Below, piece by piece: positions 1 to 64,000 of a stretch of DNA of 64,000 nucleotides; the stretch's first letter is position 1, and every line of letters begins with the position of its first letter. A program made the translations under genes and the position numbers. The notes under the pieces were generated by a model. It saw nothing but the letters and a program-made list of their open reading frames with translations. It was not told where the DNA came from and searched no databases. Source of the stretch: a virus (taxonomy: Duplodnaviria; Caudoviricetes); IMG/VR virus record IMGVR_UViG_3300028591_000076, positions 128,001 through 192,000 of that record. The stretch is one strand, 5' to 3'.

Positions 1-7
1 GCTGCCA

Positions 8-1111
8 TTACTTCCTGCCTTTTACCCAGCCGCTATCTAAATACTCTTGTAAATTTTCTTTTCTTATTCGCTTAATTTCAGAACTATTATGTACCCAGGC
101 CATAGCAGGCTGCTTAATTCCCTTTCTTGATGTTCCATATGTTCCGCGAGTCCAGCCATCAGAAAGATAACTATCTAATTCATCTAACTTAATTTCTTTT
201 ACTACACCATCTTTCTTTACATAACAAGAATTCTTACGGCGCTCAGATAACTTCTGCTTATACTCTTCAGTCTGCGCATAACCTTGTATATTTGAACGGC
301 CCCTAGACCAGCCCTGATTAGTATATTCTTCAAGTTCAGACTCTTGTATCATCTTTGTATCTACGCCATTTGTAATCCAAATACCCGTTGAGCCATGTGC
401 AATTCCCGTATTAGCATCTATAATACGTTTTGCATACTCTGGGTCTTCCCATCTTTTTGCAACATTTAGCGCACGCTGTTTTTTATATTCTTCTTTTTTT
501 AGTTTTAAGTATTCTTCAGCATGTGCTTCACAGCATGCAAAAGAAGTTTCGCTATTAGCTTGATGACATATTGGGCAGTCTTTAATTTGTGAATATCCTA
601 TCCAGCTACCTTGACCTAAATTTCTTTCAAGTATTCTTACTGGTTTCTGAGTAGCTTTTTGAACCCAAATTCTTTTAGCGTTCATTTTAAGTGTGCCATC
701 CTTAAATGACTTACCAGCATTAACACCCTTTTCTAATTTTTTATTTTCTAAAAATTTTATTTTTAAATCGGCAGATATTTTTTGAGCTTCTTCATCTTTT
801 AGCCATTCTTCTAACTTAATCTTTTTCCAATTAGAAAATTTACTTTTACCATGGCATACTAGCCATGCTGCTTGTATATTCGCAACATAACCCTGATGAT
901 TTTTATTCTGTTCACATTCTAATGCGAGTAAATAATGTGCATAAACATGTTCACCAATAGTAAGTAATACTAAATTATTTTTATCATCAGTACCACCCAT
1001 ATTTTTAGGTATTATATGATGAAGCTCATAATATATACTTCCACCTTTTTGTCTAAACTCTTTTTGAGCATTATTAATTAAATCATTATAAGTCTTAAAA
1101 TCTAACAGCAT
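8..1111 (-). CDS. Free-standing HNH homing endonuclease (MobE-like) with C-terminal repeated DNA-binding motifs
   Basis: ELHHIIPK..GG.D...NLV.LT..EH..AH.LL HNH motif; three repeats of W/Y-(I/V)-x-N/K-G...I...L..Y...GW.(R/K)G; SD AAGGAG upstream. Confidence 0.8.
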   Translation of the reverse strand: MLLDFKTYNDLINNAQKEFRQKGGSIYYELHHIIPKNMGGTDDKNNLVLLTIGEHVYAHYLLALECEQNKNHQGYVANIQAAWLVCHGKSKFSNWKKIKLEEWLKDEEAQKISADLKIKFLENKKLEKGVNAGKSFKDGTLKMNAKRIWVQKATQKPVRILERNLGQGSWIGYSQIKDCPICHQANSETSFACCEAHAEEYLKLKKEEYKKQRALNVAKRWEDPEYAKRIIDANTGIAHGSTGIWITNGVDTKMIQESELEEYTNQGWSRGRSNIQGYAQTEEYKQKLSERRKNSCYVKKDGVVKEIKLDELDSYLSDGWTRGTYGTSRKGIKQPAMAWVHNSSEIKRIRKENLQEYLDSGWVKGRK

Positions 1112-1138
1112 ATACTTCTCCTTTTATTTTAAAATAAA

Positions 1139-1173
1139 AATAACCGCTAACTTATATTAAATTAGCGGTTATT
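1139..1173 (-). terminator. Intrinsic terminator after the tail sheath gene, containing a CTAATT motif
   Basis: Inverted repeat AATAACCGCTAA/TTAGCGGTTATT followed by a T-rich tract on the minus strand. Confidence 0.65.
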
Positions 1174-1224
1174 ATGAAAAAGTAAAGTATACTTTTTAGT
1201 TTTTTAAGGTGGCTTCTAGGCCAC

Positions 1225-3987
1225 TTATTCTTGGCTTAGGTTCTCAAAAATTAAGAGTACAGTTTCACTATATACATATACCTTACAAGTAACCTTGATA
1301 ACGAACTGGCGTTTAGCCATAGTTGTAGGTGTATTCTGACCAGTGATATCAACAGAAGCTGTTGCCCAAATTGGGTCAGGTCCTGTGGTACGTTTGTCAA
1401 GAATAGCTTGTACTTGTTTTGTACGCATATCCATATAGTATGGGCTAATTCTCTTGAATACCTGCTGAGTCATGACTTTATCACGAATTTCGCGTTTACA
1501 AAGGTCAAATGACATAGAGTGTCCAAGGTAAGACCAGTCTGTAACGGTAGCAGGGTCTTGAGTAGATTTCTGAGACTGAATCATAAGACCATAATCTGCA
1601 TCATAAGTAATAGCACAAAGTCCTTTTTCATCGAGGATTTGAAGTGCTTCGTCAGTAAACTGCCATTTAGCTGAAAGAACGCTTCTAGCTAAGCATCCGC
1701 CGAGTCCTGCTGAGTCGTTTGTACCAGCTGGCGCGATACCACCAAGTTTCTTATCCATAATACGAGCGAGCTGAAGGCCAACATCACCGATAGGCTGGCA
1801 GTAGTAATATTTACCAGTATAAGTATCATACTTTCTGAATTCACCGATATACTGAGCAGTACCTTTTGAACGTCCAGAAACTGTAATTGTTTTTGGATTT
1901 GCAAGTTGTGCTTTTGTAATAATCTTTGGTGATATAATTGTTGATGTATCGTGATATACAACACGTAAGCTCATAAGAAGAGATTTGAAATCTTCGTAAC
2001 CCGTAAGTTCCATGAATACTAATGCGTCATCATAAACAGGGTTTTGAGCTTCAATAAGGCCGTCTTTTACAATCTGGTAATATTCATCTCTCCAAGCAGA
2101 ACCAAGAACGCCGTCTTTCTGGTTTTTCTCATTAACGTATGTACAGTATCTTTGACCTTTAAGGTAGTTTGTATAAACATCTTTTGCAGGTCCAATTGGG
2201 TCAACAATTTTTGTACCAGTATAGAAACCTTGGTCATTGATAGCTTTAAGGTCATCAAATGTTGCTTCAGGAACGACTTCCATGAATGTAACAGTTTCTT
2301 CTGGAAGAATATTTGGCCAGTAGATATTTGAACCATATGAGTCAACGCCTGTTTCAGAAAGAGAACCAGTAAATTCACCACCAGAAGTATATTCTCCCGG
2401 AATTACGACTTCTTTACAAGATATTGTAAGTGTATTGTAATTAACGTCTTTCTTTAATGGGTATTTAGGGTCATCTTCTTTACACTGAACAAATTTATGT
2501 CCAGACATACCTTTTACAGAAGCTGAAACAACTTCGTATACGTTGTAAATAAAGTCTTCAATGCCAACTGCTTTAACAGATGTAGTATCTTTAGAATCAG
2601 TAATTCTGCTATTGATATAGAATCTCTGAGTTAAGTAAGACGATGTAACATCAGTAAGAACCTGAGTTGTTGTATCAAGCTTAAAAATACCAAATTTATT
2701 TACGTCGCTATCATGAACTATTACTAATCCGTCTGTATTACCCTGAATAATTGCGCTTGCCCAGCCTTCAGCTAGTGTAAATCCGTTGATATTCTTCATA
2801 GTTGGAATATCAGTTTTTGTGCCTTCTGCAGTAGCGGAGCCCCTTAATGTAGCAATATCTACCCAAGCACAGGACTGGTCATACTTCCATTTATCGTATC
2901 CAATATTAGAAATAGAAACATATGTTGGTGTTTCATTAGGTGACTTCTGATGAACACGAGCAAATGTAATATTCTTAATATTTACACGCCACTGAATTCT
3001 GTTATTTCCAAGTCCATAGAACGCTTCAAAATCACCGATACTTACATCTTCATCAGTTGCAATACTAAACTCTGCTGACTTACCATCAAAAAGTATAGTC
3101 TTAATAGTATCTTCTGCAGCATCAGCTGTGATTACATCGCCATTATTTACCTTGAATGCTCTAAACTCGCCTGTTTCAGTTTTTAATTTAGAGTAATCAA
3201 AAAGATTTTCAAATGTAATATAAGGAGCAGCAGCAGATGTTGTATTATTTGCTGTCTTATCCTTTTCATATCCTTTACCAGTTACGTCAGTTTCACCAAT
3301 ATAAATGGTATATGTACCATCTGACTCTAACTTGTATTCGCCACAGTAGTAATCTTTAATTTCACCATCATCTGGGTCTACATAGTAGAGAACACCCTTT
3401 GTTGCAGAGCCTGATAATGAGTATGTATAAGTGCCAGCATCATGACCATTAGCAACATCATCGCCCCAGTAGTTAAATCTAAGGTAATTTGTTCTAGCAA
3501 ATAATGTAGCACTGAATCCTTCAATTTTAATACAGCCCTGAGTTTTACCTTTATCAGATAATTTAATGATATCTACATAAGCGTTGCCTACGTTATCGCC
3601 CCAAGCGCCGTCTTCACCACCGGCTGAAATACATACTTCAAAAGATGGGTCTTTATCATCTGATACTTCCCAATAATCGAAAGGACCGTGAGTTGTAAGA
3701 TAAACACCACCATAATATGAAGGGTGGTCAACGCCTGTTCCTGGAGGCGCAGAAATATATAAGCCATATTCCTGGTTAAATGCTACAGCTTCATAAATAT
3801 CTATCCAGTTAGCTGTTGGAAGACCAATCATTGCATTTATGGCCTTTTCATTACCATAAGGGAAGTACATAGCTTCTGTTGTACCCTTAGGCGCTCTACA
3901 GACCATATATCCCTTAATTGGAGCTTCTGTAGTATTTATTGTGTAAGAACCGTCAATGTCAATAAATTGGAGACGAAAACTTTTCAT
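1225..3987 (-). CDS. Contractile tail sheath protein, large with inserted domains
   Basis: C-terminal sheath-type pattern (APAG...GG, QKSTQ, ...KRQFVIKVTCKVY..SETVLL.FEN); N-terminus F.DIDGS...; highly expressed codon style; SD GGAG. Confidence 0.75.
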   Translation of the reverse strand: MKSFRLQFIDIDGSYTINTTEAPIKGYMVCRAPKGTTEAMYFPYGNEKAINAMIGLPTANWIDIYEAVAFNQEYGLYISAPPGTGVDHPSYYGGVYLTTHGPFDYWEVSDDKDPSFEVCISAGGEDGAWGDNVGNAYVDIIKLSDKGKTQGCIKIEGFSATLFARTNYLRFNYWGDDVANGHDAGTYTYSLSGSATKGVLYYVDPDDGEIKDYYCGEYKLESDGTYTIYIGETDVTGKGYEKDKTANNTTSAAAPYITFENLFDYSKLKTETGEFRAFKVNNGDVITADAAEDTIKTILFDGKSAEFSIATDEDVSIGDFEAFYGLGNNRIQWRVNIKNITFARVHQKSPNETPTYVSISNIGYDKWKYDQSCAWVDIATLRGSATAEGTKTDIPTMKNINGFTLAEGWASAIIQGNTDGLVIVHDSDVNKFGIFKLDTTTQVLTDVTSSYLTQRFYINSRITDSKDTTSVKAVGIEDFIYNVYEVVSASVKGMSGHKFVQCKEDDPKYPLKKDVNYNTLTISCKEVVIPGEYTSGGEFTGSLSETGVDSYGSNIYWPNILPEETVTFMEVVPEATFDDLKAINDQGFYTGTKIVDPIGPAKDVYTNYLKGQRYCTYVNEKNQKDGVLGSAWRDEYYQIVKDGLIEAQNPVYDDALVFMELTGYEDFKSLLMSLRVVYHDTSTIISPKIITKAQLANPKTITVSGRSKGTAQYIGEFRKYDTYTGKYYYCQPIGDVGLQLARIMDKKLGGIAPAGTNDSAGLGGCLARSVLSAKWQFTDEALQILDEKGLCAITYDADYGLMIQSQKSTQDPATVTDWSYLGHSMSFDLCKREIRDKVMTQQVFKRISPYYMDMRTKQVQAILDKRTTGPDPIWATASVDITGQNTPTTMAKRQFVIKVTCKVYVYSETVLLIFENLSQE

Positions 3988-4086
3988 GTATTTTAAACTC
4001 CTTTAATATATAGAAGATATTTTATACCTTTACAAATTAGTTTATGTTTTCTAAAAAGATAATATATAATATGAAAAATTAGTGGT

Positions 4087-5754
4087 ATGATAGTAAATAG
4101 TATAGAGCAATATAACTTATTAAAAGCAGATACAGTTTTTACTTTTGTATGTAATTCTTGTAATAATACTTTTGAGAAGCGTAAACGACGAGGAAAAAGG
4201 GGCGAAACTTTTAATTTTCTCTGCCAGAATTGTGGTAGAAAAATGACCAATATAAAAAGGTATGGCGCTGAAAACGTATTTGCGTCTGATAGTATCAAGT
4301 CGAAAATAAAAGAAACATGCTTAGAAAAATATGGCGTTGAAAATCCTATGTTTTCTGAACAAATAAAAGATAGGTCTAAGGAAACTTGTTTAAAAAAATA
4401 TAATGTTGCTTACAGTTTCCAGTCTGATAATAATAAAGAAAAGTCTAAAGAAACCCTTTTAGAAAAATATGGAGTTGACCATCCATCAAAGAATAAAGAA
4501 ATTAAAAAGAAAATGGTAGAGTCTTGGTTAAAAACAAAAGAAGAAACACAAGAAAAAATAGAAAAAACTTGTTTAGAAAAATATGGTGTATCTAGGCCTA
4601 TGCAAAATTATAATGTACAATTAAAAGCCAAGAAAAAATATACATATGATAATCTTCAATTTGACTCAAGCTGGGAACTAGCTTTATATATTTATTGTAT
4701 TGATAATAATATAGATTTTGAATATCATCCAAATATTAGTTTTAAATATAAATATAATGATATTGAATATTCTTATTTTCCGGATTTCAAGATAGAAAAT
4801 GATTTTATAGAAATAAAGGGCTTACAGTTTTTTGAAAATAAAGATGTTAATGGAAAAATGATAAATCCATTTGATAGAAGCCTAGATGATAAATTTGAAG
4901 CAAAACATCAGTGTATGATAGAGCATAATGTTAAAATTATTACAGACTGCTCTAAGTATATAAATTATGTAAATAAAAAATATACTTCTGATTTTTTAGG
5001 ACTATTTGAAAATGGCCTCGATTTTCCGTATTTAAATCAAGATTTAAGCGATAAATCCGATATGGGCCTTATTCATCATTTTCATAAATCTATATATATT
5101 GCGTCTAGAAATGGCAAAATTTCCCCGTTAGACGCATGGCAAGATAAAAATATAATTAAAAAAATTGCGCTTAATAGATTAAAATATGTAGGTCATTGTA
5201 GACCATCAGATATTCTACAGGGATTTAATGTAACTAGAATAGCAAATAAAGTATCTGTATTTAACCCGAAACTAGCAGAAAACCTTATTAAGAAATATAT
5301 ACCTAATGCAGATATTATTATTGACCCATTTTCAGGATTTAGCGGAAGAATGTTGGGGTCATATAATTGTGATATACACTATATTGGATGGGATATAAAT
5401 GAGGACCATGTTAGAGAGTCTAATGAAATCGTAGACTATAAATTGATAGGTGATATGTGTGATATAAAAATACAAGATTTAATTACATTTGGGGGTAAGG
5501 ACTGGTCCGTACTTAAAGACGTATGTTTATTTACATGTCCGCCATATGGTGGAAAAGAACATTGGAATAAGAATAATGATGAAATAGAAAAGTCTTGTGA
5601 TGAATGGATAGACTTATGTTTAGAAAAGCATAGGGGATGTATAAAATATTTATTTGTAGTTGATGAAACTGAAAAGTATAAAGATAAAATTGTAGAAACA
5701 ATAACGAATAAAAGTCACTTTGGCTCAAATAATGAATATGTTATAGTTATCTAA
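4087..5754 (+). CDS. Homing-endonuclease-like protein: KETCLEKYGV repeats + PD-(D/E)XK nuclease + C-terminal amino-DNA methyltransferase
   Basis: CxxC pairs; ~24-aa repeats; FDSSWE...YFPDF...IEIKG; DPFSGFSG (motif I) and FTCPPY (motif IV). Confidence 0.75.
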   Translation: MIVNSIEQYNLLKADTVFTFVCNSCNNTFEKRKRRGKRGETFNFLCQNCGRKMTNIKRYGAENVFASDSIKSKIKETCLEKYGVENPMFSEQIKDRSKETCLKKYNVAYSFQSDNNKEKSKETLLEKYGVDHPSKNKEIKKKMVESWLKTKEETQEKIEKTCLEKYGVSRPMQNYNVQLKAKKKYTYDNLQFDSSWELALYIYCIDNNIDFEYHPNISFKYKYNDIEYSYFPDFKIENDFIEIKGLQFFENKDVNGKMINPFDRSLDDKFEAKHQCMIEHNVKIITDCSKYINYVNKKYTSDFLGLFENGLDFPYLNQDLSDKSDMGLIHHFHKSIYIASRNGKISPLDAWQDKNIIKKIALNRLKYVGHCRPSDILQGFNVTRIANKVSVFNPKLAENLIKKYIPNADIIIDPFSGFSGRMLGSYNCDIHYIGWDINEDHVRESNEIVDYKLIGDMCDIKIQDLITFGGKDWSVLKDVCLFTCPPYGGKEHWNKNNDEIEKSCDEWIDLCLEKHRGCIKYLFVVDETEKYKDKIVETITNKSHFGSNNEYVIVI

Positions 5755-5784
5755 AAAATAAGCGCCTAATATTAGGCGCTTTTA
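5755..5784. terminator. Bidirectional intrinsic terminator
   Basis: AAGCGCCTAA-ta-TTAGGCGCTT flanked by A and T runs between convergent genes. Confidence 0.75.
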
Positions 5785-5825
5785 ATTTAATTTCTTAATT
5801 CATATATAACTAGGTTAAAATATTT

Positions 5826-6113
5826 TTATACATCTAACTCTGGTTTTTCTGATAGAATATTAGGAAGTTTATAATAAGCATAAGGTTTATAGCCCCATTG
5901 TGTTTCTATATTTGCTTCCTTTTCACAATTTTCATCATAATAAAATCCTATACGCTTTTCATTTTTAGGCTTTAACCAGTCATCACCATCTACCCAAAAA
6001 TATGCTATCATAAAGTAGCTATTACCATTATAATGATATTTTATCAGATATTGTCCAGTTTCTTTAGGATATGTTGAAATATCCCCTGCTCGCATATTTG
6101 TAAAATTAATCAT
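5826..6113 (-). CDS. Hypothetical phage protein
   Basis: 95-aa ORF overlapping the upstream stop; SD GGAGG. Confidence 0.6.
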   Translation of the reverse strand: MINFTNMRAGDISTYPKETGQYLIKYHYNGNSYFMIAYFWVDGDDWLKPKNEKRIGFYYDENCEKEANIETQWGYKPYAYYKLPNILSEKPELDV

Positions 6114-6501
6114 TAAAATAATCCTCCGCTAATTTTTCATCTGACATTACTACATAATTTTCTAAAAAAGCATCTCTATGATGAATAGTTTGCTTTATTG
6201 TATTTTCATCATATTCTGACCAGCTTTTTATAGCTTCTAATAATGTATAGACTCTATCAATATTATTATTTGCTAAATATTCTACTGCATTATTTAGGTT
6301 ATCAAATGTGATAAGTTTATATGCATACTCACTAAGCATATTATCTAAAGAATGTGTGGTATTATCAAAATATTTATCTACTAATCTAATTTTTCTTATT
6401 TTATTATCTAGCCCAAAATATACTTTATATAAAAAATCTCGTCGTAATGAGATTCTAACAAAAAATGAGTCAATAGATTTTTTAAAGCATATAATTTTCA
6501 T
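6106..6501 (-). CDS. Hypothetical protein
   Basis: 131-aa ORF co-oriented and coupled to 5826..6113. Confidence 0.55.
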   Translation of the reverse strand: MKIICFKKSIDSFFVRISLRRDFLYKVYFGLDNKIRKIRLVDKYFDNTTHSLDNMLSEYAYKLITFDNLNNAVEYLANNNIDRVYTLLEAIKSWSEYDENTIKQTIHHRDAFLENYVVMSDEKLAEDYFND

Positions 6502-6567
6502 AAATTATATATTAGTAATTTTATATATTTTTTTGTTAATCTACATATTATTCATAAGGAGTTAACT

Positions 6568-8490
6568 ATGGCAAAATTTAGTACACTTACACATAATGGC
6601 CCAATATTTCCACCAGAATATGAAGTAAAGGGATTTAAGTTAGCAAATGAAGAGCTTTCGCCACTTGCGGAAGAAATGATGTGGCATTATGCTGCTAAGC
6701 GTGATACTGATTATGTAAAAATTGAAAGATTTAATAAAAACTTTTATAGTTGTCTTAAGCCGGAGCTTACAGCAAATCAGCAGCTTCTCGAATTTCCTAA
6801 GGACTATAAAAAGCTTATTGATGATATGTTTAATAAAAATCAGCAGATTAAGGAACAAAAAGCAAATTCAGCAGTAAAAAAAGTAACAAAGAAAGAATGG
6901 AAACTCGCAGAAGAAGATGCATCTCTTAAAAAGAGACTCGAAGCTCGCCAGAAAAAATATGATGAAGCAGACGCAGAAAAAACTGCAATGAAAGAAAAGT
7001 ATGGGTTTGCTTTTAAGGATGGCAAAAAAGAGCCTCTTGGCAGTTTTATGATTGAGCCTCCGGGAATTATTATGACTCGTGGCGATTCGTCTATTCTTGG
7101 TATGTGGAAATATCGTACTGTACCAGAAGATGTAATTATTAACTTTATTCCACTTCCAGAAAAAGAATGGGATGCTCTTCCAAAATCTTATCAGGATGTT
7201 GTTCTTGGTAAAGCTGAAATGAATACACTTTTACCTGAAGATCAGGAAAAACTTAAGGAGATGAAAATTCCATTTGCTCCAAGAGCTCCGGAAGGTCATA
7301 ATTGGAAAAAAGTAGTTTCTGATAATAATTCTTGTCAGACCGTAATGTATTTTGTTCAGGTTGGACGTCCAGAATTTGGTATCAGCCCGCGCTATAAAAG
7401 AATTATTTTCGCTGCTAAGTCTGATACTAAAAAAGAAAAAGATATGCTTAAATTTGAAAAAGCAAGAAAGCTTGTTCAGATGTGGCCAGATATGGAAAAG
7501 CATATTATGAAAGGTATGGTTTCAACTGATGCAAAACGTCAAGAAGCTGCAACTATCGCGTCTCTTATTAAAACGACTGGTATTCGTGTAGGCAATGAAA
7601 AAGATGAATCAGCCGGATATGCAGAAACAGTTGGTGCATCTACTCTTGAAGTAGGTAATATTGAACTTATTGCTGATTACAAAGTGAAGCTTGACTTTAT
7701 GGGTAAGGACTCAGTTCACTATGAAAATACTGTTCAGCTTGACCAGCTTACTTATAATGCGCTTAAAAAAATTATTGGAAATCGTTCAAAAGACGAGCTG
7801 GTATTTAAGAATGCTTCATCAAACGATGTTGCGGCATTCTTGAAAGAGTTTATGCCAGAATGTTCACCTAAACTTTTCCGTTCAGCTTATGGATGTAAAC
7901 TTATTTCAGAAGAACTCCATAAGGCAGAAAAAGATGGAAAACTTACGAAGGCTATGCCAACTTCAAAGAAAATTGCAGTTTATGATAATGCTAATCTTGA
8001 AGTTGCTAAAAAATTAAATCATCAGCGTGCGCTTCCTAAGAACTTTGATGCTCAAATGGAAAAGCTTGATAAGCAAATTGAAGATGCTATTAAGAAAGAA
8101 GCAGAAGTAAAAGCTAAAGCTGAAGCAGAACTTAAGAAAGTCTTAGAGCAGGCTAAACTTGCTAAGAAAGAATGGGAAGGTGAAAAGCTTACAGCAGCGC
8201 TTGAAAGGATTAAAGAGCGTAAAGATAAAATTACCGCTAAAGTAGAAAAGTCGGAAGAAAAGATTGAAAAGCTTAAAGATAAGCGCGAAATGAAAGATAA
8301 AGCAAAAAACTATTCTCTCACCACATCCCGTACTGCTTATTCTACACCAGCTCTTGCGGTAGCTTTCTGTAAAAAGTTTGATATTGATATTTCAAATATC
8401 TATTCTAAGTCGCTTCAGGAAAAATTCAATTGGGCAATGGATACTCCAGAAAGTTATTATGATAATTTCCCTAAAGAAGCTAAAAAATAA
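6568..8490 (+). CDS. DNA topoisomerase IB, long eukaryotic/thaumarchaeal type
   Basis: LTHNGPIFPPEY, IEPPG, KFEKAR, IRVGNEKD..AETVG, DFMGKDS, KLFRS, ANLEVA..LNHQR, coiled-coil linker, TSRTAY; catalytic R-K-R-H-Y set present; SD AAGGAG. Confidence 0.9.
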   Translation: MAKFSTLTHNGPIFPPEYEVKGFKLANEELSPLAEEMMWHYAAKRDTDYVKIERFNKNFYSCLKPELTANQQLLEFPKDYKKLIDDMFNKNQQIKEQKANSAVKKVTKKEWKLAEEDASLKKRLEARQKKYDEADAEKTAMKEKYGFAFKDGKKEPLGSFMIEPPGIIMTRGDSSILGMWKYRTVPEDVIINFIPLPEKEWDALPKSYQDVVLGKAEMNTLLPEDQEKLKEMKIPFAPRAPEGHNWKKVVSDNNSCQTVMYFVQVGRPEFGISPRYKRIIFAAKSDTKKEKDMLKFEKARKLVQMWPDMEKHIMKGMVSTDAKRQEAATIASLIKTTGIRVGNEKDESAGYAETVGASTLEVGNIELIADYKVKLDFMGKDSVHYENTVQLDQLTYNALKKIIGNRSKDELVFKNASSNDVAAFLKEFMPECSPKLFRSAYGCKLISEELHKAEKDGKLTKAMPTSKKIAVYDNANLEVAKKLNHQRALPKNFDAQMEKLDKQIEDAIKKEAEVKAKAEAELKKVLEQAKLAKKEWEGEKLTAALERIKERKDKITAKVEKSEEKIEKLKDKREMKDKAKNYSLTTSRTAYSTPALAVAFCKKFDIDISNIYSKSLQEKFNWAMDTPESYYDNFPKEAKK

Positions 8491-8569
8491 AAATCAGGGC
8501 TCATTTTGAGCCCTATAAATAATGAAAAAGCTTCATACTAGAGATTTTGGATATAATAGGAATTAAATT

Positions 8570-8935
8570 ATGAGTGATGTTGTTAGGGATATTTATAAAG
8601 AACTTGGGAATAAAATGCCTAAAAAAATTTATAAAAAATATTGTTTTTGTAAATGCAAGGGACCAAATTTTGGTTCCTGTAATAACTGTGGAAATGATAA
8701 TAATGATATGATTTTTTGTCCCGTGTTTATTTTAGCTATAATTGGCATATTAGCTGTAATAGGATTTGCTATATCTATAACTTCGAGTAACTTTAGCTAC
8801 TTTATTAAGATATTTATTATACCTTCTACTATATTTATTGCCGGACATTTTATAATAGGATTTTTACGATATAAGATAAGAAATATTAAGAAGTTTAATG
8901 ATTGTTATTCGGATTATATAAGCCATGAAAACTAA
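8570..8935 (+). CDS. Hypothetical membrane protein
   Basis: Cys-rich N-terminus followed by two hydrophobic segments. Confidence 0.5.
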   Translation: MSDVVRDIYKELGNKMPKKIYKKYCFCKCKGPNFGSCNNCGNDNNDMIFCPVFILAIIGILAVIGFAISITSSNFSYFIKIFIIPSTIFIAGHFIIGFLRYKIRNIKKFNDCYSDYISHEN

Positions 8936-9563
8936 TGAAATATCGAGTTTATTAAAAAAATATCCTTTTCTTATAATAAAAGACTATAATGGTAAATCTG
9001 CCTATTCAAAAAAAGATTTACTAGACCATAATTATTATACATATTGGGATAATACTGGCTGGTCGAATATTTGGAAAGATTTTTTACATAGTGTATTTGT
9101 TATTTATGATAGTTTAAATGACCATGATAAAAGTTTAATAAATATTTGGGAAACAAAAGAAAAATATGGCTATTTAAGAGTTGATTTAACATATCCATCT
9201 AGTATTAGTAAGAGCGAAGAATTGGATGACTTAATTAACCAGCTAGAATTATTATCTAGCGTGACTTGTGTTAATTGTGGTAAAATACCTAAAAATAGTA
9301 AAGGTCAGTCTATTATTTGGCGAACACGTGGATGGATAGCGCCTTTTTGTAAGAAATGTGCTAGAAATCAAATGATAGAATCTGGTTATACTAAGTCTGA
9401 AATAAAAGCAAAATTAAAAGCAATTAGGGAAGTTAGTCCTTTATTTATAATAAAATCAAGCTCTTTATCAGTATCTACAGAAAAACAATATGTTTTAAGT
9501 AATAATAAGCTTAAATTAAAAAAGAAAATTATAACAGAAATAGCACAAGTAAACAAAGAATAA
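8925..9563 (+). CDS. Conserved phage hypothetical protein (KEKYG.LR / CxxCG family)
   Basis: ETKEKYGYLRV...S..TCVNCG...CKKC. Confidence 0.55.
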   Translation: MKTNEISSLLKKYPFLIIKDYNGKSAYSKKDLLDHNYYTYWDNTGWSNIWKDFLHSVFVIYDSLNDHDKSLINIWETKEKYGYLRVDLTYPSSISKSEELDDLINQLELLSSVTCVNCGKIPKNSKGQSIIWRTRGWIAPFCKKCARNQMIESGYTKSEIKAKLKAIREVSPLFIIKSSSLSVSTEKQYVLSNNKLKLKKKIITEIAQVNKE

Positions 9564-9590
9564 GCAAATATATAATATTAGGAGTTTAAA

Positions 9591-10370
9591 ATGGCAGTTC
9601 ATATAAAATCTAGAGAAGATATAAATGACGCAATTCGTTATATTGTAAAAGAAAAAGGTGGCGGAGACTTAGAATATAAAGGAAGAGTTGTAACATTTAC
9701 ATTAAATGGTTTTGACTTATTTATTTCTAATTCGCCATATAGTTTTAAGATTAGGTCAGTTGATTATAAAGAAAGTTTACAAGACGTTTATTATGCAGTA
9801 GAACATCAGCTATGCGTAAAAGAACAGTATGAAAAAGTTCTTACATCACATGATGAGTATGGTAATAAGCTTATTTATTATTATGATAAAACTCATAATA
9901 AAGTAGTTATGATTAAAGCAGTCCTTATTAAGGAAGGCGATAAAGTAGTAGGCTATAATTATAAATTTTTTAGAGAAGAAAAAAATATTCCTAGGTATAA
10001 AGAAATTTATGATAGATATGAATATTATAATAAAGATTATGGTATAGTAGACGATAATTATGTGCTCCAGGAATGGGATAAGGAAACAATTAAAGATACC
10101 GATATCGATCCAGAAGACTATAGACGCTATATTATAAACGAGTTCAAAGGTAAAAAGATTTCACCGAATAATACGCCTAATCTAGGAACTTATCATTATA
10201 AGTTCTATTTTAAATGTGATAATTGTGGAGTTGATACTTGGGAATGGCATGTACATAATTCAGGTGCTCTTATAGACTATTTTCCTCCATTTTTATGTAA
10301 AGAATGTAAAGAAAAACAAAAAAATGGTATATTAGGTCAGCTTAGAAATCAGCCAGGAAGATTTAATTGA
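9591..10370 (+). CDS. Hypothetical protein with C-terminal zinc ribbon
   Basis: CDNCG...CKEC; SD AGGAG. Confidence 0.55.
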   Translation: MAVHIKSREDINDAIRYIVKEKGGGDLEYKGRVVTFTLNGFDLFISNSPYSFKIRSVDYKESLQDVYYAVEHQLCVKEQYEKVLTSHDEYGNKLIYYYDKTHNKVVMIKAVLIKEGDKVVGYNYKFFREEKNIPRYKEIYDRYEYYNKDYGIVDDNYVLQEWDKETIKDTDIDPEDYRRYIINEFKGKKISPNNTPNLGTYHYKFYFKCDNCGVDTWEWHVHNSGALIDYFPPFLCKECKEKQKNGILGQLRNQPGRFN

Positions 10371-10897
10371 AAAAATTAACTTTTTCAGCGCCAGTAACAA
10401 TATTTTTAATTATAATTTCATTTATAATTCTTGTTACTGGTAAGTCTGCTTTATGCGCAACACATAATAGAATTGACCAAAATTTAATTTTACATATTTT
10501 TGGTCATTCTAATTTTAATCATTGGTTTGGTAATATTACACTATTAGCTATAATAGGCCAGTCGGTAGAAGATAAATATGGCAGTTGGACTACATTAATT
10601 TTAGTAATTTTAGATGCTATAATTGTGGGATTAGCTTATTGTTTTTTACAGCCTGTAAGCTGTTATGGTTTATCATCTGTAGTATATATGTTTGTTGTAT
10701 TGAATACATTTCCCTCTAAAAAGGATAATAGTATATCAATACTTACTATACTAATAATGATTATTTTTATTTGCCCAGAAATTATTGGCCTTATAAGGAA
10801 TAATGATAATATTGGACATTTGGCTCATCTTATTGCGGGATTAAATGGGCTAATTTTTGGTATTATATATAGCGCATTAAAATTAAGAAAAGAATAA
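10367..10897 (+). CDS. Rhomboid-family intramembrane serine protease
   Basis: HIFGH...HWFGN, E.KYG, GLSS (GxS) and HLAHL.G motifs within hydrophobic helices. Confidence 0.8.
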   Translation: MKKLTFSAPVTIFLIIISFIILVTGKSALCATHNRIDQNLILHIFGHSNFNHWFGNITLLAIIGQSVEDKYGSWTTLILVILDAIIVGLAYCFLQPVSCYGLSSVVYMFVVLNTFPSKKDNSISILTILIMIIFICPEIIGLIRNNDNIGHLAHLIAGLNGLIFGIIYSALKLRKE

Positions 10898-10901
10898 AAT
10901 T

Positions 10902-10926
10902 AAAAAGCTCCTATTTAAGGAGCTTT
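10902..10926. terminator. Bidirectional intrinsic terminator
   Basis: AAAGCTCCT...AGGAGCTTT between convergent genes. Confidence 0.7.
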
Positions 10927-10930
10927 AATA

Positions 10931-11956
10931 TTATCTATTAGCTATTTCTTTAACAATACAATTTAATAAGTCTAGCTTATTTGTTTTCCACTCAGCTAAC
11001 TTTGACTCTTCAATTTTATATTTATTTGAAATATGGTTTATGAAAGCTTCCTTAAAGTCAGACTCTGCTAATTCTTCATCTGTAGGGCTATAATTATCTA
11101 ATTCTTCTTCAATTTCAGCCGATGCTTCGTCTTCTTTTTTAGCTTGTAAGACTTTTTCATTATCGCCAACTGTAATTTGAATAGGTACATCATTTGGATT
11201 TACTATATCTATATGAATATCATTTTCTTCATCTTCATATGTATCTGTATTAGCTGGAATATTATCATCTTCATAGATATCTGAATCATCTAAATAGGCA
11301 GAATAATCAATTTCATCATCACTTGTAATTTCTGGATTATCAATTTTATTTAAAGTAACATCTGAAAAGTCTAGTCCACTTGTAGCCTGTTGATTACTAG
11401 CTTGGAAATGTGACCAGTCCGCATCATCTAAATGATTTTCTATATCTACTGGTGTACCTGTAACTGCTGTTGACACTTGAGCTGGTATTGTATCGCCATA
11501 AAGCTGTTCTTTATCTTCTTCTATATCAGATTCTGACTCATATTTAACTAAAACTTTAGAGTTGCCAATTTCGTCAGCTAAAATACCAGTCGCAGCTACA
11601 GCTTTTTGAGCGGCTACAAATTTATCTTTATACTGCCCAGGCTGTAATTTAACGCCAGCTTTTTTTAATTCTTTTTCTCTAGCATCTCCGACTTTTTCTG
11701 CTTCTTTATCTTTCATCTTCATTATTCTTTTTTTATCAAGATTTTTGAAGTCGTTATTTACTATATCTGAAACATTTTTATCCATATCAGACTCATTAAA
11801 TTGATATGTATTGTCAATTTGGATATCTGTCATTTCTGATAAATAGCATTTTTCGCCTGTTATAAATGGATTATTATTCTCATCAAAAATAACATATCCT
11901 ATAACATCTTTATTATTAAATTTGCCTTTAATACAAGTTCCTTCATTAAAAGTCAT
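10931..11956 (-). CDS. Acidic hypothetical protein, possibly virion-internal
   Basis: D/E-rich C-half; FNE motifs; SD GAGG; CTAATT upstream. Confidence 0.55.
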   Translation of the reverse strand: MTFNEGTCIKGKFNNKDVIGYVIFDENNNPFITGEKCYLSEMTDIQIDNTYQFNESDMDKNVSDIVNNDFKNLDKKRIMKMKDKEAEKVGDAREKELKKAGVKLQPGQYKDKFVAAQKAVAATGILADEIGNSKVLVKYESESDIEEDKEQLYGDTIPAQVSTAVTGTPVDIENHLDDADWSHFQASNQQATSGLDFSDVTLNKIDNPEITSDDEIDYSAYLDDSDIYEDDNIPANTDTYEDEENDIHIDIVNPNDVPIQITVGDNEKVLQAKKEDEASAEIEEELDNYSPTDEELAESDFKEAFINHISNKYKIEESKLAEWKTNKLDLLNCIVKEIANR

Positions 11957-12067
11957 AATTTTTCCTCTAATACCTATTTAGTAATATAGTAGCATTTATT
12001 AATCTTTTATAGAATTAGTGACTATTTTTTTTAATAGGTTACTAAATATACTTAGGAGATACTCATA

Positions 12068-12994
12068 ATGAAAATCGAATTTACAAAATTAGTTACATCC
12101 GAGGAAAATATAAAAGTAGATTTTGGTGATGGAAATGGATTTAGAGAATATCCAGTAAACGACGCTAAAAAGAATGGAATTACTATTCCTAATAATATAA
12201 CAGAATTTAATAATATAAAAATTAAAGGAAGCGCTAACGTAATTCCAAATCTTGAAGTTATGAAATCCTTAAAGTTTGGACCTCAAAATTATGAAATTCA
12301 TATAAAGGATTATTATCCTTTTATTGAATGGTACCATTATCAAGGACTTTGTTTCAATAATCTAACATATCCAGATATATTAAGTAATACTAGTGATTAT
12401 GGAAATTTCTTAAAGATGCTACTTTATATAATTCAAGCGCAGCTAAACAGTATTTATTATAATAATGACCATAATAATAATTTACTTCAGATTAATAATA
12501 GTAACCTTTACAGCGACTATAATTATACAACGCCTTTTTATATTAAATATATAGATTCTAAGGATAATAATACCTTACTTATACCCTTTTGTTGTCCTAG
12601 CTATGGGTCCTCTTTCCATTTAATAGGGCCAGATTTTTTTTATAAATCAACAGATGAAATACAAAATGAGGATTCATCTATAGTAATAGATGAGAATATA
12701 GGTGATTATATTCGTAATATTACGTCTTATGATACCTATTACCTTGATTTAATATCTCAGCTTAAGCAGGGCATGACTATATATTATAAAAATCCTGATG
12801 ATGAGTCTCTAAGTGATACTAATATAAAAATAGTTATTGATAATGATATAGAATATTCAGTTAGTACGCCTTTTGGATATAATGAGGATACAAGTAAATA
12901 TGAGAGAACTATTATAGCAGATAATAATACGGGACTTACGCATACTGTAGATGATAATTTTTCTGCTGGTACAGCTTATATAGTAGAATGTTAA
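12068..12994 (+). CDS. Hypothetical protein
   Basis: 308-aa ORF with SD AGGAG. Confidence 0.6.
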   Translation: MKIEFTKLVTSEENIKVDFGDGNGFREYPVNDAKKNGITIPNNITEFNNIKIKGSANVIPNLEVMKSLKFGPQNYEIHIKDYYPFIEWYHYQGLCFNNLTYPDILSNTSDYGNFLKMLLYIIQAQLNSIYYNNDHNNNLLQINNSNLYSDYNYTTPFYIKYIDSKDNNTLLIPFCCPSYGSSFHLIGPDFFYKSTDEIQNEDSSIVIDENIGDYIRNITSYDTYYLDLISQLKQGMTIYYKNPDDESLSDTNIKIVIDNDIEYSVSTPFGYNEDTSKYERTIIADNNTGLTHTVDDNFSAGTAYIVEC

Positions 12995-13806
12995 ATTTAC
13001 TTATTTGTAATAATAGGCTTGAAGACGTAGAAAATATTAATAAAAATATAGCGCTATTCAAGTCTATTTTTAATGAATCTAATATATTTATATTTCATGA
13101 CTCTGATATACAATGTGATAGCTATGATAAAAGAACTGTTGTTTTCAGTATTAATAAAAATATTGGATTATTAGCGGGTAGAAAATATTTGGTAGAGCAT
13201 ATACCAGAAAAGTATAATAATGAATATTTTATATGGTTAGACTCTGATGATCTATTATTACCACAAGAGCTACAAAGGGGATATGATGAAATATCTAAAA
13301 ATGACTGGGATTACTATGGTTTACTAGATAGTGATAGGGTTTGGAATAAAATTTATAGATTATCACTTTTAAAAGAGGCATATGAAGTAATCCCACAAGA
13401 TATGTTTGGATTTAAAATTCTTTATCAAGAAGATAGTTTTATTAAATCTGTAATACTTGATATAGCTGTAAAAAGACAATTTAATAATATTAAGTCAGCA
13501 GATATTAGATTTATAAAGTATAATGGATATCATGCGCCAAACTTATCTAACCCTGAGTCAGCTAAAAAGTTTTTTGAAAGTTTTTTCATAAAAGAAATTT
13601 GGGGCATTAATAAAGTTGGACCATTTAAGATTTTGCCTAGACAATTATCAATTATAATTTATAATGATATAAAACATTATGGTGAAAATTATATACTTGG
13701 TATTATTAATGATATAATAAGTAAATTACCAGAAAAATATCATAGCTATTTTAAGGATATTATAGATAGCGCACAAAAATTAGATTTAACTCTAAATACA
13801 AAATAA
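12988..13806 (+). CDS. Glycosyltransferase family 2-like protein
   Basis: N.GL..GR, IWLDSDD, VWNKIYR, ED motifs. Confidence 0.65.
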   Translation: MLNLLICNNRLEDVENINKNIALFKSIFNESNIFIFHDSDIQCDSYDKRTVVFSINKNIGLLAGRKYLVEHIPEKYNNEYFIWLDSDDLLLPQELQRGYDEISKNDWDYYGLLDSDRVWNKIYRLSLLKEAYEVIPQDMFGFKILYQEDSFIKSVILDIAVKRQFNNIKSADIRFIKYNGYHAPNLSNPESAKKFFESFFIKEIWGINKVGPFKILPRQLSIIIYNDIKHYGENYILGIINDIISKLPEKYHSYFKDIIDSAQKLDLTLNTK

Positions 13807-13835
13807 AAAAAGTCCCCAATTAAGGGGACTTTCTT
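13806..13835. terminator. Bidirectional intrinsic terminator
   Basis: AAAGTCCCC-aattaa-GGGGACTTT. Confidence 0.75.
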
Positions 13836-13836
13836 G

Positions 13837-15717
13837 TTATGCATCTTTTACTTCATACTCAACGTCATCTGATGTTCCACTATTTGGCGCAGTATTAGTA
13901 CTTTGATTAGCCTGCTGACTTTCATACATTTTTTGACCAATAATATATGAAGCCTGCTTAGCATCTTCCAGAGCTTTTTTCAAGTCACTAATATTATTTT
14001 TATCTTTCTCTTCTTTCAATTTAGAAAGCGCAGCTTCTACTTTAGATTTTTCATCCGAAGATAATTTATCGCCATAATCTTTTAATGACTTTTCGGTAGA
14101 GTTTATAAGTGAATCAGCCTCATTTTTTGTATCTGCCATTTCCCTTATTTTTTTATCTTCTTCCGCATGCATCTCAGCATCCTTCTGCATTTTTTCAATT
14201 TCTTCCTTTGAAAGGCTAGAAGAAGCTGTAATTGTAATTTTCTGGTCCTTACCTGTTCCTTTATCCTTTGCTGAAACGCTAAGAATACCATTACTATCCA
14301 ATTCGAAGGATACTTCAATTTGTGGCAGTCCTCTAGGAGCTGGTGGAATACCATCAAGATTAAAATTACCAAGTGTCTTATTATCAGCAGCCATAGGTCT
14401 TTCGCCCTGTAATACATGAATAGTTACAGCTGTCTGATTATCTGCATATGTAGAGAATACTTGACTTTTCTTTGTAGGGATTGTAGTATTCTTATCAATA
14501 ATTTTTGTAAATACACCACCCGCAGTTTCAATACCGAGTGAGAGAGGTGTTACATCAAGAAGAACTAGGTCTTGTTTTACGTCACCACTAAGTACACCAC
14601 CCTGAATTGCAGCTCCAATAGCAACAGCTTCATCAGGATTTACTGATTTATTTCCTTCTTTACCAAATACTTCCTTTACAAGAGCCTGAATAGCAGGAAC
14701 ACGCGTTGTACCACCAACAAGGAGAATATCATCAATATCTGAAGTTGATAATCCAGCATCTTTCAAAGCTTGAAGCATAGGAGCACGATGACGTTCTACT
14801 AGCGGAGCAATAATTTGCTCGAATTTTGCTCTGGAAATTTCCATCTGCAAATGCTTTGGACCTGTTGCATCCGCGGTAATAAAAGGTAGGTTAATAGATG
14901 TAGTAGTTGAGCTAGAGAGTGCAATTTTAGCATTTTCTGCTGCTTCCTTAATACGCTGAAGAGCCATAGGATCATTCTTCAAATCTACACCATTTGTTTT
15001 CTTAAAGTCATCACAAATGTAGTCTACAAGCGCATTATCAAAGTCGGTACCACCAAGCTTTGCATCGCCCGAAGTAGCCAAAACTTCAAAAACACCATCA
15101 GAAACATCAAGAATTGAAACATCAAAAGTTCCACTTCCGGCGTCGACAACAGCTAGCTTCTTATTAATATCCTTTTTATCAAAACCAAATGCTAATGCTG
15201 CAGCAGTTGGCTCAGCTACAAGACGTTCTACTTCCAAACCTGCAATTTTACCAGCATCCTTTGTTGCTTGTCTTTGCTTATCATTAAAATATGCTGGAAC
15301 AGTAATAACAGCTTTTGTAACAATTTCGCCCAAATAGTCTTCTGCTGTTTTCTTCATTTTCATCAAAATTTGAGCAGAAATTTCTTCTGGGGATAAATCT
15401 TTTCCATCAATGTTTATCCTAGCTGCTCCATTAGCGCCTTCAGTAACCTTATATGGAACAATATTTATCCAGTCTTTCATTTCTGAATAATTATTTCCCA
15501 TAAAACGTTTAATAGCATAAATAGTATTTTTTGGATTTGTAATTGCCACATTTTTTGCTGACTTACCAACAATTATTTGTCCATCTTTATATGAAACAAA
15601 AGAAGGAGTTGTTCTATCGCCCGCATCATTAACAATAACAGTTGGCGTTCCATTTTCAATTATTGATACACAACTATTACCTGTGCCTAAATCGACACCC
15701 AAAATCTTATTAGTCAT
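13837..15717 (-). CDS. dnaK: Molecular chaperone DnaK (Hsp70)
   Basis: [78 protein letters not shown]. Confidence 0.97.
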
Positions 15718-15719
15718 TA

Positions 15720-16817
15720 TTATTTCCTCTTAAATTTTTCTTTCCAATTTTTTCCAAATTTAGATTCCATATAAGAAAAACAGTCTCTTAAATCAGCACT
15801 TTTTAAGATTATGACATTATTATCTCTTATGCATTGCGTTTTAGCTAATGTTTTTTCAGTAATAGAAAACGTATTTCTATCTAAAATAATGCCATTTTCA
15901 TTTAATAATGCGTCATTTTTTATTTCATAAAGAACATTATCCATAATAAAGTCTGGATAATACATATGTTCTTTACCGAGACTATCCACATATGGTATAC
16001 TATAGGGCTCTCTAATAATATTATGGCCTAAGCTTAAATGATAGATATAAAATGCTAATTCCCAGCTAGAATCAAATAATATATCATTATAAATATATGA
16101 AGAATGCGTACCTATAAAAGCTAATTTACCATATTTTTGTATTTGTGTATCCATAGACTTTTTAAGTACATTAGGGTCACATAATGCGCTAGGCCCTCCA
16201 TATCTTTCAATATTTGTAGCTATTTGTTTTTTTCTAATATCATTATTTTGAGCTGCAAAATCTACGCCATATCTTTCATTCATTGTTTGAATACGCTTTG
16301 CTAATATTCTTGGGTCCTCTTGAATATTTCGGTATCCATATAATTTTTCACATGTATCCCGACCTTTTTCTAAAAGTTCTCTAGATGCAAAACCTGTTCC
16401 GCCATATTTCTCAATATTAGTTTTTTTAGTTTTATTTTTTATTTCTTTAATTTTTTGAGGATTATCAAATCCTTTGCCATAAGTATCTTCTAATGAGGCT
16501 TTTACTTTATCAGCTAAAGTTTTTGAAGCAAATCCAATACCGCCATAAAGTTCAGTATTAGTTTTAATTCTTTGCTCTTTTATTTTAAGTTTTTCCTCTT
16601 CTGTTTTAGACTGCCATGCCATCGTTCTAGCGCAATCCCTACATAAAAAAATACTTCTTGGTCCCATCCTTTTAAGTTGGTCTTTGCGCCTTTTAAAAGG
16701 TTTTTTACAAATACTACAATTGGTCTCAAAGTATGTACTACAAGTAATATTATTTAAAATTTGTAATTTATCATTATCTGATAACTTTGTGTCTATTTTA
16801 ATAATCTTCTGTTCCAT
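15720..16817 (-). CDS. Free-standing homing-endonuclease-like protein (repeats + PD-(D/E)XK, no methyltransferase)
   Basis: TNxExYG repeats; [10 protein letters not shown]...YYPDF...YEIK. Confidence 0.7.
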
Positions 16818-16890
16818 ACAATAATTAGTAGTTCCTAAATATAGGTACTGGTAATATTTGTAAGCTTTTATAAAACTAAAATAACTATTA

Positions 16891-16920
16891 TAGCCCTTAA
16901 TAGAATTATATTAAGGGCTA
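16891..16920 (-). terminator. Hairpin downstream of hsp20
   Basis: TAGCCCTTAATA...TATTAAGGGCTA inverted repeat. Confidence 0.55.
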
Positions 16921-16933
16921 TTTAGGTAAAGAG

Positions 16934-17464
16934 TTATTCTGAGTCTTTTTCAGTTACTTCTACATCTTCTGCGTCTTTCGCATTTGCAATCTGCTTTGGT
17001 TCTTCTTTCTTTCCAAAGAGAACGCGATTCTTAGCAAGTTTTTCATTGCATGGAACCATAATGCTGAAAATACCATTTTTCAAATCAACCGTTGCTTTAT
17101 CAGCATTAAAGTAAGTTGGGTCAATATAGAAAGAGATATCTGATGCTTCGCGAGAATATTTAATTCCGCCCTGAAGATACTTTCTCTTTTCTGTTGGCTG
17201 TTCTTTCTTTAATGTAACAGTAATATAGTTGTCTTTATAATCGCACTGAATTTCATCTTCAGTATAACCGGCAACTGCGCATTCAATATGAAGCGCGCCA
17301 TCTTCTGTTCTATAAATATCTGATTTTGGATAGTTAGATGAACAGATAGAATTTGTTACTTTAGTGGGAATATCACTAAAACCAATTGAGAAAAATGGAT
17401 CATTGAAAAATGAATCAAGAATAGAAGCTGCTGTTACAGCTGCGGGATAGTTACGATTACTCAT
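16934..17464 (-). CDS. Small heat-shock protein (Hsp20/alpha-crystallin family)
   Basis: YP..DIY, AVAGY..DEI, GIK, A.V.LKNGI..I.VP. Confidence 0.85.
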   Translation of the reverse strand: MSNRNYPAAVTAASILDSFFNDPFFSIGFSDIPTKVTNSICSSNYPKSDIYRTEDGALHIECAVAGYTEDEIQCDYKDNYITVTLKKEQPTEKRKYLQGGIKYSREASDISFYIDPTYFNADKATVDLKNGIFSIMVPCNEKLAKNRVLFGKKEEPKQIANAKDAEDVEVTEKDSE

Positions 17465-17485
17465 AGTACATCGTCCTTATAAAAT

Positions 17486-17544
17486 GTTACCCTATTATGA
17501 GCCCTAGGTAACTGGGCATCAATATCTCCCTCATACGAGGCGAG
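17486..17544 (-). promoter_or_regulatory. Structured 5' leader of hsp20 (hairpin + putative H-type pseudoknot)
   Basis: CTC-G-CCTC/GAGG-GAG hairpin; GCCC/GGGC stem whose loop GTTACC is complementary to downstream GGTAAC. Confidence 0.5.
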
Positions 17545-17661
17545 TTTTTATATTAAAAAAGTATCCAAAATAGATTTGCAATACTTCTATAATATTCACA
17601 ATATTATATGTAAATTAGTTACATTTTGCGTAAAACTAATTTACATATTAATTAGTACATT

Positions 17662-18351
17662 TTAAATAGTAGCATGCGGAGCCTTAAGTATGTGCGCCCA
17701 TTTTACTAAGCTATTATTATAAGGCTTTAGCTTTGTAATAAAATCTATAAAGTTAACCTTTTCTACAGGCTTATTAAATCGCTTTATATATATTTCCTCT
17801 GGATAAGTATCAGTTTCAATACTTTTTAGCATTTCTGCTCTTTCAAAATAATTATTCTTACTAGGTATTGCATCATAGTTAACACAGAAATAAGTTCCAA
17901 ATATACAAGCTATCTCATATGAATCATCAAACTTGCCAGACACTACAATTGCGGACCCATTAGAAACTTTAGAACTAATATCTTTTACGGGTATTTCGGT
18001 AAAAGTATCAATTTCTTCACCAAGCCATAAATTTATACCTTTAGCTAAAACCTCATGCACTTCCCAAGGCTTGAAACTATCAGAATAATGACCTTTATAG
18101 CCTTTATATAAAAGAGGCGCAGTATCCTTATAGATATTATCTATTTCATCGGAAGTTTCAAAAAAAGATAGCATTGCTTGACTTGGTCTATCACACATAC
18201 CAACTGGTAATACATAGCCCATTGCAGTAAGAGCTGAACAAATAACGCTACAAATTCTTTCATCTACTGGTATATTTTCATTAGATGATAAATCTAACTT
18301 TTTAGAAATATAATTTTCTGGACCTACTAAATTTAATTTTTCTATTTTCAT
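17662..18351 (-). CDS. Hypothetical protein, possibly a degenerate C39-like peptidase
   Basis: C...CSALTAMG, PWEVHEVL, NG.AIVVSGKF; no GH motif. Confidence 0.4.
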   Translation of the reverse strand: MKIEKLNLVGPENYISKKLDLSSNENIPVDERICSVICSALTAMGYVLPVGMCDRPSQAMLSFFETSDEIDNIYKDTAPLLYKGYKGHYSDSFKPWEVHEVLAKGINLWLGEEIDTFTEIPVKDISSKVSNGSAIVVSGKFDDSYEIACIFGTYFCVNYDAIPSKNNYFERAEMLKSIETDTYPEEIYIKRFNKPVEKVNFIDFITKLKPYNNSLVKWAHILKAPHATI

Positions 18352-18459
18352 AAAATTATATTAGCATTCTATATTATTATATGGACTTTTACATATTTTA
18401 ATTATAGATAAAAATAATAGTCTAATCGTTAATTTTTAAATACTTAGGATTTTAATTAT

Positions 18460-20268
18460 ATGTATGTTAGAGAAGATGTATTAGCCGATCAAGCTAGATG
18501 TTGGGCTAGAGATAACTTATCAGAAAATTTTGAATTTAGACAGTACCAATTAGAAACAATTATAATGATACTACAAAATGCGCTTAATAATAGTAAAGTA
18601 CAAGTTATGGAAGCGCCAACTGGCTCAGGAAAGTCATATATTGGTATTATTGTTGCTGGAGTACTTTGGACATATTATAAAAAGCGTTCTTATATTTTAG
18701 CATCTGACCTAGCGCTCTATAAGCAGTATGAAGATACTATAAAAAAATTTAACTTACCATGGGGTATGTTAAAAGGTCAGGATAATTATATTTGTCAAAG
18801 AAATGGTCATCAAGTAAGTATGGGACATTGTAAGTTAAATCAAGTAAGTTTTGCAAGAATTGCTAACCTTGAAAAAAGTGCTTCTTTTGGTTATGCCTGT
18901 GGAAGTTCATGTCAATACGTTTTAGATTTAATTAATGCAGCTAAAGCGCCAGTTACATTGCTAACATATGCTTTATATTTTATTAAGGTTGTTGGCAATA
19001 GAAATAGCGTTTCTCCTATACCAGATTCAGTTAACTTAACTTTAGGTATAAGAGATTTTATTGTATGTGATGAAGCTCATAACTTACCAAGTTTAGTACA
19101 GCAGCATTTTTCGCCAGATATTGATAAAGAAAATCTTAAATTTGTTGATACTATAAATGAATTTGCAGAAAATAATAATGACCATATCAGCTCATCAGAT
19201 ACTATTAAAGAAGTGATTGATTATGCTATAAAGTTTAGTAATCTTAGAAACTTTAATGCTGAAGGCTTAAAACTCTGCTCTACTCGTATAGAACAAATAT
19301 TATCATCTTTAAATAATTATGCTAATGAAGTATTATTACCTGCAGTTAAAACCTGGACTGGCGATGATAAAAAAGAAGCTGCAAAATATGTAAATGCAGC
19401 AGGTACTTTATCTGATTTATATACAAGATTTCAGGTATTTAATGAACTTATAAATACTTATTCTGAAAAAGCAATAGTATCATCGATAAATAAGTCTGGA
19501 CAGGGATTTAAGTTAAATTGCGCTTATGAAGATAAATTAATTTATAATTATTTTCATAAAAAAACAAATTGTGAACTTCTTATGTCTGCAACAATTGGTG
19601 ATTTGGATGTCTATAAATGTTTAATTGGCGCTTCTAATTATACTGGTAATGATTTTTGTCCAATAGAAGTTCCTAGTACTTTTGATTTTTCAAAGTCTCC
19701 AATTTATTATAGTACAAAATATAAAATGAGTATGAACGAAAAAGCCAATTCAATGCCTCACATAATAGGTAGAGTAATAGATATCTGTAATAAAAATAGT
19801 AATGTTCGAGGTATTATACATACGGGCTCATATGAAATTTCTACTGCATTTTATAACGCTCTTCCTAATAGTATTAGATATAGAATTATAAATTATTCTA
19901 GCTCACGTGATAAGCGACAGGCGCTTCAAAGATTTATAAACTCAAAAAATGGTATTTTAGTTGGGCCTAGCTTAATTGAAGGATTATCATTTGACCATGA
20001 TTTGTGTAGATTTAATATTTTTATGAAATTACCATATGCGTCTTTAGGCGATAATCTTGTAGTAGCTAAAATGAAGCTTTTCCCAGACTGGTATTCATTA
20101 GATGTATGTTCTAGACTTGACCAGGGTATTGGTCGTGGCGTAAGAGCTCCAGATGACTGGTGTGTTACTTATATTCTTGATGGATGTATTGATAATATAA
20201 TAAATAGTCCTAACCAAGTTAGGAATTTATGTAAAACAACACGTGAAAGACTCGTAAAATTGGATTAA
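18460..20268 (+). CDS. DinG/Rad3-family SF2 helicase
   Basis: FRQYQ, EAPTGSGKS, LKG.DNYIC, Fe-S type Cys, DEAH, MSAT, EGL.F, Q.IGRGVR..DD. Confidence 0.9.
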   Translation: MYVREDVLADQARCWARDNLSENFEFRQYQLETIIMILQNALNNSKVQVMEAPTGSGKSYIGIIVAGVLWTYYKKRSYILASDLALYKQYEDTIKKFNLPWGMLKGQDNYICQRNGHQVSMGHCKLNQVSFARIANLEKSASFGYACGSSCQYVLDLINAAKAPVTLLTYALYFIKVVGNRNSVSPIPDSVNLTLGIRDFIVCDEAHNLPSLVQQHFSPDIDKENLKFVDTINEFAENNNDHISSSDTIKEVIDYAIKFSNLRNFNAEGLKLCSTRIEQILSSLNNYANEVLLPAVKTWTGDDKKEAAKYVNAAGTLSDLYTRFQVFNELINTYSEKAIVSSINKSGQGFKLNCAYEDKLIYNYFHKKTNCELLMSATIGDLDVYKCLIGASNYTGNDFCPIEVPSTFDFSKSPIYYSTKYKMSMNEKANSMPHIIGRVIDICNKNSNVRGIIHTGSYEISTAFYNALPNSIRYRIINYSSSRDKRQALQRFINSKNGILVGPSLIEGLSFDHDLCRFNIFMKLPYASLGDNLVVAKMKLFPDWYSLDVCSRLDQGIGRGVRAPDDWCVTYILDGCIDNIINSPNQVRNLCKTTRERLVKLD

Positions 20269-20271
20269 ATA

Positions 20272-21543
20272 ATGAATGTAGACACACATGATAATGATAT
20301 AGGAAAATATTCTTTTCCAACAAAGTTTGATAAAGAGCCAGTATCTTCTATTATAATTCTTCAAAAATTGTTTGAGGATAATGTTTATACTGAACAGAAG
20401 TTAAATAAAGCAAGAAGACTATTAAAGTTACCAAAGAAAATGGATAACTTATATGTTTGTATTTTGCTAGAGTTTGTATTATATGATACTGGACATTATA
20501 AAAGTGCATATGAATTTCCCGCATTTCCTTTTGCCCTTTGCGAAAAGGCATTATTAGATTTAACGGATATGGGATATCTTGTTAGGTCGGATAATCCAAA
20601 TAATTATGATGGCGTTATACCAGAATATGCTTTAGCATCTGATTTATTAAAAAACTTAATAAATAATGGCAATCTTAGTAAGGCTAAGTCTAACATGCCA
20701 TTAAAAAATAATAAAATAAAAAATAAATATTTACTAGACCATAATAAAATTAAAAAAGTTGATCTTATCTATGAAAATGATTTAGTAAAAGACTTAAATA
20801 GAATTTCAGAAATACTTGAAGCTGATAATTTAAAGAATATTCAAAGTCGTATTTTAGAGGATAATCAGCATAATGGTATTTGTATTTCTTTTTATGGTCC
20901 TAGTGGTACTGGTAAAACAGAAAAAATTTTACAGCTAGCTAAAGATAGTAAACGAGATGTATATAATTATAAAATTGCTGATACAGAGTCAAAATATTGT
21001 GGTGAAAAACAAAGAATTATAAATGAAATGTTTGACGAATTTAAGCGTATCAGAAATAATTATATTAAGGATAATTTACCTGAGCCTATTTTAGTCTTAA
21101 ATGAAGCGGACGCACTTTTTTCTAAAAGGCATGATGATTCAGATACAGTAGGTTCAACTGCTAATAGAGAAAATAATCAAATGCAAGCTGAACTATTAGA
21201 TCATATAGAAAACTTTGATGGTGTTTTATTTATTACTACTAATAAAATCCAAAACTTCGATGATGCAATGGAACGAAGACTTTTATTTAAAATAAAATTT
21301 GATAGGCCATCTAGGAATATTCAAAAACAAATTTGGAAAAATAAATTTCCAACACTAGAAGACTCTGATATAGATAATATTGTTGATAAATATAATTTTA
21401 CTGGTGGTAATATAAATAATGTTAAAAAGAAAATTAGCATTGAATATATATTAAGTGGCCGAAAAGATAATATAAATGATATATATGATAATTGTAAAAA
21501 TGAGGAGATAGACACCAAAAATAAAAAAACTATTGGTTTCTAA
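20272..21543 (+). CDS. AAA+ ATPase
   Basis: Walker A GPSGTGKT, variant Walker B LNEAD, TTN...FDDAMERR, C-terminal IGF. Confidence 0.85.
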   Translation: MNVDTHDNDIGKYSFPTKFDKEPVSSIIILQKLFEDNVYTEQKLNKARRLLKLPKKMDNLYVCILLEFVLYDTGHYKSAYEFPAFPFALCEKALLDLTDMGYLVRSDNPNNYDGVIPEYALASDLLKNLINNGNLSKAKSNMPLKNNKIKNKYLLDHNKIKKVDLIYENDLVKDLNRISEILEADNLKNIQSRILEDNQHNGICISFYGPSGTGKTEKILQLAKDSKRDVYNYKIADTESKYCGEKQRIINEMFDEFKRIRNNYIKDNLPEPILVLNEADALFSKRHDDSDTVGSTANRENNQMQAELLDHIENFDGVLFITTNKIQNFDDAMERRLLFKIKFDRPSRNIQKQIWKNKFPTLEDSDIDNIVDKYNFTGGNINNVKKKISIEYILSGRKDNINDIYDNCKNEEIDTKNKKTIGF

Positions 21544-21552
21544 ATAAAATTT

Positions 21553-22182
21553 ATGGTAGTAATTTTCGATTCAGTTGATGCAATAGGTAAAGATACACAA
21601 ATAGAAAGACTAGTACAGTCTGCTCATAAAAAAGGTATTATTACGCATATTTTGCATTATTCAAACATTAAGGGACTTGATAACGATAATAAAAATAATT
21701 TCAGAGAATCTTCTGGCGTACATGATTTTTCTAAAGTTCGTGATTTATCAGTTAAGCAGTATCAATCAATATTTACTTTTATGAGAGATGTTGCTATTCC
21801 ATCAAAAGACCTATTTATTTATAATAGAGCACATTTATCAGAATATGTGTATTCACCAATGTATAGAAATTATGATGGATATTATGTATTTGCTCTAGAA
21901 AAAACTATATTAGCAGATAAGTTGTCTGATAATATTTATCTTTTCTCTTTTATAGATGATCCTAAAAGAATAATTGAAAGAGATATAGCTCGTGGTGATG
22001 GTCAGTCTTTTTCATTAGATTTTGATAAAAAACAAGAAGAGCTGAACAGATTCAAAGAAGCATTTAATTTATCTGGAATTTCTAAAAAATATTTAATTGA
22101 TATTGAAGGTAAAACTATTGATGACGTTGCAAGCAAAATTGATTATGCTGTTTTTGATAATTATGGAGAGATAACATGGTAA
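21553..22182 (+). CDS. Thymidylate/dNMP kinase-like protein
   Basis: DSVDAIGKDT P-loop variant; NRAHLSEYVYSPMYR. Confidence 0.7.
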   Translation: MVVIFDSVDAIGKDTQIERLVQSAHKKGIITHILHYSNIKGLDNDNKNNFRESSGVHDFSKVRDLSVKQYQSIFTFMRDVAIPSKDLFIYNRAHLSEYVYSPMYRNYDGYYVFALEKTILADKLSDNIYLFSFIDDPKRIIERDIARGDGQSFSLDFDKKQEELNRFKEAFNLSGISKKYLIDIEGKTIDDVASKIDYAVFDNYGEITW

Positions 22183-23039
22183 AGTTTAAGGCTATAATAG
22201 CCATGGATAAAAATGGCTTAATTGGAAAAGATGACCAGCTACCTTGGGGAGTTGGTAATCCAGATACTACATGGGATATGGATAATTTTAAGAGTATGAC
22301 CTCTAATAAAATTGTTATTATGGGATACAATACTTTTAAGGGATTTAAGCGTCCACTAAAAAATAGGCTTAATTTAGTTTTAGCGCGACCTTCTGAAGGA
22401 GAACAATTTTATTCGCTCAAAGAAGATAAACCAGTTTTAAGACATATCGGAGAAAGATTAGATAAAGATTCTAAAGCTTATAAAGAAGCTATAGAAGATG
22501 AAAATGCTTATTTTAATGAGTCACCTAGTAGCCTTGTTAATGATGGTATTATGGTAATGCCATACCAAAATGAAAATAAAAATAATGACTTTTCAAATAA
22601 AGTTAATATGACAGACTATAATATTGATAAGCTATTAAGTTTTATACCAGTAGAAACTTTTGATTATAGATTTATTTATATAGATAAAGCAAAGTTACTT
22701 AATGATGATATAAGAAAAAATAATTTTGAACACTTAAATATCAATTATAAAGCTGCTAAAGATTTATTTATATCATCCTATAAAAACTCTGGCCAAAATA
22801 ATGATTCATATACAAAAATAAAAGATTTTAATCCATCAGAAGTTTTTATAATTGGTGGAAAGAAAACTTATGAACAGTGTATTAATTTTATAGATGAGTT
22901 TTATGTAACTGAGTTCGATAAAAGCTATGAAGGTAATATTTATTTCGATAAAAGCCTTCTTAAAAAATTTAAGAAGTCAGAAACTATTTTTACAGAGCCA
23001 AATGGACTAGGAAAAATAGTAAGATATTATAATGACTGA
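22176..23039 (+). CDS. Dihydrofolate reductase with a large internal insertion
   Basis: IIAMDKNGLIG...LPW, D..FK..T, VIMG..TF, RPL.NR.N.VL, VFIIGG, DEFYVT, G..YF. Confidence 0.85.
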   Translation: MVKFKAIIAMDKNGLIGKDDQLPWGVGNPDTTWDMDNFKSMTSNKIVIMGYNTFKGFKRPLKNRLNLVLARPSEGEQFYSLKEDKPVLRHIGERLDKDSKAYKEAIEDENAYFNESPSSLVNDGIMVMPYQNENKNNDFSNKVNMTDYNIDKLLSFIPVETFDYRFIYIDKAKLLNDDIRKNNFEHLNINYKAAKDLFISSYKNSGQNNDSYTKIKDFNPSEVFIIGGKKTYEQCINFIDEFYVTEFDKSYEGNIYFDKSLLKKFKKSETIFTEPNGLGKIVRYYND

Positions 23040-23280
23040 GTACTTTAAGTTCATAAATACTATTATTTTAGAAAATAGGATAAAAAAGCCTGGTATGTTA
23101 TATTATAAACATCATATCTTACCCCGTAATATTTATCCTCTTCTTAAAAATAAAAGGTGGAATATAGTTTTGCTTACATATAATGAGCATAGAAAAGCTC
23201 ATGAATTATTAGCTAAAGAAACTATGGGAATATGTAAGCAAAAGATGGAAAGGTCCTATAATCAGTATTTTAGGAGCTAA
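23032..23280 (+). CDS. Minimal HNH endonuclease (possibly a remnant)
   Basis: KHHILPR...NIVLLT..EH..AH.LL. Confidence 0.65.
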   Translation: MTEYFKFINTIILENRIKKPGMLYYKHHILPRNIYPLLKNKRWNIVLLTYNEHRKAHELLAKETMGICKQKMERSYNQYFRS

Positions 23281-23281
23281 T

Positions 23282-23683
23282 ATGAAAAAAATAAATTATA
23301 AAATATATAGAGCTCATGTGGATTTATATCGTCCAACATTTGGGAAATATCATGCGTATCAAAATACTTATTTTCCAACTACAGAATTAAGAAATAGACC
23401 TAGTGAAGGCTCCTATTATGTAAAAGCTATAAATGAACAAAATGCAAAAAGCTTAATAAGGCAAAAAATAGGAAAATTTGGTAGTATAGATGTAATATAT
23501 GACATTACTGAATGGGTATTAAATTCAACTGTTGGCCCATTTAAAATTGATTTAACAAACCCTGGACAAAGGGACTATATGTACTTAAAAAATGTACTAA
23601 AGCCGGAAACAGTTATTAGGTATAGTGATTTATCTAATATTGCAAAGGATTTTTATGGGATAAAAGAAGAAAATGAAGAATAA
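23282..23683 (+). CDS. Hypothetical protein
   Basis: SD AGGAG; in operon context. Confidence 0.6.
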   Translation: MKKINYKIYRAHVDLYRPTFGKYHAYQNTYFPTTELRNRPSEGSYYVKAINEQNAKSLIRQKIGKFGSIDVIYDITEWVLNSTVGPFKIDLTNPGQRDYMYLKNVLKPETVIRYSDLSNIAKDFYGIKEENEE

Positions 23684-23960
23684 GTATTTTATTTCCTGGC
23701 AATATTCCTATGAAGATTATCCTACGGATAGGTTCGAGAAAATTACATATCATGGGTTAAAATTTACTAAGATTTCCAGGCCTTTTATTTATAATGGCAA
23801 TAGTAAATCAATTGTTGAGTTAGATAATACTATGCCATCTGTAGAATGGGAACGATTTATTAGAAACTTTGAAAGTGAAAAAGAAAAAGCCATTTTAGCA
23901 CAAAATATCAACCATCGTGAACATGTTCAAGTTTCAGTTGTTAGTATCAATAAATTATAA
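23673..23960 (+). CDS. Hypothetical protein
   Basis: Overlaps the upstream gene; ends at a terminator. Confidence 0.55.
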   Translation: MKNKYFISWQYSYEDYPTDRFEKITYHGLKFTKISRPFIYNGNSKSIVELDNTMPSVEWERFIRNFESEKEKAILAQNINHREHVQVSVVSINKL

Positions 23961-23989
23961 AAAAAGCACACTTAATAGTGTGCTTTCTT
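23959..23989. terminator. Bidirectional intrinsic terminator
   Basis: AAAGCACACT...AGTGTGCTTT. Confidence 0.75.
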
Positions 23990-24006
23990 ATTTTTAAAAA
24001 TACATT

Positions 24007-25608
24007 TTAGTCATGTTCTCTTTCAGCGCAAGATGGACAAAAGTGCTCACCATTTATATAATTGTCAGACTCAGCGTCTAATTCCATTCCACAATTGGCG
24101 CATTCTATATTATGTCCATATTCTTTTTTATAATAATTATTATCTTCGTCAAAGTTACTATTTGACTCAGCTAAACGAGCTTTTTCAGCCATATTATATA
24201 TTGATTCAAATCTCTTAGCATACCTATTATTTGATGTATAAGCATTAAATCTTCTATATAAATCTTCGCTTGGTATACTATTAGTAATAGCTGATATTAT
24301 CTCATTATGACTTCCATTAATATTTAGACTATTTGCTAATTCATCAATTTTTCTAACTTGTTCTATGTACTCAATAATCTTGTCGGTATCATAATTATTT
24401 CTTAAGAATTCGCCATCTCTATTTAGCCTATTAGCTCTAAGCATTTTCTTAAATATATCACTTAATACTAAAACATGACCACTACGATAATCCATTGGTA
24501 CACCATAACCAGTATCAACATTTAATGGATATTTTTCTGTCCTACCACTCTTTCCTAACTCAATATTATAATACCATAATAAGGAGTTTAGGATATTTAT
24601 CATTTTAGCCCTATTTTTAGTACTTATATAATTTGGCTTAAATGTTCTGGCTAGGTCAACTATTTGTTCTATATTTGCTTTATAAGCAGCTTCTTCTTTC
24701 TCTTGTGCTTCTTTTCTAGCTTTTTCTCTTGCTAATCTATCTTTCTCAACACTTTCTAATACAATAGCTTCTGCATTCTTAACCTTAGATAATAATTCTT
24801 CCGCATCCATTGTTGACTTAAGTAAGTTATCTATTTCGTCATCTTCTATTGTATCATCATTAATCTTGTCATTAAAGAAATCAACTATTTTGCTAACTTG
24901 TATTCGGTCATTTGAAAGATTTGCTAAGAGTTTATTTTTATCTTTACCCTTATCTATATCACCATTTTCCTTTATACCATTAGCTAGTCTAATATGATAA
25001 TTTATTTTTAAAAATATATCTTCACTTGCTGTTTTTTGTTTTATCTTCTTAGTTATTTTACGTGCATTTATAACGGCATTTGTATCATTCCTATAATTAT
25101 GGTAAGTTTCATAAATATCGTACCACTCACCAAAATCTTTAAGTGCTTCAGGATTATGTAAGTTTACCTGTATACCACCACAACAAGTTCTTCTTAATTT
25201 AGGGTCCTCACCTCTACCTTTATCCCAGCCTGTTGCAGCTTGCATAATAGCTTCACAAATACATTTTATTACTTCAGATTTTTCTTTGCTACCATCTATA
25301 CCTTTTATTCTACTAGCGCCTACGCCATCTTTTTTATAATAAATGTCATCATCATAAATAGCATTAGCTGCTTCTAGAACACTATCAAATGTATTTTTTT
25401 CTATATTACCTTTCTCATCTGCTGGACTTATGAGTTCAACTTTTAAGTCTGCACTAAAAAGGTCTGGCGAATAAGGCGCATCTAATGGCTCAAATTTATT
25501 TGGGTCATATGCATTCTTTAATTTTTCTACATCTACATCAGTTATCTTTGATGACTTTTTAGCTTTAGCTACTACAGCCTCATTATAAATTGCTTCAAAA
25601 ATTTCCAT
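24007..25608 (-). CDS. Hypothetical protein with a NUMOD1-like segment and C-terminal zinc ribbon
   Basis: TFDSVLEAA...RTCCGG; CANCG...CPSC; N-terminal IFExIY motif. Confidence 0.55.
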   Translation of the reverse strand: MEIFEAIYNEAVVAKAKKSSKITDVDVEKLKNAYDPNKFEPLDAPYSPDLFSADLKVELISPADEKGNIEKNTFDSVLEAANAIYDDDIYYKKDGVGASRIKGIDGSKEKSEVIKCICEAIMQAATGWDKGRGEDPKLRRTCCGGIQVNLHNPEALKDFGEWYDIYETYHNYRNDTNAVINARKITKKIKQKTASEDIFLKINYHIRLANGIKENGDIDKGKDKNKLLANLSNDRIQVSKIVDFFNDKINDDTIEDDEIDNLLKSTMDAEELLSKVKNAEAIVLESVEKDRLAREKARKEAQEKEEAAYKANIEQIVDLARTFKPNYISTKNRAKMINILNSLLWYYNIELGKSGRTEKYPLNVDTGYGVPMDYRSGHVLVLSDIFKKMLRANRLNRDGEFLRNNYDTDKIIEYIEQVRKIDELANSLNINGSHNEIISAITNSIPSEDLYRRFNAYTSNNRYAKRFESIYNMAEKARLAESNSNFDEDNNYYKKEYGHNIECANCGMELDAESDNYINGEHFCPSCAEREHD

Positions 25609-25646
25609 ATATAAAATTCCTATATCTAATTAGCTTAATTATTATT

Positions 25647-26924
25647 TTATAGTCCACCACGCTGAATAGAAAGTGACAATGGTAAACTATTTTCATGGAA
25701 TAACTCTTTTATTTCCTGTTCTATTGCATCTGCTCTAGAAATCATTTGTTCTGTATTAAAAGGAACATTCTCATCTGTTTTAAGTAAATTACGTAATGCT
25801 CCAAAATTTCTTAAAGCATATGCAGTGCAGAGTCGTCTAATATTAGGTAACTGGTCATATGGTAAATGAGTATAGTCCAAGTCCATACAAAGCCAGTGAA
25901 TATTTAAGAAACCGCCAATAGATGTATATCCCTGAACATACTTCTTACCATACTCTATTACATCTCTAGAATATTCTCTTCTAAAATAATTCATATAGCC
26001 CTGTCTTGTAGCCATAGCCATAAGAGCAGCATCTGAATTCTCTAGTCCAACATATCCCGGAACTGCTTTATGATATCTTAGACCATTTCCCCAGCGGCTT
26101 CCAATACCATAGCTACCCATACCCATCATTTCAGTTCTAACAAAACTAAATGCGGAACTATAGGCTTGTGTACCACCAGCTCCAGCTCCTAATGTCATAT
26201 AAGCATCTGCTTTATAAGCCCTAGCTGTTTTATTTTGTGGAAAATCATGATATTCTACTTTCCAATTTACACCCGCACCTTTATTTCCAATAGCTTCATC
26301 TATTACTAGTGGGAAGTATGAATAATATAAATCTAATGCTGGTCGTATACAAATTTGTGTTACGGTATCCTTATTATATTCTAGTTCGTCCTCATCAAGG
26401 AAAGGCATACCTAATTCAGCCATTATTATTTTATATTCTTCATCTGGTATTATAATTCCTGATGATGTAACGGTATTATCAGCTGTAGACTCAGCAAAGG
26501 GCATAAAGTCATCTGGCACAGTTAAGTCTATATCATCTGAGCCTGAACTAGAGTCTGATCCAGAGTCGTCACTAGAGCTTGTATGAGTACCACCATAAAT
26601 TTTCTTTGCTTCTTCAGGTGTTAAAATAACTCTAAAGTTTGGTGATGCTACACCTTGATAAAAATAGCATGTGCCATCTATAGTTTCTACGTCTGCTTCG
26701 CTCCAGTTTATAGGCTGAAACCCTTTAGCAGTATTTACAATATATTCATATATGCAGAAAACAAAAGCTCCCTTCATAGGGCCTTCTTCTGTAACCATAA
26801 AAAGGTTATCCTTAACATACATTTTTGTGGAATTATTTACTGTCATTCCACCTAATGTCTTCCAGGTGTAATATATCTTTATTGGGTCTACTTTTAATTG
26901 TAAGAGATATTCTAATTTATTCAT
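25647..26924 (-). CDS. Neck/head-completion protein (T4 gp13-like) with N-terminal extension
   Basis: I..ELG.P....EL......CI..AL..Y..Y.P after a Ser/Asp-rich linker. Confidence 0.6.
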   Translation of the reverse strand: MNKLEYLLQLKVDPIKIYYTWKTLGGMTVNNSTKMYVKDNLFMVTEEGPMKGAFVFCIYEYIVNTAKGFQPINWSEADVETIDGTCYFYQGVASPNFRVILTPEEAKKIYGGTHTSSSDDSGSDSSSGSDDIDLTVPDDFMPFAESTADNTVTSSGIIIPDEEYKIIMAELGMPFLDEDELEYNKDTVTQICIRPALDLYYSYFPLVIDEAIGNKGAGVNWKVEYHDFPQNKTARAYKADAYMTLGAGAGGTQAYSSAFSFVRTEMMGMGSYGIGSRWGNGLRYHKAVPGYVGLENSDAALMAMATRQGYMNYFRREYSRDVIEYGKKYVQGYTSIGGFLNIHWLCMDLDYTHLPYDQLPNIRRLCTAYALRNFGALRNLLKTDENVPFNTEQMISRADAIEQEIKELFHENSLPLSLSIQRGGL

Positions 26925-26940
26925 AATAAAATTAGTAAAG

Positions 26941-26969
26941 AAAAAGCTACCTAAATAGGTAGCTTTTTA
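26941..26969. terminator. Intrinsic terminator
   Basis: AAAAAGCTACCT-aaat-AGGTAGCTTTTT. Confidence 0.75.
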
Positions 26970-26972
26970 TAT

Positions 26973-27818
26973 TTAAGACCAACTGTTTTCTACTAATCTC
27001 TGGTGTAATTCTAGCACAGATGCTTCTAATAATTGTTCAACTTGATGTTCTTTTGCCCACCGTTCCATAAAGAGCCTTTTACTATGTCTGGTTTTTGGTC
27101 CTCTAAGAAAAATTAATAAATAAAGACGAGTCAAAAAGGCATTTTTAGAATTATGCCCTATTACCTCGTCTAATTCATGCATTATTTCTATAATAATATT
27201 TTCGTTACTTTCTTTTGTAAGCTGGTCTTCTATAGTAATATAATCATTCGACCCACAAATTATATTGTCCTCGTAAGTAACGGTATCCCCAATTTCTTTT
27301 GTACCATCATCACTTATGAGTTGGTTTAAGCTTATATGATTATTTTCTGCTTGTAATTTAGGCTTATATATAGCTTCTACGATCTTCCATTTTACCATAC
27401 CCGCAAAAGAAGCGCCAACATAGAAGTCTGGATTTTTATTATATTGACTCATAAATGCTAAAGCAGCTGCAATAGCTTTATCTGAAACGTCCTCTGGCTC
27501 CATAAACTTCTTTTTCTTATTTCTTTTAAGAATGCAGGACCTAGTATATTGATACATAATTGCAAGCATATCTGACCAAACTTTAATTGCGCAATTTTCT
27601 GGCTTCTTTAATCTAGGCTGTCTATGCTCTGAATAAGCGTTTTTTAATTCGGCTTTATATTCTTCGTACTTCTGATTATATATATCTCTTTCAATAAAGA
27701 GCTTTGTTTGTAAAGCAAACAATTCCTGTTCTGTAGGCGGCTTTTCTTCTATTGTACCCCAGAAATTATTTTCTGATATTTTTTGCTTTAATTTACTAAC
27801 TATTTCTTCCTCTGTCAT
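26973..27818 (-). CDS. Putative phage RNA polymerase sigma-like factor
   Basis: Region 2-like EDVSDKA...FM..Y.KNPDF...SFAG.VKW and region 3.2-like ISLNQLISDDG..EIGD. Confidence 0.5.
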   Translation of the reverse strand: MTEEEIVSKLKQKISENNFWGTIEEKPPTEQELFALQTKLFIERDIYNQKYEEYKAELKNAYSEHRQPRLKKPENCAIKVWSDMLAIMYQYTRSCILKRNKKKKFMEPEDVSDKAIAAALAFMSQYNKNPDFYVGASFAGMVKWKIVEAIYKPKLQAENNHISLNQLISDDGTKEIGDTVTYEDNIICGSNDYITIEDQLTKESNENIIIEIMHELDEVIGHNSKNAFLTRLYLLIFLRGPKTRHSKRLFMERWAKEHQVEQLLEASVLELHQRLVENSWS

Positions 27819-27900
27819 GATATCTCTCTTTAAAAGATTAATAAAATTATATTAACAAGAATCTGAATTTACTATAGAAAATTAGAATTTTTTAAAATTA

Positions 27901-27929
27901 AAAAGCTCACATTTCTAATGTGAGCTCTT
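27901..27929 (-). terminator. Intrinsic terminator
   Basis: AGCTCACATT..AATGTGAGCT with an A run on the plus strand. Confidence 0.65.
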
Positions 27930-27950
27930 AAAAAATTATATAATAAAAAC

Positions 27951-29165
27951 TTATGCGTCACTCTTTATAATTTTAATACATGTTACTAAAACCTTATCTG
28001 ACTCTACAATAAATCCTGTTCCATTTGCTTCACCTATTTCTATAGGTGAATAATATAAGTTTACATCAGTAGCTTCAGACATAAGTTCAAGAATATCCCT
28101 TAAATAGGCAGAACCAATTAAGAAATTACATGTTTCAGAATTTGTAGTATTTTCAATAACTTCAACATCAACAGTTGTTTCAACATGAGCATTATAATCG
28201 CCATGCGAAAATTTAATTTTTGATGAGTCAAGAAGCTCTTTTGAAGAGTCTAGCTCAATATTTGCCCATTTCCAATCAGCCGTAAATACATTATCAAAAT
28301 ATCTTATAGCATCCAATAGGTCATCTTTTTTAACTGATATCTTAATCTGATTTGTTGCAATTGGGTCTACCCATGCTAATTCTTCCTCTGTTGGATATTG
28401 AAACATATTCTGATTTAAAGCTAAAATCATTGAGAAATCAAAATCTTTTACTAAGATATTTACAAATTGATTTGTACTATCAAATATTAGAGACATATCA
28501 AAACCAAAATATGGCTTAATATAATCAATTAATAAGTTCTGTATATAAATATCCTTATCATACGGAGATAGTTCATTTGCAAGTATATATTCAATAATAC
28601 CCTGAGGGTCACAGTACCTTATTATATTTTTATGTATAACTGCAGCATTTACCTCATTTGTTGAAATAGCCATAGACTTACAAATAACTTTCATAAGATT
28701 AATAAATTCGTTATCAGGCTTTATTTCATAAACTTCTTCTGTAAATTGGCTATCCTTAGCTAAATCATAAGCACCTATAATATTCTGTATTTCCTTATCA
28801 GACTTCTTTTCATGTTCTGTAAAAGAAATTACGGTACCTGTTGTAGGATTTGTAACAGTTGTTTCTGTTGCGACTTCTTTATCTTCAATATTAATTACAA
28901 TATAATCTGAACCTTTTATTAGTTTCTGTATAGTTTGTGATAATTGAATTAAATCACATGAAAAATAAGTTAAACTTGGATCAGTTGTTATATTTGACAC
29001 ATCTACATAATATTTTGCAGCAAAAAAGCTACTTTCAAATGCAACAAATAATTTATTTTCCGTTATGGTTAGAATATACTTAGAATTGGTACATATATCC
29101 TTACTTTTTTTAACAAAGCTATCTAATACTTTAGCATTTTCTTTAGTAATTGAGAATGTTATCAT
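27951..29165 (-). CDS. DNA sliding-clamp-like protein (DnaN-like)
   Basis: Acidic ~400 aa; FQYP, V.K.DLLDAI and YL.DIL patterns typical of beta clamps. Confidence 0.5.
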   Translation of the reverse strand: MITFSITKENAKVLDSFVKKSKDICTNSKYILTITENKLFVAFESSFFAAKYYVDVSNITTDPSLTYFSCDLIQLSQTIQKLIKGSDYIVINIEDKEVATETTVTNPTTGTVISFTEHEKKSDKEIQNIIGAYDLAKDSQFTEEVYEIKPDNEFINLMKVICKSMAISTNEVNAAVIHKNIIRYCDPQGIIEYILANELSPYDKDIYIQNLLIDYIKPYFGFDMSLIFDSTNQFVNILVKDFDFSMILALNQNMFQYPTEEELAWVDPIATNQIKISVKKDDLLDAIRYFDNVFTADWKWANIELDSSKELLDSSKIKFSHGDYNAHVETTVDVEVIENTTNSETCNFLIGSAYLRDILELMSEATDVNLYYSPIEIGEANGTGFIVESDKVLVTCIKIIKSDA

Positions 29166-29226
29166 TTTTATTTCCTATAATTTTTTAAAATATTAACAAT
29201 ACAGATTTTTATCACTAATTTTTATT

Positions 29227-30456
29227 ATGGTAGATTTAAAACAAGCTAATAGAGACGTTGCTAATTTTTGTTTCGCAATGAAAAAAGAAATGCGTACATA
29301 TAAAGTATTTTGTGCTGGTGGATATAATTCACAAAATATAAATGAGCAACTATATAATTATATATTAAATAAATCAGAGGAACTTATAAAGCAGATAAGA
29401 ATATCTGTTATAAAATTTTGTAGAGCTAATCCATCTAAAGCTGACCAAACATTTAAGAAATTTGTAGATGAAGGCTTTAATAGTCAAAATATTACTGAAA
29501 AAGTATTTAATGCAACTTTACAGAAGTTTTATGCAATATCTAGTAATACAAGCTCACCTACTAATCCGTCCACTAGTAAACCAGTGGATACATCAAATAA
29601 TGTAGTTCAAACAAAATCTTCATTAAAAATTATTGATGGCTTTATGGTTGATACTAAATCTGGATTTATTCCAACTATAAATTATGTATCAAAAAGATAT
29701 AAAGAATTTAATAAAAAATATTTTGAAGACCAATTACCTAGTGTACCTATAAAAATTGCGGATACTAAAGGCTCAGCTGGCATGGTAAGATTTGCTTATA
29801 GAGGTGGCGTACGTACAATAGTAGATTTTAGAATATCACAAAAATACGGATATCCAGAAGAAGTAGTTTGTAATACTATTTTGCATGAGATGATACATGT
29901 ATACCAACATGCTATTCTACATGAGTCTCACAGAAATAGTGACGCGCATGGTATATCATTTATTAGAGAAATGAGAAGAATTAACGCATTTGGATGGAAA
30001 ATATCTACACATGTCACTGAAGAAGAACATAGTACGGCTATTCTTACAGATTTACAAAAATCAAAATTACATAATTTCAAATTTTATGCATTCTATAAAT
30101 CAAACAAGCTATGTATGGGAAAAATTAGAATTTCTAATTCTTCTAGACTAAAATCACCAGACCTAGCTTGGTTTGCGCCTAAAAAACCAAAATCTGCAGT
30201 ATTTGTTAGTATGCCAGAAACAAAAGGTCTATCATATAGCTATAGTGGTCATCCACTTACAATAGATGAAGTTAAAAAACTTTTAGCGGATGAAGAAATA
30301 TCTCTTATTTCTGCGCCTGATAAAATTAAAGAAAAATTGGGCTTAATAAATAAGGTAAGGGAATCTATTGATAAAGAAGATGAAAATGTTCTATATGTAG
30401 ACGGTGATTATAGAATAGTTATTGAAAATGGTGAAAGAATAGAGGAACTATCATAA
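29227..30456 (+). CDS. SprT-like zinc metalloprotease
   Basis: Y..FN..YF...LP, ILHEMIH, HG..F..EM.RIN. Confidence 0.8.
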   Translation: MVDLKQANRDVANFCFAMKKEMRTYKVFCAGGYNSQNINEQLYNYILNKSEELIKQIRISVIKFCRANPSKADQTFKKFVDEGFNSQNITEKVFNATLQKFYAISSNTSSPTNPSTSKPVDTSNNVVQTKSSLKIIDGFMVDTKSGFIPTINYVSKRYKEFNKKYFEDQLPSVPIKIADTKGSAGMVRFAYRGGVRTIVDFRISQKYGYPEEVVCNTILHEMIHVYQHAILHESHRNSDAHGISFIREMRRINAFGWKISTHVTEEEHSTAILTDLQKSKLHNFKFYAFYKSNKLCMGKIRISNSSRLKSPDLAWFAPKKPKSAVFVSMPETKGLSYSYSGHPLTIDEVKKLLADEEISLISAPDKIKEKLGLINKVRESIDKEDENVLYVDGDYRIVIENGERIEELS

Positions 30457-31424
30457 TGAATAAAAATATTTTTGAACACATTTATAATAATGCTGTAGAT
30501 AAAAGAATATATGAAGAAAAGCTCACACAAGAAGATAAGATGGATATGTGGCATAATGGTACTAGAGGATTTAATATTGAAGCGGCTAGTACATCTAAAT
30601 TACGTAAAAATCTTAAAATATGTAAGGCTAAAGGATATAGAGCTGAAGCTAGCAAAATAAGAGCTGAAATTAAAAAAAGAGGATTAAAAGTAGAGCTAGA
30701 TGAGTCTGGACTATTAAAGGAAGGCTGGACACCTTCAATTGGTGATTATGATTATACTGGCTCTTATGAAATAGATGATAATGAGTCTGGTGGAAGAGGT
30801 GGTTTAGTATTCTTCTTGGATATAGATAAAAAAATTGTATATAAAATAGCAACATCAGTTTGGTCAGATGCTAAAAAATATGAAAGAGCAGATGCTGAAC
30901 TCACTGCTAGAAACTCATTACCAGAAGGTCATGGTTCTTTTAAGTTAATCGCATATAAACATCTAACATATTCTGATCTATCAAAAGTAATTCTAAAAAA
31001 TACTAAAAAGTCTTATAGCGAATATAAATTATGGCAATGGGCAAATAATGGTGATAATTCTATATTCCTTTGTGGATATAAGCCTAATGGCGAAAAAATT
31101 CCAAATGAAAAGTTTAAAAAGAACTTATTTGATAATCAAGCAGAAACATTTGATGATATAGATGACGTTTTTGAAGATACTAAAACGGGTGACGTATTCT
31201 ATACCACTAAAGAAAAAGAAATGTCTAAAGATGACATATATCATATGGGATATAGTGATGGTTATCAAGATGGAATAGAAGATGATAAAATCAGTTATGA
31301 AAATATGAAACGTAACTGTGAAGAAAATGGCTATAGCTATGAAACTTATAAAAAAGGTTATGATGCCGGATTTAAGGAAGGACGAAAAGATAAAGAGTCG
31401 GGTGAATGGGATAGACACCAATAG
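30456..31424 (+). CDS. Hypothetical protein with GYxxG repeats
   Basis: GYSDGYQDG, GYDAGFKEG; N-terminal MNKNIFEHIY. Confidence 0.55.
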   Translation: MNKNIFEHIYNNAVDKRIYEEKLTQEDKMDMWHNGTRGFNIEAASTSKLRKNLKICKAKGYRAEASKIRAEIKKRGLKVELDESGLLKEGWTPSIGDYDYTGSYEIDDNESGGRGGLVFFLDIDKKIVYKIATSVWSDAKKYERADAELTARNSLPEGHGSFKLIAYKHLTYSDLSKVILKNTKKSYSEYKLWQWANNGDNSIFLCGYKPNGEKIPNEKFKKNLFDNQAETFDDIDDVFEDTKTGDVFYTTKEKEMSKDDIYHMGYSDGYQDGIEDDKISYENMKRNCEENGYSYETYKKGYDAGFKEGRKDKESGEWDRHQ

Positions 31425-31426
31425 AA

Positions 31427-31460
31427 ATAAAAAGCCAGCTTAATGCTGGCTTTTATTTTT
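31427..31460. terminator. Bidirectional intrinsic terminator
   Basis: AAAAGCCAGC-ttaat-GCTGGCTTTT. Confidence 0.75.
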
Positions 31461-31461
31461 A

Positions 31462-32532
31462 TTATTGGCTCTGAATAGGAACTATCTGAAATCCTTTTTG
31501 TGTAAGTGCTTGCTGTATCTGTGGAGTAATACCTGCTGACTGTAAAACCTTTTGAGTTTCTACGTCTTTTTGAGGCTGTTTTTGCACATTATTATTTGTA
31601 TTATCTTGACCAGCATTAGTATTATCTTTTGGACCATCTAGCTTACTAAATATATCTTTAGTATTTTTACATTTACTAATAAATGTATCTAAAGTATTTT
31701 TATCTAGAGGACCACCCATTTTCTGTCCTGTTTCTTTAGCTGTAAGTTTATCAACGTACTTAGATATAAAGCCTATTGTATTTCCTATTGCTTTCTTAAC
31801 ATTTTCTTTTGCTAATATAGCATTTTTAACATCACCTTTAGTCTTTAGGCCTTCATATGCGCTGTAAGACTTTTCTATAGCATCTATAAGACTTTTAACT
31901 TCTTTTGTACCCTGAGACTCTGATAACCTGTTAAAGAAAACTCCTTGAGACCAATTTATAGACTCTTGTTGTTTACCATTAGATGCTACATTCATGTCAT
32001 TCTGCTTACTATTTTCCATAGCCTGATTACTATCAGCTTTTGCATTATTAGCATTATCTACATTACGCTGCGCATTAACATTGCCATCACCACCAACACC
32101 AAGAACATTTATACTACAAAGAATATATTCTAGGGCTTCTACTGTGTCTTTATATGTTATATTGCCACTATCAAATGCCTTATTCCATGCGTCAAGCTTA
32201 GCTTTTACATTTGCTTGGCTCCAATTGTTCATAATATTTTTATATGAAGCCTTACCCGCTTTACCAGCCTGCTGTATCATTTTATTACCATCTTTTTCAG
32301 CCTGCTGCGTTGCTTGTAATGCTTGAGTTCTAGCATTAGCTTGAGCTTTTTGCTTAGCTGTAATAGCGAAAGAATTTCTAACATCATTTACAGCGTTTTG
32401 AGCAGCATGCTTTATAGCAGTTCCAGCATTTTGAACAGCATTAGTAATAAAATTTTCATCCAAGTTCTCTCTAGACTCATTAAGATTATTTGAGCTAAAG
32501 AGAACACTTAATATTTGTTCTCTTTTATCCAT
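31462..32532 (-). CDS. Hypothetical protein, probable internal virion protein
   Basis: A/Q/N-rich helical sequence; LNES/LDEN/LSES motifs; downstream of the prohead protease. Confidence 0.55.
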   Translation of the reverse strand: MDKREQILSVLFSSNNLNESRENLDENFITNAVQNAGTAIKHAAQNAVNDVRNSFAITAKQKAQANARTQALQATQQAEKDGNKMIQQAGKAGKASYKNIMNNWSQANVKAKLDAWNKAFDSGNITYKDTVEALEYILCSINVLGVGGDGNVNAQRNVDNANNAKADSNQAMENSKQNDMNVASNGKQQESINWSQGVFFNRLSESQGTKEVKSLIDAIEKSYSAYEGLKTKGDVKNAILAKENVKKAIGNTIGFISKYVDKLTAKETGQKMGGPLDKNTLDTFISKCKNTKDIFSKLDGPKDNTNAGQDNTNNNVQKQPQKDVETQKVLQSAGITPQIQQALTQKGFQIVPIQSQ

Positions 32533-32537
32533 TTTAC

Positions 32538-32978
32538 TTATGCCTCAGTAGCTACATTATTATCTTCACTTTTAGCCTTTTTTACTTCATCCTTAAACTC
32601 AGACTTAAGTCCAGATTTATCAATGCCATCAAGATTATCCAATTTGCCATCCTTTGACTTTATCATAATCTCTGTCATCTTAGAAATAACTTTAGTATCC
32701 TCTAAGTCCTTTAAGTATTTTCTAGTACTCTTAATAGACTTTTTAAGCTTAGGAGTAATTTTATTTATATTCTTTCCAGCTGCAGACTCTACCTTAGGTA
32801 AATCAGTTTTTACCTTTTTAGTAAGTCTATTAACCTGTCTAATTTGGCTTTTTAATACACCAGTAATCTGAGCTTCAGTCATTCTTGATAAAGCTTCAAC
32901 TAGTTGAGTCTCATTAAGATTACTCATAGTCTCTAGTAATTCATCATAATATTGTTCTTGCTCTTCTATCTTTGTCAT
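32538..32978 (-). CDS. Hypothetical protein
   Basis: SD GAGGT; in operon context. Confidence 0.6.
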   Translation of the reverse strand: MTKIEEQEQYYDELLETMSNLNETQLVEALSRMTEAQITGVLKSQIRQVNRLTKKVKTDLPKVESAAGKNINKITPKLKKSIKSTRKYLKDLEDTKVISKMTEIMIKSKDGKLDNLDGIDKSGLKSEFKDEVKKAKSEDNNVATEA

Positions 32979-32995
32979 CAGTTTTTACCTCTATA

Positions 32996-35701
32996 TTAAA
33001 AGCCTGCTTTAGCTCTAGCTATATTATAATTCTCAGCATTGTTAGCTGCTACTGTGCCCCATTGGCTCATACCGCTAGATAAATCTTGTGCTCTATTTGC
33101 AAAGTCTACAGGAATATTTTTACCAGCTTGTAATGTACCAAGATTTACGTCTGATATTCTAGTAAAGAGATTAGCATCTTTAGGAGATAAAATAGTATCT
33201 GCAGTCATTGTTGTCTTATATTTACTAAATATATTTTTTAATAACTGTTGCTGCGTTGCCTGGTCTGTTACACCACTATCAGTTATTAACTTCTGAACTG
33301 CACCTACAGTAAATTTACTATCTGCACCATTTGTAGTTCCTAAGTCATATAATCCAGATACAATTTTTCTACTAGTAGCATCATCTACTATATTATCAAC
33401 TTTATCATATACTGAGCCTTTGATATTTTTACAAACATCCGCAAAAAGCTCACCTTGCTGAGAATGGATATCGCCCATCATCTTATTAGCCCTTGTAATA
33501 CCTTCGCTGGCTTTAGCTATAGCATTATATGCTTCTATCTGAGCTTTACCATCCGCTGAGTTATTTATTACTCTTAATGCATATATAGCTTTTGCTTGGT
33601 CGTCTGCTGTGCCATGTGCCATTACATTAGCATACCAACCACCATCCGCAGCCCATTTATTTGCCATTTCTCTAGCTTCTGCTTCTGGCATATTTTTCAA
33701 GTCTTCAAGTGTTGGAATTTTTTCCATTAACTCATCTGTATGAGCCTCTATAATATCTTGTTGAACAGCTTGTGCAGCTAATTCAGCTTCTTCTTTAAAT
33801 GCTTTAGAAGTAGAATTTATTACATTCTGTAATTCACCAGATGTAGTCTTATTATGCCATAAATCATTTAACTGTCTATTGTATAATTCAGGATTTGATT
33901 TATACACATTAAGCGCATTTTCCTGAGTATCGAGTAAGCTCTTCTTTGCATTTAATGCGTCTAGAGTTTTTATTGAATTTACAGAATCTGTCTGGTCAAT
34001 ATTAGCAATTTGATTATCTATTGCTGCTCTTTCCTGTTCAAAATTTATTTTTGATAGATTATCAGGCGTAAACATATTAAATGTTTGTAAATTATTAATA
34101 TCAACTCTTAAGCTCTTAAATCCAGAATAAGCTGCAAGTGCGCCAAATCCAGCACCAATTATTCGTACCATACCAGCTTTAGGATTTCCATCTTGAAATT
34201 CCTTAACAGCTTTTTTAGCATTAAGCGCAGCGGTAGTAATACCACCTGCCATACGTAAAGAGTGAGCTGCCATTTGTAATGGAAGACCTACTGCTTGAAC
34301 GCCTGGTATAAAGGAAGCTATTGTTACTATAGTGGATGCAATTCTGATATACTTCTGTAATTTTTCCATATCAGATGGCAATAAGCCCACATTTGTTGCT
34401 TCTTTTACTAAAGCATTATATGCTACTAATAATTTCGCATACTTATATATACAGTCTCTCCAAACATCGATATCTTGCTCAGTTTTAAAGTTAGCCTTAA
34501 ATGTATTTGCTAAAGCCATTACCTGGCTGGGATCGCCATTAACAAGATTATTTAGGGCTTCTTCATCCTTTAATGACTGCTCTATTTCTGACTTAAGCTC
34601 TGCATATTTTGGATCAGTATAGTAACTCTCTAATTCTTGCTTTAGTGCCTCATTGTCTTTTATAAGCTCTAATGACTCTTCGGATACAATTCCTTTTAAC
34701 TGCTGCTCATTCTTAATATTTTCTATATCCGTATTTATTACAGCTCTATAAGTATTAAGAATACTTGCTTCTTCTGTTACTAAAGCCTCTTTTTGCATTG
34801 ATATTCTTGCTATTTCTTCTGAATTTCTAGACTGAATAGCATTTGAATAAAGCTTATTTATTTCCAATGCTTTTAATTTATGTATGTAATACTCTCTAAA
34901 AGCATTTTCTTTATCTTCTCTAATTTTATCTAGCTCGTCAGACTCTGCTACTTCTGTGCCTGTAGACTCTGCATTAGCCTCTTCATCATTATTTGCAGCT
35001 TCCCAGTCTTCTGCTATTTCTACCTTAGCTATTAAATCATCGAATTCTTCTACAGATGATAATTGTAAATTTAATTCTTTATTAAGTCTACTAAATTCAT
35101 CAATAATTAATGCTTTAGCTGAAGCCTGCTCCTCAGTTATATTATTAACGCCATCTGCACCTGTTCCAGTTACGTTATTTCGCATAAGTGCGTTATAGGT
35201 AGACTTTAAGCTATTATACTGATTAAGTAAGTCTGGGTCTTTCTTAAGTGCGTCTTTAAGAATAGCTACTTTATCATCATCCGACATTTGCTCTTGCGTA
35301 GCCTCTGAATTTTCCGCAGCATTTTCCGCATTTTGGTCATTAGTAGTATTATCTACCTTATCACCTATCAGCTTTGCATATATATTGATTCTATCTTTAA
35401 TGCTCTCTTTTCCGTCAACAAGGCCCGCGCATTCTCTTTCGATCTGGCTGCCATTTTTAGCGTCTCTACTAAAGCAGGTATTTAATGCATTAAAATAATC
35501 GTTGCCTAGTTTTATAGCTTTTTTAATATATTCCTTATCTTCATCAGATAAAGTTTCACCTTGTTTAACTTTATTTTCTAACTCGCGACATCTTGCATCA
35601 TAGCTTGCCCAAATAGGACCTACATCTTTTCCGTTAGCACGAATGGAAAACTCTTTAAGTTGAAAGCCTTCTTTTAAGTATTTTCTATAATCCATAGCCA
35701 T
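32996..35701 (-). CDS. Large helical protein with a central hydrophobic hairpin; candidate internal/ejection protein
   Basis: 901 aa; IASTIVTIASFIPGVQAVG...IIGAGFGALAAYSG; LKE motifs at the N-terminus. Confidence 0.5.
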   Translation of the reverse strand: MAMDYRKYLKEGFQLKEFSIRANGKDVGPIWASYDARCRELENKVKQGETLSDEDKEYIKKAIKLGNDYFNALNTCFSRDAKNGSQIERECAGLVDGKESIKDRINIYAKLIGDKVDNTTNDQNAENAAENSEATQEQMSDDDKVAILKDALKKDPDLLNQYNSLKSTYNALMRNNVTGTGADGVNNITEEQASAKALIIDEFSRLNKELNLQLSSVEEFDDLIAKVEIAEDWEAANNDEEANAESTGTEVAESDELDKIREDKENAFREYYIHKLKALEINKLYSNAIQSRNSEEIARISMQKEALVTEEASILNTYRAVINTDIENIKNEQQLKGIVSEESLELIKDNEALKQELESYYTDPKYAELKSEIEQSLKDEEALNNLVNGDPSQVMALANTFKANFKTEQDIDVWRDCIYKYAKLLVAYNALVKEATNVGLLPSDMEKLQKYIRIASTIVTIASFIPGVQAVGLPLQMAAHSLRMAGGITTAALNAKKAVKEFQDGNPKAGMVRIIGAGFGALAAYSGFKSLRVDINNLQTFNMFTPDNLSKINFEQERAAIDNQIANIDQTDSVNSIKTLDALNAKKSLLDTQENALNVYKSNPELYNRQLNDLWHNKTTSGELQNVINSTSKAFKEEAELAAQAVQQDIIEAHTDELMEKIPTLEDLKNMPEAEAREMANKWAADGGWYANVMAHGTADDQAKAIYALRVINNSADGKAQIEAYNAIAKASEGITRANKMMGDIHSQQGELFADVCKNIKGSVYDKVDNIVDDATSRKIVSGLYDLGTTNGADSKFTVGAVQKLITDSGVTDQATQQQLLKNIFSKYKTTMTADTILSPKDANLFTRISDVNLGTLQAGKNIPVDFANRAQDLSSGMSQWGTVAANNAENYNIARAKAGF

Positions 35702-35719
35702 TAAATCCTAAATTAATAA

Positions 35720-35742
35720 TAGCTGGCCCGTAGGCCAGCTAT
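35720..35742 (-). terminator. Hairpin after the protease-scaffold gene
   Basis: TAGCTGGCC-cgta-GGCCAGCTA. Confidence 0.6.
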
Positions 35743-35753
35743 AACCTATCAAA

Positions 35754-38120
35754 TTATTTTAAGCCAAACTTAGCAGCCATTGACTGAACTGGTGTTCTAT
35801 TCATCTTTATAGTTTCTTCTTCAAGTCTCTGCTGACGAATTGCTTTAGGATTAATTCTTGCTTCGTTTATCTTTCCAGAAATGAAAGGGAGAACTTTGAA
35901 AAATTCTCTTTGAGCTTCTGCTAATGTTTTAGCATCTCTAATTTTATGCTCAAAAGGTAAAAGAGCTTCACCAAATCTAGAAACTTGGTCTGCCCAGTAT
36001 TTTTCAATTAAAAGGCCATTTTCTTCTCTGAAGTCGATAAACTGATCAATAGATTTTCTATTTTTTGCTTCAGCATAATCATCAAGCATATTCTGAGCTA
36101 ATGATGGATTTTCATTTTCTACAGCTTCTGGAGCTTCCATAGTTACTGGAGCTTCATTGCCCATGTTAACATCTACTTTTGTAATATTCTTAACAGTAAG
36201 AGTACCATCATCATCAATATTTAATTCAACTTCGCCAGCTTCATTAATCTTCATGATAGACTCTTTAACTGCATTAACAAACTTATCTTTTTCTACGTTT
36301 GATGCTTCTTTAATTGTGCTGATAGACTCATTAAGTGCCTTATTAGCATTTGAAAGATTACTAAGCATAGAATTTGCTGCCTTAATCTTTGCTTCAAGAC
36401 GTGCATTTGCTTTTTCAAGTTTATCATTACCAGTACGATATTTTTCAATTCTTTCTGTAAGAACTTTTATTTTTGCTTCAGCAGCAGCTTTAACTTCATT
36501 TGTTGCTTTATTAGCATTATCAATTGCTTCTCTTGTGCTAACAAGTTCAGAGTCATGTGCTTTAGCAAGATTTTCTGCTCTTGTATCACGAAGCTGCATC
36601 TTAATTGTCATTTTTTCAATAGACTCTTTAAGTGCTTTATTTTCTTTTTCAGCTGTTGCAATCTTATCTTTAGCTCTTAATAATTCATGCTCAACCTTTG
36701 CTTTATTAAGGCCTTCTTCTCTTAAAGCTTTTGCTGAAAGTTCAATCTGCTCTGAAAGCTTTGCTAATTCTGATGATTCTTTCTTTGTAGACTCTTCAGT
36801 CTTTTCAAGCTCTTCAGCTTCTTTAATTGTAAGCTTAAGGTTTAAATCCTTAACGGCTGCGGAAAGAGACTCTTTAGCTGCTGAAAGATTTGCTGTTTCT
36901 TCCTCATACTTCTTTGTTGTTTCAACAAGCTTTGCATTTTCTTCTGCTAATTCTTTATTTCTTGCTGTTAAACCTTCTACAATATTCTTGTAGTTCTTTA
37001 CCTGTTCTGCAAGTTCTGCACCTTCTTCAATTACACGCTTTGTGCCTTCCTTGATTTCGTCAAGTGAGTCAACACCAAGTTCTTCCTTCATAGAAACAGC
37101 CTGTTCAACAAGTGCTTCTAATTCAGACTGTTTTGCCGCAATTTTTTCCTCAAGCTGTGCTTTAAGGTCTGGCGCTACACCTTCATCAAACATCTCGTTG
37201 ATGCTCTTAAGCTCTTTAAGCTGTTCATTAGGTGATTTCATATTATTTGTATCTTGAATAAATGCTGTTACATAATTTCTAAATGCCTTTTCCTCAACTT
37301 TTGAAAGGCATGATTTCTTTTCTTCTGACATTACTGATTCCCTCATAGTATTATTTAATGGTTCGGCAGACTCACTCATTACAGCCTGCTGCTTTGTATA
37401 TTCAATATTTCCTAATCCTGTCTGCTCATCTGCAATCTCGCCATAAACATCCTGTGAAGGATTAAGAACAACATCTGCTAATCTTTCAATTTGATATGTA
37501 TCTGGATTTACTGTTTTTCCATCTGATAAGAATTCACCAAAGCCTGATGAACTAAATCCTACACGTCCACCAGCATCAATTATCTCTTGGAACATATGTC
37601 CGAAAATACCAACAAAAGTACCAATACCATATACGATTTTTTCTACATCGTCAAGTTCCATTCCAAGCCAAACAATTGATGAGTTTCTAATAGAGCCTGG
37701 GTCATTAGATTCTGTAGGATGATCTGCTAATCCGCAGAGACCTTTCCAAGCATTCTGCTGGTTATTCATTACGTTTTCCCATAGTTTCTTTGTATAGATT
37801 CTACGGTTACCGTTTATGTTATCCCAACGGCCAATAGGAACACGATAAATTTTTCTCTCATTAAGAGAAACTCCGCGTTCACGAAGCTTTGAAATAACTG
37901 AATTAACGATACTATCGCTAATTGTTTTTGCTTCTTTGATTTGACAAATTGCGCTTTTTATTTCAGAGTCTGAAATAGAAACTGACTCATTAAGTTTATT
38001 ATCTTTAATGACGTCAGGGTTTTTATTCATTGACTCCTTAATGCTTTCTGGCGCGCTGTCAGTGATATCTGTATAGTACTTAGAGTCCATACAAACACTT
38101 TCACGTAAGAGTTGTAGCAT
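35754..38120 (-). CDS. Prohead protease (T4 gp21-like) fused to coiled-coil scaffold
   Basis: NGNRRIY, G.ADHP, VGFSSSGFG, DVVLNPS followed by ~500 aa of E/K/A-rich coiled coil. Confidence 0.85.
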   Translation of the reverse strand: MLQLLRESVCMDSKYYTDITDSAPESIKESMNKNPDVIKDNKLNESVSISDSEIKSAICQIKEAKTISDSIVNSVISKLRERGVSLNERKIYRVPIGRWDNINGNRRIYTKKLWENVMNNQQNAWKGLCGLADHPTESNDPGSIRNSSIVWLGMELDDVEKIVYGIGTFVGIFGHMFQEIIDAGGRVGFSSSGFGEFLSDGKTVNPDTYQIERLADVVLNPSQDVYGEIADEQTGLGNIEYTKQQAVMSESAEPLNNTMRESVMSEEKKSCLSKVEEKAFRNYVTAFIQDTNNMKSPNEQLKELKSINEMFDEGVAPDLKAQLEEKIAAKQSELEALVEQAVSMKEELGVDSLDEIKEGTKRVIEEGAELAEQVKNYKNIVEGLTARNKELAEENAKLVETTKKYEEETANLSAAKESLSAAVKDLNLKLTIKEAEELEKTEESTKKESSELAKLSEQIELSAKALREEGLNKAKVEHELLRAKDKIATAEKENKALKESIEKMTIKMQLRDTRAENLAKAHDSELVSTREAIDNANKATNEVKAAAEAKIKVLTERIEKYRTGNDKLEKANARLEAKIKAANSMLSNLSNANKALNESISTIKEASNVEKDKFVNAVKESIMKINEAGEVELNIDDDGTLTVKNITKVDVNMGNEAPVTMEAPEAVENENPSLAQNMLDDYAEAKNRKSIDQFIDFREENGLLIEKYWADQVSRFGEALLPFEHKIRDAKTLAEAQREFFKVLPFISGKINEARINPKAIRQQRLEEETIKMNRTPVQSMAAKFGLK

Positions 38121-38240
38121 TATTTAATTTCTCCCATATATTGTGGCACATATTTGTAATGCCCACCACGAAGTTTTATTATTATAATTAGTTATTCGCT
38201 ATAAAAAGTTCGCTATTAAAATGGCTAATTTATAATTATA

Positions 38241-39695
38241 ATGAAATGTAAGTTTTGTGGTAGAGATTCCGATTCAGAAATTTGTCATAATTGTAAAATA
38301 CTAATGTCTAAAAAACATTTTTCTGAAAATGATATGACATTGTATATGAATAAGCCCTCAATTATAAAAATAAATAATATTGACGAGCTACAATCAAATA
38401 TACTTGTGAACTCTGATAAAATAACTTTTAACTGTATAAATTGTAAAAAAGAATATACGGGTACATTTAAGCATATAAAGCAGAAAAAAGAATTATTATG
38501 TGCACAGTGTACTCTTGAAAAAAATAATTTACAAAAGTATGGAAAGAAAAATATATTTGAGACGGATGAATGTAAAAATAAAATAAAAGAGACCAATAAC
38601 TCGAAATATGGGCATGATTATTATTTACAGACGGATGAGTCTAGAAAAAAACTACAAGATAAACAGTTTAATGATGCAAAAAATAACTTAAGCCTCAAAT
38701 TACAAAACTTTAGTGATTTTACTATACTAGATAATCTTATTAGACCAAAAGGTAAAGACGGCCATTATTATTTCGCAAAGGTTAGTTGCACTTGCAAAAA
38801 GTGCGGGTCTACTTATATAACAAATATAAGACGCGCACAAAGATGTAATAAGTGTTATCCAGAAGACTGGCTTAATGGTACATCAAAACTAGAAAAATCT
38901 ATAGTAGAATATATAAGGTCTTTTTATAATGGACAAATTATAGAAAATGATAGGTCCATAATAAGTCCAAAGGAATTAGATATATACTTACCAGAAAAAA
39001 AGTTAGCAATTGAAATAGATGGTGATAAATGGCATGGATGCAATGATATTACGTTATTCAAGGACTTATTAAAAAAGGCTGGTGAAAAGCAAACTCTATG
39101 TAATAATCTAGGCATTAGACTTATTACTATAAAAGAATGTGATTATTTAGATAGACCCGAAGTTTTTAAGCGTTTTTTAATAGATGCTATTGGTGATAGA
39201 ACTAGAATATTTGCTAGACAATGTAATATTAGAGAAATATCTAAAGAAGACGCTTATAATTTTTGTGAGTACTATCATGTAAATGGATATAGAAATGGAT
39301 CTATTAAATATGGACTTTTCTATAAAAATGACCTAGTATGCGTCGCAGTTTTTGGAAGGCATCCTAAATATGAATGGGAATGTATACGTCTTTGTTATAA
39401 AACTGGAATATCAATTATCGGCGGATGGGAAAAAATTCAAAAGCACTTTGGTAAGAAGTTCTTACATTATGTAAATCTACAATATTTTATGGGTACAAAT
39501 GTTACGGGTATAGGATTTAGATTTTTAAGAAATGGTATTATTCTATCGAGAAATACATTACAAAAAAATACTCAGATTAAGAAATACTGTAATAATTATG
39601 ATGAAAATCTAAGTGATATTGAAAATTGTATAAATAATGGATTTACTGTTATTTATGACTGTGGAAATGATAGAAGAATTTACAACACTAATTAG
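38241..39695 (+). CDS. Hef-like homing endonuclease (Vsr/DUF559-like) with C-terminal GNAT-like domain
   Basis: KYG repeats and CxxC; S.LE, ELDIYLPEKKLAIEIDG..WH, GIRLITI.E; RIFARQC.IREI...F...H.NG...YGL...LV.V..F. Confidence 0.7.
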   Translation: MKCKFCGRDSDSEICHNCKILMSKKHFSENDMTLYMNKPSIIKINNIDELQSNILVNSDKITFNCINCKKEYTGTFKHIKQKKELLCAQCTLEKNNLQKYGKKNIFETDECKNKIKETNNSKYGHDYYLQTDESRKKLQDKQFNDAKNNLSLKLQNFSDFTILDNLIRPKGKDGHYYFAKVSCTCKKCGSTYITNIRRAQRCNKCYPEDWLNGTSKLEKSIVEYIRSFYNGQIIENDRSIISPKELDIYLPEKKLAIEIDGDKWHGCNDITLFKDLLKKAGEKQTLCNNLGIRLITIKECDYLDRPEVFKRFLIDAIGDRTRIFARQCNIREISKEDAYNFCEYYHVNGYRNGSIKYGLFYKNDLVCVAVFGRHPKYEWECIRLCYKTGISIIGGWEKIQKHFGKKFLHYVNLQYFMGTNVTGIGFRFLRNGIILSRNTLQKNTQIKKYCNNYDENLSDIENCINNGFTVIYDCGNDRRIYNTN

Positions 39696-39712
39696 GTTAG
39701 GAGATATAAAAA

Positions 39713-39976
39713 ATGATTTCTGTAAATACTAATAATGAAATATATAAAAAATATGCTAACAATCCTTTAGCAAAAGGATTATTTAATTATATCCTAACTG
39801 AATATCATGACCAGCCTGATGAGTTTCTAAGACATTATACTTCTTATCAAACAGCTGAAGAAATTTTGGATGAAGCATTTAATAGAACATCATTAGATGA
39901 TGCTAAGTTTGTAATTGATGATTTCTTTAGAGATATTATGAAAGAAAAAAATAAAGGCAGATATTACGGTATGTAA
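39713..39976 (+). CDS. Hypothetical protein
   Basis: SD AGGAG; CTAATT upstream. Confidence 0.6.
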   Translation: MISVNTNNEIYKKYANNPLAKGLFNYILTEYHDQPDEFLRHYTSYQTAEEILDEAFNRTSLDDAKFVIDDFFRDIMKEKNKGRYYGM

Positions 39977-40010
39977 AAAGAAATGGCATCCATTATGGAT
40001 GCCTTTATTT
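39975..40010. terminator. Bidirectional intrinsic terminator
   Basis: GGCATCCA-tta-TGGATGCC between convergent genes. Confidence 0.7.
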
Positions 40011-40036
40011 ATTTCTAGCCTTATCTTTTTAGATTT

Positions 40037-40318
40037 TTATTTGAATTCCTTAAAAATATATTGATTACTATTATCATCCTTAAATATAGCAGAACGTAAA
40101 TAGTCCTCTTCTAAATCGGGCTCAATAATATCAGACAAATAAGCTTTAATAACATTTCGTTTTTCTAAATACATAAGCATCGCTGATACTGCATAACCTT
40201 TATTTGTACCTTCTAAAGTTGGTAAATCTATATTACGAAAAACATAAGTTTGATTTTTCCTAGAAATTATATTTAATTTATACATATATAAGTCTATAAT
40301 ATAACATTTTAATATCAA
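40037..40318 (-). CDS. Hypothetical protein (start probably at the internal MYKL)
   Basis: Last ORF of a minus-strand operon. Confidence 0.5.
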   Translation of the reverse strand: MILKCYIIDLYMYKLNIISRKNQTYVFRNIDLPTLEGTNKGYAVSAMLMYLEKRNVIKAYLSDIIEPDLEEDYLRSAIFKDDNSNQYIFKEFK

Positions 40319-40820
40319 GAATTAACTTTTTAATAAAACTAAAATCTTGTTGTGCTTTACTTTCAGTATTCTTTACTAAAATGCCTTTTCCTCCCATTTT
40401 AGACCATTCTTTAACTGTCTTTTCGTAATCATCAAAAAGAATATCACCCTCTTTACAATAGGCAAACTTTTCTTTTCTAGTAGCAACTACTATTACCTTA
40501 TCTCTACTAATACCATATTTCTCAAACCATTTATATTTATTCTCAGTCATTTTTTGAGCGCATTTATCATAATCTTCCACGCTATCAAAAAATGTAATAA
40601 ATTGGTCTTTTTCTGGTAAGGCTGTTAAAACCTTAGCATAAGGATATTTTAATGTTTTCCATAGAAACGTTTTCTTTGGTTTAGCATCTATAAAGGCTCT
40701 ATCCTGATAATCCCTCATTGTTATACAAACTTCTTTTGGATCAAACCTATCCTTACAGTTCGTGGTCTTTATCCAGCCTTCAAAGTCTGATAAAACACCA
40801 TCACTATCAATATAGATCAT
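40278..40820 (-). CDS. HAD-family 5'(3')-deoxyribonucleotidase
   Basis: IYIDSDGVLSDF, VLTA, K..W, ILFDDY. Confidence 0.8.
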   Translation of the reverse strand: MIYIDSDGVLSDFEGWIKTTNCKDRFDPKEVCITMRDYQDRAFIDAKPKKTFLWKTLKYPYAKVLTALPEKDQFITFFDSVEDYDKCAQKMTENKYKWFEKYGISRDKVIVVATRKEKFAYCKEGDILFDDYEKTVKEWSKMGGKGILVKNTESKAQQDFSFIKKLILDIKMLYYRLIYV

Positions 40821-41503
40821 TAGCTCTCCATAATCTTTAAAATTTCATGAATTTTTGGTGTAATATCATTGGGTAATAAACCTTTTTCAGTCATAGTTGC
40901 AAAAAGCATATACCATGTTGATTTTGTAAGGTCCTGAACATTTTTCTCAGCTTGCGTTTGTCCCTTTCCCTGATCCGGCGCTTTCTTACCAATGCGATCA
41001 AGGTATTTTAGTGAATTTCCAATAGCATAAGCTGTAGTTGCTGTAATTGGTTTGCCTCTTAAAAAATCATCAATTTTATCAATTGTCTCATACCTACCAG
41101 AATTATAATGTTCCGGCTTTGCAACCATATCTTTTGAGTTTTTATAATCATCCATAGACTTTTTAGCTTTTGGTTCTTTTACATGCTTTTTTGTAAAATT
41201 ATCAATTTCATCATCTCTTGTTAAATCTACTATAGCATTAATACTTGATGAGTCTAGCGTTGGTAATTCTTCTTTACTATTATTATTCATTGCTTTATCT
41301 AACTCCTCCTTAGGTATCTCTACTGATGGACTAGGCTTATTTTCATCTATTTCTTCTACATAATACCCAGACTTCTCAACTTTCTTTACTAAATCCTCAG
41401 GCCATTTTGATTTTTCCTGAGAAAGAGTAGACTCAATTTTTCCATCTACCCAAACCTTTTGAAATAATGTATCTGTCTTATCCCAATATTCCAACTTTTT
41501 CAA
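40820..41503 (-). CDS. DUF3310 (T7 gp1.7-like) domain protein with N-terminal extension
   Basis: DMV..P.HY..G..E.ID, GN.LKY..R.GKK, DL.K..WY. Confidence 0.75.
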   Translation of the reverse strand: MKKLEYWDKTDTLFQKVWVDGKIESTLSQEKSKWPEDLVKKVEKSGYYVEEIDENKPSPSVEIPKEELDKAMNNNSKEELPTLDSSSINAIVDLTRDDEIDNFTKKHVKEPKAKKSMDDYKNSKDMVAKPEHYNSGRYETIDKIDDFLRGKPITATTAYAIGNSLKYLDRIGKKAPDQGKGQTQAEKNVQDLTKSTWYMLFATMTEKGLLPNDITPKIHEILKIMES

Positions 41504-41542
41504 TTTATATTATACTCCTATATATTTTTAAAAATTAACAGT

Positions 41543-42097
41543 TTAAATAAAATAATTATTAGCAATACTAACAAAATTATTTTTTATACATACTGTATCA
41601 CCATAAAAACACTTTCGGTTTGAATTAAATATACTCTTACGCGAAATCGTACCCGCAGCAATTACAGGTACTAATACAGATAAAATACAGTCTTCATCTA
41701 TTGATAAACTAATCCTCTTATTTATAGATTCAAGTCTATTGTAAGGATTGAGCGTTGGCTTAAGTATATAGTCACTAAAACAATCTCTGGCAGTCTGCAT
41801 AGCAAAAAAATTACCACTTGAGGCATTAAATAACTTTTTTATAAATTCAATACAAGTTTCACAAAAAAAATTTTCTTCAGTTGTATTAAATTCTTCAAAT
41901 AGATCCTTTACCTGAGCTTCATTTAAGTTCTTCACATAGCTAACTTCATTTATCATAAGAATTTTTGATTCTAATAGCCTTTGACCAGAAAAATTTAATT
42001 CTAGCTCTTTAATAATATCATAGCCTAAGGTCGACATAAGTCTAGAATCAATATTATCTATATACTTATAGTCTACCGGCATTATATAATCAATCAT
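41543..42097 (-). CDS. Hypothetical protein
   Basis: Overlaps the nrdG stop. Confidence 0.55.
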   Translation of the reverse strand: MIDYIMPVDYKYIDNIDSRLMSTLGYDIIKELELNFSGQRLLESKILMINEVSYVKNLNEAQVKDLFEEFNTTEENFFCETCIEFIKKLFNASSGNFFAMQTARDCFSDYILKPTLNPYNRLESINKRISLSIDEDCILSVLVPVIAAGTISRKSIFNSNRKCFYGDTVCIKNNFVSIANNYFI

Positions 42098-42602
42098 ATG
42101 ATATATCCCGTTCTATTTTTCCATCCTTAAGCAAAAGAACCCTCTGATTAGATGATCCACGTAATTTAAGTCTAGTATCTCTTAAAGATTCTATATAAGG
42201 ACCATCTATTAAATATTTTACATGACTTAAAATATAATTTATATTATCATCCTGTTCAGCTATTAGTTCTTCATATGTAGAACCAGACCATATATAAATT
42301 ACTAAATCTGGAATAGCCTCAAGAACTTTTTTTATAATATATGCACAATCTTCCCTATTTTCCTTCATAAAGGGCTCTCCGCCCAAAATAGAAAGGTCTC
42401 GCTTAACATTATTTTTTGTCAATGCGCTCAAAATATCATTAACTACATCATCATTATCTCTTATAGGCGCTTTTGTAACATCCCATAATTCGCTGTTCTG
42501 GCATCCACTACAAAAGTGGCAACAGCCAAAAAACCATAAAGATACACAAATACCAGAAACACTATCAGCTATATCATTCTCTAACAAATTTGCAAAATTC
42601 AT
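42090..42602 (-). CDS. nrdG: Anaerobic ribonucleotide reductase activase
   Basis: GC.H.C.GC.N radical-SAM motif, ILGGEP, IDGPY, LRGSSNQR. Confidence 0.93.
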   Translation of the reverse strand: MNFANLLENDIADSVSGICVSLWFFGCCHFCSGCQNSELWDVTKAPIRDNDDVVNDILSALTKNNVKRDLSILGGEPFMKENREDCAYIIKKVLEAIPDLVIYIWSGSTYEELIAEQDDNINYILSHVKYLIDGPYIESLRDTRLKLRGSSNQRVLLLKDGKIERDISYD

Positions 42603-42621
42603 ATTATTAATAATAACAAAG

Positions 42622-44460
42622 CTAGATATAGGATATTAAAACAACATATTCATTATTTGAGCCAAAATGACTTTTATTTGTTAAAGTCTCTACAATTTTA
42701 TCTTTATATTTTTCAGTTTCATCAACTACGAATAGGTATCTTTTACATTTATATTTTTCAATACAAATATCAATCCATTCATCACAAGATTTCTCAATTT
42801 CATTCTTGTCTTTGGACCAATGCTCTTTTCCTCCATATGGAGGACAAGTAAATAAACAAGTATTATTGCCAAAGTCATATCCTTTTGACCTTAAGATATC
42901 TTGTATAACTACAAAATTCGAGCCTTGCATATTTATATATCTTAAAATCTCATTTGACTCTCTTACATGGTCTTCATTTATATCTTGGCCAAAATAATCC
43001 TTACCACATCTAATTGTGCCGAGCATTCTTCCACTAAAGCCAGAAAATGGATCAAATATTGAGTCACAGTCATTTAAGTATTTTTTAATAAGGTCCTCTG
43101 CTAATTTTGGCTTAAATACTGTAACTTTATTTGCTATTCTAGTTACATTAAAACCTTGCAAAATATCGGAAGGCCTACAATGACCCTTATATTTTAATCT
43201 ATTAAGCGCAACCTTCTTAATTATATTTTTATCTTCCCAAGCTTCTCTAGGGGAAATCTTACCTTCTCTAGTAGCATCATAGATAGACTTATGAAAATGA
43301 TGTATTAAGCCCATATCTGTTGTATCTGATAAATCTGAGTTAAGATAAGGAAATGGTAAGTCAACTAAAAATAAGTCAATATAGTCTTTTGTATATTTAT
43401 TATTGACATACTGTAATATTGGCTTTATATCATTTTCTGTAAAAAATACAACATTATTATCAAGCGCACATTGATGTTTTGCTTCAAACTTATCATCTAG
43501 GCTTCTATCAAATGGATTTATCATTTTTCCATTAATATCACCATTTTCAAAAAATTGTGTACCTTTTATTTCAATAAGAGACCCGTTATATTTAAAGTCG
43601 GGATAATACATATATTCAGTATCATTATAATAATATACAAAAGGGTCTTGTACTCTAGATATATCTAAATTATTATCTTTCGCATAAATCCATAAGGCTA
43701 ACTCCCAACTTGAATCAAAGTACTCGCCATCATAAAGATACTTCTTATATCTCTTATACTGAAAATCTACAGTTTGTGAATAAGATGGAACGCCATATTT
43801 TTCTAAACAGGTTTGCCTTGCTTTTTCACGAATAATATTAGACTGCATAACATTAGATACACCATACCTATGTGAAATACTTTCTTTACTTCTATCCTTA
43901 AATTCTTGAGTATGCATATAACTCTCTTCATTATATCGCTGTTTACAAGTATCTATTGCTTTAAGTCTATTATTATAATATGGGTCATTATATAATTCTA
44001 ATTTAGTCTTTTTAGATTTTTCTATATTTTCATTATAACAATTTTCTACACTACCAAAATTACGTATTTTAGTTTCTTTTGCTGCTTCCTTAAATGAATC
44101 AGACTTAACATATGCATCTACACCATATTTTTCTAAACAAGTATTTCTAGCTTTATCCGAATTTACATAATGTGGATTATTATATTTTTCTATTTTTGTT
44201 TTAGCACTTTTTTCTTTTATACTATTCAACTTAAAAACATTAGTAACACCATACCTTTCTTTACATGTTTCTTTTACTTTTGTAGACATAATTTGTAGAG
44301 TACAATGTCTACAATATGGAGACCTCTTATATGCTTTTATAGATTTAATTGTTTCAACTGAACAATTAGAACAATTAAATATAACTTTTTGTAAGGGCCG
44401 CCAATCATCAATATTAGAAGGTAATAATATTGGCTCACTTGAAAAATTTAATTTTTTCAT
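42622..44460 (-). CDS. Paralogue of 4087..5754: repeats + PD-(D/E)XK nuclease + amino-DNA methyltransferase
   Basis: TCxExYGV repeats; FDSSWE, YYPDF, IEIKG; DPFSGFSG; FTCPPY. Confidence 0.75.
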   Translation of the reverse strand: MKKLNFSSEPILLPSNIDDWRPLQKVIFNCSNCSVETIKSIKAYKRSPYCRHCTLQIMSTKVKETCKERYGVTNVFKLNSIKEKSAKTKIEKYNNPHYVNSDKARNTCLEKYGVDAYVKSDSFKEAAKETKIRNFGSVENCYNENIEKSKKTKLELYNDPYYNNRLKAIDTCKQRYNEESYMHTQEFKDRSKESISHRYGVSNVMQSNIIREKARQTCLEKYGVPSYSQTVDFQYKRYKKYLYDGEYFDSSWELALWIYAKDNNLDISRVQDPFVYYYNDTEYMYYPDFKYNGSLIEIKGTQFFENGDINGKMINPFDRSLDDKFEAKHQCALDNNVVFFTENDIKPILQYVNNKYTKDYIDLFLVDLPFPYLNSDLSDTTDMGLIHHFHKSIYDATREGKISPREAWEDKNIIKKVALNRLKYKGHCRPSDILQGFNVTRIANKVTVFKPKLAEDLIKKYLNDCDSIFDPFSGFSGRMLGTIRCGKDYFGQDINEDHVRESNEILRYINMQGSNFVVIQDILRSKGYDFGNNTCLFTCPPYGGKEHWSKDKNEIEKSCDEWIDICIEKYKCKRYLFVVDETEKYKDKIVETLTNKSHFGSNNEYVVLISYI

Positions 44461-44477
44461 AAATAAATATTAACTAT

Positions 44478-44508
44478 AAAAAAAGACTAGCATAAATGCT
44501 AGTCTTTT
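44478..44508 (-). terminator. Intrinsic terminator after nrdD
   Basis: AAAAGACTAGCA-taaa-TGCTAGTCTTTT. Confidence 0.75.
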
Positions 44509-44528
44509 ATATTTAGATTATATTATCC

Positions 44529-45647
44529 TTAAGCTTTCGCTTTAATCCAATTTTTCAAATTATTAACATGCACGTAGCGGTCTTTCTTTTCCATTCGCTT
44601 ACCCTGATTAAAATGGGAAACTTTTGTACTAAGATATCCTGTAATTCTTGCATAATCATTTATATATTTTTCATGATTTGCACCGCACTGTGGACAGTCT
44701 TCATCATCTTTTATATAGCCAGAATAACCACATTGCGTACAGTCTGAAAACAGTACATTTAAGGCAAAATATGGCACGTCTTTTTCCATTGCATAATCTA
44801 CAATTTGTTCTAAGGCTTCAAGATTATTTACTGCATTATCGCCAATTTCTACATATGTAATACAGCCTGCAATAGAATATCCGGTAAGTTGGCTTTCTAT
44901 ATCAATCTTTTCAAATGGTGAAATTTCTTTCCAAACTGGAACATGAATACTATTTGTAAAATATCCTCTAGGAACAAGCTTACCATTCTGGTCTCTATAT
45001 GCATTTACATTTTCAATAAGTCCATATTTCTTTGTAAATTTATTAAATGATGTAAGGCATAAAGACTCGGCGGGAGTATAGTAAACACCAAAGTTAAGCT
45101 TATAATTTTCCTTATACTCTTTACACTTTTTCTGGAAAAGCTCTTCTATTCGTTTTGCTAATGCCATTCCTTTAGGGTCTGTATGGTCATGACCAATAAG
45201 AATTTGAAGAGTCTCTGCTAGACCAATTTGGCCAATAGCTAAAGTTCCATGTTTTAATACGCCACGAATACCTTCTTTTTCAAACTCGTCATTATACGAG
45301 AAGAAAGTACCATTTGTATACATAAAATCGGCAGAAGCTGGGTCCTGTGAACAAATCCAATCAAATCTCTCGAGAAGCTCATCTTTACAGTCACCGATTG
45401 CTTTTTCAAGAATATCCATGAAATAGTCTACTACATAATCATTAGCATCATCTTTCTCAGCTTTTCTTTTTGCTTCCATAGCTAATGTTGGAAGAATAAC
45501 TGTTGCTGGCGCAATATTACCTCTTCCATCTTTCATATGTGATGATGTTATTGGCGCTTCTGGTATATCTTCCCCATTTATTAATGCTTTTATCGATCTC
45601 TCAAAGTCTGCTTTCCAATTTATATCCCATCCACTATAAGTTCTACA
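44529..45647 (-). CDS. nrdD: Anaerobic RNR C-terminal subunit, exon 2 (begins CRTYSG)
   Basis: GRGNIAP.T..LP, GTLAIG..GLAE, TPAES, YFTNS.H, CxxC..CxxC, RITGYL glycyl-radical loop. Confidence 0.92.
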   Translation of the reverse strand, partial: CRTYSGWDINWKADFERSIKALINGEDIPEAPITSSHMKDGRGNIAPATVILPTLAMEAKRKAEKDDANDYVVDYFMDILEKAIGDCKDELLERFDWICSQDPASADFMYTNGTFFSYNDEFEKEGIRGVLKHGTLAIGQIGLAETLQILIGHDHTDPKGMALAKRIEELFQKKCKEYKENYKLNFGVYYTPAESLCLTSFNKFTKKYGLIENVNAYRDQNGKLVPRGYFTNSIHVPVWKEISPFEKIDIESQLTGYSIAGCITYVEIGDNAVNNLEALEQIVDYAMEKDVPYFALNVLFSDCTQCGYSGYIKDDEDCPQCGANHEKYINDYARITGYLSTKVSHFNQGKRMEKKDRYVHVNNLKNWIKAKA

Positions 45648-46708
45648 CGTTTTTACCAAATGTTACCATCTGAACTGACTATATCTTCCGTTTAATGAAA
45701 AAACGGTCTTCTGTTTCGAGACGCGCTAATCCCGTCCCTACTTGGCTACACTCATCACCAATAGTCGATACACATTTAGAAACTAAAATGAAACAAGCCA
45801 ACCATTTATTATAGCGCCATTTAATAATGCGCCTGACTGCCTACAGCTATATCCTAAAAAATTCATTGCTAGATGTTTTGATGGAAATTCTTTTAATTCA
45901 TCACCTTTTTTAAGAATAACTCTTGTACCTCTTCGTCTTGATAAAGAATTATTTTCAAAAGAGTCTATGTATTCATTATTCTCAAGAGCAAACAGCCACT
46001 CATTTCTCCACAAACTTAAACACTTATTATTTACACGGCTCATAATTACATTTTTATTTTTTATATTAAAAAAGTTAAGACACTCCGTAATAGTATCAAA
46101 ATAATGTTCTTCATTTGTTAAGACAGACTTACATTTTATCTGCTTACTAGCGCCGTTATTTCTGCCAGAATTAGATTTCGATATTTTCGATTTAATATCT
46201 CCCATCTCTTTTGGACTTTTATTTAAGTATGTATTTCCACCTTCGCCACCTAAGGCTGAATTATAACCAAAGTTGTTATCAGTTGACTTATAAAAACTTA
46301 TCCAATATCGTTCTTTTTCATTCAAGTCTTGCTGGCTATTTGCTTCATCTATTTTCTCAATTTTAAAAGCGTCTCTACCATATTTTTTAATAGCCCGTTG
46401 AAAATGTATTGTAGGATTTTCCGATCTTTCAGCATCTCTTATATGCCTTTCAAATCGTGACTCCATAGTTCTTATTGTCTGTCCAATATAAACTTTGTTA
46501 TTAACTGTGCAGGTAATCTTGTAAATAATTCCGTTCATTTTGTCTCCTTTAGCACGGTCTCATCCTAGAAGGACCTAACCGTTAGCCATACTAATTTAAT
46601 TAGTTGTAGAACCTTTAATTGTATTATTAAACGTTCTGCAATAACCTTTTGTATGACACCCCTTTAGCATAGGTTAAGAAGATTTTATATGAGCTATAGT
46701 TTACACTT
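45648..46708 (-). mobile_element. Group I intron (IA-like) carrying a GIY-YIG endonuclease
   Basis: 5' exon ends ATGGGT, pairing with intron GCTCAT (U.G at the splice site); CTATA can pair with 3' exon TGTAG (P10); P7 strands ATCGACTA and AAGATATAGTC; terminal G before TGT; splicing restores STMG|CRT in frame. Confidence 0.92.
45783..46538 (-). CDS. Intron-encoded GIY-YIG homing endonuclease
   Basis: GIIYKIT...NNKVYIGQT...RF..H, E..WI, GYN...GG; NUMOD1-like C-terminal repeats; SD AAGGAG. Confidence 0.9.
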   Translation of the reverse strand: MNGIIYKITCTVNNKVYIGQTIRTMESRFERHIRDAERSENPTIHFQRAIKKYGRDAFKIEKIDEANSQQDLNEKERYWISFYKSTDNNFGYNSALGGEGGNTYLNKSPKEMGDIKSKISKSNSGRNNGASKQIKCKSVLTNEEHYFDTITECLNFFNIKNKNVIMSRVNNKCLSLWRNEWLFALENNEYIDSFENNSLSRRRGTRVILKKGDELKEFPSKHLAMNFLGYSCRQSGALLNGAIINGWLVSF

Positions 46709-46762
46709 ACCCATAGTGCTAGGAATTGTCCGAGGATCAAATTCTCTAGCCTTAAGTTTCAT
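46709..46762 (-). CDS. nrdD: Anaerobic RNR C-terminal subunit, exon 1 (MKLKAREFDPRTIPSTMG); absent from the ORF track
   Basis: 18 codons with own ATG and SD AGGAG; supplies the conserved DPRT..STMG before the catalytic Cys. Confidence 0.85.
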
Positions 46763-46781
46763 TCTATATTTTCACTCCTAT

Positions 46782-48212
46782 TTATTCAACAATATCAATT
46801 CCTAAAATATCGCTTAATTTAGGATCCTTCTGTATTCTTTCAATAAGTTTCTGTTGTTGTTCTTCTGTTAAAGAATTCAAAAACTTATTTTTATAATCCG
46901 CATCATTCCATCCAGCGTCCTGACTCCAGTCACAGTTAACATAGTTAGGGTACATTCTCATAGATGTACATTTTATAGCATGTTTATAAAGGTCATAATT
47001 TGGTGATCCCTTATCATTTACGCCTTTCATCTTCTGGAAAATCTGACAAGGGAAAATTGATGTTTGTCCATTACCCGTGCCTCTAATAGTTGCGTCAAGA
47101 ATTGCGCGAATAATAATACGGCCTTCTGGAAGCGTACATGTACCGTAGTTAATAGAGCTAAATGGTAACTGATTACCTGAGCGGGACTGAAGAGAATTCA
47201 AATTATGAAGCATACCTTCTGCGCCTTGTTTAGCTTCCTGAATTGTATCAAATACGGCAGATTGTCTTAATTTAGGGTCTAACTTTTTATTATCAAAAGT
47301 AAAGTCTTCTTTTTTCAAGCCCATTCTATCGAGATACTCTTTCTTATGTTCATTTATCCAGTCTTCTAGCTTATTTCTCCATACGCCAGACTCATCCTTA
47401 TAATCTTTAAACATAAGGTCTGGTAAATCTAGTGTTTCAAATTCGTCTGTAGTTTTTAAGTAAGCAATAATATAATGCTTCATAAAAGACTTACGAACAT
47501 AAGGTACTAATGTCCAGTCTATATGAGTAGCTGCAACACCACCAAACTGTTGTAAAGACTGTAACTGAAAATATACTGCAATAAGCTGAAATGCAGTGTT
47601 AACTGATCCTGCTGGTCTAATAATAGTTTGTCTAGTCTTAACACATTTTGATAGAAGCTCGTCCATTGGAACTGAAAGACAATTATGCATACCTAGAATA
47701 TATGAATCTAGGTCATGAATATAAACTCTATTATTAATATGATTTTTGGCAAATCTTGGAGATATATAATAATTTAATGCATGCTCTTTTAAAAAGGCCG
47801 AGTCCATTTCTCCTTTACGGCCACCAAAAGAAAACTCATCAAGATTTGCATTTTGATGTTCTCCACCGTCAGATTTCTTCACTAGAAGCTTTGATTCCAT
47901 AACGCCAACGAGTGGTAATCTCTTAAATCTAGCAGCATCTCTTTCTTGACGGTATGTCATATATTGACGTGCAACTTCAAAACAGTTATTCTTCATAAGG
48001 GCATTTTCTACTGCCTTATGAACATCTACAACATCTACATCCGCATTTTCATCCGTATTTTTCTTTAGAAAAGACAAAGCTGTTGATACAACTTTTTCAA
48101 TCTTTTCATCATCTAGCTTAACTTCAACTTTAGAATTAGCTTTTTTTATAGCTCTAAATATTTTCTGTGGGTCAAAGTCTTGCTTTTTTCCATCTCTTTT
48201 AATGACTCTCAT
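46782..48212 (-). CDS. nrdD: Anaerobic RNR N-terminal subunit
   Basis: ATP cone (VIKRDG...FD..KI), NANLDE.SFGG, YIHDLD, HNC, QFGG, HNLNSLQSRSGNQLPFSSINYG, IFP, RMYPNY. Confidence 0.93.
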   Translation of the reverse strand: MRVIKRDGKKQDFDPQKIFRAIKKANSKVEVKLDDEKIEKVVSTALSFLKKNTDENADVDVVDVHKAVENALMKNNCFEVARQYMTYRQERDAARFKRLPLVGVMESKLLVKKSDGGEHQNANLDEFSFGGRKGEMDSAFLKEHALNYYISPRFAKNHINNRVYIHDLDSYILGMHNCLSVPMDELLSKCVKTRQTIIRPAGSVNTAFQLIAVYFQLQSLQQFGGVAATHIDWTLVPYVRKSFMKHYIIAYLKTTDEFETLDLPDLMFKDYKDESGVWRNKLEDWINEHKKEYLDRMGLKKEDFTFDNKKLDPKLRQSAVFDTIQEAKQGAEGMLHNLNSLQSRSGNQLPFSSINYGTCTLPEGRIIIRAILDATIRGTGNGQTSIFPCQIFQKMKGVNDKGSPNYDLYKHAIKCTSMRMYPNYVNCDWSQDAGWNDADYKNKFLNSLTEEQQQKLIERIQKDPKLSDILGIDIVE

Positions 48213-48277
48213 ATTTCTTTATGAAAACCTCTTTTCTTAATTTTCTAGCATGATAGATATAGTTAGTTAGTGGTCTT

Positions 48278-50347
48278 CTAATAATTGCTATCAAGTGAAA
48301 ACTTTCCGTGTTCTACGTAATATGTTCTTACGCCTTCAGCATTAGACCTTACAATATCTCTTACTCCGCTCTTATGTGAAATAAAAAATACCTGGTCAAA
48401 TAATCCATTTGTAAATAAAGACTTAAATAATTTTTCAGCGTTTCCATCTGAGCTATGACCATCTGGCTCATCAAAAAAAGCAAATGGTAAACTATAAAGT
48501 TTACATAATGATACCTTAAATGCTAAAGTTAACAGGTCTTTTTCAAAACCTGATGCCATTTTAGCATTAGACATATCATCTTTATCAAAATTATTTTCTT
48601 TAGTATAGAAAAATTCTATACCTTTCTTATTTTGAAAAAGCTTAACTTCCATGTCTGGAAATACAACATGAATAAAATTATTCATTTCATCTTGTAATAT
48701 ATCACATGTTTTAACTGTAAGATAATCTGGTAAATTCTTACTTAATAAAGTATAAGCTTCTTTATATACTTTTTCATTCTTCTCTGCTTCCTCAATTTCA
48801 GCTTGAGTTTTAGTAGAGTCTTCTGTTAACTGTGCAATCTCATTTAATATAATTGTATTTGTTTTAATTATATTATCTCTAATAGAAATCTGCTTGTTAA
48901 TCTCATTGAGCTGTGCTTGTCCATTTTGTAAATCCCTATTAAGACTCTCATATTCTTGAAGAGACTTTTCTAGATTTTTCTGCTCTAAAGTAATTTGGGC
49001 TTCTTCCTTAGATAACTTATCTAATTCCGCATTCTTCTCTGGTAAAGATGATACTAGAGACTCTAATGAACTTATTTGATTTTGTAATGACTCTCTATTT
49101 CTAGTATTATTACTAATAGTACTATTATTAGTGGCCAACTTATTTGATAATTCTGATAACTTAGAATTTTTATTAGCCTTATCAGAAATTACACTATTTA
49201 AGTCATTTTGATTTTCTACACTTCTATTATTAATTGTCTCCAGCTGTTTAGTTACTTCTGCAAAAGACTTTTCATATTCAGTTCTATCAGCGTCTGTAAA
49301 TACATGACCACATTCAGGGCATTTTCCAGAGTCAATTAAACTTAGATGTTTTTTTATACTCTGTAAATTTGAAGATACTTCTGCTGTTTCTTTTATAAGA
49401 TTACTCTTTATATCTTCTAGAGTAGACTGTTTTTCTGACAACTCTAAAATTTCAGTATTTAATTTACTAATATCTTCAGTAATTGATAAAACTTCGCTAG
49501 ATAACTGTTGATTATCAGTCTCACACTTTAAAAGTGACTCTTTCATAGATGAAAGATTAGCTGTTTGAGTATTTATAGAATTAATACTACTAGATAATGT
49601 ATATTTTTGCTGTAAAATACTATTTAATGACTCATTTAATTTTTTCTGTTTTTCTGTTAAACCTGTATAATTAGAAAGTTGTTCTTGTACTACTTTTATT
49701 GCTGACTCTATTGTAGCAAGTTTATTAGAATAAATATCCTCTGGAACTTGTTGCTTTTGTCCTTCTTTAATAGATATTGCATTCTCGTTATAACTTATAT
49801 GTTCTTTTCCTTTTTTAATAATATCTCTGGCATCATCTATTTTTGTTTTACAAAAAGCTACTTCATTCTCAAAAGAAAAATTTAATAATTTTTTAAGATA
49901 ATTTGCTCTATCTGTTGGACCTTTGGAAGTAATATCGCCCGCTTTTTGCGCGGACATTAGTATATCACCAAAAAATGGCAAATCTAATTCAGCTAGAAGG
50001 GCGGTAACTTCTGAATTAATAAAAGGCTCTGGTCGCTTTGCTTTATATGTTACTTTTCTATCGAGAGTAGAAGACCCAGAACTTATAGTAATATCAAATA
50101 TAATTGGATTACCTCTAACTTCAGCATCCAAATATACTTTTGCTTCTTTTGTGCCTCGTTTTATATAATCTTTATAAGAGTCCCCCCTCTTACTTTCTGT
50201 AAGGCACAAACTTATTGCGTCCAAAACAGTACTTTTGCCATTACCATTATCTCCAAGCAAAATAATTACTCTTTGGTCCTTAAAGTCTAATTCTGCGTTA
50301 TCAACGCACATAAAATTTTTTAATTTTAATTTATTAAGCTTTATCAT
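48278..50347 (-). CDS. SbcC/Rad50 (T4 gp46-like) ATPase
   Basis: GDNGNGKST, Q-loop, coiled coils, CPECG zinc hook, ASGFE signature, FDEP, ISH. Confidence 0.9.
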   Translation of the reverse strand: MIKLNKLKLKNFMCVDNAELDFKDQRVIILLGDNGNGKSTVLDAISLCLTESKRGDSYKDYIKRGTKEAKVYLDAEVRGNPIIFDITISSGSSTLDRKVTYKAKRPEPFINSEVTALLAELDLPFFGDILMSAQKAGDITSKGPTDRANYLKKLLNFSFENEVAFCKTKIDDARDIIKKGKEHISYNENAISIKEGQKQQVPEDIYSNKLATIESAIKVVQEQLSNYTGLTEKQKKLNESLNSILQQKYTLSSSINSINTQTANLSSMKESLLKCETDNQQLSSEVLSITEDISKLNTEILELSEKQSTLEDIKSNLIKETAEVSSNLQSIKKHLSLIDSGKCPECGHVFTDADRTEYEKSFAEVTKQLETINNRSVENQNDLNSVISDKANKNSKLSELSNKLATNNSTISNNTRNRESLQNQISSLESLVSSLPEKNAELDKLSKEEAQITLEQKNLEKSLQEYESLNRDLQNGQAQLNEINKQISIRDNIIKTNTIILNEIAQLTEDSTKTQAEIEEAEKNEKVYKEAYTLLSKNLPDYLTVKTCDILQDEMNNFIHVVFPDMEVKLFQNKKGIEFFYTKENNFDKDDMSNAKMASGFEKDLLTLAFKVSLCKLYSLPFAFFDEPDGHSSDGNAEKLFKSLFTNGLFDQVFFISHKSGVRDIVRSNAEGVRTYYVEHGKFSLDSNY

Positions 50348-50580
50348 TTTCTCTTCGCTTTTACTAAGTCTTTTATATATGCTACAGTTACTCTTGTAGG
50401 CTTATCTTCATAATGAAGCATAGCAATATGTGGCGTTAATAGTTGATCCACCACTAACAATTGGTCAGGAGGTACTTTACAAGGACAAACTAAAAAAGGA
50501 TTTTTAATACTATGAGCCCGATAGAAATTCATCGTTTCAACTGAAGGAAACTCAATAAAACAAATATCATTTGGTTTCAA
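50344..50580 (-). CDS. Hypothetical protein
   Basis: Coupled ATGA overlap with sbcC-like gene. Confidence 0.5.
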   Translation of the reverse strand: MKPNDICFIEFPSVETMNFYRAHSIKNPFLVCPCKVPPDQLLVVDQLLTPHIAMLHYEDKPTRVTVAYIKDLVKAKRK

Positions 50581-50583
50581 GTA

Positions 50584-50793
50584 TTACCTTACCTTATTAG
50601 CAGAATGATAAGTCATCATCATTCCAGTCTTTAATAAATCATCTTCCTCAATATAGCCAACATTTATCTGATTATATTGCCTAGACATTTGTTTGCCACA
50701 ATTATCACAGATAACATCACCTATTTTTTCACCTGGTTTAAAATTAACAATTTTAGAGTATCCACATTCACAAATGTAATTCGCTTTAGCCAT
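50584..50793 (-). CDS. Small FmdB-like zinc-ribbon protein
   Basis: YICECG...CDNCG..M.R. Confidence 0.6.
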   Translation of the reverse strand: MAKANYICECGYSKIVNFKPGEKIGDVICDNCGKQMSRQYNQINVGYIEEDDLLKTGMMMTYHSANKVR

Positions 50794-51337
50794 TTACTAC
50801 TTCCTCTGCTTTATCCTTAAAAGACTTATATACCCTATCAAAATTATCATATATTGATACTAAATCATTATAATTAATTATATTTGCAAACTCAAATGTA
50901 CCTTTTGAAATAGAATTATAAGGTAATTTATTTAATTCTTTAAGATGAATAGAAAAGCCAACTTTATATAAGTCACTAAAATTATCATCCCACCTGAATA
51001 CAAACACCCTTTTATCAGCTCTTCCATAATCTACGCCAACTATAACAAGACTTCTAATTTCATTAGCTTTAGAATACTTTGTAAGATAATCATTTTGCCA
51101 AGGCTGTAATCTCTTAAAAGAAAAGGCACCAGGATTTTTCATAAATTTTGCTTCCCAACAAATAAAATTTAATTCATCCTTATTACCATTAAATTTATCC
51201 GCTGATAACATTCCTATACCATCAAAACATCTAATACTAGAATGTGCGCCGGTTTGAAAGCCCGACTCGTCAGGAATTTTATAACCCTCTATCATAGAAT
51301 GTTTAATAACAGTACATAATTCTGCTTCGTTCTTCAT
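50786..51337 (-). CDS. RecU-like Holliday junction resolvase (PD-(D/E)XK)
   Basis: KIPD, FDG.G, WEAK, RLQP.Q..YL. Confidence 0.65.
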   Translation of the reverse strand: MKNEAELCTVIKHSMIEGYKIPDESGFQTGAHSSIRCFDGIGMLSADKFNGNKDELNFICWEAKFMKNPGAFSFKRLQPWQNDYLTKYSKANEIRSLVIVGVDYGRADKRVFVFRWDDNFSDLYKVGFSIHLKELNKLPYNSISKGTFEFANIINYNDLVSIYDNFDRVYKSFKDKAEEVVNG

Positions 51338-51344
51338 AAATAAT

Positions 51345-51372
51345 AAAAGCTCCTAAATTTAATTTTAGGAGC
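51345..51372 (-). terminator. Intrinsic terminator
   Basis: GCTCCTAAA...TTTAGGAGC with an A run on the plus strand. Confidence 0.6.
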
Positions 51373-51395
51373 CTCCTTTTTCTAAGTTTTATAAA

Positions 51396-51740
51396 TTATA
51401 AGTGAAACCCACCTATATTATTAGGCATCTTAAAATTAGATGTCATATTATTCATCATATTTCTAGCTTGGCCCATCATATTATTACTCATAGAGTTCAT
51501 ATTACCCATAGGATTTTTAGTTAGGCCATTATTACCATTCATTGCTTCTTGTTGCTGTTTCTTAGTATGCTCATTTTCTTGTTCAACAATTGAAATTAAT
51601 GCATTATACATTGCTTTAACTGTTTCAAATGGCATCTTAAGCATTTCAGCAACACTATTATGGGTGTGTTTACTTAAACACAACATCAATTCCATCAGGC
51701 TCTGTGGTTGATATAGCTTGAAGTAAATCAAATAGGCGAA
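51396..51740 (-). CDS. Tail/baseplate chaperone C-terminal extension (gpT- or gp51-like), probably reached by +1 frameshift
   Basis: LSKHT..S..EM..MPF helical motif; overlaps the upstream gene in the +1 frame; no good SD. Confidence 0.5.
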   Translation of the reverse strand, partial: FAYLIYFKLYQPQSLMELMLCLSKHTHNSVAEMLKMPFETVKAMYNALISIVEQENEHTKKQQQEAMNGNNGLTKNPMGNMNSMSNNMMGQARNMMNNMTSNFKMPNNIGGFHL

Positions 51741-52761
51741 AGGTAAATGGGTATACAATCTCCTTGTTGGTAATTGGACTCTTGACCTTAATCTCTTTCT
51801 GCAATCCAATTTTCAACCCATCTAATGCATTAGAGATTTTTGTATATACTCTTAAATCTAATTCTGGATCATCTGCTAATGTAAGTTTTTTCTCAATAGG
51901 AAGATCACTTACATCTTTACCACGATACTCTAACAAATGAGCTGCTCTTGTAGCACGCATAATATCTAAGTTTCTTCGCATTAGATAATCACTGTATGCC
52001 TTTTCTTCTGCTTTTGTTAAAACAGGAATCATATCATAAGTAATTGGTTCACCACGGTCCTTCTTTGCTTTTTGCTCACGAATATATTCAGTCTTCTTAA
52101 TAATAGGCGCTAAAGTTTCTTCTTCTTGAGCATAAATAATATTAATAAAGTCACTAATATCGCGAACATCGCCATATTTTGGTAAACCATATACACAAGT
52201 AAATCCAGTTCTATTATTCTTTACATGTGCTTTTGGAGCAAAGTCATCTGGTAATGAATATGTACCAATATTATTAAGGTCAATATCAATCTTAGGCTTC
52301 CAGTCGCCGCTATCAATACTAGCCTTAAGCTTCAAATATGCATCTGACTGAGGACCACCATTTGTATCCTGTAAATATTTCCAGTCTGACTCTTGCAACT
52401 TATAAATTACGTCTTTCAATTTATCTGTATAGAAGGTCTTATACAGAATAAATAATGTTTCTATTACTTCATCTTCATGAAACTTACCAACGTCTATGTC
52501 ATCTTCATAAATAAGAGTATTAAGCATTTCAATTACTTTAATTGGCAAAGTATCATCATCTGTTAATGCCATACCTAACAAGTCTTCTGCTGTAAAGTTT
52601 CTAATATGAAATTTAGCAGGTGCATATAATTTACCTTTTGTAGAGAGTTCAACTGTTATATATCCATCGGGAACGGATGCTTCGCTATCCCTAATGTCTC
52701 TTGCATCTGCAAATCTTTCGTCTTCTTTAAGATCTGTTAAATCATTTGGAATATTATTCAT
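51670..52761 (-). CDS. Baseplate hub/tail assembly chaperone (T4 gp26/gp51-like family)
   Basis: VELSTKGKLY...IRNFT.ED; SD AGGAG. Confidence 0.55.
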   Translation of the reverse strand: MNNIPNDLTDLKEDERFADARDIRDSEASVPDGYITVELSTKGKLYAPAKFHIRNFTAEDLLGMALTDDDTLPIKVIEMLNTLIYEDDIDVGKFHEDEVIETLFILYKTFYTDKLKDVIYKLQESDWKYLQDTNGGPQSDAYLKLKASIDSGDWKPKIDIDLNNIGTYSLPDDFAPKAHVKNNRTGFTCVYGLPKYGDVRDISDFINIIYAQEEETLAPIIKKTEYIREQKAKKDRGEPITYDMIPVLTKAEEKAYSDYLMRRNLDIMRATRAAHLLEYRGKDVSDLPIEKKLTLADDPELDLRVYTKISNALDGLKIGLQKEIKVKSPITNKEIVYPFTFRLFDLLQAISTTEPDGIDVVFK

Positions 52762-52805
52762 TATATCTCCTAGAATCTATAGTTTATATATTAGATTTTC
52801 TATAT

Positions 52806-52839
52806 AAAAAATAAAGCTGCTAACATAATTAGCAGCTTT
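52806..52839 (-). terminator. Intrinsic terminator containing a CTAATT motif
   Basis: AAAGCTGCTAA-cataa-TTAGCAGCTTT with A run. Confidence 0.7.
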
Positions 52840-52875
52840 CAAGTATTCTCAAAATATGATATTTTTATATTTATA

Positions 52876-54696
52876 TTATTTTGTTATAGCATTATAAACT
52901 AAATCTCTTTGATTATTATCTAAGCCTAAGTCAAAAAGAACAGAGAATGTTTTCCAAGTACGCTTATGGGTATTTATTCCACCCTTTAAGTTCTCATTCA
53001 ATACTTTTTCAACATTACTTTCTGACCAGTCATTTGACTCTTTAAGCTTTGAAATTGCTGTATTAAAAGACTGGAATAATTTATTACCGTCCTTTGTTAA
53101 AGACATTTCGTTAAGAAGGTCTCTATTACCATCAATTACTTTAGCTTGTAATTTACCATTTTCGTCTGTATAATTTTGTACTTTACCCGTAATTTGTTTT
53201 CCAGCTGCAGTACCTTTTCTCTTTGTTTCAGAATCTGGTAATTGAGAGCCCATTCCCTTTAGCTTACCTAATACAACGTCTGCGCCAAGAACATTACATG
53301 CATTTATAATTTCTGGTACCTGAATATTGTACTCTTCCAAAATATATTTAATTGAGAGTTCTTTATTACCATTGGTTAAAGTACCAGCAACTTCTCCGTC
53401 CCATTTCTGTTTTGGATTAGGGATATCATTATAAAAATCTTCATATAAGTCTTTAGAAGATGAGCTTCCTAAGCCACTTAAAGCATTAATAATAATATAT
53501 TTAAGTATCTTTGCTTTTCTATTTGGCTTTTCTTTTCCATCTGCTGTTTTCTTTACATAGGCCCATCTATTTGGTTTACCTTGGCTTGTATAATGCACAT
53601 CTTTACAGCACTCTTCCCATTTTTCCATAAATGCATTAGTTGCAGCATCTGCTTCAATATCATTAGTAAGAAGACCATTAGACTTCATATACTTATATTC
53701 CATAGAATCTTCGGCTGACATTTCTTCATCTTTTCCATTTTTCTCAGTTTGGAAAGAAGTAGAGTCTACGGTATTAATAACGTTTCTAGTTATATCCTTA
53801 CCATCTGCACCTTTAAATGTTACACTTTTCTGTGTACCAAGGCCAGAAATACCTTCTTGCGTTTCATCTGCTAATAAATCTCTATTAGTATTTAATAATT
53901 CAGCATAAAATCTACCCTGGATTGCATTAAAGTAATCATAATTAGGGATTTTAGAACTGCCTTTATTCTTATTAGCATCTATAGCTTTAGTAATTGCATC
54001 GAAGTTAAATGAAGCTTGTCTAATAGTATAAAATTCTTCTGGCTTATGTTCTACACCATCATAAATTATACTCTTACCATCTTTTAGGTCTTTTAAAAAG
54101 TTCTGATACTCAGACTTTTTCATTTTACCACTTTTTAATTTATCATCTGCAAAATCAGCGAACTTCTTAGCTGAAAAAGTGCCTTTGTAGCCAGATTTAA
54201 GATAAGAGCCGTCTTGCATCATGAACAAAAACTTCATATAAGCTTCACTAATATATGCCTCATATGAGTCATTATGACTATCACCATATGTTCTAGTTGT
54301 ATTATTATATGCTCTACTAGCTTCATTTTTATTATGAAAGGCCGCACTTACTGTACTCATGCATTTTAAAAAGCAGTAGTCCAATGATTTCTTTCTTTCA
54401 GAAGTTTTAGCCTTCTTAAAGATCTTATAATACTTATCTACAGTACTTCTATCGGCATTTTTTCCCTTTAAAACTATAGTTGTATTTCTTTTTGCTAAAT
54501 AATCAATTTGTGAATCTGTAAGCAATGCTGCTTTAACAGCATCCGCTGAAAATTGAAGTGGCGTTTCACTACGCTTAGCTCTTTCATATGCTAAATTCAT
54601 AGCTGCGGTATATTCTGTACTACTAACAAAATATTTTTTTGCTATTCTTTCATTTATACCCTTAGTTACAACTGATTCTATTTCTTCATTTGTCAT
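52876..54696 (-). CDS. Hypothetical protein, possibly virion-internal
   Basis: 606 aa; several I/L-x-E motifs; CTAATT upstream. Confidence 0.6.
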   Translation of the reverse strand: MTNEEIESVVTKGINERIAKKYFVSSTEYTAAMNLAYERAKRSETPLQFSADAVKAALLTDSQIDYLAKRNTTIVLKGKNADRSTVDKYYKIFKKAKTSERKKSLDYCFLKCMSTVSAAFHNKNEASRAYNNTTRTYGDSHNDSYEAYISEAYMKFLFMMQDGSYLKSGYKGTFSAKKFADFADDKLKSGKMKKSEYQNFLKDLKDGKSIIYDGVEHKPEEFYTIRQASFNFDAITKAIDANKNKGSSKIPNYDYFNAIQGRFYAELLNTNRDLLADETQEGISGLGTQKSVTFKGADGKDITRNVINTVDSTSFQTEKNGKDEEMSAEDSMEYKYMKSNGLLTNDIEADAATNAFMEKWEECCKDVHYTSQGKPNRWAYVKKTADGKEKPNRKAKILKYIIINALSGLGSSSSKDLYEDFYNDIPNPKQKWDGEVAGTLTNGNKELSIKYILEEYNIQVPEIINACNVLGADVVLGKLKGMGSQLPDSETKRKGTAAGKQITGKVQNYTDENGKLQAKVIDGNRDLLNEMSLTKDGNKLFQSFNTAISKLKESNDWSESNVEKVLNENLKGGINTHKRTWKTFSVLFDLGLDNNQRDLVYNAITK

Positions 54697-54721
54697 ATTT
54701 ATATATCCTTGATAATTAGAC

Positions 54722-55009
54722 TTAAATAATTAGTGTATTCAAAAACTTTAATATGTCTTTTCTAGTTCTATTAGATGTAAAAAATGCACACTTTTTTGAG
54801 TCATCTAAAATAGCAGTAGTATATCTACCAATATTAAAGTAAGAATTATTACCTAATAAAGCAACTTTTAATAATTGCGTTAACCAAGATTCTATTGTTG
54901 TAGTATTAAAAACATGCATCTGTTCTTTATCTTTAATAAAATTTACCATTAAAGGTATAATCTCATTTTCGATTAAGAATATATCATTATCTTCATTTCG
55001 CAACATCAA
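54722..55009 (-). CDS. Hypothetical protein
   Basis: Operon context. Confidence 0.5.
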   Translation of the reverse strand: MMLRNEDNDIFLIENEIIPLMVNFIKDKEQMHVFNTTTIESWLTQLLKVALLGNNSYFNIGRYTTAILDDSKKCAFFTSNRTRKDILKFLNTLII

Positions 55010-55026
55010 TTAAAGACCCCTTATAT

Positions 55027-55434
55027 CTATAACTTCATAACATTATAAATGCTATGTATTGTACTATATTTAATTCTATTTTTATATTGTGTTTTACTTA
55101 AAAAAAGAATAAGAGACCTTTCATCTATTGGCCCTTCATAATTTAATAAAGCTTCTCTGATATTATTATCAGTTGCATAAGTAATTATACAATCCTGTGC
55201 AGCTCGCATATACCATCGATATTCTGGGTTCCGTATAACCTTATTTAATATTTGTAATTCCGATAAGTAATCTTCTGCAATTAAAGATATCTTTACATCT
55301 TCTGATAACTCTTGCATATTAGAAGATTTAAAACGAGAAATTATTTCTGCATAGCCTTTTGCTCGCTGTCTATCAGCGAGCAAATTGGAATGAGAACAAT
55401 TTATATATTCTTTTTGTAATTGACTTAATGTCAT
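55027..55434 (-). CDS. Hypothetical protein
   Basis: Operon context. Confidence 0.55.
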   Translation of the reverse strand: MTLSQLQKEYINCSHSNLLADRQRAKGYAEIISRFKSSNMQELSEDVKISLIAEDYLSELQILNKVIRNPEYRWYMRAAQDCIITYATDNNIREALLNYEGPIDERSLILFLSKTQYKNRIKYSTIHSIYNVMKL

Positions 55435-55438
55435 TCTT

Positions 55439-56020
55439 TTATACGCCTAATACTGCTTTTGATAGAGCAGAAGAAGCACCAGCATCTCTCCAGCTAGGAA
55501 CAGCAATTACTGCCATTTCTTGTGGTCCCATGTTTTGAATTGCCTTTGTTACTTCTAATTTTGGCGGATAAGGATTTCTAGGTGTTGGGGTATTAGAGTC
55601 TTCAACAGACTTAGTATAAGCCATTCTCTGGCCATTATCATAAGTAACTGCCTCTTCCCAATACTTAATTCTATCTTCTGTTTCTCTATCTTTATCTTCA
55701 ATATTTTTTATTGCATTTAAATATTGTTGGCCATTTATTGCTACATACATAACAAAGTCATTAAAATCAACTGCATCTTTATCAATTGATTTCCATTCTG
55801 TATCTGGCACATATGACCTAATAGAGTTTACATTACCCACTTTTTCATTATTCATAATTGCTAATTTTGAGAAATCCTCATGGTCTCTCATAGCTTTATA
55901 AAAGAGGGTATCTGACTCTGTTCTTATGTCATCCATGCTTTCGCCTGCAGCATGAATATGTATATGCTTTAAGTCGTTTGCGAAAAGTGCCGCATAATAT
56001 GCTAATTTAGAATATTCCAT
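55439..56020 (-). CDS. Hypothetical protein, weak Dps/ferritin-like similarity
   Basis: DLKHIHIHAAG followed by a helical acidic segment. Confidence 0.4.
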   Translation of the reverse strand: MEYSKLAYYAALFANDLKHIHIHAAGESMDDIRTESDTLFYKAMRDHEDFSKLAIMNNEKVGNVNSIRSYVPDTEWKSIDKDAVDFNDFVMYVAINGQQYLNAIKNIEDKDRETEDRIKYWEEAVTYDNGQRMAYTKSVEDSNTPTPRNPYPPKLEVTKAIQNMGPQEMAVIAVPSWRDAGASSALSKAVLGV

Positions 56021-56137
56021 AAAGAAATTAGTAGAAATAATTACAAATTATATAATTATAAATTTTATACTAAATTTTGTTAATCTTTTATATATTTTCT
56101 AAAAAAGTTACATATTATAAATATAAAGGAGACTATT

Positions 56138-56500
56138 ATGACTAAGACTATAAAGTTTAATAATGAAGCACTTTTTAATCTACAAACTCTTAATGGCTTA
56201 ATTATGTCTACATGGGGTATGCATTATGATGAATCAGAAGAAAAAATTGAAGAGGCTTTTCAACGTGGTCTTATTGATTTTAATCATGTTAAAAATAGAT
56301 ATGATAAAGTTTTTAATATGAAAAATGGACCTTTTGATTATGATATAAATTATGAAAAGAACCTTTTAAGTAAATTAAATAAAGAATTCAAAAAAGTGAG
56401 ATCTTATAAATTACCTTGGTTTATGAAAACTTATGTAGATTTTATTGATGAAAAATTTAAAGAACTTATGACCATATATAAAAATGGAGGCTGGAAATAA
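56138..56500 (+). CDS. Hypothetical protein
   Basis: SD AAGGAG; own terminator. Confidence 0.65.
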   Translation: MTKTIKFNNEALFNLQTLNGLIMSTWGMHYDESEEKIEEAFQRGLIDFNHVKNRYDKVFNMKNGPFDYDINYEKNLLSKLNKEFKKVRSYKLPWFMKTYVDFIDEKFKELMTIYKNGGWK

Positions 56501-56523
56501 AAATGGCCTAATTTTAGGCCATT
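56498..56523. terminator. Bidirectional intrinsic terminator
   Basis: AATGGCCTAA-tt-TTAGGCCATT. Confidence 0.7.
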
Positions 56524-56529
56524 CATAAT

Positions 56530-57240
56530 TTATGCTACTAACTCAAAGGCTTTATTTATTGTATTCATATCAGCAAATTTAAGATTTTTTAAGTACCAAT
56601 TCAAACATAAATCTTCTTCTTTTATTTCTTCATGGTCGCCAATAGAATGATATAATTTTATTCCCCTAAGACTTAAATCTTTAATACGTCTTTTCATATA
56701 ATCGAAAATATCACGTACTACCGTATGCAATTTAATAAGAAGTTTCTGAGCTATTGCTTTTTCTTCATTTTTAAAATTCACGCGACTCTTTATAAGCTGT
56801 AAAGTCCTATTATAAATGTCAGCAATAGCAAATAATTTATTCTCTACATCATCAATTTTAGAATCTTTTATATTTAATTCAACTCGCTTATTAATTAAAT
56901 CATCAAAGGAATCTGTCGCTTTTCTTATAAGCTCATCAATATCATTACCTAAATTATCAGCATATGTTCCTTCTGATAATTTAGAAATACCCTTATATAA
57001 TGATTCTAAAATTTTATAAACATCATTTAATCTATATTCTTTTGAGTCCCTCATAGAAGAAAGTAATCTTATACATGAACTCATAGCAGCTTTCATTTCT
57101 GGGTTATACTCCGCAGAAGGATGAAATAATTCTTTCTTAAAGAATTCTACAATTTGTCGGCTATTCATATCATATGAATACTCTTGTAATCTAGAACTCA
57201 AACTTGCTTTATATATATTTTCAAAAAGATTCTTATTCAT
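56530..57240 (-). CDS. Hypothetical helical protein with MNKNLFENIY leader
   Basis: 236-aa ORF; CTAATT-N5-ATG. Confidence 0.6.
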   Translation of the reverse strand: MNKNLFENIYKASLSSRLQEYSYDMNSRQIVEFFKKELFHPSAEYNPEMKAAMSSCIRLLSSMRDSKEYRLNDVYKILESLYKGISKLSEGTYADNLGNDIDELIRKATDSFDDLINKRVELNIKDSKIDDVENKLFAIADIYNRTLQLIKSRVNFKNEEKAIAQKLLIKLHTVVRDIFDYMKRRIKDLSLRGIKLYHSIGDHEEIKEEDLCLNWYLKNLKFADMNTINKAFELVA

Positions 57241-57256
57241 AAAATAATTAGTATAC

Positions 57257-57616
57257 TTATACCAATTTTTTATTAAATTCTTTTTCTAAAGAATGTAAAC
57301 AATGCTTTTCACATAGAGTGCCATTCATAGCAGATAATAATGAATATTTTGGTAATTTATTCTCTTTTAGCAAAGACCTTACAAATAAATATGTTTTCTT
57401 TCGTTGCTTATAAGAGCTAATCATTGAATATTCAATATAAATAAGGAAAGTCATGCCCGGTATAATTTGTGCAATATAATACCATTTAGATATATCTAAC
57501 TTAAAATAAAAATAAGCTAATCCCATTATTATATAGTCTACTATACAAAATACAAAGCCAAATCTTATCCAAAACGTACAAACTAAAAAAGTATAAAAAT
57601 TAGAATCTTTATTCAT
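57257..57616 (-). CDS. Hypothetical membrane protein
   Basis: Two hydrophobic segments. Confidence 0.5.
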   Translation of the reverse strand: MNKDSNFYTFLVCTFWIRFGFVFCIVDYIIMGLAYFYFKLDISKWYYIAQIIPGMTFLIYIEYSMISSYKQRKKTYLFVRSLLKENKLPKYSLLSAMNGTLCEKHCLHSLEKEFNKKLV

Positions 57617-57622
57617 ATAAGG

Positions 57623-58063
57623 CTAACTTTTAAGACCCATATCTCTAATAATATCTTTAATATTACCCCAATTATAAACTTTAGACTCTTCTATTCTTTT
57701 AGAAAGTTCCTCAATTGCCCATTTAGCTCCGTCCTCAAACTCCTTGGGATGCACACTTTTATTTTTTTGTAATTCTAATGCGCTAAAGTCTTCTTTAGCT
57801 TTCTTATCGAGAAGCTCTTGAATAACATCGCCATCACAATACTGGTCAATTAGGCTTTTTAAGGTTATGTTTACTTCTAAAACATCAATATTACCATATG
57901 ATGATGTATACCAATGTTTTTCATCTGTTGTATCCCAATCATAGTCAGAAAAACAACACTGAAGCATATTTGCGCCTATATGAGCTGCATCATTTATACT
58001 TTTTGCACATATATATTTAATTGTACCATCAGCGTTTACTTTAAAAAATTTAAAAAGTTTCAT
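57623..58063 (-). CDS. Hypothetical protein
   Basis: F.DGAKWA motif common in phage hypotheticals. Confidence 0.55.
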   Translation of the reverse strand: MKLFKFFKVNADGTIKYICAKSINDAAHIGANMLQCCFSDYDWDTTDEKHWYTSSYGNIDVLEVNITLKSLIDQYCDGDVIQELLDKKAKEDFSALELQKNKSVHPKEFEDGAKWAIEELSKRIEESKVYNWGNIKDIIRDMGLKS

Positions 58064-58079
58064 ATTTACATAGTAGCAC

Positions 58080-58487
58080 TTAACTATTTTCTTTAATATC
58101 TTCTAATATCTTACCAAGCCAATTATGACTTTCCTTATTTCTACATTCATTACAAGTACATACGCCCCAATAATTATCATGCCACCAATTATGCTCAATA
58201 ATGGGCTCATCTATAAGCTTTAGCTGCCTTAATAAGTCTTTATCTTCAAACTTCTGATGAACTAAATCCCACATAATTTTTAGCTTTACGTCATCCCAGT
58301 CTGATCTAACTTGTACTTTCTTTCCCAAGCATTTTGCTTTATTAGCAGCTATATTTACAAACTCTATAGCTCTTTCTGGGCATTTTTGAGCTTGATAAGC
58401 ATTTTCTACAGATGGAAAAGTTAGTCCATTATATACTATAGTACAAGGATGAAAATTGCTTAAAAATGGAAAATCTTTAAAAAACAT
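58080..58487 (-). CDS. NADAR-family protein
   Basis: FLSNF, FPSVE.AYQAQK, AK.LG, R.DW..VK..IM, KF, E.N.W.D.YWG, N.LGKIL; start moved to MFFK because of SD GAGGT. Confidence 0.9.
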   Translation of the reverse strand: MFFKDFPFLSNFHPCTIVYNGLTFPSVENAYQAQKCPERAIEFVNIAANKAKCLGKKVQVRSDWDDVKLKIMWDLVHQKFEDKDLLRQLKLIDEPIIEHNWWHDNYWGVCTCNECRNKESHNWLGKILEDIKENS

Positions 58488-58687
58488 AAATAACCTCATT
58501 AAAAATATGTAAAAATATATTAATTGGCGCTACGCAAGCCTAAGCTATATCTCTTCTTACTGTACATTAATTAATATAACTTCAATTTTGAAAAATTCAC
58601 ATTTTTAAGATATATTTTTTTCTAAAAATATAATTTAATTTCTTTATAAGTTAATTTATTTATACAAAGTGAAAATAGAGTATATAA

Positions 58688-59842
58688 ATGAATAAGAAAT
58701 ATGATTATATTGAATTATTAAGTGAGCTGGATGCACAGCAATATAGGTTATTTAATATTTGTTCAATAAATAGTACTTATTTTGGTAATCTTATATTTAA
58801 TAATATAAGTCAAGATTGTGAGATTAACTCAGCGGTATTTAATAGAACATATTTTACAGAATGGTTAAATCAAATAATTGATGACTCGATGACTAGATTA
58901 GAAAGTGAAGTTATTAGGTGGATTCATGATTATCCAGGGTTTTTTGATTTTTATAAGGGCGACTGGTCAGTAGATTCTATTATTAATTCTGTAATTCAAA
59001 GCTGGAAAAATAAACCAAAAACATTAAGGCTTAATAAGCTAAGTATGTTATATGCAAATTATATAAGATTTTTAGGTACATCTAGCGGACAAACATTCTT
59101 ATACGGAACTACTGCTTATAATATATCAGATTATGCAGATATACTAGACTCTGAAGATACGCCTTATTATAATGACCTAGAGCATAAATTACAAAATTTG
59201 ATTACTTGTAAAAAGCTAGTTTTATCAGATGTAGCTAAAACTGGTATTGATGCTTGTATAGCAAGTGCTATATGGAATTCTATATTTAATACAGATGGAA
59301 AATATAATTTAACTAAAGCGCTTAATATACTTAAAGCAGATCCTAAAATGACACAAATGTCAGATATGCAAATGCGTAGAAGACTTCAAAAAATGAAGGT
59401 AGCAATTCTTGAGTCTTTATTAAAAGATGATAAAATAGATACATATTTTGATGCTGATTATACCTTAAGTATGGATGGTACAAATTTTACATTAAAATCA
59501 GCTTTGGAATATTATCTTGTAACAACTAAGCATGACTTGGAAGATAAAAAACCCGCATTTTCTGATTGCCCTAAAATATTAAATGGACATGTAAATATAA
59601 GCGCATTTACAAGAGATGAATTTAGACTAACTATTGAAAAGTATTGTATAGCTAATAACATACCATTTTCTTATCATACAAATTTCTGTAATGGAATAGC
59701 AAAATTGAAAATTGATGCTAATCTAAAAAAGCATAAGACTTATAAATTATGGATATATACTGGTGGTGGGTATAAGGATTTTTATACTGGAAATACGGGT
59801 TATATTACAGAAATTATACCAAAGGAATATTTTGATTTATGA
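58688..59842 (+). CDS. Hypothetical protein
   Basis: 384-aa ORF coupled (ATGA) to the helicase. Confidence 0.6.
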   Translation: MNKKYDYIELLSELDAQQYRLFNICSINSTYFGNLIFNNISQDCEINSAVFNRTYFTEWLNQIIDDSMTRLESEVIRWIHDYPGFFDFYKGDWSVDSIINSVIQSWKNKPKTLRLNKLSMLYANYIRFLGTSSGQTFLYGTTAYNISDYADILDSEDTPYYNDLEHKLQNLITCKKLVLSDVAKTGIDACIASAIWNSIFNTDGKYNLTKALNILKADPKMTQMSDMQMRRRLQKMKVAILESLLKDDKIDTYFDADYTLSMDGTNFTLKSALEYYLVTTKHDLEDKKPAFSDCPKILNGHVNISAFTRDEFRLTIEKYCIANNIPFSYHTNFCNGIAKLKIDANLKKHKTYKLWIYTGGGYKDFYTGNTGYITEIIPKEYFDL

Positions 59843-61731
59843 TTTCAATTAGTGTTAATAAAAACTCTGGTTTCTTAGAGTTAAAAGTATTTGGTGAAGA
59901 CTTTACTGATACGGTAGAATTTTTAAGAGATTATCACTGTGCTTTTGATGTAAAAAAGAAAGTTTGGACTAAACCTATTTCTCTACTTAAGCTACTTAAA
60001 GCGGATTTATCAGTTAGACATATTGAATATGATATTTCAGAATATGATGAAAAAGAAGCAGAAGAATATCTTAATTCTTTAAAAGAACTAAAATTATCTG
60101 ATAGTCGAAGAACACTAAATTTTGATTTAATGAAATGTCCTCCACTTAAAGGAAAAGCGCCTAATGAGAACTATCAGAAGCAGGATATATTAAGAGCTAT
60201 AAATCAAAATAGATTTCTTTTCAATTGGGAAATGGGTCTTGGTAAATCTTATGCTCTAGCAGTTTTAATAGAGCATTTAAGGTATTATAAACTTATAGAT
60301 AAATGTTTAATTTTCTCAACTGGCGTTGGTGTCTTTAATCTAAAAGACGAACTTCTTAAATTTGGCAAGGATTTTAAGGCTGAGGATATCTTAGTTTTGA
60401 ATTCGCTTACAGAAGCTTCATATGAAGATAGAGACTTATTTAACGAAAATAAGTATCCACAAAGTATTATCATAATGACATATGACGCATTTAAGGGTAT
60501 TAATAATTATTATTATGATAAATTTAATGCTACTAAGTCTAATAAAAAGCCATCTACAAAAACAAAATATAGAAAAAGCTTTTTACCACTAGATCAATGG
60601 CTAGATGGAAAAGCTGGCGCTATATTCCTTGACGAGTGTCACTCTTTAGCTAATCCTTCATCTAGACGATCTGAAATATTTAAGATGAATTTAGATAAAT
60701 TTACTTATAGATATGAATTTACTGGTACTTTAGCTGATAAGTATGAAAAGCTATATATGCCATTATTTATTCTTGATAAGTCCTTAGTAAACGGCTGTAG
60801 CTATAATGAATGGCTTATGCAATATAATGATTTAGGTAATAGATTTTCTAGATATGCTATAAATGATGATAAGTGGGATATTGGAAAAATTGAAAACTTA
60901 AATAGAGACTTAATTAGAAATTATGCATCTAAAAGACTTATGACAGAATGTTTGGACTTACCATTAAATTATGAGGTTCCTACTATTCATGTTGATATGT
61001 CCCAAGCACAAAGAGAAATTTATGAAGGATTTATCAGAGAACAAATTAGGCTTATAAAAGAAAGAGAAAATAGTAATAGTGATAATATCATAAATATGTT
61101 CCAAGTTTTCCAGCTTTCTTGTGAGAATATTAAGTGTATTGAAAATAATAGGTCCTTTAGCAAATATTCAGAAGAACTTCAAGAAAAAATAAAGAAGTAT
61201 GATTTTATAAAAGATAATAATAAAATAAAAGTTTTGGATTCAATTCTTGAAGAAGAAACGGAAAATGGGCAAAGAGGCATTGTTTGGTATTATCATCCTT
61301 TGAGCAAGGACTATTTGAAAGAGCATTTAGCAAAATATAATCCAGTTATTGTTGAAGCAGGATTAAAAAATGATGATTTACATAATACTATAAATGAATT
61401 TAAAAATAATCCAAAACATAAAATTCTTATAGCATCTATAAATGTTATGAATACATCTGTAACTGTAACTGAAGCTACATATAACGTATATTTTGAAAGA
61501 ACATTTAATTATACTGTTTATAGTCAGAGTAGGGGAAGAATTTATAGGCCTAGCCAGAAATATATGTGTAGAACATATCATATGGCTTTTAATGATTCTA
61601 TCGACTTTTTCCAGCTAGAAAACTTAGCCCAGAAAGGCCAAATAGTAAATGCGCTTTTAAATAAAAAATTTATTGACCAAGGTTTATGGAAAAAAGTATT
61701 CAATGCTAATGAAGGATTTACTGTAGAATAA
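59839..61731 (+). CDS. SNF2-family helicase/translocase
   Basis: YQ, EMGLGKS, TYD, LDECH, TGT, QSRGRIYR..Q. Confidence 0.85.
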   Translation: MISISVNKNSGFLELKVFGEDFTDTVEFLRDYHCAFDVKKKVWTKPISLLKLLKADLSVRHIEYDISEYDEKEAEEYLNSLKELKLSDSRRTLNFDLMKCPPLKGKAPNENYQKQDILRAINQNRFLFNWEMGLGKSYALAVLIEHLRYYKLIDKCLIFSTGVGVFNLKDELLKFGKDFKAEDILVLNSLTEASYEDRDLFNENKYPQSIIIMTYDAFKGINNYYYDKFNATKSNKKPSTKTKYRKSFLPLDQWLDGKAGAIFLDECHSLANPSSRRSEIFKMNLDKFTYRYEFTGTLADKYEKLYMPLFILDKSLVNGCSYNEWLMQYNDLGNRFSRYAINDDKWDIGKIENLNRDLIRNYASKRLMTECLDLPLNYEVPTIHVDMSQAQREIYEGFIREQIRLIKERENSNSDNIINMFQVFQLSCENIKCIENNRSFSKYSEELQEKIKKYDFIKDNNKIKVLDSILEEETENGQRGIVWYYHPLSKDYLKEHLAKYNPVIVEAGLKNDDLHNTINEFKNNPKHKILIASINVMNTSVTVTEATYNVYFERTFNYTVYSQSRGRIYRPSQKYMCRTYHMAFNDSIDFFQLENLAQKGQIVNALLNKKFIDQGLWKKVFNANEGFTVE

Positions 61732-61763
61732 AAATTTGTGTTAATATATTTTAAGAGGTTTGA

Positions 61764-62282
61764 ATGTTTAAAGATTACTTAAAAACTTTTTTAAGATATT
61801 TTCTAGTAATATTTGCATGTAATGCTGCTACTGTTATTACATCTTTTAAGTCAGATGGATTACCTTTATTATTAGCTACAATAGGAATTGCTATTGTAGT
61901 TGCGATAGCTGCAGTACCATTACAGGTTATTACTACAAGTAAGCTATCTAAAAAAGAACAAGATATGCAGTTAGAAAATACTGCTGAAGACTTCTTTAGT
62001 AAGTTATCTGATAAAGAAAATGAGTCTATTGGTAAAATCATTAAGTATGTTCAAGAACATGGTGGTGGAGAAACTTATCTAGAGATGGACGAAAATCAAA
62101 AGATGCGTCTAAGAACTATGACAAAAGAACATAATATTGAAGTAGCGGTAGACTTAGGTATAATCGAGCTTCCAAATCCAAAGTATGATATTGAGTCATC
62201 TGGTTGGAAACTTGAAATGGAAAAAATTTTTGATAATTTATCTAATAGATTAAAAACAGCATTAGGAGAAAATTATAAATGA
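61764..62282 (+). CDS. Hypothetical membrane protein
   Basis: Two N-terminal hydrophobic helices; SD GAGGT. Confidence 0.6.
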   Translation: MFKDYLKTFLRYFLVIFACNAATVITSFKSDGLPLLLATIGIAIVVAIAAVPLQVITTSKLSKKEQDMQLENTAEDFFSKLSDKENESIGKIIKYVQEHGGGETYLEMDENQKMRLRTMTKEHNIEVAVDLGIIELPNPKYDIESSGWKLEMEKIFDNLSNRLKTALGENYK

Positions 62283-63067
62283 AATTAGTTGTTGACAACG
62301 TAACTTATGGATTAGTTCCATATGGTCCAGGAACAGGCACAAGAGCACTTGGTGTTTACTTTAAAGAAGCTGATGGCGAATTTGACTATAAGCCAGAAGT
62401 TGATGAAAATGGTAAACCTGTAACAGAAGATAAGACTTTAATTAACGCTGCTGGACTTCTTAAAGATATTCTTAATTCTATTAAAGAAAAGAGCTATGAA
62501 CAGCCTTGGGCATCATTCCTTCTTGGACGTGAATACGTATATTTTATTGGTGAAGAAACAGCTGCGCCAGCATATCGTAAAATTACTGCTGCTCTCTTTG
62601 AGGGTATTTCAAAAATGGCTCTTGAAATTCAGCAGAAGCAGTTTAAAAATATTGAAGATGAAAAGAAACTTTCAGCTGTAAAAAAGCAGCTTCATGCGCC
62701 AATGCCTGTTTTTGTAGGTACACCAAAATATTATACGGGTCTAGATACTTACTATGAAAATTTTAATTTGGTATTACTACAGCTTCCTTTGGAAGAAGAT
62801 GCAAAGTTTAACCAGATGGCTACAGTAGAAGTTGCAAATCATGCATTTAGCGTATTTGTTCTTAAAATGGACAAAGAGCATTTTGAAAAACAGAAAGAAA
62901 TCCTTAAGTCTTCATATGAAGATATTGGAGCACTTTCATTACCTGCTACAAGAATTTTTATTGTAGATGAGTCAGGCGATGATGCTATTGCAGAATTTGC
63001 TCTAGAAAAAGGTTATAGAATAAATCACACAATGAATTATTCAGATAAGTATCAGCTTAGCATTTAA
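62279..63067 (+). CDS. Hypothetical protein
   Basis: SD AGGAG; highly expressed codon style. Confidence 0.65.
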   Translation: MKLVVDNVTYGLVPYGPGTGTRALGVYFKEADGEFDYKPEVDENGKPVTEDKTLINAAGLLKDILNSIKEKSYEQPWASFLLGREYVYFIGEETAAPAYRKITAALFEGISKMALEIQQKQFKNIEDEKKLSAVKKQLHAPMPVFVGTPKYYTGLDTYYENFNLVLLQLPLEEDAKFNQMATVEVANHAFSVFVLKMDKEHFEKQKEILKSSYEDIGALSLPATRIFIVDESGDDAIAEFALEKGYRINHTMNYSDKYQLSI

Positions 63068-63071
63068 AATT

Positions 63072-63100
63072 AAAGGGACTCAAATGAGTCCCTTTATTTA
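63072..63100. terminator. Bidirectional intrinsic terminator
   Basis: AAAGGGACTC-aaat-GAGTCCCTTT. Confidence 0.75.
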
Positions 63101-63102
63101 TT

Positions 63103-63375
63103 TTAAATAAAGTAATTTTCATATATTGAATTTTTATTTGTAAAATACCCCTGAACTAGACTACGTAATTCAGTTAGCGTTTGTAAACTCATTGTACCAT
63201 TTTCCTTATCAAGACTCGCAGCATTCATCTCCATGTCGCTTCTTAAACTAATCTTTATGTGTTCATCCAATACAGTAAACTCTAAATAGTCAGTAAATAA
63301 ATGTTCATCTTTTTTATTATCAACTTTAGTAAGAAAATCATCTAAAAATTTATAAAGCTTTAAGGATTCAGTCAT
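63103..63375 (-). CDS. Hypothetical protein
   Basis: 90-aa ORF ending at a terminator. Confidence 0.55.
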   Translation of the reverse strand: MTESLKLYKFLDDFLTKVDNKKDEHLFTDYLEFTVLDEHIKISLRSDMEMNAASLDKENGTMSLQTLTELRSLVQGYFTNKNSIYENYFI

Positions 63376-63421
63376 AATTAAAATATGTAAATAAATAATA
63401 AATTACGCTAATCTATAGAAT

Positions 63422-64000
63422 ATGGACGAAGTTAGAACTATAGTATATTTATGGTGGAGAAAAGATGATGAGTCACTAATAAAATTTGGAGACCATACAG
63501 AACCAATAGATAATAAAAATTGGCAAATAGATACTGAGCTTTATATACAAAAAACGGCTGCTCCAAAAGAATCTAAGACATTTAAAGATAAAATAGATTT
63601 TATTTATTATGATATTACAGATTATGCAAAAAAAGTAAACAGAAATTATAAATTTGCTAGAATAGATAATTATATTACTCGACAAGCAAATGTAGATAAA
63701 TATAGATTAGGACAAACAGACCAATTTAAGCTTCCAAAATTTGAAATAGATGTTGAAGATTTTATAAATCAAATAAAAGATGTTATATTTGGTGGGCATA
63801 ATTTAGAAGATAGAGTTCCAATATCACCTGACTTACATATATCTGACCTAAGGAAAATAGAGGTAGAAAGAAATGTAACATTTAATTTTACAGGTGATAA
63901 TAAAATACTAAACATACTAAACATACTAAGCTTTTTTGAGTCTAAAAAAATACTTATAGTTGGGAGTGCAAAAGATTATAATTCTAGCCTTTTTAATAAA
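63422..64000 (+). CDS. Partial ORF running off the window (MDEVRTIVYLWW...); not in the ORF track
   Basis: Open from ATG 63422 to the window end; IVYLW...IKFGDH resembles a GIY-YIG/T5orf172-like start. Confidence 0.6.
   Translation, partial: MDEVRTIVYLWWRKDDESLIKFGDHTEPIDNKNWQIDTELYIQKTAAPKESKTFKDKIDFIYYDITDYAKKVNRNYKFARIDNYITRQANVDKYRLGQTDQFKLPKFEIDVEDFINQIKDVIFGGHNLEDRVPISPDLHISDLRKIEVERNVTFNFTGDNKILNILNILSFFESKKILIVGSAKDYNSSLFNK
63905..63931 (+). repeat. In-frame 9-nt tandem repeat, 3 copies (ATACTAAAC)
   Basis: atactaaac atactaaac atactaagc encoding ILN ILN ILS. Confidence 0.8.

Follow-up and report, generated by a model that had tools for sequence, protein, structure and literature searches.

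A gene encoding a long-form type IB topoisomerase (TopIB) was identified at positions 6568..8490, on the plus strand, of a window that comprises the whole 64,000-nucleotide stretch of viral DNA analysed here. The gene (P0001) was recognised from the open reading frame list, its translation, and Pfam and PDB matches; it begins with ATG, ends with TAA and encodes a protein of 640 aa. A Shine-Dalgarno sequence, AAGGAG, was read from the sequence 6 nt 5' of the ATG (6556..6561, plus strand). A 9-bp GC-containing hairpin, detected by a pattern scan, lies 5 nt past the stop codon (8495..8515); it is terminator-like on the minus strand only, and no T-run follows it on the plus strand.

Domains and catalytic residues of the phage TopIB

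The protein contains three Top1 Pfam domains, all of which score far above the curated cut-offs. The cap or DNA-binding domain Topoisom_I_N (PF02919; E 6.5e-29, 101 bits against a cut-off of 25), the catalytic core Topoisom_I (PF01028; E 2.2e-50) and the C-terminal domain Topo_C_assoc (PF14370; E 1.2e-20) occupy aa 3-193, aa 285-516 and aa 563-630, which are encoded on the plus strand at 6574..7146, 7420..8115 and 8254..8457, respectively. The cap aligns with human Top1 residues from LEHKGPVF through PEDIIIN.

The core residues R340, K380, R438 and H485 are encoded on the plus strand at 7585-7587, 7705-7707, 7879-7881 and 8020-8022, respectively. The motifs around them align with RAGNEK, GKDS, FRT and NHQR of human Top1, and through these motifs we take them to be the counterparts of R488, K532, R590 and H632 in the established human numbering. 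The pentad is completed by the catalytic Tyr591, which lies in the motif TSRTAY and is encoded at 8338-8340 (plus strand). All five residues are invariant in two alignments (A1 and A2, with 18 and 67 sequences), in which T586 and S587 are also invariant or nearly so.

The first-pass annotation had given the same reading frame, a series of motifs and the same tyrosine codon, all of which are present in the translation. It had also pointed to the alanine before the catalytic tyrosine, which is A590. The usual residue here is Asn, and N, S or A is found across the phage clade described below. The position is that of human N722, which the first-pass annotation links to camptothecin resistance, and the replacement of Asn by Ala could alter the chemistry of the enzyme or its response to drugs.

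An AlphaFold2 model of the protein (pLDDT 95.2, pTM 0.86) has human Top1 as its top PDB match by fold. Foldseek gave TM values of 0.76/0.85 against human Top1-DNA complexes, coiled-coil linker included, whereas the short variola or Deinococcus enzymes gave 0.2-0.3. By sequence, human Top1 (E 8e-54) is the closest solved structure, followed by the archaeal long TopIB 6z01 (E 6e-51); the short variola/vaccinia TopIB reached only about 1e-5 in the same PDB sequence search. Pfam domains, PDB matches and predicted fold agree with the earlier description of a long, eukaryote/archaea-type enzyme. A comparison with PHROGs gave no family for it.

The predicted linker consists of two long antiparallel helices (aa 493-535 and 538-578; 8044..8301, plus strand), modelled by AlphaFold2 with a block-mean pLDDT of about 90 or more, and it superposes on the linker-containing human structures 1k4t and 1rrj. 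The nose-cone helices of the cap exceed those of other groups by about 25 aa (spacing of 102 residues versus about 75-77), and long cap helices are modelled at aa 78-101 and 118-145. A lineage-specific insert of about 36 aa is located within aa 194-236 (7147..7275, plus strand), directly before a conserved GHxW element that we take to be lip 1 of human Top1. The insert is modelled as three short helices with a block-mean pLDDT of at least 95; it is missing in the 87%-identical homologue P0008 and found in P0012.

Human TOP1 (Topo70; 1A36, 1K4T and 1RRJ) shares with the phage enzyme the three Pfam domains, their order and the catalytic pentad. The linker is also of similar length, with 106 residues between the catalytic H and Y in the phage protein and 92-132 in the sampled eukaryotes. 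Identity to human Top1, however, is about 26%, and the phage enzyme differs in its longer nose-cone helices, the insert before GHxW and the Ala for Asn. Eukaryotic Top1 proteins carry a long charged N-terminal extension and reach 700-940 aa, whereas the phage protein lacks it; the phage gene also has bacterial translation signals and belongs to a separate clade. The archaeal long TopIB (Nitrososphaeria and Bathyarchaeia; Caldiarchaeum CsTOP1, 6Z01/6Z03) is of similar size, has cap, core and C-terminal domain and likewise lacks the eukaryotic N-terminal tail, but it is only 25-31% identical, falls in a separate clade (100/99) and has a shorter H-to-Y spacing, with a median of 82. The long TopIB of giant eukaryotic viruses (Nucleocytoviricota, NCLDV; many GVMAG records in IMG/VR) is also virus-encoded and has all domains in about 500-570 aa. 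It differs in its median H-to-Y spacing of 71, in an Asn before the Tyr that is always kept and in the near absence of Shine-Dalgarno motifs, and it forms its own clade (100/99) inside a clade of eukaryotes and NCLDV (100/100).

The short TopIB enzymes (vaccinia/variola 2H7F; Deinococcus radiodurans 2F4Q/3M4A) share the catalytic fold and chemistry and match the phage protein only over aa ~310-429. Short enzymes typically have about 310-400 aa and a small N-terminal domain; the frames compared here, of 333-480 aa, lack the Topoisom_I_N cap, the linker and Topo_C_assoc. In a sample of genomes from one bacterial phylum, 50 of 301 carried the core domain; the cap domain occurred in 0 of 400, leaving aside one misbinned contig.

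TopIB-like genes have been reported in the jumbo phages phiRSL1, Lu11, PaBG and Motura (Iyer et al. 2021, PMC7824862), and PF01028 has been reported in marine jumbo phages (Weinheimer and Aylward 2022, PMC9123017). Only the catalytic domain is described in these two papers, with no mention of a eukaryote-type cap or linker; in the literature consulted, neither the long form in jumbo phages nor a deep phage branch was found described. A tblastn search of the TopIB against 50,697 GenBank phage records returned nothing at E<=1e-5. At E<=5 the sole marginal core match was 'top1E' of Bacteroides phage BS162P1 (E 0.1), so the TopIB of cultured phages is at best very distant.

The carrier genome and its probable host

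The carrier is a tailed bacteriophage (Caudoviricetes) and not a giant eukaryotic virus. A candidate for the terminase large subunit (TerL) was matched by tblastn in 114 GenBank phage records. The best match has E 3e-16 and covers 75% of the candidate, and most of those listed fall under genes annotated as terminase large subunit; the candidate has no PDB, Pfam or PHROG match and is recognised only through tblastn against phage genomes. The genome also encodes a Baseplate_J protein (30.9 bits against a cut-off of 21.1), tail-fibre PHROGs (down to E 1e-23) and PHROGs for UvsX, DnaB and RNA ligase. GGAG or GAGG occurs at -20..-4 in 92 of the 281 genes (33%) versus a background of 2.4%, with a peak at -13..-10.

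No matches to the Pfam models for the NCLDV capsid, T4 gp23 (Gp23) and Portal_T4 were found in the genome, and the controls of these models were also without a match. Terminase_6C and the phage sheath model of Pfam had no match in the genome either, and the large structural-looking open reading frames had no PHROG match. Because capsid, portal and sheath were not identified by Pfam or PHROGs, the assignment to a phage rests on the terminase, baseplate, tail fibres, replication genes and translation signals. With the flagellin and FlaA genes described below, these agree with the bacteriophage carrier named in the first-pass annotation. An NCLDV origin had been suspected from a nearby Hsp70, SprT and XPD-like helicase; it was ruled out by the Shine-Dalgarno motifs, terminase and baseplate. 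The two SprT-like genes of the phage lie 21 kb or more from the TopIB gene, and in 15 phage-like loci no SprT-like gene was found closer than 10 kb to TopIB.

The carrier genome has genes for a bacterial flagellin and for a FlaA-like protein. From these phage-borne genes only, the host is probably a spirochaete. Other genes of the phage encode Hsp70, Hsp20, a rhomboid protease and several methylase-like proteins. The IMG/VR record (IMGVR_UViG_3300028591_000076) is a fragment with a CheckV value of 76%, and a close relative is present on a 553-kb contig. The phage genome is at least 240 kb long and probably exceeds 500 kb. Topoisomerases of the GyrA/ParC and TopA types were not found in the 240 kb of this fragmentary genome, whose missing part may hold others.

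Phylogeny and distribution of the long form

The phylogeny rests on a FastTree tree of 99 rows, on an LG+G4 tree from a quick run and on a bootstrapped LG+G4 tree of 61 rows. The clade containing the phage TopIB is supported at 100/99 by maximum likelihood and stands apart from Archaea (100/99) and from eukaryotes with NCLDV (100/100). Of the 99 rows in the FastTree set, 34 to 37 group with the phage TopIB. Shine-Dalgarno motifs and phage-like genes were present in all contexts checked in the two phage groups, whereas the same Shine-Dalgarno test on giant-virus loci gave 0 in nearly all and at most one open reading frame per locus.

A search of 1.84 billion cluster representatives yielded 908 matches to the family overall at E<=1e-10, and the family is present on many phage-like contigs. 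These comparisons place the TopIB in a diverse, deep phage-borne clade; it is not a lone oddity. Grouping with the short bacterial enzymes, an outcome that would have spoken against the original identification, was seen neither in sequence, nor in fold, nor in the trees.

Long TopIB is also abundant in Nitrososphaeria and Bathyarchaeia. A scan of IMG/VR with the single sequence gave no match, and an alignment-based scan showed long TopIB to be abundant in giant-virus MAGs. The long form had been described as typical of eukaryotes and some archaea. Both do carry it, but the description understates the known range because long TopIB is common in giant eukaryotic viruses too.

In the unrooted tree the two phage groups are placed in series and adjoin a cluster of Archaea and Eukarya/NCLDV. 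With short bacterial TopIB as outgroup, the root lands in the poorly resolved centre; 3 of the 10 outgroup frames sit on a very long branch, and their extraction may be faulty. It is conceivable, and in our judgement unlikely, that huge tailed phages have possessed the long-form TopIB since ancient times and that the archaeal and eukaryotic enzymes, with those of NCLDV, came from a phage-like ancestor.

Proposed function and significance

The gene is read here, with a probability of about 0.85, as that of a predicted-active TopIB of the long form, which a very large tailed phage would produce for its own DNA transactions. We infer both the enzymatic activity and the physiological role of the protein; its most likely task would be to relax supercoils, independently of ATP, while a very large genome is replicated and transcribed. 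If it works as human Top1 does, the cap and the catalytic core would close around the double helix, and Tyr591 would attack one strand and become joined to it by a 3'-phosphotyrosyl bond. Rotation of the duplex downstream would then relieve supercoils of either sign with no need for ATP or Mg, after which the broken strand would be rejoined. The phage would thereby possess a host-independent means to relieve torsional stress in replication and transcription.

A role mainly in conflict with the host appears improbable. The enzyme would in that case collapse host supercoiling to stop transcription, or replace a host gyrase or Topo IV that had been inhibited or destroyed. Type IB enzymes relax supercoils of both signs, and the phage TopIB would therefore dissipate the negative supercoiling made by gyrase. 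The genome also carries many genes of a host-takeover type, including those for Hsp70, Hsp20, the rhomboid protease, flagellin and several methylase-like proteins. However, the codon usage of the TopIB gene groups with that of replication genes, and RecA, an SNF2 helicase and an XPD-like helicase are encoded near TopIB in its relatives. The spread of the family over many phage-like contigs fits a core role in DNA metabolism at least equally well.

It is very improbable that the gene was captured recently, whether from a eukaryote, from a giant virus of eukaryotes or from an ammonia-oxidising archaeon, or that it is contaminating or chimeric assembly DNA. Possible donors exist in the giant-virus MAGs, Nitrososphaeria and Bathyarchaeia noted above. 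The GC content of the gene (0.353) and its codon usage depart from the genome mean; when 74 long genes are ordered by their distance from mean codon usage, it comes 72nd. On the main axis of codon usage, however, TopIB lies at the same end as UvsX, DnaB, NrdD, a PolA fragment and the neighbouring 920-aa gene. The earlier statement that its codon style matches the phage core genes is correct only in part. The gene also has its own Shine-Dalgarno site. The same flanking genes and both junctions recur on the 553-kb contig from ENA and, from a different run, on a Logan contig; the recurrence of the neighbours in two independent assemblies indicates that the locus is native and not chimeric, a possibility that had been raised with the original annotation. 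The identity of about 25-32% to any archaeal, eukaryotic or NCLDV sequence likewise stands against capture, and a recent event is contradicted by the separation of the clade from Archaea and from eukaryotes with NCLDV.

The least probable reading takes the phage protein for a strand transferase that recognises a particular sequence and acts, for example, in recombination or in resolving concatemers or ends. CCCTT is the cleavage site of poxvirus TopIB, and tyrosine recombinases are relatives of the TopIB enzymes. TopIB and tyrosine recombinases have a common catalytic fold, XerD, XerA and XerH are weak Foldseek matches of the model and the cap has lineage-specific insertions, but the full architecture is kept, including cap, clamp and the coiled-coil linker that controls rotation in human Top1, and no inverted-repeat or telomere-like feature was linked to the gene in this analysis.

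To our knowledge, the viral TopIB enzymes known so far are the short poxvirus-type proteins and the long proteins that giant eukaryotic viruses encode. The deep and diverse clade of long TopIB on phage-like contigs adds bacterial viruses as a third large reservoir. Long TopIB is a marker by which Archaea and Eukarya have been connected (Brochier-Armanet et al. 2008, PMC2621148). The phage clade bears on the origin of eukaryotic Top1, a question that can be tested with better-rooted trees. The phage enzymes are compact Top1 homologues, naturally variable before the catalytic Tyr, and could serve mechanistic and structural work. They also hint at how phages with genomes of several hundred kilobases may handle DNA torsion without ATP-dependent type II enzymes.

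Domains, catalytic residues and predicted structure

The long-form topoisomerase IB (TopIB) of 640 aa is encoded by an uninterrupted open reading frame (window 6568-8490, + strand) with AAGGAG 6 nt upstream of its ATG. The protein contains the Pfam domains Topoisom_I_N (aa 3-193, E 6.5e-29), Topoisom_I catalytic core (aa 285-516, E 2.2e-50) and Topo_C_assoc (aa 563-630, E 1.2e-20), the set that jointly defines eukaryotic topoisomerase I. Among all PDB chains, the top match was human Top1 (E 8e-54), aligned in two segments (aa 3-192 and 237-631), and the archaeal long TopIB 6z01 was also among the best matches (E 6e-51); the short variola and vaccinia enzymes matched at only ~1e-5, over the core alone.

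The pentad residues R340, K380, R438, H485 and Y591 show no variation across 18 aligned sequences that include eukaryotes or across 67 aligned metagenomic relatives, and they sit within motifs that align with human RAGNEK, GKDS, FRT, NHQR and SKxNY. Translation places the codon of Y591 at 8338-8340, where the first-pass annotation had put the catalytic tyrosine, and a comparison of alignment rows confirmed the alanine it had reported before this residue. Asn occupies the same position in every NCLDV row (25 of 25) and in all but one of the 16 long rows that are eukaryotic or eukaryote-like; among the phage and unlabelled rows the residue is variable (Asn in 20, Ser in 14, Ala in 7). The His-to-Tyr spacing, which stands in for linker length, measures 106 residues in the phage groups, compared with medians of 71 in NCLDV and 82 in archaea and a range of 92-132 in eukaryotes. 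The nose-cone region is ~25 aa longer than elsewhere. An insert of ~36 aa lies directly before the conserved GHxW element; it is kept in a 69%-identical relative (P0012) and missing from an 87%-identical one (P0008).

An AlphaFold2 model built from the same 67-sequence alignment had a mean pLDDT of 95.2 and a pTM of 0.86, with the coiled-coil linker modelled as two long antiparallel helices (493-535 and 538-578). The first Foldseek matches were the human Top1-DNA complexes 1rrj, 1k4t and 1a36 (TM 0.73-0.76 by query and 0.84-0.85 by target, rmsd ~3.5-4.6 Å). For the short variola and Deinococcus enzymes the catalytic domain alone was covered, with TM values of 0.2-0.3. The low global TM of the archaeal apo structure is attributed to its open clamp, which PMC8748870 describes.

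The carrier genome and the TopIB locus

The IMG/VR source record is linear, with 239,841 bp and 30% GC (the window being bases 128001-192000), and its completeness was estimated by CheckV at 76%. A giant eukaryotic virus was first suspected as the carrier because Hsp70, an XPD-like helicase, an AAA ATPase and SprT-like proteins are encoded near TopIB. This assignment was overturned by terminase, baseplate, tail, replication-gene and Shine-Dalgarno evidence, and the carrier is a phage. In a tblastn search of GenBank phages, a 756-aa open reading frame (genome 43324-45594) matched 114 records (best E 3e-16, at 75% coverage), and most of the matches listed carry a terminase large subunit annotation. 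An 826-aa protein contains a Baseplate_J domain scoring over the curated cut-off, and two proteins matched tail or tail-fibre PHROGs (best E 1e-23). The genome also encodes a UvsX-like recombinase (4e-46), a DnaB-like helicase (8.5e-39), a T4 RNA-ligase/tail-fibre attachment homologue (2e-42) and an SbcC-like protein. Anaerobic ribonucleotide reductase (NrdD) is encoded in two separate open reading frames with a GIY-YIG homing-endonuclease gene in between (window 44529-45659, 45783-46538 and 46782-48212, all on the - strand), a layout like that seen with introns or homing endonucleases in T4-like phages. GGAG or GAGG occurs 4-20 nt before the start in 92 of 281 predicted genes, against a background of 2.4%, with a peak at -13 to -10; by the same test, nearly all long-TopIB giant-virus loci had no such gene and the remainder at most one. 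The sole gap in the phage assignment is that profile libraries recognized no major capsid, portal or sheath protein in the genome.

A bacterial flagellin (L002, the same record beyond the window, 6413-7261 = genome 198413-199261, - strand; Flagellin_N 5e-39, Flagellin_C 4e-24) and a FlaA-like filament outer-layer protein (L002 3724-4557 = genome 195724-196557, - strand; 34 bits, cut-off 25) are encoded by the phage, which suggests a spirochaete host. Genes near TopIB include those for a full-length Hsp70/DnaK (window 13837-15717, - strand, E 6e-252), an Hsp20-like small heat-shock protein (16934-17464, - strand) and a rhomboid-family protease (10367-10897, + strand), and all three are kept beside TopIB in a 553-kb relative. 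Two SprT-like metalloprotease genes are present (window 29227-30456, + strand; L002 5469-6335, - strand), and none of 15 phage-like loci had an SprT gene within 10 kb of TopIB, so no conserved linkage was seen among them. Four DUF7487 paralogues were found in the window (4087-5754, +; 15720-16817, -; 38241-39695, +; 42622-44460, -), two with a weak N6/N4 DNA-methylase match under the cut-off.

An independently assembled Logan contig carries a 97%-identical TopIB with neighbours identical in kind on both sides: as in the window, genes of 131 and 93 aa lie upstream on the opposite strand, and genes of 212, 259, 176 (rhomboid), 341, 299 and 272 aa lie downstream. An 87%-identical TopIB is encoded on a 553,723-bp ENA contig (L014), where the gene order of the window is retained as far as a 920-aa gene, Hsp70, Hsp20, the XPD-like helicase and the AAA ATPase (74-93% identity). 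A 69%-identical TopIB on a 940,564-bp ENA scaffold (L012) adjoins RecA and the same 920-aa gene. On the 553-kb and 940-kb contigs, 12 of 22 and 13 of 17 flanking open reading frames, respectively, matched the phage genome. Since the neighbours recur on the Logan and ENA contigs, the assembly chimerism raised by the first-pass annotation is ruled out. The true phage genome is probably far larger than the 240-kb record. If L012 and L014 are single phage genomes, they stand, to our knowledge, at or above the largest phage genomes known, and the record would then be a fragment despite the CheckV estimate.

The codon style of the gene had been described as matching the phage core genes. TopIB deviates from the average codon usage of the genome (rank 72 of 74 long genes), but on the main codon-usage axis it sits with UvsX, DnaB, NrdD, PolA-fragment genes and the neighbouring 920-aa gene. 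The deviation is read as a bias common to conserved genes and not as foreign origin.

Relatives and phylogenetic position

A word-indexed search returned 276 related proteins; among the matches listed, full-length relatives have all three domains and the closest series descends from 97% to 58% identity. An exhaustive HMMER search of 1.84 billion cluster representatives gave 1908, 908 and 368 matches at E<=1e-3, <=1e-10 and <=1e-30, respectively. In IMG/VR, 97 loci contain a TopIB relative, mostly in giant-virus MAGs; two of these records have lengths of 1,259,197 and 617,453 bp. Seven records are Shine-Dalgarno-rich and phage-like (L031, L032, L033, L036, L039, L076 and L099; contigs of 74-178 kb). 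Phage-like contexts were also found for P0043 (L111, a 442,135-bp ENA scaffold encoding ribosomal protein S21, dUTPase and a PD-(D/E)XK nuclease), P0080 (L114, 274,771 bp, encoding T4 rIIB, PTH2, NADAR and a histidine-kinase-like protein), P0026 (TnpB, SLT and a giant sheath-like protein) and P0087 (L115, 131 kb), with Shine-Dalgarno signals above background in each, weakly in L115 (4 of 21 open reading frames).

A motif scan of one prokaryotic genome per species found long TopIB only in Nitrososphaeria, Bathyarchaeia, unnamed archaea and a single 'bacterial' match, the 2,263-bp 'Rickettsiales' MAG contig CAIKLL010000067.1 (L016). Its protein groups with a giant-virus MAG locus (L047) at 100% support, both having a QNSKK repeat N-terminus, and the contig is probably misbinned giant-virus DNA. 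Within one bacterial phylum, the catalytic-core model matched 50 of 301 genomes, always in short frames (333-480 aa), and the cap model matched none of 400 genomes apart from that contig.

A FastTree analysis of 99 rows and a quick LG+G4 tree agree with each other. In the finished IQ-TREE run (61 rows, LG+G4, 1000 ultrafast bootstraps / SH-aLRT), group 1 joins the window's TopIB to five context-verified phage rows and 21 unlabelled metagenomic rows (27 rows, 100/99), and group 2 contains four phage-context and two unlabelled rows (6 rows, 96/94). Archaea with L076 form a clade of 8 rows (100/99). Eukaryotes and NCLDV form one of 19 rows (100/100), comprising eukaryotes with L060 (9 rows, 98/96) and NCLDV (10 rows, 100/99). 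A branch with 78/74 support parts both phage groups from Archaea, eukaryotes and NCLDV. The short bacterial TopIB outgroup roots the tree in its unresolved centre, outside group 1 and outside the eukaryote/NCLDV clade, a rooting weakened by long branches and some doubtful outgroup open reading frames. The safe conclusion from these trees is that the phage TopIB was not captured recently from any of the cellular or giant-virus lineages sampled, and that its lineage is of about the same depth as those of archaea and eukaryotes.

Two viral contigs are placed elsewhere. L060 (IMGVR_UViG_3300042481_000772, 83 kb) is Shine-Dalgarno-free and its TopIB groups with eukaryotes rather than the main NCLDV clade, which suggests a separate acquisition or a eukaryotic contig. 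L076 (IMGVR_UViG_3300031999_007842, 156 kb) is Shine-Dalgarno-rich and its TopIB (His-to-Tyr spacing 69, Ser before Tyr) is nested with Bathyarchaeia; the contig may come from an archaeal virus or be archaeal DNA misclassified as viral.

Predicted function

Long TopIB has been reported from Thaumarchaeota, and the ancestor shared by Archaea and Eukarya is inferred to have possessed it (Brochier-Armanet et al. 2008, PMC2621148). TopIB-like genes had been noted in the jumbo phages phiRSL1, Lu11, PaBG and Motura (Iyer et al. 2021, PMC7824862), and PF01028 is listed among the genes that set one cluster of marine jumbo phages apart (Weinheimer and Aylward 2022, PMC9123017); a eukaryote-type cap or linker is mentioned in neither paper. 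A full-text literature search, with most subscription journals outside its scope, found no paper describing long-form TopIB in phages, and an earlier description is possible.

Because the pentad is intact, the architecture complete and the modelled clamp closed, the enzyme is predicted to be an ATP-independent swivelase that would relax both supercoil signs. The 240-kb record, which is incomplete (CheckV 76%), yielded no gene of the GyrA/ParC or TopA type. Less probably, the enzyme may be directed against the host, for example by collapsing host supercoiling. A role as a site-specific recombinase is unlikely, given that the linker and cap are conserved. Most likely, the predicted swivelase would be used by the phage when its very large genome is replicated and transcribed.
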